Positions 1 to 64,000 of a DNA stretch of 64,000 nucleotides are shown piece after piece. Each line of letters starts with the position of its first letter. Within the stretch, counting starts at the first letter, position 1. The notes below the pieces were generated by a model, which saw only the letters and a list, made by a program, of their open reading frames with translations, was not told the DNA's origin and ran no database searches. The stretch lies in the NCBI GenBank assembly GCA_964016885.1, contig OZ024741.1, positions 171,740,001 to 171,804,000 of the forward strand, read 5' to 3'. A program made the translations under genes and the position numbers. The stretch is from Eledone cirrhosa. Its lineage: Eukaryota.

Positions 1-180
1 ACCACTTTGCAGTGGAATGATAGGGACCCCAATCCTATCATCTCATTTCTACAGCTGAGTAAACTGGAGCAATGTGAAATAAAGTGTCTTGCTCAAGGAA
101 ACAACACATCACCCGTTGTGAGAATTGAACTCACAACCTTTCGATTGCAATCCCAATGCTCGAACCACTAAGCCATGTGT
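1..180 (-). mobile_element. tRNA-derived SINE family B (CORE-like body, RTE-derived tail), partial at window edge
   Basis: Minus strand reads tRNA-like head (catggcttagtggttcgagcattgg...gtgagttcaattc), then ccttgagcaagacactt; near-identical to 10790-10967 and 57935-58110. Confidence 0.8.
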
Positions 181-202
181 ATATATATATATATATATAC
201 AC

Positions 203-1174
203 TAGGGTGGCCCTTATTTTTCATCTTTCTAAAACTTTAGCTCCCACCCTCCTATGTTGTTCCAATTAACAAACAACTAATCTATGCAAAACGTTAGCTC
301 AAGCGTACAACTGCAAGGCGACCCTCATTGATCAGGAAATTTTGAAGTTTTCGCCCGGAAAGTCATTTTTATCTCTTAAATAAAAAACTTATTCAGACTT
401 ATTCTTGGTATTAGAAGGATAAGTGACAATCTTAACTATAATAAAGAAAGGAGTGTAGGACTCCGTCCAAAATCTATTTTTTAACCCCGTTTGTAAAATA
501 AGTTGGATTACTTTGAATAAATAATTGTTTCTACTTTTGGCACAAGGCCAGCAATTACCCAGTGCATTACTGGTACTTTATTTTATCGACCCCGTAAGGA
601 TGAAAGGCAAAGTTAACCTCGGTGGGATTTGAACTCACGATGGCAATGAATGAATATTACATAATTTATGTGCTAAATTTCGTGGCTGTTGATTAAATAT
701 ATTTTATAGCTTATTTAATGATTCACTTCTTTAAAATTTTCAGATGTCAACACTTCCGGTTAGCGGCCGTTATATTATAACACTTATAATCGTATATATT
801 TCCCTCGCTAATTTTCTCTTAATGCAGTTTATATATAATATCGTCTTTTTTAAATGTATCATGGATAACTTTACTGATTACCTAAGACAGTGTAACACAG
901 TCTTCGCTCAATTTCTGTGTATATTGTCAATTACGATTTTAGTTGATGTATCATATCTACATGCATATATACTTGCGTATAATATCAATATACACACTAC
1001 ACATGCTAGCAGAAAATCACCCGAAGGGTGGTATTTCTGCTAAAATATATAATGGGGAAAGCAGCTTGCAAAGCTGGGAACAGAGCGGAGGTATAGGGCA
1101 AACACCTATTTTTCGCCGTGGGAGCAGCAACATTTTAACTTTCTGAAAATTACCTATTGCTAAGGGCCACCCTA
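203..1174. mobile_element. Non-autonomous hAT-like DNA transposon
   Basis: Perfect 14-bp TIRs TAGGGTGGCCCTTA (203-216) / TAAGGGCCACCCTA (1161-1174); imperfect 8-bp flanks atatacac/atatatat; carries a SINE insertion. Confidence 0.75.
521..637 (-). mobile_element. tRNA-derived SINE family A, 5'-truncated
   Basis: Reverse complement of the 3' part of the full copy at 48832-49016. Confidence 0.9.
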
Positions 1175-1185
1175 ATATATATATA

Positions 1186-1231
1186 TCCGTATGTGGTTGA
1201 CATCTGAGAAAAATGAGTACTCGGTATTGAG

Positions 1232-1233
<2 letters not shown>
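1186..1233 (-). mobile_element. 3' end remnant of hammerhead-element family B within (TA)n
   Basis: Minus strand ...tcaaccacatacggat matches the end of the 55740-56094 element (tcaaccgcatacggat); carries the ggtattgagta motif. Confidence 0.55.
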
Positions 1234-1283
<50 letters not shown>

Positions 1284-1376
1284 TAAAATAACAGATTAAA
1301 GTTTAAGCAAAGAATCGCTGCTTTTATCCTTATCGAGCTCTCTTTGGATTTTAGTCTTCAAATTTATTATTATTAC

Positions 1377-1548
<172 letters not shown>

Positions 1549-1619
1549 ATACTCTTCTTATCCTTGCTTTCATATTTCTCCTTGCTCCCCTTTTTTCATT
1601 GTATTTGTACATAGATACA

Positions 1620-1878
1620 AGGAAAGTAAGGAGTAAAGGAGAGGAAGGAGCAAAGGAGAGCAAGGATAAAATGAGAACAAGGAGAGAAATGAGAAAAGGA
1701 AGGCAAGGACAGCAATGAAAAAAGGAGAGCAAGGATAAAATGAGAACAAGGACAACAAGGAGAGCAAAGAGGCAAGGAGAGCAGTGAGAAAAAGGAGAGC
1801 AAGGATAAAATGAGAACAAGGAGAGCAGTGTGAAAAGGGGAGCAAGGAGAGCAATGAGAAAAGGAGAGCAAGGAGAGG
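1620..1878. repeat. Purine-rich degenerate minisatellite
   Basis: aaggagagcaaggataaaatgagaacaagga recurs three times with shorter sub-repeats. Confidence 0.85.
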
Positions 1879-1889
1879 TTAAGGCAAAT

Positions 1890-2263
1890 ATTGCTCAAGT
1901 TATGCTGCAAGCAGACAAAGTTGAACAAATCAACATTCTGCACCAAAATGAATTTTCTTCCTTTACAAACATCGAGTTTTCGTCTTTTGTAACACCTGGT
2001 ACAAAACTTTCTTCACGAGATATTCTATCAGCACCGATTTCCTCAACAAAGACCCTTCAGCATGGAAGGATGATCTTGGTTACAAAAGTGAACATGAACA
2101 ACTTGAGAAGACAGTTGTTATTAACGATGTTGCAGAAAGAGGTGTCAAACTCATTCAGGATAACATTCTCACAAAAGATGAAACTGAGAAACAATTTGTT
2201 TTACAGATCGTTACCGAAAACTGTAAAACATACCCAACTGCCACTAATTCCTCTCTTATGTAA
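1890..2263 (+). pseudogene. C-terminal fragment of hAT (hATm-like) transposase, frameshifted
   Basis: Frame from 2009 (absent from ORF track) reads FFTRYSISTDFLNKDPSAWKDDLGYKSEHEQLEKTVVINDVAERGVKLIQDNILTKDETEKQFVLQIVTENCKTYP...*; NDxAERGVKLIQD is typical of this transposase C-terminus. A subterminal sequence like that of 203-1174 lies at about 2720-2852. Confidence 0.75.
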
Positions 2264-2265
2264 AA

Positions 2266-2432
2266 ATAATTGTTTCTACTTTTGGCACAAGGCCAGCAAT
2301 TATCCAGTGCATTACTGGTACTTTATTTTATCGACCCCGTAAGGATGAAAGGCAAAGTTAACCTCGGCGGGATTTGAACTCAGACTGTAAAGGGACGTAA
2401 CTATGCTAGAAAGCATGGCGTCCAACCCTCTA
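2266..2432 (-). mobile_element. SINE family A
   Basis: Matches reverse complement of 48832-49016. Confidence 0.9.
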
Positions 2433-3825
2433 CAGTGTTCACATTATGTTTTTGATTCTATAAAAATTATTGTTGTAATTAAAAATGCGTTTCTCTTATA
2501 GAAGTTGTGTGGTTTATTAAGAAAACCTAATATTTCTTAAGTTTTTCATGTTATTTCAGGAATTTTTCAAGTTAACTATTGGTAAATTTGATTCAGAACG
2601 TTTTTAAACATTTACCTGGATGTGTCCATATACATTTCTCTAAGAAGAAAAAATAAAATGGTCGAGATAGGGAACAGTGTACCACTTTTGAACAGAATTA
2701 ATTGTTGCGTATACTATGTTCCAACTTCAAGATGTTTGAGGTCACCTAACAGTTGTCCCATTGAGCTGAAATTTTGCACACCCCGTGTTTTTTGTTGATT
2801 GAAACAGGAGTAGGGGGTGGGAGTAGCAAAATGTTAAATTTCGGAAAATTGCTACTAGATATCTAAATGTCAATTTTGAATACAACTATGGCTTCGATTT
2901 ACAAATATATTCTGTCAGTAGAACAGCAATAATATGCAAGACATTTCCTTGCTCCACAAGATAAAACTGGGGCTCTTGGTGGTAATAAGGGAAAAGTGGC
3001 ATTGGCCATCCAGGTCAACTGAGACATCGCAGGCCCCCTCTCATTTTGGGTCAGTCTACTTTCTTTCAATTGTTGGATTGCAATGTTCTCCTCTTTTACA
3101 AAACTCCATTGTTCATCATCTTCACCCTCTAATTACCAGGTTATGCTGCCATGTATATCTGTTCTTCAGCCCAGTGGGCAACTGGACAGTATGTGTCTCA
3201 TTGTATCAGCCTTCCTGCATTTGCCCAACCCACTTAGGAAGTACATTGAGCTGGGTGAACTCTGAAACCTGCTGATGGGGGGGGGGCATTTTGTTTACCT
3301 GTAGAGGTAAGAGCCAGATGATTTGCAGGAACCAGGGTTGAATTGTTCCTCAGGGGCCTTGGACTGGCAGCAAAGGAAAGAAAACCCATTTCAAAGGCAC
3401 TATTAGATGCAGCTGAGAAAGTGAGTTACTATATCTGGCTCAAGAGTGAAGAAGAATGGTCGGCTTGACACATTGAGATAGATGGAGATGTCTAGCTCAG
3501 TCATGACATCAAATTTCATACTGTTCTGATACAACAGAGACACCAAGCATTATGCTGTTGTGCAGAAGTTTTGTCATCTACATCAGTAGGTGGCCCTCAG
3601 TAGTTCTGGTGTCACAGTGGAAGGGGACAAATCATGTCCAGAGTTACTTCACTGCCTGATGATACATTGGCTTCTATATTCAGAGATGCAGAGCAACAGC
3701 ACCCTCAGCACTGATCTGTGTTTACCAGGCACTGTATATGTATATATATATATATATATGTGTGTGTGCGTGAGTGTGTATAGATTCTGAATTATATTAG
3801 TGGTAACCACAGAATATATATATAT

Positions 3826-5548
3826 AGCTGAATCCTTCAATATTATTAGAGGCGGCCCCCTATTAATTAATAGGAGAGCAGATTTTTTCAGCAACTGCCA
3901 ACATAGAACCTCGAAAACCTTCCGCGGGATTTTTGGAAGGTAACCTACCACTAACTCCTCCCTCTCTACTTTAGCCATAGAGTTTTCTCAATAAACAGAC
4001 AGTCACACACTAAGGTAGTTAGACGGCTAAGATTGTTTGCGCACTTACAAACGATACTCGGCCTGTTTCCACGGAGTTATCACAGCTGAGTGCACTTTTT
4101 TAGAATACCTAGCTAGTAAATAGTTAGATTGATTACACACTTAGAATACCTAGTTAGTAATTGATTGCACACTCAGGCATGACCGATTACGCGCACCTAC
4201 CTTTACTTTAAGATACCCTAACCATTGAGTTCTCTCAGTTGGGATATAACCAGTCGTATTACACACTTAGTTAGGACCGATTACGCTCTCTATACATAAC
4301 TCTACACACAGTACCCGTTTAGACATTGAGCTCCCACAATTACGAATGTCACGCTCCTACCGCCTGAACACTACACTAGGTTCTGATCCGTGATCATCTA
4401 ACCATGGAGGACTCACTGTTACGGATTGAACAATAATACTTACATACCATTAAGGGGCCTACACCCATCCTCTCGATTTTACTATCCTGTGGTTTTCACT
4501 TCACCTTCTGTGTTGGATAACACACCTCCACCACTCAAACAACTATCTTAAAAGCTCATTGGCCCATATGACGGGAAATCGCACTTACTGACGCATTTAC
4601 CCAATACCCAACCCTACACGGAGCCCCTTGCTGGCCTACATTGCGGTTGCTTGCACGCACGGATTTGGTGACTCGGATTCTCAATGGGACAGCGGTACAT
4701 ACTGAGTTCGATATGAGCTGATTCCTTGCTCTTCACATGGATGTGTATATACCCAGACATACCCTTTTTTGGACGATTCGGATGTGTATATACCATAACA
4801 TACACTTGAAGATATGGATGTTACAATTCAATCTATACACGTATAGCAGAACACTGAACTGAACTTACTTGCTTGTGTGTCTGTGTGTGTGTGTGTATGT
4901 GTATGGGGCGTTGGTTAACCCAATATTTCCAATTTACATCGTCAAATTCAGATTTGACCAATGTAACATCTGTTGTTTTGTGAACTAACTTTCGGTGAAT
5001 GCTGTGTTGGTACAGTCTTATATATGTTTTTTTCTCTGACATCGCTTCGGTGTGTGTGAGAGTGTGTGTGTGTACCCACCCACACTAACTGTGACCTTCT
5101 ATAATTCTACAGGTTTGATACTGTGTTGATGTGTGTATATATATGTATATATTTCTCTTTGACCTCGAGCCGGTGTATATGGGTGTGGAGTGTGTGTGTA
5201 CCCACTCACATTAACTGTGACCGACTGTATCCCTACAAATTTGATTGATGTCCAGCGTCTTTTGCAGCAATAGAAATCTGACAACTTTTATGACCTCAAC
5301 TGAAGTTAATAGCTGTCGCCGTGTCTCTGACTGGTGTGTCTTCATATGAGGGAATGAATTCTGTGAGAGAACATCGTTATTTTTCTCCCTCATATCAAGA
5401 ATTTGAAGACAATTCATTTTCACCTGATGAGATCAGTGATAATCGATCATGGGTTCACAATCAATCTATCTCTTATTGAAACATGTGCCGTGATTAAATG
5501 ATTGGAATTTTACCTTGCCTTCGGATTTTCATTTTGATACTTTTATAA
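3826..5548 (+). mobile_element. Putative non-coding PLE-derived element bounded by (TA)n, ending in a hammerhead motif
   Basis: Higher-GC, CpG-containing non-coding block between TA runs, with internal short duplications and a hammerhead motif about 55 nt before its end. The 5' boundary is uncertain. Confidence 0.45.
5420..5493 (+). ncRNA. Type-I hammerhead ribozyme motif (degenerate)
   Basis: tcac-CTGATGA-[gatcagtgat...atctcttatt]-GAAA-catgtg-cc-gtga: stem I tcac/gtga, helix II with two mismatches, cleavage triplet GCC instead of GUC. Confidence 0.6.
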
Positions 5549-5917
5549 ATATATATATATATATATATATAAGTCCAAAGAATCATTAGATAAAGTATAT
5601 ACAGTATTTCCTGTCCCAATGAGTATAAATCAACCACACAAAAAAATCATTTAAACGAGGCTATAAGTTTAAAATGTACTTTTAAATAATTAATAGACAA
5701 ATGATATAGCTTCTTTTCCGCGACGTACAGCTACAAAATATTTACCTAATATTCATACTAGCCTGTAGAAATTGACGAGACATATAGTTAACTACACGTA
5801 ATTAGGTACAAAATCGAAGTTAGAAGAAAAAATGTTTATAAACTTTACCAAAATCTTCATAATCTTTACCACCCTGCGGTTTAGTTCACTTTTTGGATAT
5901 ATCCGGTCTTGGATAAA

Positions 5918-6222
5918 TCAACGAGGTTTCCACCTGAAGTTGTAGGGTGCAGCTCTACTGACAATATCCCAGTGTGTGGAGAAGTTTATGTTGGCGTCTT
6001 GCAATGTGGTGACGTAGTTGGCAAGCGATGTGGAGCGCCTTAATTTTTTGTTCCTGAAAGAGTGGAGATGCGTTCTAAATCTCATTTTAAGCTGGCCAGA
6101 GGTGGCTCCTATATAGTGTTTAACTCCGCTATGGCTAGTTACGGTGCACCTATAAACAACCTTATCAGTCAGGCAGTTTCCCCTGAGAGGGCAGCCTACC
6201 CTGTCACGCAGTTGCATTTTCC
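5918..6222 (-). pseudogene. PLE GIY-YIG endonuclease with CxCx5C linker
   Basis: KCNC[1-nt frameshift]RDRVGCPLRGNCLTDKVVYRCTV...HYIGATSGQLKMRFRTHLHSF...TSLANYV. Confidence 0.85.
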
Positions 6223-6544
6223 GTCACGGTCGCTCCTAGTTCCTAAAGTAAAGCTATTACTATTGCTATCTATGTTGTTATCTATGTCTCTAACTCCGTC
6301 ATTGGTACTGTTATCTCTCAAGGCGTGCGGTCTTGTACAATTATTATTCCGCACGCCGCAGCCCGTTCTGCTGCCGGTGGGTGATGCGTGTGGGTCGACA
6401 GTATATTCTCCAATACGCCCTGATTACGTGGGTTTCGTCTGTCGGGGCGGCCATCCACCCTATTTGGTGCTGTTAGGGGGATGTTAAGGTTATTAGTGTT
6501 GTTGTCATGTCCAGATGTATCTGTGCTAAGGTGTAGTGTTTTGT

Positions 6545-6765
6545 TAATCTTACTGTGATTAGTTGTTCCTATGATGTCAGCTAGATTGGGGGTGGTAGAG
6601 AAGGATAGTTTGATATTGTTCCTCTTAAGTATTTTTCTCTATTTATGTTTAGGTGAGAAATTCCTCTCCAAGGCTTCGAAGAATATCCTCGGTACGTCGG
6701 AGGCCATACTCCGAGAGTAGGGGGGAGGGCAACCATATAATATTACGGTGCCGTTTCCGCTTTAC
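6545..6765 (-). pseudogene. PLE post-RT conserved segment
   Basis: Manual translation KRKRHRNIIWLPSPYSRSMASDVPRIFFEALERNFSPKHK*RKILKRNNIKLSFSTTPNLADII; not in ORF track. Confidence 0.75.
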
Positions 6766-7140
6766 AGTTGGTTGCTACAGGTTGTGCTTCCTAGTTGACA
6801 GTACTTACGTTTGTTCCTGTGCTGTAGCCGGTTATTCGTCCCCATTACTTTATGTTCAGGTGGGGGCGCCTTACCTCTGTACTTTCTATGTGTAGCTCGA
6901 CGCGGGCTGGAGGATGTTGGTAATAAGCCGTCGCAGTTGCTGGTCTTATAGTTAGGGAATAACTCTAATAGGCTGCAGCGGGTGGCGCTACCAATCGGGT
7001 AACACTTACCATACTGTCGGTTGTCTTGGTCGCCACTCATGTAATTAACAGTGTGGCCAAGTTTCTTAGTGTGGTTCTCTATACTATAGTTCTTGACGCT
7101 GTCATGGCTGTAGCGTCCTCTGTTATAGTTATGGCTCACT

Positions 7141-8678
<1,538 letters not shown>

Positions 8679-8933
8679 ATATCTCCCCATGTGTTTGTTT
8701 GTTTATCTAGCAATATAACTATCCAGTTATATATGAGTTTACCTACCAACCTTCCTTTGTATATCTATCTATCTATATGTTTTTATGTATTTATCCATCT
8801 ATCTATGTATATGTGACTGCGTGTTTTTGTCTATATAACTATATTTTAATGTTTGTAAGCAATGTAAAATTAATATAGTAATGTATATATTTAGAATTTT
8901 GTTTCATATCACATAAAAAAAATTATCTCTCAA

Positions 8934-9016
<83 letters not shown>

Positions 9017-9964
9017 CAGTGATCCAAAGCAAATTTACATACTATAAAGCTCGTACATACACACACACATTCATTATCATTTTAGAATATTGATTCAGCT
9101 GATAAAATTTAAAATTCTAATTAAAATGTTGATGACACAACACATGTTTAACTGATTTCTTCCTAGGTTTACATACATGATGTGTATGTATGTATGTATT
9201 ATGTATGTATTATGGTCAGGTCACCAGTTGGTACTACTGGTAATATGTATCCCAGTACAACCTGTCCCATGGTCGGGTCGTTGGCGACTAAACTGGCAAC
9301 CCCACCAAGGTTTCTTGGTGAGGAGGGTGACTTTGGACATCCTGCAAGACTAAAAACAAAACCTGTCAAAGGACAAAGGAGCTCTTAAGAGTCAATGGCC
9401 ATCCAAAATCACCGGGAGAGATGACCCCTTAGCCTTTGTCAAGGCAGAATTCTAGGAGAAGGAAAACTCTGATATAACACCTGCAGCCCTGATGGTATCC
9501 AATGATGTTGACTTGTTCTTCTTTTTGGTAAATATCATCTTGGTTAAGAGAGTGGGACTGGCTTTGTGCAGTGCCTTTTCTCATTATAAAAGCTTTATAT
9601 CTGGAGATCTCTCTGCACTTGTCGTCACATGGTACCATGGGCCCAGCACTATGTGTCAATAATTGTCACAATTGTAGTGTTTGTACCAGAGTTTTCAAGT
9701 CGCTGGCTGGACTAAAAAGTCACACTCGTTCAGCGCATCGGTAGGGGTTCTCCTACATGGATATAAAGTAGTGGCCGTACTCGAAAACGAGTTGGCAGCC
9801 ACCATGCATGTATGTATGTGTGTGTGAGTGCGTCTAAATATGTATGTATGTGTATATGTATTTATGTATCTATGTATGAATGTTTGTATATATGTCTCTC
9901 TTCTGCTCTGTTACTTGATACACATGAATACAAATATGCAATGTGAGGGAGGGGGCGGTTGTGT

Positions 9965-10250
9965 GTATGTGGTGGGGTTGTTTTGCGTTTGTGTGTGTGG
10001 TGGGGTTGTGTTGTGTTTGTGTGTGTGTGTTGGTGGGGTTGTTTTGTGTTTGTGTGTAGTGGGGTTGTTTTGTATTTGTGTGTGTGGTGGGGTTGTTTTG
10101 TGTTTGTGTGTGTGTATGGTGGGGTTGTTTTGTGTTTGTGTGTGTCTAGTGTGTAGTGGGGTTGTTTTGTGTTTGTGTGTGTGTAAGGGGGTTGTTTTGT
10201 GTTTGTGTGTGTGTGTGGTGGGGTTGTTTTGTGCTTGTGTGTGTGCGTGT
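9965..10250. repeat. ~29-bp GT-rich minisatellite
   Basis: About 9 copies of gtgtgtggtggggttgttttgtgtttgt. Confidence 0.9.
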
Positions 10251-10575
10251 GGGGTGGTGGTGGTGGTGGGGGGGGGGGGGGGGGGTTATTGTGTGTGAGC
10301 ATATATACTGAAACATTTAATACAAGCAATATCACCTTTTGCAAGAAGTGCATAGAATCGTATGTATGTATACATAATATCAACATTGCTTGGATAAAAT
10401 ATTATTATGGTTTCACACAGACTCACATACATACTCAAACAGGCACCCACTCTCATAAAGACACACACACTCAAAATACATGAACATACATGTGTACTAA
10501 TATATATATATCATGAAAAACGTTTTTACATCTAATTTTTCATGCTTGCATGGGTTGATTATAACAAAGCACCAA

Positions 10576-10619
<44 letters not shown>

Positions 10620-10644
10620 TTATCATTTCATTTTTTCATTTCAT

Positions 10645-10967
10645 TTTTACGTCCGCTTTTCCCTGCTTGCAAGTGTGGGAGAGGAACTGATTCTGGCTTG
10701 ATTTCTACAGCTGGATGCCCTTCCTAACACCAACCTCATTTACAGTGAGTGGTGGGTGCTTTTTTTCCGTGGCACCTCCACAACCACTTTGCAGTGGAAT
10801 GATATGGACCCCAGTCCCTATCATCTCATTTCTACAGCTGAGTAAACTCGAGCAATGTGAAATAAAGTGTCTTGCTCAAGGAAACAATACATCACCCAGT
10901 CTGAGAATTGAACTCACAACCTTTCGATTGCAAGGCCAATGCTCTAACCACTAAGCCATGTGCCTCC
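10645..10967 (-). mobile_element. SINE family B (tRNA head + CORE-like + RTE 3'UTR tail)
   Basis: Head ggaggcacatggcttagtggttagagc; tail shares tgttaggaagggcatccagctgtagaaatcaagcc with the RTE 3'UTR at about 15690-15740. Confidence 0.8.
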
Positions 10968-10970
10968 ATT

Positions 10971-11003
<33 letters not shown>

Positions 11004-11016
11004 ATATATATATATA

Positions 11017-11205
11017 TAATTGTTTCTACTTTTGGCACAATGCCACCAATTACCCAGTACATTACTGGTACTTTATTTTATCGACCCCGTAAGGATGAAA
11101 GGCAAAATCAACCTCGCCGGGATTTGAACTCAGATCATAAAGGGACGTAACTATGCTGGAAAGCATGGCGTCCGACCCTCTACCGATACTGCCTATCCAC
11201 CGCCC
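11017..11205 (-). mobile_element. SINE family A, full length
   Basis: Spans tail (ataattgtttctac) to head (ccaccgccc). Confidence 0.9.
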
Positions 11206-11220
11206 TTAATATATATATAT

Positions 11221-11688
11221 AATAAGGGTTGACGGACCCAGCATATTTATCAATGCCAGTACCAGTTGTATCTCAGCGCACTCAATGGGCAATGTAAGAT
11301 ACATTACTAGAGTATACACATAGTTATTTGCCTCAACAAATCACACGTAAAACGGGTGCCTATAAGGTTCCCGGACTCGAGTTTCTGCCGCACTAATGCA
11401 GCAGTAAGGTGCACTGCACCATCTGTCTGCATATATTATGCAACAATGCACAATCGGCTTATGCGGCTTCATCAGCGGGTATCGCCTAATCAATAACCAA
11501 TCGAACGACAGAATCTAAACACCGGCCCATGCCGGTCATGACTGTTTGTGACAACCGACACGGTAAAGCGATTAACTGGCAACCGATAGGACTCTATCTC
11601 TCAACTAGCCACTGATTTACAAATTTTACGTGGGGACGAGAAGCTAAAAAGAATCAATCTTTTAGTTCCTGTCAGAAGCTCTCAGCCA
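11221..11688 (-). mobile_element. (TA)n-embedded non-coding element carrying a hammerhead ribozyme
   Basis: GC-richer block bounded by TA runs; hammerhead at 11370-11479. Confidence 0.7.
11370..11479 (-). ncRNA. Type-I hammerhead ribozyme, intact core, extended helix II
   Basis: Minus strand: cccg-CTGATGA-a-gccgca...(~69 nt)...tgcggc-a-GAAA-ctcgag-TC-cggg. Stem I cccg/cggg, helix II gccgca/tgcggc, palindromic helix III CTCGAG, GUC site. Confidence 0.85.
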
Positions 11689-11795
11689 ATATATATATAC
11701 ATACATATATATACATATATATATATATATAATTGTTTCTACTTTTGGCACAGGGCCATCAATTATCCAGTACATTACTGGTACTTTATTTTATC

Positions 11796-11998
11796 GATTG
11801 TTGGTATATATACACATATATACCATGCTAGCGTGGAAGATAGACGTTAAATGACGATGATGATGATGATGATGATATGTATACAAATATATAAACATAC
11901 ATGCTCACATAATCACATGCACATACTTATATATAGCACACTCATATACACTCAGTCACATGTATCTAGTCACACATATCTATGATATCTATAGCAAT

Positions 11999-12033
<35 letters not shown>

Positions 12034-12149
12034 ATATATATATATATATATATGCTTGAATATTTTTATTTATCAATAATTATAAAAATATTGATATGTA
12101 AGCAGATAAGAACATAAAGATTTGAAATTCTTTGTTTATGTCTACAAGA

Positions 12150-12206
<57 letters not shown>

Positions 12207-12565
12207 AACATGTAGGACCCCGACGGCTGAGCTCAAGCCGTTTCGACGGCTAATTCTGGACCAAGAATTAGCCGTCAAAACGGCTTGAGCTCAGCCGTCG
12301 GGGTCCTACTTGTTCCTATTACCCACTCTACTACCCTAAGTATTGAGTACTTTGGTGCCTTATGGTCCACCTGGTTCCTTACCACATTTCCTTCATTATA
12401 TATATATATAATGAAGGAAATGTGGTAAGGAACCAGGGTAGTAGAGTGGGTAATAGGAACAAGTAGGACCCCGACGGCTGAGCTCAAGCCGTTTTGACGG
12501 CTAATTCTTGGTCCAGAATTAGCCGTCGAAACGGCTTGAGCTCAGCCGTCGGGGTCCTACTTGTT

Positions 12566-12612
<47 letters not shown>

Positions 12613-12706
12613 TCTTGTAGACATAAACAAAGAATTTCAAATCTTTATGTTCTTATCTGCTTACATATCAATAATTTTATAATTATTGATAAATAAAAAT
12701 ATTCAA

Positions 12707-12742
<36 letters not shown>

Positions 12743-12972
12743 TATATATATATATATATATATATCTATTGCTATAGATATGATAGATATGTGTGACTAG
12801 ATACATGTGACTGAGTGTATATGAGTGTGCTATATATAAGTATGTGCATGTGATTATGTGAGCATGTATGTTTATATATATTTGTATACATATCATCATC
12901 ATCATCATCATCGTCATTTAACGTCTATCTTCCACGCTAGCATGGTATATATGTGTATATATACCAACAATC
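11796..12972. repeat. ~1.2-kb nested palindrome centred on (TA)n near 12403
   Basis: Arms are reverse complements from gattgttgg (11796) to ccaacaatc (12972), with a few substitutions, microsatellite length differences and one ~35-bp indel. Confidence 0.9.
12204..12395. mobile_element. Fold-back hammerhead-element remnant (mirror copy at 12411-12569)
   Basis: 13-bp helix II gacggctaattct/agaattagccgtc, GAAA, helix III cggct/agccg, GTC, then ggggtcc; the CUGANGA half is replaced by an inverted copy; downstream gtattgagtac motif. Confidence 0.7.
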
Positions 12973-13228
12973 TAGTTTGCTACTCAATAGTGTCTTTAAA
13001 CATCCTAGTAATAACTGTTGAATTGAAATACTCTAAAACTGTAAGTTTACTTTATTACTTGTCAGATTCATGTATGTGTATATGTTTGCATGTGGTTATG
13101 CAATGTTATGGGGTACGCTGTGTATATGTGTATGTATGTGTATAACTTTATTGAGCTGTTTGATCATTTTTACCAGAAAAAAGAACAGCTTGTAGCCAAA
13201 CTGTTTATATTATTTATATATATATATA

Positions 13229-13306
13229 CAGGGTGTTCCCCAAAAATGTATACATATATTTATTAGAATGCTGTTGAAGTATCTATACAATTTTGGGGAC
13301 ACCCTG
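13229..13306. mobile_element. Tc1/mariner-type micro-MITE (78 bp)
   Basis: TA-flanked imperfect TIRs CAGGGTGTTCCCCAAAAATGTATACATA / TATCTATACAATTTTGGGGACACCCTG. Confidence 0.8.
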
Positions 13307-13714
<408 letters not shown>

Positions 13715-15303
13715 ATTAACAAATGGAAACTATATTTATAAAACCATATTTATTTCATTATACATATTTCAATGGTACCAAGTTAAATTATGGTGTGCTT
13801 TCATTAGATAAAATATAATATAGATCAGTTTTATAAATAAATATTGACATACCCTTAAAGAATGCAACCATTACTGTTGAAAGCTACTATCCGGGAGCAC
13901 ATTTTCTTCTCTGTAATATGTATTTAGTATATGTACAATATACTGTGTCTTCTCTGGATATATCGTTCTTTCTCTCTCTATATATATATACACACATATA
14001 TCTTCTACTTTTGACTAAATATTGCTCTGGATATTGTCTACTGAGCTAATTTATTGAGAAGTACATAATTCAAACATATTTAATATGTTACATTTGTATA
14101 TATATATTATGCATAAAAAATTAATAAATGTAGATATGACTAAAAATCTCTTATACCCTCTGAAAGACTTAATATGTTTAAATATGATTATTTCTCATAA
14201 TACAATTTTTATTTTCCACTCATTTATTATTCCTGATATGCTTGACAAAAATTAATTAATTAATCGAAATTATCGATTATATATTTTTGTCACAGACATA
14301 GAGTATAAAACTGCATTTCCTGCCTCAGTCATATCAATATAATATGTGTGCTTTCCACTCACAAGGAGTCATTGGTTCTGACCCTCTATTTATCCCTGTA
14401 AATAGTTATTTCTCCAAAGTTACTCATGTGTTTAATACTCTATGCTGCCTGTCATTTGTACATATACACTCACCATTTATGTAATCATAATTTTTAAAGA
14501 AGTATTATCAAAATATCCTATTTATCTTTAATCACTTGCACATCAATTAATTTATTATTCAAATATTCCAGTTTATATGATTGTTCATATTAAAGGTTTC
14601 CAATTTCAATTAAAATCTTCCAACATAATTTTATATGAGAACAATACATTAAGTTACTTAGTAATGAAATAATTGATTATTTTAGTAAATCTCTCAAAAT
14701 TCTTCATTAATTAATTGAAATAGACTGTATTTCATTATAAATGCAGTCATTAAAGATTTAAAACAAATTATCCAAAAAAACAAATAGAATAAGAATTAGT
14801 TAAAATGAATAAAGAAATCCACTTATCTTAATATTCCCATGCTTCTTCTCGGCTGACAGATTATATATATATATTGGATGTGATTCATGCTTATGAAGCA
14901 TGGGAAAAGACCTACTCAATCTACAGAACAGCATGTATTTTCCATAGATATTTCCTGAGGACTATACATGGGATCACTGTGTGATGGTGAAACATTGTTG
15001 TCCATGTGCTATGTATGACCACAAAGAGATCTCTGTCAGCTTTTCTCAAATGGAAGTCAGAAGGTTGGGAAAAATGAAGCAAGTCAAACGCATCAAGACC
15101 TGATTGAAGTTGGTAGAGAATGTCCTGGCAAACATGTTCCTGGCTTGGAAGCAGGCCCATGACAGGGTTTGTAACAATGTGAAATGGAAATCTCACATCA
15201 CCCAATGCTCTGTAGGGTCGAAAGGGATCTAAAGTAAAGGAATATATATATATTCCATAGAGACAAAATAAAAAATTATAATTTTTATTTGTCACAAGGG
15301 CAG

Positions 15304-15480
15304 CCCTTTAGCATTTAAACCAGTTGTATCTGGCCAGAATTCTCTCACCTCTTTCTGTTCAAACCAGCCACAACTGACCACTCATATTGATATTAAAGTA
15401 TTGTTCTCAAAATGAATAACATCATAAATCTCATAGATTCAATATTATGTGAAATAATTATTCAAGATAAAGCCTTTACC
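15304..15480 (-). mobile_element. piggyBac-type MITE fragment
   Basis: ccctttagcatttaaacc...tatctggccagaattctctcacc is the reverse complement of the right end of 45375-45783. Confidence 0.65.
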
Positions 15481-15569
15481 ATAAAAATATAATAGTATAT
15501 ATAGAGTAATTACCAGGATGTTTAAAGACACTATTGTGTTGCAAACTAAATTGTTGGCATATATATATG

Positions 15570-17355
15570 TCATCATCATCACCGTTTTACGTCCGTTCTT
15601 CCACGCTAGCATGGGTTAGACGGGTTGTCCTGTTGTGGGCAGTGTCTGGTCGGCTGACCATGCCTTGCTCATACAGGAACTGATCTGGCTTGATTTCTAC
15701 AGCTGGATGCCCTTCCTAACACCAACCTCATTTACAGTGAGTGCTGGGTGCTTTTTCGTGGCGCCTACACGTCCACTTTACAGTGTGGGCTGGGTGCTTT
15801 TTTGCCGTGGCACCTCCACGACCACCTTGCGGTGGGGGGGGGGGGGGCATATTGTTTATATGCTTCAGCATGTACCCATGGGAGGTCGGGTACCCTGTAT
15901 TACTGCGTGACGCCAGAAGTCACGGTCGTGTGTCATTGACTTTGAGAGGTGTAGTTGGGTAAGGTCGGCTTTTATCACCTCATCCCAAGTCATCTTGGGT
16001 CTCCCCACTCCGCGGTTTCCATCAACTTCTAGTGCTCTGCACCTTTTTATGCAGCTGTCATCCTTCATACGCATCACATGTCCATACCAGCGTAACCGCC
16101 TCTCCTGCACGCAGCATTTGATTCCTCTTATGCTCAGTCTCTCTCTCAATTCATTTATGCTTTGTCGTTCACGTATATTACTGTTACACATCCATCGGAG
16201 CATGCAGGCTTCGTTTCTCTCTAATCTACGTAAGTCTTCCACCTTCAGCGCCCAGGTCTCACTACCATGCAACATCGCTGTTCGGATACACGCATCATAC
16301 AGTCTGCCTTTCATTCTGAGGGAGAAGCCTTTTGCAGCTAGCAGTGGTAGTAGTTCCCTAAACTTCTTCCATCCCGTTCTTACCCTAGTTATTGTACTTT
16401 CTGAGCACCCACCTCCGTTGCTAATTCGGTCACCTAGGTAGCAGAAGCTGTCTACTGTTTCTACAGGGCCCTCCCAGAGATTGGTGGTACTTGTTTCCTG
16501 TGGCTGTTTGCTTGCTGTTTCAGCACAGCTGCTGCATGTGAATCCTACATTCTTAATTAAGCTTCCTGAGATCCCGCTACATCTCTTGTGTACCCATTGT
16601 TTGCATTTGGGGCAGAGAATGGAGTTCCTACCTACACCTTTCCTACATACTGAGCAAGGCCATTTCCCTGAGGGGATCTGGGTTCTGTTTTCTCGTCTAC
16701 TTATAAGGACCTTAGTCTTTGTCATGTTGACTTTGAGGCCCTTTCTCTCTAGTCCCTGCTTCCAGGTTTGGAATTTATTCTCTAGTTCTACCATAGATTC
16801 AGCTATGAGTGCGAGGTCATCAGCATACAGGAGTTCCCATGGGCATCCGGTCTTAAACTCCTCCGTTATTGCCTGCAGGACTATGATGAACAGGAGAGGG
16901 CTAAGAACAGAGCCCTGGTGGACCCCAACCTGTACGCTAAATTCCTCGCTATACTCATTGCCAATCCTAACTTTGCTGACTGCTCCCCTATACATGGCTT
17001 GTACCGCTTTCACAAGCCATTCATCTACTCCTAGTTTTCTAAGAGCCCACCAGATTACTGCACGTGGAACTCTGTCAAAGGCTTTCTCAAGGTCGACAAA
17101 TGCCAAGTAGAGTGGCTTACTTTTAGCTAGGTACTTTTCCTGTAATTGCCTCACAAGGAAGAGCGCATCAGTGGTGCCTTTCCCTGGAACAAACCCAAAT
17201 TGCATCTCGTCTATATTCACCCGGTCCCTAATCAGCTGTGCTATAACTCTTTCTGTTACTTTCATGACCTGGTCCATCAACTTTATACCTCTATAGTTTC
17301 CTCTATCTAGTGCATCGCCTTTACCTTTGTAGCAGTTGACAATGATGCTACTGCA
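15570..17355 (-). mobile_element. RTE-clade LINE, 5'-truncated, young
   Basis: Uninterrupted RT ORF, 3'UTR with ~40-bp sub-repeats, (GAT)n tail at 15570. Confidence 0.95.
15865..17355 (-). CDS. RTE reverse transcriptase C-terminal part with PHD-like Cys/His finger (no native start)
   Basis: NYRGIKL, QFGFVPG, FVDLEKAFD, GVHQGSVLSPLLF, YADD, CSVC...CPKC..WVHKRC...CSSC, HGSETW, RLRWYGHVMR, GRPKMTW. The ORF-track N-terminus upstream of about 17355 is flank read-through. Confidence 0.9.
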   Translation of the reverse strand, partial: CSSIIVNCYKGKGDALDRGNYRGIKLMDQVMKVTERVIAQLIRDRVNIDEMQFGFVPGKGTTDALFLVRQLQEKYLAKSKPLYLAFVDLEKAFDRVPRAVIWWALRKLGVDEWLVKAVQAMYRGAVSKVRIGNEYSEEFSVQVGVHQGSVLSPLLFIIVLQAITEEFKTGCPWELLYADDLALIAESMVELENKFQTWKQGLERKGLKVNMTKTKVLISRRENRTQIPSGKWPCSVCRKGVGRNSILCPKCKQWVHKRCSGISGSLIKNVGFTCSSCAETASKQPQETSTTNLWEGPVETVDSFCYLGDRISNGGGCSESTITRVRTGWKKFRELLPLLAAKGFSLRMKGRLYDACIRTAMLHGSETWALKVEDLRRLERNEACMLRWMCNSNIRERQSINELRERLSIRGIKCCVQERRLRWYGHVMRMKDDSCIKRCRALEVDGNRGVGRPKMTWDEVIKADLTQLHLSKSMTHDRDFWRHAVIQGTRPPMGTC

Positions 17356-18499
17356 CGTATACAATGATGCTACTGCATGTATACAAATATATAAACAAAC
17401 ACGTGTCCACACACAGACATGCTCACACAATCACATACACATATATAGCACACTCATATATACTCAGTCACATTACAAGGGTAAATAAAAGAAATAGCAG
17501 GAGTTTACATAAGATTCAGTAGGAGAAAGCAATCATCACCATCATCTTCATAATTTTTCATTTGCGTCCCTGTTTGCTTCCTTTGGATGTTCTTATTTGG
17601 AGTTACAACTTGCTCGTAGCAGCATGAGCAATTTAGAAAGAAAATAAATTCAATGTCCCAATAAGGGAACATCCATTCGGACCAAATAAGGGAATACTAC
17701 AGATCCCAGATTACCCTTATTACCAAACACAAGTGCTGTATGACAGCTGGGTATTCATGCATATGTATACACTGAGAGAAGGTCGATTCATAGAAGCTAT
17801 ATTGCCAATTCTTGCTCACATTTCAGTAAATTTACTGGAGAGCAGCACATCTCTACCCTCAACTTCCTCTCTGAGTGAAATTTGAAGAAGTTGATGAGGC
17901 TTGGCTGAAGAAGGAGGTGTTTGTCTTCAATTTTTTTCAATCTTGTCTGTCTGTCACACAATCTCTTTTACTATAGCCACAAGACAAAGGACATTGGCAG
18001 GATGTGCAAAGGACATTGACAGGATGATCCTCAAAATGGACTCTGCTAATAGTTGGATCTGTCCTACTCATGAAGAAAGTAGGAGAAAATTGAGAAAAAT
18101 TAAGGATGAAAAAGAGAGAGGAAACAAAAATAAGTGAGGAAACATATAGAAGGTTGATGATAAAAGGAGACTTAGGAAGAAAGGAGAAAAAAGAGTGGGA
18201 GAAAAAAAGAGATGAGATGAGAGATGAAAGATGGCAGATAAACATGTGGTAGAAGTGGTGATAGGGGATAATGGGAATAGTATGGGGTTAGTAAATACAT
18301 TAACAGAAATGAAATAAGAAAAATAGGAAGAGAAAAACAGAAAAAGTACAAAAAATGGGTTAATTATTTAGGTCAACTGAATCAATATATTTGTACTAAT
18401 TGTGAATCTATCTACATATATCCTTGCCTGCTTCTTTATCTATATAAGCATCCATGCTATCATCCACACCTACTACTGTTGCCTTTAAAAATTTCATAT

Positions 18500-19170
18500 A
18501 CATCTAGTGTGACATCAAAACGACCTCTTTAAAATGTGACTGGGTGCTTTTTGTTGTGTCACCAACACGACCACTTTACAGTGTGCACTGGGAGCTTTTT
18601 GTCATGACACCAAAATGACCACTTTGCAGTATGTACTGGGCACCTTTTGTACCACCACTCAAACGACCACTTTACAGTGTGGACGAGGCACTTTTTGTCA
18701 TATCACCAACATGATCGCTTTACAGGTTGGATAGGGCCTTTTTTGCCATGTCACTAATAGAGTGTACTGAGTGTACTGAGCGTTTTTTGTCATGTCAGCA
18801 ACACGGCCTCCTTATGGGGTAGGCTGGGTATTCTTTGTCGTGTCACCAATCCAACCTCTCCACAGGGTGGTCCAGGTGCCTACCGTTGTGCCACCATCAT
18901 GACCACTTTACAAGGTGGCCTGGGTGCTTCCTGTTGTATCACCAACATGACAACTTTACCAGGTGAACTAGGTGCTTATTTCTCATGTCACCAGCACAAC
19001 CACCTTGCAGGGAGGGCTAGGTGCTCTTCTGTCATGTTATCTTATAGGAAAGACTAGATGCTCTTCTGCCATGGCACCAACAGGAGCACCTTACATGGTG
19101 GACTAGGGGCTTTTGTTGTGTCAACAGCATCACCACCTTGCAGAGTAAACTGAGAGCTTTTAGCCATTTC
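18500..19170. repeat. Degenerate tandem array of ~41-bp RTE 3'UTR sub-repeats
   Basis: About 16 units of gtgtcaccaacacgaccactttacagtgtggactgggtgctttttg, adjoining an RTE ORF-end remnant. Confidence 0.8.
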
Positions 19171-19400
19171 AGCAGCATTGTGGGAAAGCATGTGCTTTTT
19201 TCCATGCTTGTATACAGCCTTCATCCTTTATATGTCCATACCAATGCAATCTCCTCTCCTGCACACTACTTCTGATCCCTCTTATGCTAAGTTTCTCTCT
19301 CAATTCATTTACACTTTGCAGTCCATCAGAGCATGCAAACTTCATTTCTTTCCAATCTTCATAAGTCTTCTGCGTACAGTTCCCAGGTCTCATTACCTGT
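19170..19400 (-). pseudogene. RTE ORF C-terminal remnant
   Basis: QSVNELREKLSIRGIRSSVQERRLHWYGH. Confidence 0.8.
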
Positions 19401-19758
19401 CTCATACACATAATACAGTAAGTTGAAATTCTTCAATTAACTGACATTATATTTGCAATTCAAATGCAGAACATCTACTAAAACAATACACGAGAGATAA
19501 CTTCAGCAATATCAGTTAAACTAAACATTTGGAGAATAAAGACACAGCAGTTAGGAGTGGATTTTGTTTTCAAATCTAACTGATGAAAGCAGTGGACACA
19601 TTCTGATTCAATCTAGCTGGTGCCTACAGGAAAAGTAAATTTCATCTGAATGGGATTGTATGTGGCAAGAACCTCTGAGTAGTGATTCATTAACTGTTTC
19701 TAAATAAATAAACAATTCTTTTTTTTCTCATGAGTAACACTCAAATCACACTCCCACA

Positions 19759-19879
<121 letters not shown>

Positions 19880-19894
19880 AGATGCCCATGCATA

Positions 19895-20130
19895 TATGTT
19901 AGAAATAATGATGGGGTAGGTGGTGTAGACATTCTACTAGCTGAGAAATGGATAGATAAGGTGATAGAGATAGTTTGAGTAAGTGACAGAATCATCAAAC
20001 TTAGAATAGTGACAATTATATCTACCTATGCAACACAAGCACGTTGGAGTAAAGAACAAAATGACCGTTCTATGAGGAACTTTTACAAACAACCTCGGTT
20101 ACTGATGACACAGACCTCGTCATGGCAGGC
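19895..20130 (+). pseudogene. RTE AP-endonuclease remnant
   Basis: GVGGVDILLAEKWIDKVIEIV*VSDRIIKL..ISTYA. Confidence 0.7.
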
Positions 20131-20214
20131 AAATTCAATGTTGAGTAGTACTACCGGTGGTGTGGAGAGGAGAGACTGGTATGCACGAGCAGCTGCTGGT
20201 CTTCCACAAACAAT

Positions 20215-20259
<45 letters not shown>

Positions 20260-20274
20260 TACTTTTATTATGGC

Positions 20275-20440
20275 TAAGTAGTGAGTCTTGTTACTCTGGA
20301 GTCATTTTCTGATAGTCCTGTGGGTGCACAGGTGAAATTCAGAGTAACAAGACTCACTACTTAACCCTAATAAATAAATCTCTAATCTCTACTTTGGTAT
20401 TGAGTACTCTTTTCTCTAATCCATCAACTTAATACAGAGA
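20275..20440 (+). mobile_element. Hammerhead-element family B with fold-back 5' end
   Basis: ctgatag-t-cctgtg/cacagg-t-GAAA-ttcagag-TA-acaagac; inverted arm 20275-20300 mirrors 20338-20363; downstream ggtattgagtac. Confidence 0.7.
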
Positions 20441-20449
20441 TTATATATA

Positions 20450-20640
20450 GAAATATGGTAGGTGTTTAATACATGTGTATTTTGAGTTGTATACTTTACA
20501 AAGAAATACATATATACATACTCTTTTACATATACATACATATATATATGTATATGTAAAAGAGTATGTATGTATATATGTATTTATTTGTAAAGTATAG
20601 AACTCAAAATACACAGATATTAAACACCTAGCATATTTTT
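20450..20640. repeat. Imperfect palindrome (~95-bp arms) centred on (TA)n
   Basis: aaatatggtaggtgtttaata...actcttttacatatacata / tatgtatatgtaaaagagt...tattaaacacctagcatattt. Confidence 0.85.
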
Positions 20641-23600
20641 AGTTTTCTGATTGCTAAGTTTACAATAAACACAACCAGAACTCATTTCAATCAGAAGATG
20701 AATAAAAGATATTCAAATTGTATTAAATTACATCTACTCATATAAGGCAATGCCTAAAATATGATGTGTAAATATACAGTTTAAATATCTTCTAGTTAAA
20801 GGACATCCTGCTTATGTTTTAAAATACCAAGCTATCAAAAACCTGTTTGTGTTCTATGAGTATAATATATGATATGTTTATTTTAATATGTATGGCTTAG
20901 GTTGTTATGGTTTCTAATGGTTCTTGGTTCAAATATCATGAGCAAGCATCCTCTCTCAGATGTGTCCTTCAGTATACATTTTCACTTTGGGAGTATGCTC
21001 ATTCCTGGAAGCCATACTTATTACTCTCACTTGCACTTCATCAAATCTACTGCCTCTTAAAAACAGGATTTGATCTAATATTCAATATGTTTAAAAGGAA
21101 AATTGACCTCGGTATGATCTGATCTTAGAGTAAACAGAGCTACAAGTTCAGATCATCATAATTCATTTTGTCTGTCACATAATCAATTCTATTAATCCAT
21201 CACTTTACCCTTATTAATAATGATTTATAACAAGTACAGAAATTTTGCAAGATGGGTTGGTCAATTTACTTTATTTTATCAGCATTGGAAGGATGAAAGC
21301 CAAATTCCACTTCAATGTGATTTGAACTTAGACTGAAAAAAGCTGAAACAGATACTGCAAGGCATGTTGTCTGATGTTCTAATGATTCTGCTAATCCACT
21401 GCTGTTTATTTATAAAGAAAAAATTGCAATTGGCAGAATCAGTAGAGCATCAGACAATTGCGTTGTGGTATTTGTTCTATTTCTTTATGTTTTGACAAAG
21501 TCAATAAAACAAAATATCAGTCAAGTACTGGGTGATATTACCAACTTTCCCTTCCCCTAGAATGTATTGTCTTTGTGCTTAAATTAGAAATCGTTTCATA
21601 TATATAAAAAAATAAAAGGCCAGAAATTGATTGATACTTTATTTTATCAACACCTGAAAAGCAAAGTTGACCTCAATGGTATTTGAAGTCTGAAATATTT
21701 AAGAAAAATGAAGAACTGCATATATAATAACACCACATGTAAATTGCTGAGGTGACTTTACTACTAACATTTGGCATTTCTTCTGCACTATTAAATTTCT
21801 TTTCCTCATATATTTCTATGTTCTATATTCTTTAATTAGTCTATTTTGTAACAGAACAACCAATTGTCTAATTCTAAAACATTGACTAGAACTACAGAAG
21901 TATAAAACATTGAGAGATAACAAACATCATTTGAAAATTATTTTGATTATTTGAAAATTTCAAAATCTAAAGCTTATGTGGATTTTATTTTCTTAAAATT
22001 TGATAGATACATCTTATATTATTTCTTTTTATTAAACTTTGGCAGATAAATTATAGAACTGTACAATCAGCTAAAATTCTTTTGTTTCTTGTTTTAAACA
22101 ATTATGCATTTTCATCGCCATTTCCATTATTTATTTATTTTATTTTTTATTTTTTGCTCAATCTTCCGTTTCTATTCAGAAAGTTTAAGGAAACAATCTA
22201 TGAATGACATTTACTTCAGCTTTCTTTCTCTCTCATCAGAATATCAATAGAAAAGCAATGGTTCCTCTGAGTGTTTGTGTTGTGCATGATTGCAATGTAG
22301 CTATGATTTATTCAATTATTTATTTTATCTTGTATAATAAACAATGATATCCTGAGATACAGGTTTTCAATGAGTCCATGATTGGTTCATTGCATTTATA
22401 AAGGTGAAAGTTGCAAGGGAGTGTCTGTTAACTCAAGTTGAGTAAATATTATAAAGTATTTTTATTAAAAAATATCAGTTTTATTGGCTTTCTTCATTGT
22501 ATTCCAATGTTTATATGTTTAATCAATATATAATGGTGAAAGATATGTATACATAGATATATATTCATACATATACACACACTCATACACACATACTCAT
22601 ACACACTTATAGACACACATACATATATGGCTAATCAGTAACAACATATTTTCTCAGTTCTTTTTTTCCTTCTTTTCCATTTTTTTCTCTCATTTGTCTT
22701 CCTTTTTCTACTCACTCTTATACATCCCCTCTTCTTGCTATTTCTATCTCGTGAGGAAGGTTTGGCATCCAAAATATTAAGAATCTATTCCAAGCATTAT
22801 ACTAATCAAGCATTATACTAATATAGCATTATTGTATTGTGTCATTTGCTTGTATTGATATTTTCATATTGGCAAATATTTATATATAGGGTTTATATGA
22901 ATGAATATACTATCTTTATGTACAATAAAAACACAAGAGCCTCACTAAGAATGTTTTCAGTTGTGATCATGTCATAACTATCTCAATAGTCAGTATGCCA
23001 GACACATGTTTCTGGATTTTTCTCCATCATTGGTGACATTTACTCACTCAGTACTGAGAGAAAAATAAGTCAAGATCTTATATGCCTTTTTGTGTATGAA
23101 ACATCAGCTAGCAATGTTTATTTGCATATAGTGCAAACTTAACTAGCTATAATTAATTAGCAGTAAGACTAACACAGCATTGTTGAAAATAGAATGCATA
23201 TGAAGGCATATACAATATTGTTATATGCAATAAACATTCAAGAGTTTTGCTAACATCAGCATCATCATCATCCTTTAACGCCTATTTTCCACACTAGCAT
23301 GGGTCAGATGGGTTCTCTCATTTGAGGCAACTCAGGTTAGGTGACCGTGTTTTGCTCATAGAGAACTGTTTCTATAAATATATATATGTGTGTGTGTGCG
23401 TGTTAAAAAAAGCCTGAATGGCTAAGGTTTTTAAATATAAATTCCAAAAGAGCGCGGTGCAAGGGACAAGACAATGGAAAAAATAATGGAAAACGGACAG
23501 TCCAATCTCCTCAGTCAACCTCTAGAAATCACTACAGTTTCAATGCATTAAGGTTGACATGCATATATATATAAATTTGTATTGTGCTCCGACATAGCGA

Positions 23601-24843
23601 TATACATACGAATGTATGTATTGTATATTTAATAGAATACAGGATGTTTAATGAAAAATATTTGGTAGGCCTTTCATTAGGAATTTTAAGATTGTGAGAA
23701 TCATCACAAAGACCTTCCAAATGTTTTTCATAAACATCCCATATGTTATTAAATATACAATATGTACATTCATATGTATATCATTATGTCGGAGCACCAA
23801 TATAATTTTTTAATTGGTGCCAGGCCGGCTACCGCTTTGTATGTAAATGAGTTTCATCAGCTCATAGACATAGGTAGAATTCTAAGAATCCAGCTTAATT
23901 TAGCTTCAGCAAAGATGGGGAGGCATGTAGTCTTCATAACAATTTAAAAGTCAGAAACAGTAACATCGATTACTTCCCCCTGCCTTAACAAATAAATGGT
24001 GTTTTCCATACTGTGTACCCAGCTTCACTTAACGTCATAACGGGAATGTTTATATTCTTTGAAGCAAATGGTTTTCTGCCATTTTGGGTTGTACCAGGCT
24101 TTCCTGGGTTGGGAAAGTATTGGGCTTGCAAGGATTCAGCAAGGAAGGTGAATCAGTCAAGGTTCGTCCTAACTTTCCATGCTAGCATGCGTTGGGTGAA
24201 GAAATTGTCCTTGGTCCGATGATACTAAAGTATCTATATTTATCTAAACTGCTTCTATCATAATTTCACGTAAGAAGATTTAAGTTATGAACCAAACACA
24301 AGCTTAATAATGAGAAAGTTAATATATTTCAACATGATTTGAAATTCAGTGGCAGTATTTTACAATTGAAATTTAACAAAGGTTAATGCAAGTTAAGTCT
24401 TGATAAAATAAAGTTATTTAGCTTGCCACATTAAGTGCTTTTGCACTTTCTTAATCAACACAGGTAGTGATAATGATAACAAACAAGTCTTATTTTTTTT
24501 TTTTTACATAATTCACATTCTAAGAGAGTCTGATCATAGCAATTTGTATAAATGGATTTCAATGCTGCAATAAACAAAATAAGACTGATGTTTTATAATG
24601 CACCAAACAATAGTAAAACTATAATTGCTAATGTAGTAGACAATAGTGAAACAATATAGGACAAACAAAAATAATTGTAAAGTTGAGTACTGCAGACAAC
24701 TCTAACTGCATTTGGTAATGCACTAAATAACATTGACTATAATGCAGCAAGCAATAATAATTTTATCTTCAATACAACTGAACCTTACACTATTATCTTT
24801 CTCCATCTGCTGGTATATGTGTATGCATGTGTGTGTATATATA

Positions 24844-24884
<41 letters not shown>

Positions 24885-25204
24885 ATATATATATATATAT
24901 ATGCGTGTGTGTGTATATATATATATACACACTATATGCATCTATATAAAATGATTTGAACATAGTTTTGATTATTGTGTAATTTATATATATATAAATT
25001 GTGGTAATACAACAGTTAGTTCACCATACCAAGAACAATTGTTTCTACCTAACTTGTCCCATGGACTGAGTGCTCTACCACTACGGATATTACCTTCCAG
25101 TGTTCTACCTCTCTCTCTATATATATATAAAATATATCAAACTTAAGCCCAAATCACACAGGACATAGAGCTGCTCTTAACTCATTACATTATCATAGTT
25201 ACTA

Positions 25205-25389
25205 GGGTGGTGAATTGGCAGTATTGGTAGAGGGTCGGACGCCATGCTTTCCAGCATAGTTACGTCCCTTTACGATCTGAGTTCAAATCCTGCCGAGGTT
25301 GACTTTGCCTTTCATCCTTACGGGGTCGATAAAATAAAGTATCAGTAATGCACTGGGTAATTGCTGGCCTTGTGCCTAAAGTAGAAACA
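25205..25389 (+). mobile_element. SINE family A, full length, 16-bp TSD
   Basis: TSD attatcatagttacta at 25189-25204 and 25390-25405. Confidence 0.95.
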
Positions 25390-25853
25390 ATTATCATAGT
25401 TACTACAACTACTAATACTAGTGTTGATACATATAAATCAGTTTTTGAATGACTGTGTTGGTCACTAACCATACTAGTACAGACTATGCCATATCAGATT
25501 TTTATCCCTGATAGATGAAGTTTTGCCTCCGAACTGTATACTTAATCTCAATTAATATGTTCCAAAAGACTATATTACATATGAAGGTGGTGAATTGGCA
25601 GAGTCATTAGAGTGTTGGGTAGAATGCTTTGCAGTATTTGTTCCAGATCGGTATGCTCTGAGTTCAAATCTTATCTAGGTCAACTTTACTTTCATTGTTT
25701 CAAGGTTGATACAGAAGGTTGATAAAAAAGTCCCGTACCAAGATGGATTCTTCCTTTACATCTCTTTTTAATTCCCTTTCCTTCTCATCCTTTCTATTCT
25801 TCTCTATAAGAAATTGATCAGACCCAGAAAGAGTTGGGCTCTGTCAGGTTTAA

Positions 25854-26070
25854 CCCTTTAGCATTTACATTACTCTATATTTACTACTGTATTTTCATGG
25901 TAAAAACTTTACCTCAAATAATTACCTTATATAATATCAAATCTATGAGGTGTTGATATTATTCATTTGAGAAAAATACCTTAACATCAGTATGGGCAGC
26001 TGGTTACAGCTAGTTTAAACAGGAAGTGGTGAGAGAATTCTGGCCAGATATGGCCGGTTTAAATGCCAAA
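25854..26070 (+). mobile_element. piggyBac-type MITE
   Basis: TTAA|CCCTTTAGCATTTA start; homologous to 45375-45783; right end eroded. Confidence 0.75.
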
Positions 26071-26493
26071 TACATACCCTGTATTACAATGGCGCTCCTA
26101 CAAATCCACCATATTATTTATGGGAAACTCTGTAAAGAGAAAACTATGAATAGTCATCAATCAGAACAATATCATCGATGTAATTTGAATTATATTATTC
26201 ATTCTGCCCTCAGCATTGAGTCCTTTATAACTTTAATTACATACACACCACTGCAATATTATAGAATGTCATATATATTAAATACACTGTAATATTTAGT
26301 TTGGAGAATACCCTCCTGGGGTATTCTTTTTAAATCACCAGTCATATTGTTTGATATGCTTGGTCAATGAAATATGGATCTAATGATGCCTTTTCTAGAA
26401 CATTTGACAATCTGGCACCTAGCCCATCCTTTTGCTCTCAGGCCAGTAACTAACAGCTTCTAATCAATGCTTTGGTATGTTTCCAGAACATGT

Positions 26494-26693
26494 NNNNNNN
26501 NNNNNNNNNNNNNNNNNNNNNNNNNNNNNNNNNNNNNNNNNNNNNNNNNNNNNNNNNNNNNNNNNNNNNNNNNNNNNNNNNNNNNNNNNNNNNNNNNNNN
26601 NNNNNNNNNNNNNNNNNNNNNNNNNNNNNNNNNNNNNNNNNNNNNNNNNNNNNNNNNNNNNNNNNNNNNNNNNNNNNNNNNNNNNNNNNNNNN
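26494..26693. other. Assembly gap (200 N)
   Basis: Exactly 200 Ns, probably a fixed-size scaffolding join. Confidence 0.99.
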
Positions 26694-26974
26694 AGTGTAC
26701 ATGGTTATTTTATTGTGGCAACAGCAATAGTGAGGTTAACTTGTGTCTCTTTGATGGTTATTGTCTTTGTTTGATGGATGGTCTTGTTGCCAGTATGGCA
26801 AGAAACATATGCACCATATGATTTTCATTTTTTTTTCTGGTCTTAATCTGCTATTCCATCTTGTCTTTTGATGGTGTAGCAGCTTAAGACCAGAAAAAGA
26901 GAACAGATAGTAATTGAGGAGGTCATAGAATGTATGATGAAAGAACTAATAAATAACTAGTAATAAATAGGAGA

Positions 26975-27515
26975 TTACGCTGGTATGGACATGTGATGCG
27001 TATGAAGGATGACAGCTGCATAAAAAGGTACAGAGCACTAAAAGTCGATGGAAGCCATGGAGTGGGAAGACCCCAAAAGACCTGGGATGAGGTGATAAAA
27101 GCTGATCTTGCCCAATTGCACCTCTCAAAGGCAACGACACAGGACCAAGACCTCTGGCGTTACGCAGTAATACAGAATACCCAACTTCCCATGGGTACAA
27201 GCCGAAGCTGAAGCATATAGACTCTATGCCCCCATCCACTCCCACTGTAAAGTGGTTGTGTAGGTGTCACAACAAAAAAAGCACCCAGTCTACACTGTAA
27301 AGTGGCCATGTAGGTGCCACGGTAATAAAAGCACCTAGTACTCACTGTAAATGAGGTTGGTGTTAGGAAGGGTATCCAGCTGTAGAAATCATGCCAAAAT
27401 CAGTTCTGTATGAGCAAGACATGGTCACCTGACCTGGCATTGCCCACAATAGGACACCCCGTCCAACCCATGCTAGCGTGGAAGAATGGACGTAAAACGG
27501 TGGTGATGATGATGA
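26975..27515 (+). mobile_element. RTE LINE 3' fragment
   Basis: RLRWYGHVMRMKDDSCIKR...GRPQKTW, 3'UTR and (GAT)n tail. Confidence 0.9.
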
Positions 27516-27630
27516 AAGATAAAGTGAAAAAGTGATAATCATGGTGTGTGTTCCTTCTTATTGGCAATACTGGCATCATGACTCCTCACCAGTATAACAA
27601 TATATACATATGTATATATATATATATATA

Positions 27631-27840
27631 TAAGCTTGCTGGCTATGAAAATGAACAGTTCGTCTGACTGCCTGCTTATCAAATGCTTCCTACATCTCCA
27701 GTGGATTTTGTCTGAAGAGAGCATGTTTTGGCTTATGTTAAACATAAGCCTTGCATCTTCGAAATACATATAATAAAATAAATTGGGATGGTCTAAAGTA
27801 ACTGTCTTTAATTTACCATTATGACCCTCCCCAAATATAA

Positions 27841-27843
<3 letters not shown>
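27631..27843 (+). mobile_element. (TA)n-embedded hammerhead element family E
   Basis: Bounded by TA runs; its 3' end atgaccctcccc..tataac recurs at about 57480 (+) and 61085 (-). Confidence 0.7.
27705..27779 (+). ncRNA. Type-I hammerhead ribozyme motif
   Basis: attttgt-CTGAAGA-[helix II including perfect ggcttatgtt/aacataagcc]-GAAA-tacata-TA-ataaaat; 7-bp stem I with one GU pair; AUA triplet. Confidence 0.75.
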
Positions 27844-27888
<45 letters not shown>

Positions 27889-27992
27889 GAAAAATGATAA
27901 GAAGGACTTTTCTGACAGTTGATTTTTTTAAAGTTCATATATTTTACAAGGTGTAGTAACCAGAACTACACATTGTTAAATATATCCAATAC

Positions 27993-28038
<46 letters not shown>

Positions 28039-28054
28039 TAATAATAATGATGAT

Positions 28055-28230
28055 GATGAAATTATTGTGTACAGTGCTCAGGTGCACTACAACTCATCAA
28101 AGGTGCATGTATTGTACAGAGAATAATGTACAAGTGTCAGGAAAGTGAACAGTGTATGAGTCATGATATACATGTGTGTGTGTGTGTGTGGAGGGGGAGG
28201 GGTTGATATTAGGTGTATTGTTGGCGATTT
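28055..28230 (-). mobile_element. CR1/L2-type LINE 3' end (also 50480-50715 and 55465-55630)
   Basis: Shared tgtgtacagtgctcagg..cactacaactcatcaaag block. The 50.7-kb copy encodes FRVVEEWNKLPASIVS on minus; two copies have TAA-rich tails. Confidence 0.7.
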
Positions 28231-28849
28231 GATAACTTCAAATTGGTTTGAAGATTTTAGTTCTGTCTTTATTACTATTCTTACTTTCCTGTAATAACTC
28301 TTTCCAAATTTCTCTTTCTTGCTGTATACTATTTCCTTTGTTCACTCCTTGGCAATTCTTGTTTTTTTATGATAATGTCAAGGTGTACATTTATTGTTAT
28401 GGTAATCTTATACTTCTTGAATGTAGCTTAGCATATCTATTTAGTCTGAACTTCCTTTTAATGTAATCACTGAAGTTCTTTATAATGGTTAGTTAGTTAG
28501 CTTGTTGAGTATCATTTTTGAATAAAAGTTTTCAGATCATCTATATAAAACAAATAGTTTAATTTGCTATTTTCTGTTTCATACCTATAATTACTGTTGT
28601 TGAGAAAATTGCTGTTTTAACTCCACCACCACACAATAGACACAAAGGAGATATATCTTCTCCATAAACTAATTTTCTAATGTTATTCTTGCGATTGCCT
28701 GATCTTATGCTCCAATTATTGTGCTCTCTGTTTCCTTTTTCAAATACTCCTTCTTTAGCCAATCCCATGAATATATTTTTCTCATTTCATTTATAGGTTT
28801 TCTTAATTGCTTATGTAGTGTCTGGCACTCATATGCAGATTATGTTCAA

Positions 28850-30255
28850 TCTCTATCTCTTCTTTACTTTTTCCACCTGTGTTAGTTCCAAAAAGATCTT
28901 CTCCATTTACTGCCCTCAGTAACTCCTCTCTGGATGCATGTAAATAATACTCTTACCTTTCTATTTCTATTCTAACACAATCTTCTATCCCAATCAAACC
29001 TCAGCCTCCATTTGCTCTTTATATATATAATCGGGGCATATCTGCCTTGGGGTGGAGTGCTCCATACATCATCAGCAGATTCCTTGTTTTGTGATCCAAA
29101 GTCTCCAACTCTGCCTTTGTACAACCTATGATGCTAGCCCCATATCTAATGATAGACACTGCTCTTGAATTGATAGAAAAAATAATATTCCCACTCTTGT
29201 GTTTCGATTTTAATATTGTCCTCAATTCTTGTACATACTTTTTGCTTACCTGATCCTTCAATTCTTATGTTTTATTCCATCTACTTCCAATATTCCAAGA
29301 TATATATATCTTCTTCCTTATTCAATGTATTTCATCATGTTGCCATCTGGCATCTCAATTCCTTCTATTCAAACAACTTTTCCTCTCTTCATAACCAGCA
29401 TAACACATTTTAACAATTCAAATTCGATCTTGATATCATCTGATATCCTAACAGCATTTACCAAGCCATCTATTTGATTTTCAATTTTCACAAACAATTT
29501 AAGATACATAGATGTTTATTTTTAAAATAAAATTTAGTAAGAAAAAATAAAAGAAAAGGGAAAACAAAGGGAAAGAAAGAATAGGGGAATATATAAAAAA
29601 AAAAGAGAAAGAAAGAAGAAAAAGAACGGGAAGGGGAGGGGAAGGCAAAAACTCTGGTGTCGCAGAAGACAAGAGAGGAGTGAAAGTGGAGGGTGATTGG
29701 TCTTTGGACCCAGGGCAAGAGGGAAGAAGTTCTGCACCCATTGACAAAAACATTCCCATGGACAATGGCCAGTGACACCCGCTGCAACAGCCACCCAACC
29801 TCGTGGGACTCCTTCCTCAGACAGGCCGCCAACGCTCCAATCTTGCAGAAGAGCTCGGCAGTTCGGGATCCAAGTGTACCTCAGGATTGTCAATGAAGAG
29901 AAAGTGATTGATCCCCTCTCCACCTTTCTTTAGTTCATAAAATATCTTTGTCTGTCTCAACATTAGTGTCAGTGAAATCATCGCTACCACAAACAACAAT
30001 GGTGACATACTGTCTCCTTGGAATATCCAATGTCTTATCTTCACATTTCATAACTTTTCATTGTCAGCAACTCATTCAGTATTCTACTGTTCATACTCTC
30101 ATTAATGTGTCATATTTATTACCACTCCATTGATTTTTCAATCCAACTGTGAAAGCAACATATCATACACCTTACAACAATCTATCCATGCGACTCCCAA
30201 TGACTTTAGTCTCTTACAATTCTTCACGATCATTTTGAAGCCTCTACTTCTTTTT
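28850..30255 (-). mobile_element. R4/Dong-clade non-LTR RT remnant, interrupted by a CRE-like fragment
   Basis: IFQGDSMSPLLFVVAM; INSRAVSIIRYGASIIG.TKAELETLDHKTRNLLMMYGALHPKAD..RLYI. Confidence 0.8.
29640..29890 (-). mobile_element. CRE-clade LINE 3' end
   Basis: EVGWLLQRVSLAIVHGN C-terminal motif; homologous to about 40950-41100. Confidence 0.65.
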
Positions 30256-30263
30256 CTGTATTA

Positions 30264-30590
30264 GGATTGGCAGTATCGGTAGAGGGTCGGACGCCATGCT
30301 TTCCAGCATAGTTACGTCCCTTTACGATCTGAGTTCAAATCCCGCCGAGGTTGACTTTGCCTTTCATCCTTACGGGGTCGATAAAATAAAGTACCAGTAA
30401 TGCACTGGATAATTGCTGGCCTTGTGCCTAAAGTAGAAACAATTATTATTATCGTCCCTTTACGATCTGAGTTCAAATCCTGCCGAGGTTGACTTTGCCT
30501 TTCATCCTTACGGGGGTCGATAAAATAAAGTACCAGTAATGCACTGGGTAATTTGCTGGCCTTGTGCCTAAAGTAGAAACAATTATTATT
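30264..30590 (+). mobile_element. SINE family A tandem (near-full copy + 3' partial copy)
   Basis: Second unit restarts at cgtccctttacgatc directly after the (ATT)n tail of the first. Confidence 0.9.
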
Positions 30591-30906
30591 ATCATTGTTT
30601 TTGTTGTTGTTATTATTATTTCAAATACAATGGAGAATATTGGGGGTAGAAGACATCTAATTGATTGTGTCCTTATTGTCATTAATGAATGGTTTTTTGC
30701 CCATAATAGAAATAATTATTTTATGCCCTTTAATATTCTGAGTTTAAATCCCACTACAGTTAATTTTGCCTTTTATCCTTCTGGGTTTGATAAAATAAAA
30801 ATTAAAATAGAAATAAAGAAATATAAAATACTTGAGTTGATTTAAATGATTGTATCTTTCTTTGTTCTTAATGATGTGTGGGACCATGGCAAAGTTAGAA
30901 ATAAAA

Positions 30907-31666
30907 TCTCTATATATAAAACTGAGAATGTCTGTCTGTGTGTGTGTGTGAGTTTGAATCCTTAAAACTCGAGAAACACCCAACCGACTATTTTCAAACT
31001 TTACACATGTAATACTTATGTTTCAGGGAGTGTTCTGAGCAAAGAAATTTCAAATTTTCAATGTCCTAGGGACCGCATTAGGCGATTTAGCGATCTCTCT
31101 CTATAATTCTTAGTCTTTCTCTTTTTAGATAGATACATACATATAATGTTGCGCCCTTATAATATCTGTCTGTATGTCTGACTGTCTGCATTACGTCACT
31201 TCCCTGAGGATGTCTGTGTGTGTGTGTGTGAGAGTTTGAATCCCTAAAACTCAAGAAGTACCCAACCGATTTGTTTTCAAACTTTACATGTGTATTACTT
31301 ATGTTTCGGGGAGTGTTATGCACATAAAAAGTTCAACTTTTTGATCACCTAGGTGAAAAACTGCTTTTTTAAAGCTTTTTAGGGGTTGTCAGACCGATTT
31401 CCTTGAAATTGTAACTATGTATTAGTCAGTATCTTCTTCATACCGTCAACACATAAAAACAATTTATTTTCTTGATCCCCTAGGGCCTGCATTAGGTGAA
31501 AACCTGCATTTTTCCTGCTTCATCGAGGAAAATCTTAAAGCCATCAGAGTATTTGGTTTATTTTCTTTACATATTGTCCAGGCATGCAGTTTATCAACGA
31601 TTAGGTCTGTTGGCAGCCTGCGTTCCAAAATACCTTATCCCATGCAACGCCGAGTACCACTGTTAG
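30907..31666 (+). mobile_element. Non-autonomous Helitron-like element
   Basis: A|TCTCTATATATAAAA start; 3' cccatgcaacgccgagtaccactgTTAG|T (degenerate CTAG end); internal duplicated ~130-bp block. Confidence 0.65.
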
Positions 31667-31939
31667 TTCTGAATAAAATTCTGAATAAAACAAATAGCTT
31701 ACTGCCATCATTCAGCTGTGAAAAATGCTAGGGTGACTAAATAGACTGCTGTGTATTTGAAAGACAGTAGCTTCACACAGAGACATTATCTTTTACAAAA
31801 CAAAATCTAAGAGATTTAAAAAACGTTTTTTTACCATTATTAATTCATTATATTACTCCAAAATGAAAATGTTATTGTTTGAGTATGTAGTCTATGAAAC
31901 TTTAAAAGAAGGGAGGGGGAAAAAAAGGGCAGATAATTA

Positions 31940-32510
31940 TATAGAGGCAAGAATTGCACAAGCTGGTGCAGTAATGTGCCAGCTTCTGCATTCAGTAATC
32001 AGAAGAAGTTTGGTAGGCGTAAAAGCCAAACTTGCTGACTTCAATTGGGTGTTTGTGCTAACCCATACCTATGGTCATGAATCTTGGGTAATGACCAAAA
32101 GAATACAATCGTGAATACAAGCGGCTGAAATGGGATTCCTCCAAAGGGTCTTTGGAGTAACATTACTTTATAGAGTACGCAGTTTGAAGAGATCAGAGAG
32201 TCACTCTAGGTAGAGCTCCTACTTATCACAATTGAGAGATCACAGCTCTGGTACTTTGGGCATGTGGTTAGAATGTCCTCAAGAAAGAATTGCTGGACAG
32301 ATTTTATGGGCAAAACCAACTGGTAGGAGACCCAATGGTAGAACCCAAGCAAGATGGTTGGATAACAGCCATGAGCTTGGCAGGTCACGCTTGATGATCC
32401 AGCCAAATCAGTTGGAGACAATTGCTTCTGACAGGACCCGCTGGAAGGAGTATTTGAAGACTCTGACCCCCACGTCCCTTTCAGGAATGAGTGGGCAAAG
32501 AAGAGAAGAA
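31940..32510 (+). mobile_element. Second RTE-type LINE family, 3' fragment
   Basis: TYGHESWVMTKRIQS..QAAEMGFL, GRRPNGRTQARW; (GAA) tail. Confidence 0.8.
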
Positions 32511-32513
32511 GAT

Positions 32514-32715
32514 TTCTACTATAGGCACAAGGCCAGACATTTTTGGGGAGGAGAAAGTCAATTAAATTGACTCCAGTGCATTACTGGTGCTTTATTTTAT
32601 TGACTCCATAAGGGTGAAAGACAAAGCTAACCTCGGCAGGATTTGAACTCAGAACGTAAAGGGCGATAACTCCATCCTTTGCAGCATGGTGTCTGACGTT
32701 CTACCGATACTGCAT
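32514..32715 (-). mobile_element. SINE family A-related copy (further copies at about 34152-34255, 34632-34782, 34790-34996, 43164-43316, 50890-50970, 58167-58272)
   Basis: Shared actggtactttattttatcgacccc..aaggatgaaaggcaaag core. Confidence 0.85.
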
Positions 32716-33489
32716 ATAAATGACTATTTTTATTGGGTAAGCAATGCTTTACCTTGTTGCTTAAAAATACTTGCCACTGCTAACAGGGAAACAGGATATT
32801 AGATGAAGATCATGATCATGATCATAATATATAAGTTATCTAAACATGATCAGAATACAGCCAAACTTATTTAGATAGTTGTGCTAAGTGGGTCATATAT
32901 AATAATTAAACATATGATAATAACCTTGGTTACAATTTTAATCACTTAAACACTGTGTAAATGCTCTCAAGTATGACCAATATTTCACTGCTATGTAAAT
33001 TACATCAGGTCAATCCAGGATCATGTTTAGATTGCTTAAATGTAAAGGATAAGCTACTTTCTCTCAAAGTAAATCCAGACAATGACTTTAGCAAAAGTCA
33101 TAGCTAATCAATAGTTATTGATTTGTTTCTCATTCTCTCTGATGACTGAAAGACATGTAGATTAATCAGAGAGAAAAAATAATCTATACATGATAGGTTT
33201 CTCATGTTTTTTAGCTACTGAGTGATCTGTGGTTCAACCAGAAAGTTATTATTAATCAATAATTATTGATTCAACTCTTGCTCTCTGGCTACTGAAAGCC
33301 CTGTGGGGAAAGTCAAAATTGATTGATAGCTGATTCGTCTTTTAAGCTCCTGGGAAAAATATGGTTTAACTATATAGATTGGTTTTATAGTGACAGCACT
33401 ATATGAGAAATATCTATGTTGAACATTTGAGCACATCTTTACAATATATATATATATATATATTATCATCATCATCATCATCATCATCA

Positions 33490-33950
33490 TCACCGTTTTG
33501 CGTCCATTCTTCGACACTAGTGTGGGTTAGACGGGTTGTCCTGTCGTGGGCAATGACAGGTTGGGTGACCTTGTCTTGCTCATATGGGAACTGATTTTGG
33601 CTTGCTTTTTACAGTTGGATGCCCTTCCTGACTTCAACCTAATTTACAGTGAGTGTTGGGTTCTTTTTTTCCATGGCACCTAAACAGCCACTTTACAGTG
33701 TTGGCTGGGTGCTTTTTTTTTCATGACACCTCCACGACCACTTTGCAGTGGGAGTGTATGTGGGCATATTGTTTATATGCTTCAGCTTTAGCTTGTTCCC
33801 GGGAGAAGTCTGTATTACTGTGTAATGACGCCAGATGTCATGGTCCTGTGTCATCGTCTTTGAGAGGTGCAATTAGGCAAGGTCGACTTTTAATGCTCTG
33901 CACCTTTTTATGCAGCTGTCATCCTTCATACGCATCACATGTCCATACCA
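33490..33950 (-). mobile_element. RTE LINE 3' fragment (older copy at 36960-37390)
   Basis: Homologous to 15570-16090. Confidence 0.85.
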
Positions 33951-35332
33951 TATATATATATAGCAGAAACAGAAGTCTTTGCTACACTCTTGATGAAAGA
34001 AATTTTAGCTCGATAGTGGGGTCTAAAGCCCTCCAAAAAATGGTAAAGACTGAGTATTGACTCCCATGTGCGTCAATACTCATCCTTTTCCATTTTTTGG
34101 TAGTGGTTGTTGATCTTGTTGGTTATTTGCTTTCAACCCTTTCACCTTTTGTAATAATTGTTTCTACGTTTGGCACAAGGCCAGCAATTATCCCAGTGCT
34201 TTACGACCGTAAGGATGAAAGGCAAAGCTAACCTTGTTGGGATTTAAACTCAGACCTAATGCTGTGAGTTTCACCTGTCTCACTCCGCTTCAGCATTGTT
34301 ACTTTCTTTATGTTCTGACATTTCTCTGACTCTTCAATGTTATTTTCATCATGGAGTTTGATGTTATTAGATTTATGCATGTGTATTACTGGGCTTCCTC
34401 CTGTGTATCTGTGGTTGGTCCTGTTTAGCTGTTGCTGTTGTTGTTGTTGTTGTTGTAATGATGGTTTCTGATATCCCTTTGATTGCCATTGCTGCTCTTC
34501 TTCTTATTGTGATTCAGCTATTGGGACTAGTGGCGAACATCATTCAACTGTCCTGTTCTGTATAGTAGGGTAGAAAGCCCTGAAATTGTGTGCTCTTCTG
34601 CAAGTGTAGGCTTCCAAACAACAATAATAATAATAACTGTTTCTACTTTTGGCACAAGGCCAGCAATTATCCCAGTGCATTACTGGTACTTTATTTTATC
34701 GACCTCATAAGGATGAAAGACAAAGTTGAACATGGTGGGATTTGAACTCTATCGTCTACCGATACTGCCAATCCACTGCCCTACAATAATGGTTTCTTAT
34801 ATAGGCACACGGCCAGCATTTTTTTTTTTTTTAAATCGACTCCAGTGCGTGACTGGTACTTTTATTTCCTCGACCCCATAAGGTTGAAAGGCAAAGTTAA
34901 CCTTCACGGGATTTGAACTCAGATCATAAAGGGTGTAACTCAATGCTGCAAAGCATGGTGTATGACACTTTACCGATACTGCCAATCCACCACCCTACTG
35001 CCCTACAACAATAATTTTTTCTTTATTATTTATTGAGAGCAATTTCATAAGTCATATTTATACATACAGAACAAGAAAGGGTAAAATGTTCTTACAAAGA
35101 CATGTAGGGTGCGATAAAGAGAGGGTAGGTGAAAGATGTACAATAAATCTATGTTTAATAATAATAGAAATAACAATAATAACAATGAAAACAATGGCAA
35201 TAATACTATAAGTAGAAATAGAATGTCAAAAGCACAAAATAATTCTCTCATTTTAGATTTGTTATTCTACCTGAAGTAAAAGAGATGCAACATTTCAAGA
35301 ACAAACTACTTATTGTTTTTTTATATTGCATA

Positions 35333-35364
<32 letters not shown>

Positions 35365-35524
35365 GTAGGGTGGTTTATTTATTCCACTTTTAATTTTTCA
35401 TTTTATTGTTTCATAATTACTTGTGATAAATACCTCCAGTAATATGTTTCACACACAAAATTATAAGATTAAATTATCTCTTTCACTTTGTGTATCTATG
35501 TATATGTATATATATATATATATA

Positions 35525-35730
35525 GGTAAGTTATTCCGGGTTGAATCAGAGGTAACCACAGTAAGTAAGGTACTCAATACATAGCAGAGTATAAAAGTTT
35601 TAATATAGAAGAGCTTCTACAGGACTAGAACTGTTTCATTCATGAGAAATCACCAGGGAGCTCTGATGATTGCTCCCTGATGATTTCTCACAAATGAAAT
35701 AGTTCTAGTCCTGTAGAAGCTCTTCTATAT
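35525..35730. mobile_element. Hammerhead-element family D, fold-back (two opposed hammerhead motifs)
   Basis: Plus: gctcc-CTGATGA-tttctcacaaat-GAAA-tag(ttctagtc)ctg-TA-gaagc (35672-35720). Minus mirror at 35611-35663 with core CTGGTGA. TA-flanked. Confidence 0.8.
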
Positions 35731-35872
35731 ATATATATATATATTACATTGAGCTATTTATCTTACTAGTAATAAAGTAGTAATAAATTAGTGTCTTTCA
35801 CTGTTTAGGGTTTAAAATATATATAACTATAAAAAGTTTTAGTATATACATAACCATAAATAGTATCCTTAA

Positions 35873-35910
<38 letters not shown>

Positions 35911-38639
35911 CTTCATAAATATAGCTTCATAAATATAAACATCCCTATATTACATGCCACCACATAATACCATATATCTGTTATATTACCCACACACTAA
36001 CACATGTAGACCTACTTTGCAATTTCAAATTTACATCTTTTAAGTAATTTCCTTTTGTTAAATTACTTTTTTCATAAAGGACCATTTAACACATCATATT
36101 TTTAACAGTATCTTCAAACTTGTCCAAGTAACTGACAACTAGGTCACGAATTTGATTACTCTTACAATATGGGGAGATGGTCATAATGGTGCTTTGAAAC
36201 CTTGTATGAATATTAATAAGTAATATATATATATGAAAAAATTCAGAACCCTGATGGCTGAGCTTTGGCTGTTTCAACAACTAGATACCTGGGATGTTAG
36301 TGATCGTATATATATATACTATCACTAACATCCACATCCTTTAATGTCCACCTTCCCTGCAAACAAGTGTTGGACATTTCTTCACAGTCTGAGTCAGTAC
36401 TGAAGCAGGGCTGCTGACCTCCCATTCTACTGAATGCATTTTATCATGGCATCAACACTAGAGAGGTTATCACGTTTTTGACAGAACTGAAGAGTTCTCC
36501 CAATCCTTTGTTTGGCAAAGGACCAATAGTTTAAGTTAGATCAAAATTTGGTTGAGGGGTAGAGTAAAGAGTGGAAAAGAGTTCTTGATTACATATATAT
36601 GCATATATATGTGCGTGTGTGTGTGTGTGTATTTGAAAATATATTTGCTGCAATGCAGATGACTATAATTATAGTTGATAACTATAGATATTTGAAAAAA
36701 AATGGGAAAAGTACCACTGGAGACAGAAAGAAGTGAAAGAGATATCTGTAGATAATTGAACCACACATCTCTCATATGCTGAAGGAGTGTATATATCCAT
36801 TACACCAATGGGTACCAATAAGTATCATTTTAGAAGATTTAAGTATGATGCTAAAAGTGTAAATAAGATTTGGTTGCCTTTTGGAAATATGAAATTTGAA
36901 AATATAATCACCACATAAATACATACCTACACATATACCGATACATACACACACAAACTGTTTCTGGCTAGGTTTATGAGGCTGGATACCCTTCCTAACA
37001 CCATCCGCATTTACAGTGTGTGCTGGGAGCTTTTTGTTGTGACACCTACATGACTACTTTGCAGTATAGGCTGGGTGCTTTTTGACATGACACCCATACG
37101 ACCAATTTATAGTGTGGGCTGGACGCTTTTTTGTTGTGATACCAACATAACTTTAGAGTGTAAAGGTGGTGCAGGCAGAAGTGGGTAGATAGATGTTGAG
37201 GCGTGGGTATAGGGGTTAAACGGTGCCTAATTAGATGTATGTTTCAGTCCATGTGCATGGGAAGGTGTGTCTGCTATATTACTGCATAATGCCAAAGATA
37301 TCAATCCTATGTCATTGTCTTTGAGAAGTACAATTACATGAGGTTAGCTTTTATCACCTCATCCTAGATCTTCCTGGGTCTTCCTACTCCATATATATAT
37401 ATATATTCTCATAGATCTTGCAGTGGCTGATGAAGTTTGGATGTTGCATTTGTGCATATTTTGTAATGCTTGAATTTGCATGTGCATATGTGTATGTATG
37501 TATTTATCCATGCTTATAAGTGTGTGTAATCAAATGTTGGTTATTAGAGTAAAAAATTCCTTGGAGCTGAATTGAAAATTAAAAAAATTTTATTGTTGTA
37601 ACTATTAGTGTTGATATTGCAGATATCGCTATTACTGTTGTTGTTCAGCCTCTCAATGTGTATGTGTTATAGTTTTACTTTACACTTTCACAATTTCAAT
37701 AATGCAAGCTTTGTTACTTTACATTTATATTTTCATTGCATAATTCGTATTTAATTTATTTTGTGGAGTAAAATTCTTTTCCTCACTGCTACTATTACTA
37801 CTTGCTGTGAAAGATTGTCTATTTTTCTTTTTGTTTGTTTCTTTTTTCCTCCAACAAAAGTGTTTTGGAATATTTAAACATCCACACCCCTTGCCTTGGG
37901 GTGAAAAAACAAGTTCTATTAAACAGTTTTTAAGCAATGTAACTATCTGTGTGAATTATTCATGATCCAAAATGTTTACAAATACGGTAGCTGGAGTTGG
38001 TGCTAGCCCCAATGGTGGTAGCAGTGAATATTCAACTAAAATTGCTTTTGAAAACACAAAGAGAAATGAAAGAAAACAATGATAATTAAATAGACAAATA
38101 TAGTTATAAACACAAACAGTTAAAACCTGAGAAGTACAGAGGATAAAAGAGGAGAAATCTTAAATGACAATAACAAAAATTCCACCATCAGCAACAACAA
38201 CAGTATCAAACATTTTGCTAGCATGGTGAGTCAAAGCAAAATAATCAATATGTGTCCATTTGTCAAGGCAAAAGTATGTCCATTTGTTTCATTGTAATGT
38301 TTTCTCTCCCTAACATTTTCTAAGTTAGCATCTCTTTCTGTCACTTTAGTAGAGTCATATTGAATAAAATGTACATACAAGAAAATTAGGTCTGAAGAAA
38401 TAAATGAACATCTAAAAGACAGACTGTTGTCACCTTCATGAAGTGAGATCAATGCCAACACATTCCAAAGTCTCTGGTTTGCAAAATAACCAAAAATATG
38501 TAAACCAAGCAATTTTTAACCATATAAATCATATATCAATCCTTTCATTTTAGCTGATATCTCTTATTTTCATAGTCATGCTAAATGTGCATTTTCAAAC
38601 TCATGGTGAATGACCATGGATTAATTCAGGCCGAGGCAG

Positions 38640-39165
38640 TTACTAACATATCCCAGATGCCCAATAATCACAGGTATCAATCTGAAGACATAGTTGGGGT
38701 GGAGTATCTGCAGATTCCTCATTAGTTCTGCATAGATGTTCTCCTTTTCGCAAAGCTTTAATATTATATTTAGCATCTGCTGGGCAGCTAACTTCCACTA
38801 CTGTGCATGACTTCTTTTCCCTGTCCCATATCTGGTATGTTATGCTTGAATTTTTACTGCGGTTTTTGACTGGGACACTCCAGCAGTACTTTTTCATATT
38901 ATGTATGGATATATGTCTTCCACATTGCTGTAACTTTTAATATGATTATGGTTGGAGCTATGTTTACTACAAATTGAAGTGTATAGTGTTTTGGCCACTA
39001 CATCATGTCTCATATGTAGATAGTACCGTGATGACGTCTTTGGACAGCTGCTTATGACATGGGTGACATCTTCAATGTTAATTCTGCATAGTTTGTATTT
39101 GTTGTCGCATCTAGGTGTTTTGCCTGCATCCCTATCTATCTCTTTTGTGTATCAGTTTTTTGTAC
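38640..39165 (-). pseudogene. R4-clade restriction-like endonuclease remnant (degenerate copy)
   Basis: Paralogous to 39405-40040 (WDREKKSCTVVEVSCPAD). Confidence 0.75.
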
Positions 39166-39404
39166 ATATGTATGTAATTTCACAAACTTTTGCCAATAGA
39201 AAGAGTGAATCCATTTCTAACATAGTTACAAGACTCTCTCATTGGAATTTACACAACATCAACTAGGTAGATATGTCTGCATGTCTGCATGTATGCATGC
39301 ACGTGTGCAGGTATGGATGTTATTGTATGTGTGGATGTGGATGTTTTGAGTTGTATGTGTGCATGTGCATATGCTTTGTATCTGTACATGTGTATATGCA
39401 GTTA

Positions 39405-40040
39405 TTAGATGCAAAATGTTTGGAATGTTTTACATATTTTTACTGTTGAATTAATGGATTGTACTTGTAATCTCCTAACTAGTCGTGTCCTTTCTGTTCC
39501 TGTGAAGCCCAGCTTCTCAAGATTTGTATTGAGGCAGTTACTAACATATCCCAGTGCCCCAATAATCACAGGTATAAATCTGAAGGTATAATCAGGGTGG
39601 AGTATCTGCAGATTTCTCATCAGTTCTGCATAAATATTCTCCTTTTCACTAATCTTTGATATTATATTGGCATCTGCTGGGCAGCTAACTTCCACTACTG
39701 TGCATGCCTTCTTTTCCCTGTCCCATATCATTATGTCTGGTCTGTTATGCCTGCATTTTATTGGGGGTTTTACTGGAACATTCCACCAGTACTCTTTCAT
39801 ATTATGTATATGTTTATTATCGGCGCTATCTTTTCTACGGATTGCATTGTATAGTGTTTTGGCCACTACATCATGCCTCATAGGTTGATAGTACTGCAAT
39901 GACATCTTTGGACAGTTGCTTATAACATGGGTGACATCTTCGATGTTAATTCTGCAGAGTCTGCACTTGTTATCACATCTAGCTATTTTGCCTGCATCCC
40001 TATCTCTTTTGTGAATCAGGTATTTCGTGTTCATTTCCTG
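39405..40040 (-). pseudogene. R4/Dong-clade non-LTR C-terminus: CCHC knuckle + RLE endonuclease
   Basis: CRLC..EDVTHVISNC, RHDVVA, NRPDI, VEVSCP, K.EK...Y, PVIIGALG. Confidence 0.85.
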
Positions 40041-40264
40041 CATGTACATGTGTATGTACATACGCGTGTGTGTGTGTGTGTGGTGTCTTTATATATGTGC
40101 TATAAGTTAGAGTCATACTCAATTCATACAGCCATATTGTGTATATTTTCTTTTGCAAAAATGTTCAAAATTATTCTCAAGTTTTCAAAACAAACAAAAA
40201 ACTAATGCATACCAAAAGAAAAAGACAAATAATGTATGAGACAAATATATAGACAAGAAAGAAA

Positions 40265-40448
40265 CTATATCGCCATTAAAAGATAAAATGTTATCCTTGT
40301 CCCTCTCCAGTCCACAAATACATGTTTTAAGTGGTATAGGCAACATGTAAGAAATATGTAAGATAAACTGATTTGGAGAAAAATGACTACAGTTAATGCA
40401 ACAGCAGTTGGTGTTTTGTCTAATAAAAAAACATCTATGATCATTACT
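40265..40448 (-). CDS. Candidate terminal coding exon resembling MARCH2/3-type RING-CH ligase second TM helix
   Basis: Pyrimidine-rich acceptor tttttctgttacag precedes (R)VMIIDVFLLDKTPTAVALTVVIFLQISLSYIFLTCCLYHLKHVFVDWRGTRITFYLLMAI*. AVxL..YH..WRxT spacing matches recalled MARCH2; no RING exon found in the window. Confidence 0.35.
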
Positions 40449-40689
40449 CTGTAACAGAAAAATATACCACAATAAAATGAATTAGAATACAAGTAACGTC
40501 TTTATTCAGAATGAGCTGTCGAAAGAACCTTTATATGCATACTTAGTTTACTAGAAATAGCACCTACATCATTTCCCAGCAACACTTTATTGCCTTGAAA
40601 AAGAATGGTACATTGGATAATGGATTTGTAGGAGTAACATGTCTTAGAAAATGACAGTTTCATACATTTGTTTTTTCAAGACTATTGGA

Positions 40690-41200
40690 GCCAGCAGGCC
40701 TCGACTACAGAGACAGCAAGCACCCTAATGGAATTACCCTCTTACCATTTGAATAAGGTAGATCCTTCATCTGGGATGCCACATGTTGTGACACATTCTC
40801 CACCTCCAACTTAGTTGCTTTGGCCACAAACCCTGGTACTGTGGCCCACAATGCAGAGGAAAGGAAGACAAACAAATACTGGGGGATTGTCCAGTCACTT
40901 CCTTTTCACACCAGTCGACGTTGCGACCTCAGTCAGATGCCCACCCTGTACTGCCAAGCTCCTCTGCAAGGTCAGAACATCAGTAGCCCATCTTAGGCAG
41001 GAGCCCTGCTAGATGGGGTGGCTGTTGCAGTGGGTATCTCTGGTCATTGTCCACAGAAATGCTTTTGCAGTCTTGTCCGCAGTGCGAAGCCTCAACAGCA
41101 TCATGCCCTAGGCCAATAGCCCGTCACTCTATCCCTTCCTCCTCCCATTCTTCTGTGACCCTAGAGCCCTTGGTTTTGCCTTCCTTTTTTGTTTTTGAAT
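40690..41200 (+). mobile_element. CRE-clade LINE C-terminal remnant
   Basis: PNGITLLPFE*GRSFIWDATCCDTFS...KTNKY.GL...FTPV...GWLLQWVSLVIVHRNAFAV. Confidence 0.7.
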
Positions 41201-43554
41201 ATTTGTAGTGATTTTCTAATTATTTTATAGTCATTCATTAATGTTGTTTATAAATTATGAGTAAATATATCTGTAGGTTAAACAACGCCAGAACATAATG
41301 AAATAAGACCCAGATTGTCTAGAAACTATGATGGAGTTAGGATGTTTATGGTTTTAAACTAAACATAAATGACTATTCTCATACTTAATTATTTCAGTAA
41401 TTACTTTACAGCAGCCTTGCTGCCATAGAATTACTGCCATTCTGTTTCTCAATAACTAGATATTTGCATCCATTTTAGATTGATATATCTTAATTTAAAT
41501 AACTTCCTCATTAGTATATTAACTGGCTAATCTCATGGAAATACCATGTTTTATCAATTTTCTTATTTCTAGATTTATATGCATATTTGTAACTTATAAT
41601 ACTTAATATTATTATGTTAAATATTCTGATTATGTCATTGATTTTGTTCCAAATAGCTAAAGTTATTAAAAATGTAACGTCTGAAATTGTATAATTATGT
41701 TAAAGATTTCGAATACGTCTTCAATTTCATTCCATAATTAAGGTTGTTTAAAGCATAACATTTAAACAAATTTTAAATCAGGGTTAAATTGGGTCACAGA
41801 TTTTTCATACAAGAGGGTCAGAGCAGGATTTGAATTAAGAATTCAAAGAGCCAGAACAAATAACACCAGATATCTCTTCTACTGAATAGACAATTTCACC
41901 AATCCACCACTAATCTGGAGTGGTACTTCATTTTATTGACCCTGAAAAGATAAAACACAAAGCTGACCGAAGTGGGTTTGAGCTCAGAGTTCAGAGAGTT
42001 GGATGAAATGATGCAATACATCAACAGAGAAATGTTGTTGACAAGTAGAATAATAATAGATTTTAAGGACAGTGGAGGATGTATTTTGCTTTCTAACAGT
42101 TAAATGGGTTGTTTCCAAATTTCAACAACACAAAGTAATTTATATAGTAAATTAATTAACTTCCTGTTCTTTGTTGTTTTAATGATTATACAGTGATTTT
42201 CATTACATTTTCTCTTGTTACTTCTATTTTATTTATTCTTTTTTTAAGACTATTCACTTTTTTTCCTTTCTTTCCTGTTTTCAATTTTTTTTCTTTTCAA
42301 TTTCAACACTTTTTTTTTTCTAATTCCATTCTTTGAACAAGATATGTTGAAAAGTGAGTGCTATGTGTATAATGAATGAGTGTGTGTATATATGTTGGGA
42401 GAGTAGACAGAATACACTGGTCTTCACACACACAAGTGAGTGAGTATTGTTGATGTTGCTGGTGTTTAATTTAGCTTTAGCTACATATATCAGTGTCATA
42501 AAAATGATGAGATTTATTAATAATAAAGAATGGCATATCAGTTCAAAGTGATTGGTGAAACCATTGATACATTTATTACCTAAAAACTTTGTACATGGTA
42601 ATTAGTATGAAATAAATATGTTTGCTATCATTAAAAAATACTGGGTCACAGAGATATAAGGACAAACTTTGCCTAAAAATGACAGCTTTCTAATTAGTAT
42701 TATTTTCGGTGGATTGGCAGTATCGGTTGAGGGTCAGACGTTATGCTTTGATGCATAGAGTTACGGCCCTTTCCATTCTGAGTTCAAATTATTTTGTATA
42801 GGTCCAGTGAACAGCTGTCACATCTGTCCAATCGATTTAGTCTCATAAATTTTAAGTATGGAAGGATATTTAAGAAACAGTTTTATTATTGGACACACCC
42901 TTTCTTTAAATACTTTCATTATTCAATGCTTTCCTTCTCTGCATACAAACATATGTACTCATGGTGACAAATTTCTTTGAAATAATGCAACATACCATCA
43001 ACTTTAGTAATGGACAATATTTTCTCCAAGCAGGTTAGTGGCATCAATTATTTGATACATTAGACAATATTTCAATCCATATTTCTCAGTCGTATATATC
43101 TCCATGACCTTTAATTTGTATTATCTTTATTGATTATTTATAATTTACTCTTGAAATTGTAAATAATTGTTTCTACTTTTGGCACAAGGCCAGCAATTAC
43201 CCCAGCACATTACTGGTACTTTATTTTATCAACCCTGTAAGGATGAAAGGCAAAGTTAACCTCAGCGGGATTTGAACGCAGACCGTAAAGGGCCGTAACT
43301 CTATGCTGCAAAGCATTAAAGACTAAGTATCAGATATAGAAATTATTTACACTCTTTATTATGTCTTTGATATCCTTCCATAGATAAGATTGATAACAGT
43401 AAATTGTTAGGACTTGTCTTAACCAGTAGTATCAGACAGTTTAATGGTGGTTGTAAAAATGTAACTACAACTCATTAAACTATATTTACAAGTAGGCTGC
43501 CAGAGATGGTAGACTTCTTTCTCACTACAAATAAGATTTTAATGATGATTGGGT

Positions 43555-43900
43555 TTCAACTGCTATGCTGTGTGACAGTGAGACATGGGTCATAAATGTA
43601 GAACATCTGCATCAGCTGTAAAGAAATGAAGCATGCATGTTTTGTTAGCTGTGTAATGTTAAGGTACATGATCGACAGAGCACAAGAATTCCAAGAAAAA
43701 AGCGGTGTATAAGGGAAATTGAATATAGTATGCAAGAGAGACAAATGTGCTGATATGGTAATGTGATGTTTAAGGAGAGTGAGAGTTATATTTTAAAAAT
43801 GCTGAGTGCTTGAAGTGATGGAACATGTGGGAGACAGTGTCCAAGGAAGACATGGAATGAAAATTTGAACCTGATGAAGGAGATGATACAGGACCAAGCT
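43555..43900 (+). mobile_element. Old RTE fragment
   Basis: TAMLCDSETW...RNEACM. Confidence 0.7.
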
Positions 43901-44941
43901 GACTGGACGAATATGCCAAAATACAAAAGACATGTCCACCATTACAAGCATTGTGGCACTAAAATTAAATATGGAGAGAAACTGGAGGCTACAGCATTTG
44001 GGAAATGAACAGAAACAATATAAGATCTGTGAGGATTCTTCAGTCTGGACGATCATATGACAACCTCCTTAATGTTGGTTACACAATAAAATATACCCAG
44101 TGCATTCTATAAAGTGATAGCAGTGGTATCATAAAAAGATATTCAGTGCACCCTGTAATATACTGAATATCTTTTTAGAAAGGGCATCCAGCCATAAGAC
44201 CTTGCCAAATATAGAACTTATGAGTAAGATAAGGTTGCTCTGACTGCTATAATCTTTGACAGTCACAATCTGCCTAATACCTGCAAGTATAGAAAGTAGA
44301 CTGAGGATGATGATTACAAAACATATTACAATATTGCAAGATTTGTATAAAATTGACATTGTTTTAGAAGTTATTTTAACACTATATTCATACTAAAAGT
44401 GTAGGCTTTCACTCACTCACTCTTTCCTTGCTTGCCAGTTAGATTAATGTAGTAAACACAATATCCTTCCACTAACTTCATTTTACTTGTTACTCACTCA
44501 CAATATATATAGGCATCAAGTAAATAAATCATATTTACTAACATCATACTGACCTTGAGCCGAAACTAAAGTAAGTTTATGAGAGTGAAAAGAAATGCTA
44601 CTAATGGTTACTAGTGAATAGATGTAAATGTAGACAAAGCAAATATATTAGTAAAAACTGTTACCAAGCAAGTAACTTTGCCAATTTGTCACCTATACAC
44701 ACACGCATTCATACATACTAAAATTATTGATAGAGACATTAAATACATATTTATCAATGTATATAATCAGCTTCCAATGAACCCATCCCCCACCCTTAAC
44801 TATTCTCTCAATCACTAAAGTTGTGAAAAGTTAAGAAGCTATGTTCAAATACTGAAATTACACACAGACACACACACGCATACATGCAAACTAGAGAGAC
44901 CTATCTACTCATATGAGTGTGAGTACATATAGCTAAAAAAA

Positions 44942-44976
<35 letters not shown>

Positions 44977-45170
44977 TATGTGTATGTTTGTGTGTGTGTG
45001 TGTGTGTCTGTGTCTGTGTCTGTGCGTGTGTGTGTGTGTGTGTGCTAACATGCAAAGATACACATACACACACACACATACACTCACAGAAACACATTCA
45101 CATGTACTTACCATATTTACAAACTCAAACACACATAGATTCACATTCATGTACACACTTATAAAATTAT

Positions 45171-45244
<74 letters not shown>

Positions 45245-45374
45245 GTGTCGAGAAATACACATATTCATATTATTAGACACAATCAGACCTCACTGGGATC
45301 TAAGTAACTATTAATTTCTCCAGATGATAAGTAATTCCCTACATCAGTGATTCTCAGCACTTCCTGTCTCTTAA

Positions 45375-45783
45375 CCCTTTAACGTTTACATTACTCTATG
45401 GATTGGCAGTATCGGTAGAGGGTCGGACGCCATGCTTTCCAGCATAGTTACGTCCCTTTACGATCTGAGTTCAAATCCCGCCGAGGTTGACTTTGCCTTT
45501 CATCCTTACGGGGTCGATAAAATAAAGTACCAGTAATGCACTGGGTAATTGCTGGCCTTGTGCCTAAAGTAGAAACAATTACTCTATATTTACTGTTGTA
45601 TTTTCATGATAAAGGCTTTACCTCACATAATTATCTCACATAATATCGAATCTATGAGATTTTGATATTACTTATTTTGAAAACAATACCTTAATGTGAG
45701 TAAGAGCAGCCGGTTTCAGCCAGTTTGAACAGAAACAGGTGAGAGAATTCTGGCCAGATATGGTTGGTTTAAATGCTAAAGGG
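45375..45783. mobile_element. piggyBac-type MITE with nested SINE
   Basis: TTAA TSDs at 45371-45374 and 45784-45787; TIRs CCCTTTAACGTTTA / TAAATGCTAAAGGG. Confidence 0.85.
45400..45577 (+). mobile_element. SINE family A, 10-bp TSD
   Basis: TSD attactctat on both sides; the empty site is visible in the paralogous MITE near 25869. Confidence 0.95.
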
Positions 45784-47469
45784 TTAATTGCTTGGCTGAA
45801 ACTATTTAGTCATTTACCTACTACTTACTCTCATGCAAAGATATACACTAATGTCTTCATTTAATATATCATGTCACTGCCAAAACATTATCTTAAAGAT
45901 AACATGTTAGTGCAAGTTATTTATTCTGCATTGAATATGTATATTACTGATAGGAAATGCAGCACTGTTTGTGTAATGTATTTAGTTATGAAGTCAGACA
46001 AGCAGTAATCCACTAAGACCAAAAATTGTGTTACTAAAAGTATTACTAAGGATAAAATACTTACAAATCAAATTATCAGATTATGGCAAATTTGTGGAAT
46101 ACCTAAATAATGTCTTATAGCACATTAGAAATGTACATCATCACTGTGTACTGCCTTCTCCAGCATATATAACTCATATCAGGCTTATGTCTTACATTAT
46201 TTAATGATGGTGTTATCTTTATAAACAAAAAAATTTATTATCTGCAGATTAATGAAAACTGCTCCTAAAAAGATAAAAGAAATGTTGACAACTTGAAAGA
46301 TCAGTCAGTCACATCTTAAATAACTGACAACAAAATAATATTCTGGTGACATATCACAGCAACACAAAATATCACAGCTAAAAATATGAGTTTCATATCC
46401 CGTTCATAATTCTCTTTACCAAAATATAAAAAAGCTGCACACTCACACAATTGCTTTGATCAAAGAATTGAGTTATAGATGCCCTGAACATTTATTTTTG
46501 GTTTATGGTAAATTTTCTCAAGAGTTTAAACCTATGGCTCAAAAATAATAAGGGCATGGTTATAACATTAAATTTAGGCTCAATGTCAAAAGAACACGGT
46601 AATAGGGTAGTTGCACTGCATTTTGTCTCACCCCTAACAGGTAATGTGATAGATCCTTGGAGCAAACAAGAGAATCAGCTAAAAGTTACTAGACATAATA
46701 AATATTATCTCTATAGGAGAATTGTCTAGTGGCAACTAGAATTAGAATAATTAAACACATAAATAGTAGACCAAAAATGCTTGGACTTTTTAGAATCCAC
46801 CAAAATTATTATTAACCATTCAAAATAATAGTAACAAACCAAAATACTGATGATTTCAGAGAATCAATATCCTGGTATTTTGGATTTATGAGCAGAAATA
46901 ACATCTGTAAGAGAGTTAGAACCAGAATAGCACAAATACTACTCATTATATATGAACTTAAAACCGTTGTGTTATACAGTTATAATGTAAGAAAAGAAAA
47001 TATGATAATTTTCAACTTTCATGCAGAGTAAACAGAACAAAGATTGAAAAACCAACAAGATTTTTTATGTGAGATAGAAATAGTTTGTATGAATTAAATA
47101 TTTTCTTTTGTGAAAAAGTTTTACTTAAGCAATTATCTATTATATTTTGTTTGTCTCTCAGTAACTCTTAGCCTGGCCAAGGACACAACTCAAACCCAGG
47201 TGTTGTAAAGGGATAGTGGTAGTACCACAATAAGATGCATGCATCCCATTCTGTATAGTGGTAGTGTTGGTGCTACAATGAAATGTTATCTGTCCTCACT
47301 ACACAGTGGTAATCCTTGTGCTATGATGAAAAGCTCCTAGTTACCCTTGTAAGGTGATAGTGCTGGTGCCAGGATAAATATCAATGAGGTCAACTTTGCC
47401 TTTCAACCTTCTGGGAATGATAAAATAATGAACCAATCAAATACTGAGATTGATATAATTGATATTTCC

Positions 47470-48535
47470 CTTCTTCTTCTTTGTCCAGTTATTCCTGAAA
47501 GGGTTGTAGGGGCAGAGTCCTCAGGCCCTTCTTCCAGTGGGTCCTGTCAGAAGCAACTGTCTCCGATTGATCTGGCTGGATCCCCAAACAACCCAGTTGA
47601 GCTCATGGATGTTGTCCAAACATCTCCTGGTAGATGGTTCTGCCTGTAAAATCTATCCAGCAATTCTTTCCTAAGACATGCCCATAGTATCAGAGCTGTG
47701 ATCTCTCAATTCAGTGAAGTAGCAGCTCCACCTTGAGTGATACTCTGATCTCCGAGCTATATACTCTATCAAGTAACATTACTCCAAAGATCGTTCACAA
47801 GAACCCCCATTTCAGCCACTTGTATTCACAATTATATAATTTTGGTCATTATCCTAGATTCATGATCATAGGTAAGAGTCAGCAAGTATAACGAATTAAT
47901 AGCGAGTTTGGCTTTTACATTTACCTCCCTTCTTCTGATTACTGAATGTTATTGAATTCTAAAGCTGGCACATTACTATACCAGCTCCTTCAATTATTGC
48001 ACTTAATTAAGCCTCATACCTTCTATCATTCATGAACATGGCCCCAGGATATTTAAAATTCTACACCTGTTTCAATGGAATTCTACTCAAATGTAGAGTG
48101 CACTGCACAAGCTTCATTGAGAGGACAAGTGTCTCAGTCTTTGCAGCACTGATTTTCATTGCAGCATGGCAGCTCTAGAAATCAAACCTATCAAGTGCTT
48201 GTTGGCGATCACTTTCTGATGAGTTAAGTTCTGCAGATTCCAGCCAACTGATCCTACACTCACCAGTTGTGATACCACTTCCAGCTCAGCTATGCTTGTC
48301 AATCATGTTCATGAAAATTATGAACAGATGCTGTGATAGCATGCACCCTTGGTGACGTTTGACTCCCACATTGCATGGTTTTGACTTAGCACCATTTATC
48401 AGAACACAAATACTGGGACATTTATATAGAGACATCATGGCAACAAGAAGCTGTCCATCAATCATGTACTCCTGCAGAACCTTCCACAGCAGGTCTTGTA
48501 GAGTGTAGTCTTATGTCTTTTCAAGATCTACGAAC
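47470..48535 (-). mobile_element. RTE-type LINE RT remnant (family of 31940-32510)
   Basis: FVDLEKT.D, GV...QGCMLSQHLFIIFM, FKYPGAMF. Confidence 0.75.
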
Positions 48536-48595
48536 AAAAATATACCTTCCCACAAACAGCAGGCTTTGTACATAGATTAAAAATGATTATCATTA

Positions 48596-48812
48596 GGGTG
48601 AGTAATTGGCAGTATCAGTAGAGCATCAAACAATATTCTTTGTGGCATAGAGTTACAACCCTTTACGCTCTGAATTCATATCCAGCTGGCATTAGCTTTG
48701 CCTTTCATCCTTCTGGGTTGATAAAATAAAGCACCAGTAAAGCACTGGAGTCGATTTAAATCGACTTTCCCCTCCCACAAAAATGTTTGTCCTTGTGCCT
48801 AAATTGGAAACC
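48596..48812 (+). mobile_element. Older SINE A-related copy
   Basis: Diverged head and core, ending tgtgcctaaattggaaacc. Confidence 0.8.
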
Positions 48813-48831
48813 ATTATTATTAGAAAAAGTA

Positions 48832-49016
48832 GGCGGTGGATTGGCAGTATCGGTAGAGGGTCGGACGTCATGCTTTCCAGCATAGTTATGTCCCTTTACG
48901 ATCTGAGTTCAAATCCCGCCGAGGTTGACTTTGCCTTTCATCCTTACGGGGGTCGATAAAATAAAGTACCAGTAATGCACTGGGTAATTGCTGGCCTTGT
49001 GCCTAAAGTAGAAACA
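48832..49016 (+). mobile_element. SINE family A, full length, 19-bp TSD
   Basis: Head ggcggtggattggcagtatcggtagag (A-box-like) and gagttcaaatccc (B box); TSD attattattagaaaaagta. Confidence 0.95.
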
Positions 49017-49703
49017 ATTATTATTAGAAAAAGTATTGATTTCTAATATTCACACAAGGTGACAGTGTTGGGAGAGAATATAGTAGATAAAATTGAACTC
49101 CATACTTGATTAGTAGTTTTATTATATTTTATCGATCCACAAAAGACGAAGTACAAAATCAACACTATCAGATTTTATATTCAGAAGGTAAATAGCTACA
49201 AGTGAAAACCATATTTAACCAATTAATAAATACTGCCAAGTCATTGCTGTATTTGCTCATCTATCTTGTCTGCCAATCAACTAAAATATTACAAATCATT
49301 ATTTATAACATTTTAATTACAGCTATTTTTGATTGCATACTTATTCAATAATCACATGTATAAAAACAATTGTTTATTTTTTTTTTTTTTTCGTTCCACC
49401 TATAAATACACATTATGCAATAATATCTAAAATATATATTTATAGATTTTAAACAAAATATTTATTTATATCTAGGTCTATATTTGCTTTGTCATATTTG
49501 TTGCTGCTCTTGTACTATTTAATTATTGATTATCTCAATCATTAATGTTTCTGTCGCTCGTGTTGCTGTTCTAATAGTTGTAACAAGAAATTTGGGATAA
49601 ATGTTTTTCTTTTTGTTCACTACCAAGTTCTATATATCAGCTCAGCATACCTTATGCTTTTTGATTCAAGGTAGGCATATAATAATTCCTTAGTGATTGT
49701 GTT

Positions 49704-49758
<55 letters not shown>

Positions 49759-49965
49759 TGTGTGGGTAATACGTGCATACATACATAAGTACATGTACAC
49801 ATGTACAAATAAAAAGCATTCATACATGCACACATATCACTCAAAACGCACAGATACAATAACATCCATACCTGCACACATGCTCACACATGCAGGCATG
49901 CATACATATCTACCTAGTTGATGTTGTCTAAATCCCAATGAAAGAGTCTTGTGTCTATGTTAAAA

Positions 49966-50035
<70 letters not shown>

Positions 50036-51593
50036 CATACATACATACATACACTCTGTCCAGCAGAATTAGGGGATTATGAAATGTAAAAAATAAAAAA
50101 AATAAAAATACACATAGTGAGTAGTAAATATTATTTTTAAGGGAGTAAATGTGGTGACCATAACTTTCATCAGAGCCCCTGAAACAGATAAGAGGAAGAA
50201 TGAAAGTTCATCTTAGACCAGATACCTGGCTCAGCTGCTGGCAGTGGAGTTGAGTAACTAAATATTCTTGAGGTCCAGATGATGTTGATAACTCAATGAC
50301 AGATTTGATTTCTAATATAGGTACAAGAATCTTGTTCCAGATTTAGCCATAAGCCAAACAAGCTACAGCTTACTGCTTCAAAATCTGCAGGAATTTCTGA
50401 ATATTTTACAAAAGAATTCATGAACTTTTATTTGTATGTGTGTGTGTGTGAGTGTTTGTATCCCTGTTTATAATAATAATAATAATAATAATGGAATTAG
50501 TGTGTACAGTGCTCAGGTCCACTACAACTCATCAAAGATGCATGTATAGTACAGAGAAAAATGTACAAATGTCAGGAAAGTGAACAGTGTATGAGTCATG
50601 ATATACATGTGTGCATGTGTATGAAGGGGGGATATCAGGTGTAGTGTCGGCAGCTAACAATTGATGCAGGTAGTTTGTTCCATTCTTCAACAACTCTGAG
50701 CTTGAAGAATATTTCCAAATATATCCCATAACTTAGTAGTTTGACAAAAAAAATGGTACATTAACTACCAGGCTTGAGAAATCTGTACTGGGTCAATGTT
50801 AATAACTAAAATACCCTTATAATGGTGTCCTAACGTTTCTGTGATCAAATAATAGAAACCAGTAAAAAAGGACAAGTAGAATAATACATATTTGTTTCTA
50901 CTTTAGGCACAAGGCCAGCAATTACCCAGTTCATTACTGGTACTTTATTTTATCGACCCCGTAAGGATGATACATATTACATAATACATAATACATATTA
51001 AAACAAAATACTAAACAGCAAAAGCTATAAAATTGGAAGCTCTTCTGCCTGAGCTATCCTGAGGAGCACATATTAAAATATAACTACACCACTTGTATTA
51101 TTGGTTGAGATTTGCAACATTACTAATTTTGTCATTAAATAACATTTCAAATACATTTACTGGCCCTTCAAATTCTGTTCTTATTACGATCAATAAGTCT
51201 GCACTGCTACAGATGTTTCAGTTTGAATAGGATATGAACTAGTGTTTGTTGATGATGTTAATACTTAGTGTGCTCTGGTTTAGCAGACCTATGATCAAAG
51301 ATATTTGAGCTGTGCATTACTGTGAAGAACATAATTATTAATGCTTTGACAAATATTCACTTGATTCCATTAACATTATAAAGTCTATCTGTCTATATAT
51401 TTATCTCATCTCCACCTCTCTCTCTCAATATATATCGACCAAGTGTGACAGCTGTTCACTGGACCAGTACAAAATGATAGTAATTAGAAAGCTGTTATTT
51501 TTTAGGCAAAAGTGTTTATGTCCTTATATATTTTTGTGACCCATTATTTTTTAAATGATAGCATGCATATGTACATATGTATGTATATATATA

Positions 51594-51880
51594 CGAGAGG
51601 TGCTGAAAGTTCCTGGTATTGGGTGAAAGAAAATACAGGAGGATCAGTTAATTATGATTTTATTCAACATATAATTTTCTGCATTGATGGTGTGACTCGT
51701 AAGCAGGTATTTTTTTGAGGAGTGCTCCGTCTTTTTCACAGAACACTGAAGCCAAAATCTTTCCAGCTGACTTCTGGCTTCTAAGCTTCTTGGGATGCAG
51801 AACCCTGGCTCGTCTGGGAGATCAGTAGTGTCTGCTTTAGTACTGACTTGGTCTATATAGACCCCCTCAGCCATTACTAG
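51594..51880 (+). mobile_element. Mariner-like terminal fragment
   Basis: TA|CGAGAGGTGCTGAAAGTTCC start resembles mariner TIRs; second TIR not found. Confidence 0.4.
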
Positions 51881-52261
51881 CGAACATTAAAACAATGATG
51901 ATAATGATGCTGATATAAGAGTGCTGTAGTTTGCAAGAAGCATTGCAGGATATGAAAACAGGTTGTGTTTAAGAAGTTGCTACAATGCAGATGGGGTTGT
52001 AAATATCCAGGAAACTAGCTTGGGTGAAGAAACAGAGGTAAGATTGAGTGGAAAAGAGGAAAGGGAAAGAAAGAAAAAAGAAAGAGCCAGATATAATGTT
52101 ACATTAGAAATATTTATTGGTCCCTATATTTTCCAGTGTCAAGTAAACTTTGAAGAAGGTCAGAGAGGGTTTTTCCCTGTCTCTAAGTGGCTCCTCCCAT
52201 CAACCACATCTCTCCCTTTCTTCAACTGAGTTTGTTGCCTGAATATTTACACACACACCCA

Positions 52262-52881
52262 TCATCATCATCATCATCACCGTTGTACGTCCGTTCTTCC
52301 ACGCTAGCATGGGTTAGACGGGTTGTCCTGTTGTGGGCAGTGTCTGGTTGGCTGACCATGCCTTGCTCATACAGGAACTGATCTGGCTTGATTTCTACAG
52401 CTGGATGCCCTTCCTAACACCAACCTCATTTACAGTGAGTGCTGGGTGCTTTTTCGTGGCACCTACATGTCCACTTTACAGTGTGGGCTGGGTGCTTTTT
52501 TGCCGTGGCACCTCCACGACCACCTTGCGGTGGGGGGTGTGGGGGCATATTGTCTATATGCTTCAGCTTGTACCCATGGGAGGTCGGGTACTCTGTATTA
52601 CTGCGTGACGCCAGAGGTCATGGTCATGTGTCATCGCTTTTGAGAGGTGTAATTGGGTAAGGTCGGCTTTTATAACCTCATCCCAGGTCATCTTGGGTCT
52701 CCCCACTTCGCGGTTTCCATCGACTTCTAGTGCTCTGCACCTTTTTATGCAGCTGTCATCCTTCATACGCATCACATGTCTATACCAGCGCAACCGCCTC
52801 TCCTGCACACAGCATTTGATTCCTCTTATGCTCAGTCTCTCTCTCAATTCATTTATGCTTTGTCGTTCACGTATATTACTG
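52262..52881 (-). mobile_element. RTE LINE 3' fragment, close to the 15570 copy
   Basis: Near-identical to 15570-16180. Confidence 0.95.
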
Positions 52882-53079
52882 TTTTTTTTACACCCATATA
52901 TTACACCCATATATATCATATATATATATATATATATATATACTAGACCACCCGTGACCCGTTGGGCCATGTTCACTTCAAAATATTGTTCATGTTCACT
53001 TAAAAATAATTTTTAAATAATTAGAATATACACAGATCACAGGTAAGCTAACTAAGAACATAGATTTTACATGTGGCCG

Positions 53080-54350
53080 GTGCTCTGGTGCAATAAGTAG
53101 CAGCAAGTGCCCACAAAATACTAGCTCCTTCAACTGCGCAGAGGGTTCTATAGAAATAGTGGACAGCTTCCGTTATCTGGGTGACAAAATCAGCAGTGGG
53201 GGAGGGTGCTCTGAAAGTACAGTAGCTAGAGTCAGAACTGGATGGAAAAAGTTCAGAGAGCTTATACCACTATTAGCCGCTAGAGGGTTCTCCCTAAAAA
53301 TGAAAGGCAGGTTATACGATGCCTGCATACGAACAGCAATGCTGCATGGCAGTGAGACCTGGGCATTGTGTGCAGAGGATATACGCAGACTAGAGAGGAA
53401 CGAAGCTTGCATGCTCCGCTGGATGTGCAATAGTAATATATGTGAACGGCAAAGCATAAACGAACTAAGGAAAAAATTAGAAATAAGAGGGATCAGATGT
53501 TGTTTACTCGAGAGAAGGCTACGTTGGTACGGTCACGTGATGTGCATGAAAGACGACAGCTGTATAACAAAGTGCAGGGCAATAAAGATAGAAGGTAGCC
53601 ACGGAGTAGGCAGACCCAGAAAAACATGGGACGAGCTGATAAATTCCGACCTCACACGCTTACACCTCTCCAAGACAATGTCACTGGACCGAGACCTTTG
53701 GCGGTACTCAGTAATAGAGAAGACCCGCCTTACCTAAATACAAAGTAAAAACCTACTACAGTCAGTAGGCATCTCTATCAAAACACACCCCCGTCCCACC
53801 ACCTCCACCCCACCCACACGCCCCTTTCAATGTAAAGTTATGTTGGTCCCACAACATCCAGGCCGAAACAAATGAGATCGTGTAGGTGTCACGACAAAAA
53901 ACACACAGTCCACGCTGTAAATGTGGCCGTGTAGGCAACACGGTAAAAACCTCCCAGCCCCACACTGTAAATGTGGTTGGTGTTAGGAAGGGCATCCAGC
54001 TGTAGAAAACCCGCCAGACAGTCCACGCTGTAATGTGGCCGTGTAGGCAACACGGTAAAAACCTCCCAGCCCCACACTGTAAATGTGGTTGGTGTTAGGA
54101 AGGGCATCCAGCTGTAGAAAACCCGCCAGACAGTCCACGCTGTAATGTGGCCGTGTAGGCAACACGGTAAAAACCTCCCAGCCCCACACTGTAAATGTGG
54201 TTGGTGTTAGGAAGGGCATCCAACTGTAGAAAACCCGCCAGACAGTCCTATGCAAGCAAGACAACCACTCTTGCCTCAAGTGGGAAAACCCCCGTCCAAA
54301 CCCATGCAAGCGTGGAACACGGATGCTAAACCTGATGATGATGATGATGA
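53080..54350 (+). mobile_element. RTE subfamily 3' fragment with triplicated UTR segment
   Basis: ORF 53159-53737 (DSFRYLG...HGSETW...GRPRKTW); (GAT)n tail. Confidence 0.9.
53906..54248 (+). repeat. 3x ~112-bp tandem repeat
   Basis: Units start cagtcc at 53906, 54019 and 54131, with a partial at 54243. Confidence 0.95.
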
Positions 54351-54679
54351 TGACAGACATGTATATAATGTGAAATGAAACTGGAAGGCCCATATATATA
54401 TATATGTGTGTGTATGTATATATATATATGTTTGTGTACACATTTATATATGTAAGTGTGTATATATATATATGTGGGTGTCTGTGATCTATATACACTG
54501 GTCATAGACACACACATACATATACACACATATATATATATATACACATACACACACTCATATATATATATATATATATATATACATACACAACAACACC
54601 ACCAGCTCTCTTCCATTCTCCTTCTCTGACTCCTCTCCCTCTCTCTATGTCTCTCTTTCAATCTACTCTGTCACAACCA

Positions 54680-54950
54680 CGGGTACGAGCCGAAGCTGAA
54701 GCATATAGACAATATGACCCCAGCCCCCACTGTAAAGTGGACGTGTAGGTGCCATGGGAAAAAAGCACCCAGCACTCACTGTAAATGAGGTTGGTGTTAG
54801 GAAGGGCATCCAGCTGTAGAAATCAAGCCAGAATCAGTTCCAGTATGAGCAAAACAAGGTCAGCCAACTGAACACTGCCCACAACAGGACAACCCGTCTA
54901 ACCCATGCTACCATGGAAGAACGGACGTAAAACAGTAATGATGATGATGT
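54680..54950 (+). mobile_element. RTE 3'UTR fragment
   Basis: Homologous to 27195-27515. Confidence 0.85.
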
Positions 54951-55229
54951 TGATATATATATATATATATACAACACATTTATATATATATATATATATA
55001 TATGTAGTCCCTGTAATAGTTGTGAGTGGTTGTGTTGGTTAGGATTGATTCAATGGAGGTGCTCAATGTAATTGTGGTGGTAATATTAACTATGTAAATA
55101 GTGTGGGAGGTCACTAATTATTCTGGGTGCAGTTTATGTTTAATGATAATGCAAGTGAATCAACATCTATATGTACACTCACTGTGTGTATATGTGTAGG
55201 TGTGAGTTCAAATACATATATATATATAA

Positions 55230-55420
55230 ATGACGTCTACATGACTAGAATTATTTCCTGAAATCACCAGGAATGTCTTGATGATTTCATATAAATGAAT
55301 TAGTTCTAGTCTTGTAGATGTCATATCTATAAATAGTAAAGATGCCTATACTCTACCAATGCATTGAGTAAATTATTGAGCATCTATTGTTAGCACCAAC
55401 ACCACTTGGGAACCTACATA
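55230..55420 (+). mobile_element. Hammerhead-element family D-related, old fold-back copy
   Basis: Inverted arms atgacgtctacatgactagaa / ttctagtcttgtagatgtcat around ttgatga...gaat. Confidence 0.6.
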
Positions 55421-55958
55421 TGTACATATAGCACCTGTATATGTGGATTTAGATAATATCAATAATTAAATTATTGTGTACAGTGCTCAGTTACACTACA
55501 ACTCATCAAAGGTGCATGTATAGTACATGATATACATGTGTGCTTGTGTATGGAGTGGGGATATCAGGTTGGCGAATTTCAGGAGGCAAGGAGGTTTTAA
55601 AGGATGCAGTGTTTCGGCAGCTAACAAGATGTATGTGTATGTATATTTGCTTCTATGTATATATATTTATTTACATGTGTAATTGTATGCATATGTATAT
55701 TTTATCTACCACTTTATCCTGCCAACCCCACCAACCTTTTCACTAACCCCTATATACCCACTTCCACATTCATCACTTGTTTCCTACTGACCAGTTAAAA
55801 TTTTTCCATCCTTTATCGCCTTCTTCTTTCACACAACAATACCCCTACTGCCACCACCAGCCTGCTCATCCTATCTTAATTACCCCTTATCAATTAAAAT
55901 CCCCTCCACCACCCCAAGTCTTCTTTATTTATACTGTGTCTGCCATGGAAACATTAGT

Positions 55959-56009
55959 TCTTGTCTGATGATCCTGTGATAAACAGGTGAAACTCCAAAG
56001 TAAGAAGAC
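55959..56009 (+). ncRNA. Type-I hammerhead ribozyme motif (family B; element about 55740-56094)
   Basis: tcttgt-CTGATGA-t-cctgt(gataa)acagg-t-GAAA-ctccaaag-TA-agaaga; one stem-I mismatch, restored (acaaga) in the 20.3-kb paralog. Confidence 0.8.
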
Positions 56010-56139
56010 TCATTATTTAGCCTTAATAAAATGAATATTAAAACTCTACTTCGGTATTGACTTTTCCTCTCTCTCAGCATCAACCGCATACGGATATATA
56101 TATATGTACACACACACACATATATATATATATACTGTA

Positions 56140-56490
56140 TGTATGGGTGCTACATGAGAATGCTGAGGATGGCTCTGAACATTAATCAGTATACACTGAG
56201 AATGAAGAACTCAGAGCTATATGGGAGCCTTCCAAATGTCCACTCAAAAGTAACACAGAGGAGATAGAGGTTAGCTGAACATGCTCATTAACATTCAGAG
56301 TTGACACTATACTTAGTGCTCCTGTGGGTGCCCCTACATAGACACACTAGAAGAGGGAGACCAAAGTTGACATACATTGATGCCTTAAGGACAGATACTG
56401 GTCTCTGGGAGACGCAGGACATGGCACCGATGATAAAGGGCAGAGACTGATGGAGAGAACTCGTCTATGGATCTCAGGAGTTTTACCCGT
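56140..56490 (+). mobile_element. Non-LTR (RTE-like) 3' remnant
   Basis: MGAT*ECRMALNI-like/RRGRPKLTYIDAL..DTG remnants. Confidence 0.55.
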
Positions 56491-56537
56491 CCTATATATA
56501 TATATATATATAAAAACCAAACAGGTCCTCAGTAAAA

Positions 56538-56658
56538 TTATTCCGATGAAATGACAGTTGATAATAACATTGAAATATTGAATGTCTGCATAACTAATAC
56601 TTTGTAGATAGCAGCTGTTTTCAGGTTATGTAACTGTTATAGAAACACGTGTCAATAA
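56538..56658 (+). ncRNA. Type-I hammerhead motif with long helix II (core CCGAUGA); TA-flanked element 56512-56700
   Basis: ttatt-CCGATGA-a-atgacagtt...(~72 nt)...aactgttat-a-GAAA-cacgtg-TC-aataa; palindromic helix III CACGTG. Confidence 0.75.
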
Positions 56659-56696
56659 ATTCCTTTTAACTAAACTGTATCCATTCAAATCCTTCT

Positions 56697-56732
<36 letters not shown>

Positions 56733-56737
<5 letters not shown>

Positions 56738-57350
56738 ACTAGAAATCGATTGACATATATATATATAAAATAAACATATGAAACAATCACAGGGGATAAT
56801 TTGTAAAGAGTGTAAGCACACACAGCTAGGTAGGTAACTAATTAAAGTTTAATGAGAACTTCAAATATAAATACCTTTTAAAAATGATTAATCTCCTTTG
56901 TATATATTTCATTAAATAAAGAAATATATTTCACCATCAATCGGTACATCACAGTAGTCAAATCTTGGATCTTCAGCAAAGGAGAAGATTTAACTACCCA
57001 TATTTACACAGCAAATGCAAATCTGTGAATGACTAGAAGCACATGTTGCATTTTCTTTTTAAATAGACACATCGTACCAGTGGCGTGAATAGGATTATCG
57101 ACGGCTAAAAAAATAGCAGCCAAGTCCTTTCAACTGGTACGATGTGTGTATTTTCTTTATTTAATGAAATATATACAAAGGAGATTAATCATTTTAAAAG
57201 GTATCTATATTTAAAGTTCTCGTTAAACTTTAATTAGTTACCTACCTAGCTGTGTGTGCTTACACTCTTTACAAATTATCCCCTGATCCGTGATTGTTTC
57301 ATATGTTTATTTTATATATGTATATATGTCAATCGATTACTAGTTGATAT
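56733..57350. repeat. Fold-back element with ~195-bp inverted arms
   Basis: Arms about 56733-56927 and 57150-57350; spacer contains hairpin acacatcgtaccagt/actggtacgatgtgt. Confidence 0.85.
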
Positions 57351-57526
57351 AAAGGCTTGGATCTATTCATTGGAATCTTTGAGCATATCCTACAAAGGTT
57401 ATGATGCAGGTTTCTCAGACATGGCATCCTTAATTTAATTTTCGTTATATATATATAAATATATATATATATATTGGCAACATGACCCTCCCAAAGTATA
57501 ACAATATATATATATATATATACATA

Positions 57527-57687
57527 TTTAATATAGAAAAGCTTCTTTCATGAGATATCATCAGGAAGCCCTGAGTTTCCTGATGATTTCTCACGAATGC
57601 AACAGTTCTAGTCCTGTAGAAGCTTTTCTATATTAAACATTTATACTCTGCTTTGTATTGAGTACCTTACCTAGTGTGGTTACCTCC
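57527..57687 (+). mobile_element. Hammerhead-element family D, fold-back copy
   Basis: gagtttc-CTGATGA-tttctcacgaat-GCAA-cag..ctg-TA-gaagctt, preceded by a partly deleted inverted copy; same 3' end as 35525. Confidence 0.75.
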
Positions 57688-57689
57688 AT

Positions 57690-58110
57690 CACTGTTTTAC
57701 GTCCGTTCTTCCACGCTAGCATGGGTTAGACAGGTTATCCTGTTGAGGGCAGTGTCCGGTCGGCTGACCTTGTCTTGCTCATACGGGAACTGATTCTGGC
57801 TTGATTTCTACAGCTGGATGCCCTTTCTAACACCAACCTCATTTACAGTGAGTGCTGGGTGCTTTTTTTCTGTGGCACCTACACGTCCACGTTACAGTGT
57901 GGGCTGGGTGCTTTTTTGCCGTGACACCTCCACGACCACTTTGCAGAGGAATGATAGGGACCCTAATCCTATCATCTTATTTCTACAGCTGAGTAAACTG
58001 GAGCAATGTGAAATAAAGTGTCTTGCTCAAGGAAAAAACACACCACCCTGTCCGAATATTGAACTCACAACTTTTCGATTGCAAGACCAAGGCATTAACC
58101 ACTAAGCCAT
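57690..58110 (-). mobile_element. SINE family B (with RTE-derived tail)
   Basis: Same head/tail junction as 1-180 and 10645-10967. Confidence 0.85.
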
Positions 58111-59329
58111 ATAAGATGAAAGCAGAATATTTTGCTTAAACTTTAATCTGTACTACTAATAATAATAATGTTTCTACTTTAGGCACAAGGCCATCAATTA
58201 CCCAGTGCATTACTGGTACTTTATTTTATCGACCCCGTAAGGATGACAGGCAAAGTCAACCTCGGTGGGATTTCATTTATTGGCCACAAGGGCCGACATG
58301 TAGGGGACAATACAAAGACAGGGACAGTGAGGGTTTACAATAAGGTGGAGTAAAAGTGCACAATGGCAAGACTAATTTAACAATGAAGATATACAAATAT
58401 AAAATAAACTATGCATAAATACAACAAAATAAATTCCCCGATAGGGGGTGGACGACCCTGGGGTGACTCGGGTACCCCACCAATCCTGAACCACCCTGCG
58501 CTTCTAGGGCACCCAGGGAGAGCATAATAATAATAATATATATATATATAATGCTTTCTTATATATATATAATATAATTACGATTTGTTAAGCGTTCATT
58601 ATGTTTATTGAATCAATAAACATAATGAAGGCTTAACAAATTATTATTATATTACACTCTGTCTAGCTCTACACCTCGCTACTGACGTGAACCTAAACAT
58701 CAAGTGCTCACTTGGGTGAATCTACAGTAACTTCATGTTACACTCCCTTGATATTTTTTTTTTTTTTTTGTATTTTCTGTCATGTCACATTGAAAATGTG
58801 TTGATTTAGTCAGAAGGTCAGAAGTGTTAGTGACCAGTAGATTGATTGATTGGTTAGTTGATTGATTGGCTGCTAGGTCAGTTGTTTTAGTGCAACTGTT
58901 GATTTCCAAGTAAGAGGAACTTGTTTACCAATTTACACTGCATGAGATTATGAGAAATGGGTTTTTCTTTTGTTTGTCTATACACATACAAACACACACA
59001 CACTGACACACATGCACACAAAACTTACACATATGCATACACAAATACACATGCCCTTGCATACTCAAACATCCCTTCCCACATCACACGCACATAAAAC
59101 ATACTCCCACAAACACAACCATGCACCCTCCCCCCACACACACATGCACATATAGGCCTCTACAAAGGTGTTAATATGCCAACTGGCCTACATGCCCCTC
59201 TCTTTGTTCTGGCTTGTGCTATAGATGTATCATAGATATCTTACTGCATATATTTAATTCTTGTTTCACCATGTTTCAAATAGAAGATTATACTTACAAT
59301 CATACACACACATACATAAACATTGGTGA

Positions 59330-59680
59330 CTCACATGGCTAAATGGTTAGAGCATCAGGCTTATAATCATGAGGTTGTGAGTTCAATTCTCAGGCCGAGC
59401 TTTGTGTTGCCTTCTTGAGCAAGACACTTTATTTCACGTTGCTCCAGTTCACTCAGCTGTAGAAATAAATTGCAATGGTAACAGGGGGCAAGCTGCATCG
59501 GTCTTTGCCTTTCCATTGGACAACATCGGTGATGTGGAGAAGGAAGACTGGTATGCATTGATGACTGATGGTATTCCACAAACAACCTTGTCCGGACTTG
59601 TGCCTCGGAGGGGAACTTTCTAGGTGCAAATCCCATGGTCATTCATGACTGAAGGGGTCTCTACACTTTACCCTATATGA
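59330..59680 (+). mobile_element. tRNA-CORE-like SINE with a different tail (related copy about 62580-62830)
   Basis: catggctaaatggttagagc...gtgagttcaattc...ttgagcaagacactttatttcac. Confidence 0.75.
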
Positions 59681-60349
59681 CGTTAAACGATGATGATGAT
59701 GATGATGATGATATATATATATATGGTGCCCCAGCATGGCCTCAGCCGGATGGCTGAAACAGGTAAAAGAGGGTAAAAGAGAATATATATATATATATAC
59801 ACATACACACATATATATATATACATATATATTTATATATATATACACACACACACATATATATATACTGTAAAAACTATATATATATATCATCATCATC
59901 ATCATCATCGTTTTACGTCCGCTTTTCCCTGCTTGCAAGGGTTGGATGGGTCCTATTCAGCACAGCATCTCTCCACTTGTCACGGTCCTTCGTCATCTCC
60001 TTGGGGAGTTTCAATGATCTGAGGTCTGCTCTCACCACCTCCGCCCATGTTTTTCATGGTGTACCTCTACTGCGTCTTCCTTCTACTGGGATTTCTTGGC
60101 ACTTCTTTACCCAGTGGTCATCCTCTATGTGCATTACATGTCCATACCATCTCAGCCTTCTCTACTGTAAATGTGGTGTTAGGAAGGGCATCCAGTCATA
60201 AAAAACCTGCCAGATAGACTTCCATATGAGCGAGACACATTCTCCTGACCATTCCCGTATCAAATGGAACAAAATCATCTAACCCATTCTAGTATGGAAG
60301 ATGGATGTTAAACGATGATGATGATGAAGATATATTTATATATATCATC

Positions 60350-60992
60350 ATCATCATCATCATCATCATCATCGTTTAACGTCCATATTCCACGCTTGCA
60401 TGGGTTTGGACGGGAGTTTTCCCACTTGAGGCAAGAGTGGTTGTCTTGCTCGCATAGGACTGTCTGGCGGGTTTTCTACGGCTGGATGCCCTTCCTAACA
60501 CCAACCACATTTACAGTGTGGAACTGGGAGGTTTTTACCGTGTTACCTACACGGCCACATTACAGTGTGGACTGTGTGTTTTTTTGTCGTGACACCTACA
60601 CGACCTCATTTGTTTTGGGCTGGATGTTGTGGTACCAACATAACTTTAGATTGAAAGGGGTGGTGTGGATAGGGTGGGGGTAGTGGGACGGGGGTGTATT
60701 TTGTTAGTGGTGCCTACTGACTGTAGTAGGTTTCACTTTGCACTTAGGTAAGGCGAGTCTTCTCTATTACTGTGTAGCGCCAAAAATCTCGGTCCAGTGA
60801 CATTGTTTGGAGAGGTGTGTGTGTGTGAGATCGGAATTTATCAAGTTGTCCCAGGTTTTTCTGGGTCTGCCTACGCCGTGGCTACCGTCTATTTTTATTG
60901 TCCTGCACTTTTTTATACAGCTGTTGTCTTTCATGCGCATCACGTGACTATACCAACGTAACCTTCTCTCGAATAAACAACATCTGATCCCA
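60350..60992 (-). mobile_element. RTE subfamily 3' fragment (paralog of 53080-54350, single UTR unit)
   Basis: Reverse-complement homology to 53490-54350. Confidence 0.9.
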
Positions 60993-61278
60993 TATATATA
61001 TATTATATTATGGAATACTGTTGGCTTCTTGCTACAATACTTTCTTTACCTTTCATTCATTTATATATATATATATATATATTGTTATACTTGAGAAGGG
61101 TCATGTTTGTGTAATAATATTGCCAGAATTAATAACAGAACACACTCACTGTTTGGTTGGTTTTCACTTCTGTATCTTTTATATCAGTTAATTTAATTTA
61201 TTCGGTCCCAAAGTATAACAATATTTGTTTCGACACACGATTTCATATCAAAAACCTCGCAAAACTAATTCATCACTG

Positions 61279-61314
<36 letters not shown>

Positions 61315-63493
61315 TAGTTCAACCTCAAATGAACACAGATACAATAACACAAAGGTGTGTGTATGTGCATGATAATCTACAATTAGCAACATCATCATCA
61401 CAAAACAAATGTGCCAAATATGTAGCCAAGGTTTTTTTTTAAATAACTGTAAAACCAACAAATATATCTTATCATTTATGTCACAATTAATTTACATATC
61501 TTACGTTGAAACTATTCTGCTTTCATGACTATATTTAATACTTTATGTATCTACACTCAGCTGCTATTGTACTGGTCTGTTTTCAAAATAGTAGCTCTTC
61601 TTCTTCTTCTTCTTCTTCTTCTTCTTCTTCTTCTTCTTCTCCCCCTCCTCATTCTCTTCATCCCCCCCTCCCCCTCCTCCTCCAATCATATTGCTCATAG
61701 TCTATCTCTGAGTTTCCTTCTGGCTGGTTTTGCCTGTAAAATCTTCCCAGTAATTCTTTCCTTACATATTCTAACCACATGTCTGTAATACTAGAGCTAT
61801 GATGCCTTTATTTGGAGATATTGTGTTTCTACTTGAAATATCTTCCTGATTGTCAAGCTTCATAGCTTATTGAGCCATGTTACTCCAAAGACCCTGTCGG
61901 GGAATTTCATTTCAGTCCCTTTTATTCATGTTCATATTCTTTCAGTCGTTCCCCAAGATTTGTATGTGTAGGTGCAAACACTTATTTGAAGATAGAAACT
62001 TTTACACCTATGTAAAATCTTTGATTAAATTAAACACTTTTTAGGCCAGAACACTTGAAACGACTGTTGGTAGTATAATACGAAATTGCTTATTTTAAAG
62101 TATTTATATCTATCTAAAATCTTCCATCGCAATTTTATGTAAGAAGATTTGTAAAATCATATTCCAAATACCAATTTAATAATGAACAAGCTAATTATAT
62201 TACTAAACCATTCCAAATTGTTGTTTATTCTTAAAATGATTTGAAAATCACATGCAGTGTCTTTTATTAGAACAAAATGGTGAATAATTAACATTTATAG
62301 ATTTATTCATGATAGTCTCTACCTGCTTTGCTTACCGAGACAGAAACTACTTGGTGAGTAGGTGTAAGTGTTTAAAGAGTTGGATACTTGTTTGGTGTTC
62401 AAATACCACTGAAGTCCACTTTACATTTCATAATTTGGGGGTCAATAAAGAAAGTACCAGTACAGTGGTGATTCACCTCATTCTTCTCCCAGTTGTCAGA
62501 TACTGGATATTTGACTTCATCAAAGGAGGAAGAGTCAAGGAGGTGCCTGTGTCAGCTTGTTTTTAAATAGGTATGTATAAGAGGCACATGGTAAGGGTGT
62601 TGGACTTACGATCATATTGCCTTGCGCTCGATTCTTGAACTGGGTTGTGTGTTGTGTTCTTGAGCAAAACACTTCATTTCATGTTGCTCCAGTATACTCA
62701 GTTGTAGGTGAGAACCAGCAATAGTTTCCTGTCCAGTGGGGAGTCTTGTATATGCAGTGTGCTTCATGCCTTGGAAACTGGGATAAGCACCAGTCTGATG
62801 CTTATCAGACTCGAGAAATTTTTTGTAGCTAATCTTCATTAAACCAGACATATAAATGAGACATATTTTTATGTGTAATTTAAACAAATGACGACACTTG
62901 CTTTAAGCAGTGGGAATATGAAGATGTACAGATACAGAAACGCGGACACACACACACACACACACATGCATATATATATATATACAATTAGATATACAAC
63001 AGATTTTGTCTCAGTTTCCCTCTGCTTACCAAATTCACTAAAAAGACATGGGTCAGTCTGATTAGAAAGCACTATCCCAAGGTGTCACACACTGGGACCA
63101 AACTCAAAATCAGTGACTGATAAACAAACATCTTAGACACACAATCATAGCTACTATCTAAAAGTGAGATAGGGAAACAAAAAACTGAATGAATTCTAAG
63201 TATGTTTATCATGTTTATCAATAGCACTTCTATTGGATTGGTTGTCATGCTACCCTGTACACCTGTAAATTAAGGTTTGACAGTCAAATACACTCACAAA
63301 CACAGACATATAACAGTCAAGGAAAGAGCCTTTACATGGTCACTTACCATGCTAGAAATAGCTATCACGTACCCCTCAAATCGCACTAATAATTAAAGGG
63401 AAAAAAGATACATTAGATAATGTGTATTTTAGTAGATTATTCCTAATCACCACACTGAATACAATAGCTTGAATACCTTTGATCATAGGTTTG

Positions 63494-63534
<41 letters not shown>

Positions 63535-63547
63535 TATATATATATAA

Positions 63548-63612
<65 letters not shown>

Positions 63613-63615
63613 CAC

Positions 63616-63677
<62 letters not shown>

Positions 63678-64000
63678 AGCAATATTGGCAACAGTTACAA
63701 CATCAGGATCATTGGCTGATGAAAATGTATGCAGTTTTGACACATAAAACCAGTATTGCAGGTCCATCTAGTGTCACAGTATCTGACAAAGAAGTTAAAT
63801 GCCAATTCTATACACTTTTGTGTATAGAATTAAATGTATGGCATTAAAGTCATACGATACGTGATGAAGAAGGCTGATTTGACCTGGAACCAAAAACCCA
63901 TAAAGAAAGGAATGTGCAAAGAGGGAATCATTGGCTGGCATTTACCGTCACTACTAGATGGTGTAGAAGAGAGTGAGATAAAAGACAATAGTCAGGTGAT

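What the first reader, a model, noticed from the sequence alone, without database searches (positions are those of the whole stretch)
11370..11479. Intact hammerhead with ~70-nt insertion in helix II and palindromic helix III
Seen: full core, 4-bp GC stem I, 6-bp helix II base, a long loop with further hairpin potential (tgcataatatatgca; gcagtgcaccttactgc), and CUCGAG helix III before GUC. Known: minimal PLE hammerheads with palindromic helix III are proposed to cleave as dimers. Inference: the large helix II domain may supply tertiary contacts or a protein-binding site, and would probably be missed by standard covariance models.
Basis: partly seen in the sequence, partly recalled or inferred. 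Interest (0 to 1): 0.75.

Follow-up and report, generated by a model that had tools for sequence, protein, structure and literature searches.

The report
Oversized hammerhead in a jumping repeat
A hammerhead self-cutting-RNA motif with an unusually large folded side arm sits in hundreds to thousands of copies of an 840-base non-coding repeat in this animal genome; the repeat is likely copied by Penelope-type retrotransposons, and the RNA is predicted, not shown, to cut only when two copies pair.

Summary
The motif is real (minus strand 11479-11370, cut predicted after C11374) and Rfam misses it (13.9 bits against a cut-off of 34). It is not a one-off insertion. The window holds a 5'-truncated copy of an 840-nt non-coding head-to-tail repeat with a fixed 3' end in TA microsatellite. 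451 exact long-arm motifs occur genome-wide (control 0). Three subfamilies, 67-90% alike, keep the 83-84-nt helix II domain: a 7-bp stem plus two hairpins, with a few compensatory changes. Ten other unrelated motifs with long helix II, one behind a 785-codon Penelope-like frame, show this is a genome-wide variant. Best reading: a Penelope-type, dimer-dependent hammerhead in a non-autonomous Penelope derivative (retrozyme-like). Cleavage, expression, the mobilising partner and the role of the arm are untested; copy 5' ends do not pile up at the cut site. This scan noted what is probably the same family elsewhere in this genome (e1-8673761) and a similar one in another genome (e1-8667016). New variant of a known kind.

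The parts
11222..11689 (-). 5'-truncated copy (unit positions 379-840) of an 840-nt non-coding head-to-tail repeat, flanked by (TA)n on both sides
   Evidence: core-to-core distance 840 in L022
11370..11479 (-). Type I hammerhead motif with oversized helix II
11476..11479 (-). Helix I, 5' strand (pairs with 11373-11370)
   Evidence: 92% of cells paired, no double change
11469..11475 (-). Core CUGAUGA (C3-A9), followed by extra A at 11468
   Evidence: intact in 30 of 31 close copies
11387..11467 (-). Helix II domain: 7-bp base (11467-11461 with 11393-11387), hairpin A (11454-11435, 8 bp), long hairpin B (11432-11396), meeting in a three-way junction (predicted)
11382..11386 (-). Extra A at 11386 (mismatched 11.1 position), then core GAAA
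11375..11382 (-). Self-complementary ACUCGAGU: 2-bp helix III as monomer, 8-bp duplex between two copies
   Evidence: duplex -10.7 kcal/mol
11374..11374 (-). C17; predicted cut on its 3' side
   Evidence: inferred from hammerhead consensus
11222..11373 (-). Tail between predicted cut and the fixed 3' end, the inferred start point of reverse transcription
   Evidence: 29 of 30 close copies end at unit position 840
11314..11332 (-). 19-nt tail motif shared (18 of 19) with the terminal repeat of an abundant 927-codon Penelope-like family
11482..11508 (-). Block just 5' of the hammerhead that is conserved in diverged subfamilies; ATTGG (reverse CCAAT-like, recalled motif), possible promoter element
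   Evidence: function untested

Best explanation
This is a Penelope-type hammerhead motif whose helix II carries a conserved, predicted two-hairpin domain, and it sits in an 840-nt non-coding repeat that is likely copied by a Penelope-like element's reverse transcriptase/endonuclease; it is predicted to cut slowly, and only when two copies pair through the palindrome, likely with protein help. Shown: motif, repeat unit, fixed 3' end in TA/TTA microsatellite, variable 5' truncation, more-than-unit copies, family-wide arm. Inferred cycle: a more-than-unit copy is transcribed through two hammerheads; the Penelope protein nicks AT-rich DNA and starts reverse transcription inside the RNA about 150 nt 3' of the cut site; the template is mostly uncut multimer or re-ligated circle, so copies run through the cut site and past one unit. 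The arm most likely serves as a folding and protein-docking module that keeps the helix II base closed, while the 10.1-11.1 mismatch and short helix III keep monomer cutting low. The window copy has one hammerhead and 0.55 unit, so it is probably a dead-end insertion.
For: Unit of 840 nt in head-to-tail order. 29 of 30 close copies end at one position before (TA)n/(TTA)n with scattered 5' ends. 788 exact tail matches and 451 exact long-arm matches, controls 0. Sister subfamilies 67-90% alike keep the arm: 15 of 19 core-bearing loci have 83-88 nt, 4 have internal deletions. Structure: 91.7% of 1618 cells paired; double changes G-C to A-U (columns 22/101: 14 vs 26) and C-G to A-U (21/102: 2); slid controls 27-48%. 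Between window-type and sister majorities 7 of 12 differing columns are unpaired, 3 keep pairs. Dimer fold is the predicted optimum for two isolated motifs, -93.5 against 2 x -40.7 kcal/mol. Protein-coding Penelope-like families with their own palindromic-helix-III hammerheads exist in the genome. Literature: extra base after A9, palindromic helix III, low activity (PMC4209133); internal initiation, AT-rich targets, protein-assisted cleavage, uncut RNA as main template (PMC11167929); retrozymes of 51-972 bp as Penelope derivatives (10.64898/2026.07.22.740005).
Against: No cleavage or expression data. 5' ends show no pile-up at the cut: 0 of 65 copies start there exactly, 5 lie within 137-149 nt against 6 within 115-125 nt, 41 run past it. 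The number of pairs with a double change (8) is not above shuffles (6.2; 91 of 500), and the double changes are a few inherited events. Core invariance in alignment A1 is biased because copies were picked by core motifs. 10.1-11.1 is a standard pair in only 5 of 86 copies, though PMC4209133 calls G10.1-C11.1 highly conserved. With native flanks helix I has probability 0.02 or less. No autonomous partner found: three families examined share at most a 19-nt motif with the unit. Pfam did not recognise the two full-length proteins, so calling them Penelope-like rests on recalled RT and GIY-YIG motifs.
Confidence: 0.68

Rival explanations
1. The repeat is a true rolling-circle retrozyme: the hammerhead cuts efficiently in vivo, the 840-nt monomer is ligated to a circle, and more-than-unit copies come from reverse transcription round the circle.
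For: 5 of 11 more-than-unit copies in the tail sample hold two cut sites. The two laps agree at 23 of 28 diagnostic sites against 16.3 expected for random pairs. The unit folded as a circle has z -3.8 against 30 shuffles. Non-LTR retrozymes make circles (PMC7229834).
Against: 2 of 9 loci have laps that disagree (3 of 8 and 2 of 4 sites), which one circle cannot give. Agreement is equally expected from a linear dimer source. No long tandem arrays were seen among the loci held. The core is the weak Penelope type, not the canonical retrozyme type.
Confidence: 0.3
2. The hammerhead is catalytically dead or nearly so in the window's subfamily; the fold is kept only as a recognition structure for the Penelope protein or is simply inherited.
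For: A-A at 10.1-11.1 in 55 of 86 copies; no 5' pile-up; active fold not predicted with flanks; in Anolis, cleavage was not needed for insertion in vitro (PMC11167929).
Against: All other core bases are kept in subfamily majorities (with selection bias). Four unrelated motifs with 88-99-nt arms (three families) also have a mismatch there, which suggests a tolerated design. A natural U-U at 10.1-11.1 is reported (PMC3088659).
Confidence: 0.2
3. The 840-nt unit is the terminal repeat of an autonomous element not yet found, and the arm is the coding start of its protein (the AUG of CUGAUGA opens a frame).
For: The frame from that AUG has a median of 93 codons in 64 window-type copies; the Anolis ORF starts at stem II.
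Against: Median 46-51 codons and a shifted frame in sister subfamilies. Units join head-to-tail with no ORF between. No long RT frame attached in the loci examined.
Confidence: 0.08

Closest known systems
[quoted passage not shown]
   Same: Type I, 4-bp helix I, long helix II stem, extra base after A9, short palindromic helix III, dispersed single copies from truncation.
   Different: 83-84-nt branched helix II domain; extra base before G12 so that 10.1-11.1 is a mismatch; host unit has no ORF.
Animal non-LTR retrozymes (Cervera and de la Pena 2020, PMC7229834, part 2 of 6 read; Li, Clavereau, Pollet 2026, 10.64898/2026.07.22.740005, parts 1-3 of 5 read)
   Same: Non-coding head-to-tail unit with one type I hammerhead per unit, length inside the reported 51-972 bp, co-occurring with Penelope-like elements.
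   Different: Mostly dispersed 5'-truncated or 1.0-1.7-unit copies with a fixed 3' end in TA microsatellite; no long arrays seen; Penelope-type rather than canonical hammerhead; circles not shown; possible retained intron.
Poseidon element of Anolis, PAc (Frangieh et al. 2024, PMC11167929; passages and second part of main text read)
   Same: Fixed 3' end roughly 100-150 nt downstream of the hammerhead, AT-rich target, AUG overlapping the core, copies not bounded by the cut site.
   Different: PAc is autonomous with a small helix II; here non-coding with a large arm.
Rfam Hammerhead_1 (RF00163)
   Same: Aligns to core, helix I and helix III.
   Different: 83 positions in place of 14; 13.9 bits against a gathering score of 34.

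Membership tests
Hammerhead ribozyme, type I | Core CUGANGA, GAAA, UH joined by three helices, helix I open | tested here: met
Hammerhead ribozyme, type I | Purine-pyrimidine pair at 10.1-11.1 next to G12 | tested here: not met
   A-A 55, A-C 25, A-U 3, G-C 2, A-G 1 of 86; the first G-C pair is one step out
Hammerhead ribozyme, type I | Site-specific self-cleavage after N17 | not testable with these tools
   no RNA reads; indirect 5'-end test negative
Hammerhead ribozyme, type I | Loop 1-loop 2 tertiary contact | tested here: inconclusive
   candidate pairing without compensatory change
Penelope-type hammerhead | Short palindromic helix III and extra base after A9 | tested here: met
Autonomous Penelope-like element | ORF with RT and GIY-YIG between terminal repeats | tested here: not met
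   unit non-coding, head-to-tail
Non-autonomous Penelope derivative | Fixed 3' end, 5' truncation, partial tandem copies, microsatellite targets | tested here: met
Non-autonomous Penelope derivative | Homology to the terminal repeat of an autonomous element | tested here: inconclusive
   one 18-of-19 motif with one family (0 of 100 shuffles reach it); none with two others; other families not examined
Non-autonomous Penelope derivative | Retained spliceosomal intron (optional in the family) | tested here: inconclusive
   GTAAG in 54 of 59 and AG in 56 of 58 copies, 89 nt apart; 0 of 53 copies lack it; no spliced joint in contigs of unknown kind
Non-LTR retrozyme | Non-coding tandem unit with a type I hammerhead in consecutive units | tested here: met
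   two motifs 840 nt apart in L022, L156-type and L158 loci
Non-LTR retrozyme | Abundant linear and circular unit-length RNA | not testable with these tools
   no RNA holder listed

The most novel reading that the evidence does not exclude
Oversized, branched helix II coupled to a mismatched 10.1-11.1 position defines a distinct class of protein-gated hammerheads in Penelope-like elements and their parasites: the arm docks the element's RT/EN protein, which switches on dimer cleavage late in the cycle. Standard descriptors miss the class, so elements scored as having no hammerhead or a 'half core' (Craig et al. 2021, PMC8557442) may carry it.
Probability: 0.25. Interest if true: 0.75.

Novelty: new variant of a known kind. 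Interest (0 to 1): 0.5.

Why it matters
The role of hammerheads in Penelope-like elements is an open question (PMC8557442, PMC7761336 passages). Here several unrelated families in one genome carry large structured helix II arms, and one family supplies natural variants (A-A, A-C, A-U, G-C at 10.1-11.1; GUC, GUA, GUU triplets; arm deletions). That is a ready panel for testing whether the arm aids folding, binds the element's protein or is neutral. It also shows that Rfam and short-loop descriptors undercount these motifs. The window copy itself is an ordinary truncated insertion.

Tried and rejected
Expression: no RNA holder listed; the four runs are contigs of unknown kind from one study, so cannot show starts, ends or splicing; no joint skipping the putative intron was listed. 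RNAalifold gave an inactive consensus fold with no double changes. A first intron guess ending at unit position 423 was dropped: that AG is absent in 15 of 15 diverged copies. The broken Penelope-like gene at window 5920-8450 is not linked to the motif by sequence beyond the 19-nt motif. A short-arm ancestor was sought: one match, a deletion derivative. A pattern for other palindromes with a long GC arm gave 0. The single metagenome match is a chance hit in a bacterial-looking gene. The lap-against-lap divergence test could not separate circle from dimer. Lunse et al. (PMC5785218) is not held; only its title was seen in a reference list. Searches for a printed description of such arms found none, but supplements were not read and subscription papers are not searched.

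Full report
Observation. The minus strand shows helix I (11479-11476 with 11373-11370), CUGAUGA (11475-11469), an 83-nt helix II region, GAAA (11385-11382), the palindrome ACUCGAGU and C17 at 11374. Rfam reports only two tRNA-like hits in the window at gathering; Hammerhead_1 aligns here at 13.9 bits against 34. One unpaired A flanks each side of helix II. The one after A9 is a known Penelope trait (PMC4209133); the one before G12 makes 10.1-11.1 a mismatch.

Host element. A DNA search of the 3.0-Gb own genome gave 2450 first-look candidates, of which 40 were scored, all 96-100% alike. All 31 copies aligned from 30 loci carry the long arm and 30 keep CUGAUGA; these were chosen for likeness. 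Copies extend 5' by varying lengths. L022 holds two cores 840 nt apart, joined head-to-tail through a (TAT)n run. Of those 30 loci, 29 end at unit position 840 and run into (TA)n or (TTA)n; the window copy covers positions 379-840. Exact patterns give 788 tails, 451 long-arm motifs and 426 motifs with a base other than A before GAAA, each with 0 in the reversed control. The unit has no conserved frame: the AUG inside the core opens a median 93 codons in 64 window-type copies but 46-51 in sister types.

The arm. Loose ends in contigs revealed sister subfamilies. Among 30 sister loci, 19 have a core and arm (15 of 83-88 nt, 4 with internal deletions), 7 have a point change in the core and 4 are truncated or rearranged; identity to the unit is 67-90%. 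The window's domain folds at z -3.8 (0 of 500 shuffles); the median over 46 copies is -2.9, 31 below -2. The best fold is a 7-bp base, an 8-bp hairpin and a long bulged hairpin. On 44 distinct rows this structure pairs 91.7% of cells, with 27 double-change cells against 15.0 in shuffles, but 8 double-change pairs against 6.2 is not significant. The clear events are G-C to A-U and C-G to A-U in the base, G-U to A-U in hairpin A, and, in the GUA subfamily, a one-base register shift of the inner hairpin with an A-U pair in 13 rows. These are few independent events, so support is moderate. At 10.1-11.1, 81 of 86 copies are mismatched.

Dimer dependence. As a monomer helix III has probability about 0.01; the palindrome forms an 8-bp duplex of -10.7 kcal/mol, and two isolated motifs co-fold into the double-hammerhead form. 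With native flanks helix I drops to 0.02 or less. This fits the low, dimer- or protein-dependent activity reported for Penelope hammerheads, but it is prediction only.

Copying mechanism. I took the first 70 of 788 tail matches in genome order. Five were flagged as internal to longer copies and left out of the length list; one more internal copy was missed by the flag, two rows are a duplicate, and a few 5' ends are ambiguous. Of 65, none starts at the cut site, 5 start within 137-149 nt of the end, 6 within 115-125 nt, and 41 run past the cut. Eleven of the 70 exceed one unit and 5 of those hold two cut sites. The template is therefore usually uncut or re-ligated, as found for the Anolis element. 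Laps agree at 23 of 28 diagnostic sites (16.3 expected), with 2 of 9 loci discordant, which does not separate circle from dimer. A possible 89-nt intron (unit 40-128) has GTAAG in 54 of 59 and AG in 56 of 58 copies and is kept in 53 of 53 spanning copies; intron retention is typical of Penelope-like elements, but splicing is not shown.

Partner. Two abundant protein-coding families were examined, with 927- and 821-codon frames. Pfam names neither; I call them Penelope-like from recalled RT and GIY-YIG motifs and their terminal repeats. The first has a hammerhead with a U3-A8 core and shares an 18-of-19 tail motif with the unit (0 of 100 shuffles reach 18). The second has a 36-nt helix II and no match. 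The partner is not identified.

How special is the arm. A generic scan of 0.87 Mb of held sequence found 11 other motifs (10 families by eye) with helix II regions of 47-99 nt and palindromic helix III, against 1 in reversed sequence. All four of 88-99 nt have a mismatch at 10.1-11.1. One, with 88 nt, lies about 960 nt behind a 785-codon frame like the first family; 6 of 9 loci examined (three genomic regions) carry the motif, each behind such coding sequence. Oversized arms are thus a recurring trait here, not peculiar to this repeat.

Novelty. Penelope-type hammerheads and non-coding derivatives are known. Papers seen-8 bp a long helix II; Craig et al. note half cores 35-50 nt apart in Naiads. 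Seven searches found no description of an 80-100-nt branched helix II with a mismatched 10.1-11.1; supplements and the Lunse paper were not seen and may hold such cases. Verdict: new variant of a known kind, interest 0.5. The host looks like a cephalopod genome, a recalled guess that no call establishes.

Noticed in passing
window 5920-8450 (-): Broken Penelope-like RT/GIY-YIG gene with stops; member of a family with 30,907 first-look candidates and intact 927-codon copies.
   Followed up: partly
window 11796-12972: Near-perfect 1.2-kb inverted repeat with two nested 118-nt palindromes (12202-12319, 12453-12570) that carry GAAAC before CUGA-like words, perhaps the re-ordered hammerhead family that other notes describe.
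   Followed up: no
L091:5863 and 2530 region; L092-L099: Terminal-repeat hammerhead of the 927-codon family has the U3-A8 core variant and an 8-nt palindrome.
   Followed up: partly
L243:1966 and 5830: A very young 821-codon family with near-identical copies has a hammerhead with a 36-nt helix II and ATGCGCAT palindrome.
   Followed up: partly
L011, L028, L050, L098, L100, L144, L166, L200, L218, L018/L134: Ten unrelated hammerhead families with helix II regions of 47-99 nt, several lying next to the 840-nt repeat in shared TA tracts.
   Followed up: partly
window 11005-11205 (-); L005, L105, L107, L128, L142, L206: The same short repeat (SINE-like) follows the 3' end of the 840-nt element in several copies.
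   Followed up: no
window 11679-11680 (-), unit about 388: A two-base site that varies widely among otherwise 96% identical copies.
   Followed up: no
window 118-175 and 10897-10960 (-): tRNA-like hits at Rfam gathering, probably heads of tRNA-derived repeats.
   Followed up: no
window 15865-17430, 52563-53737 (-): RTE-like LINE fragments with RVT_1 and PHD matches in the first.
   Followed up: no
G000:C1:349.19-349.39 Mb: Nine tail matches within 200 kb in alternating orientation, suggesting a local amplification.
   Followed up: no
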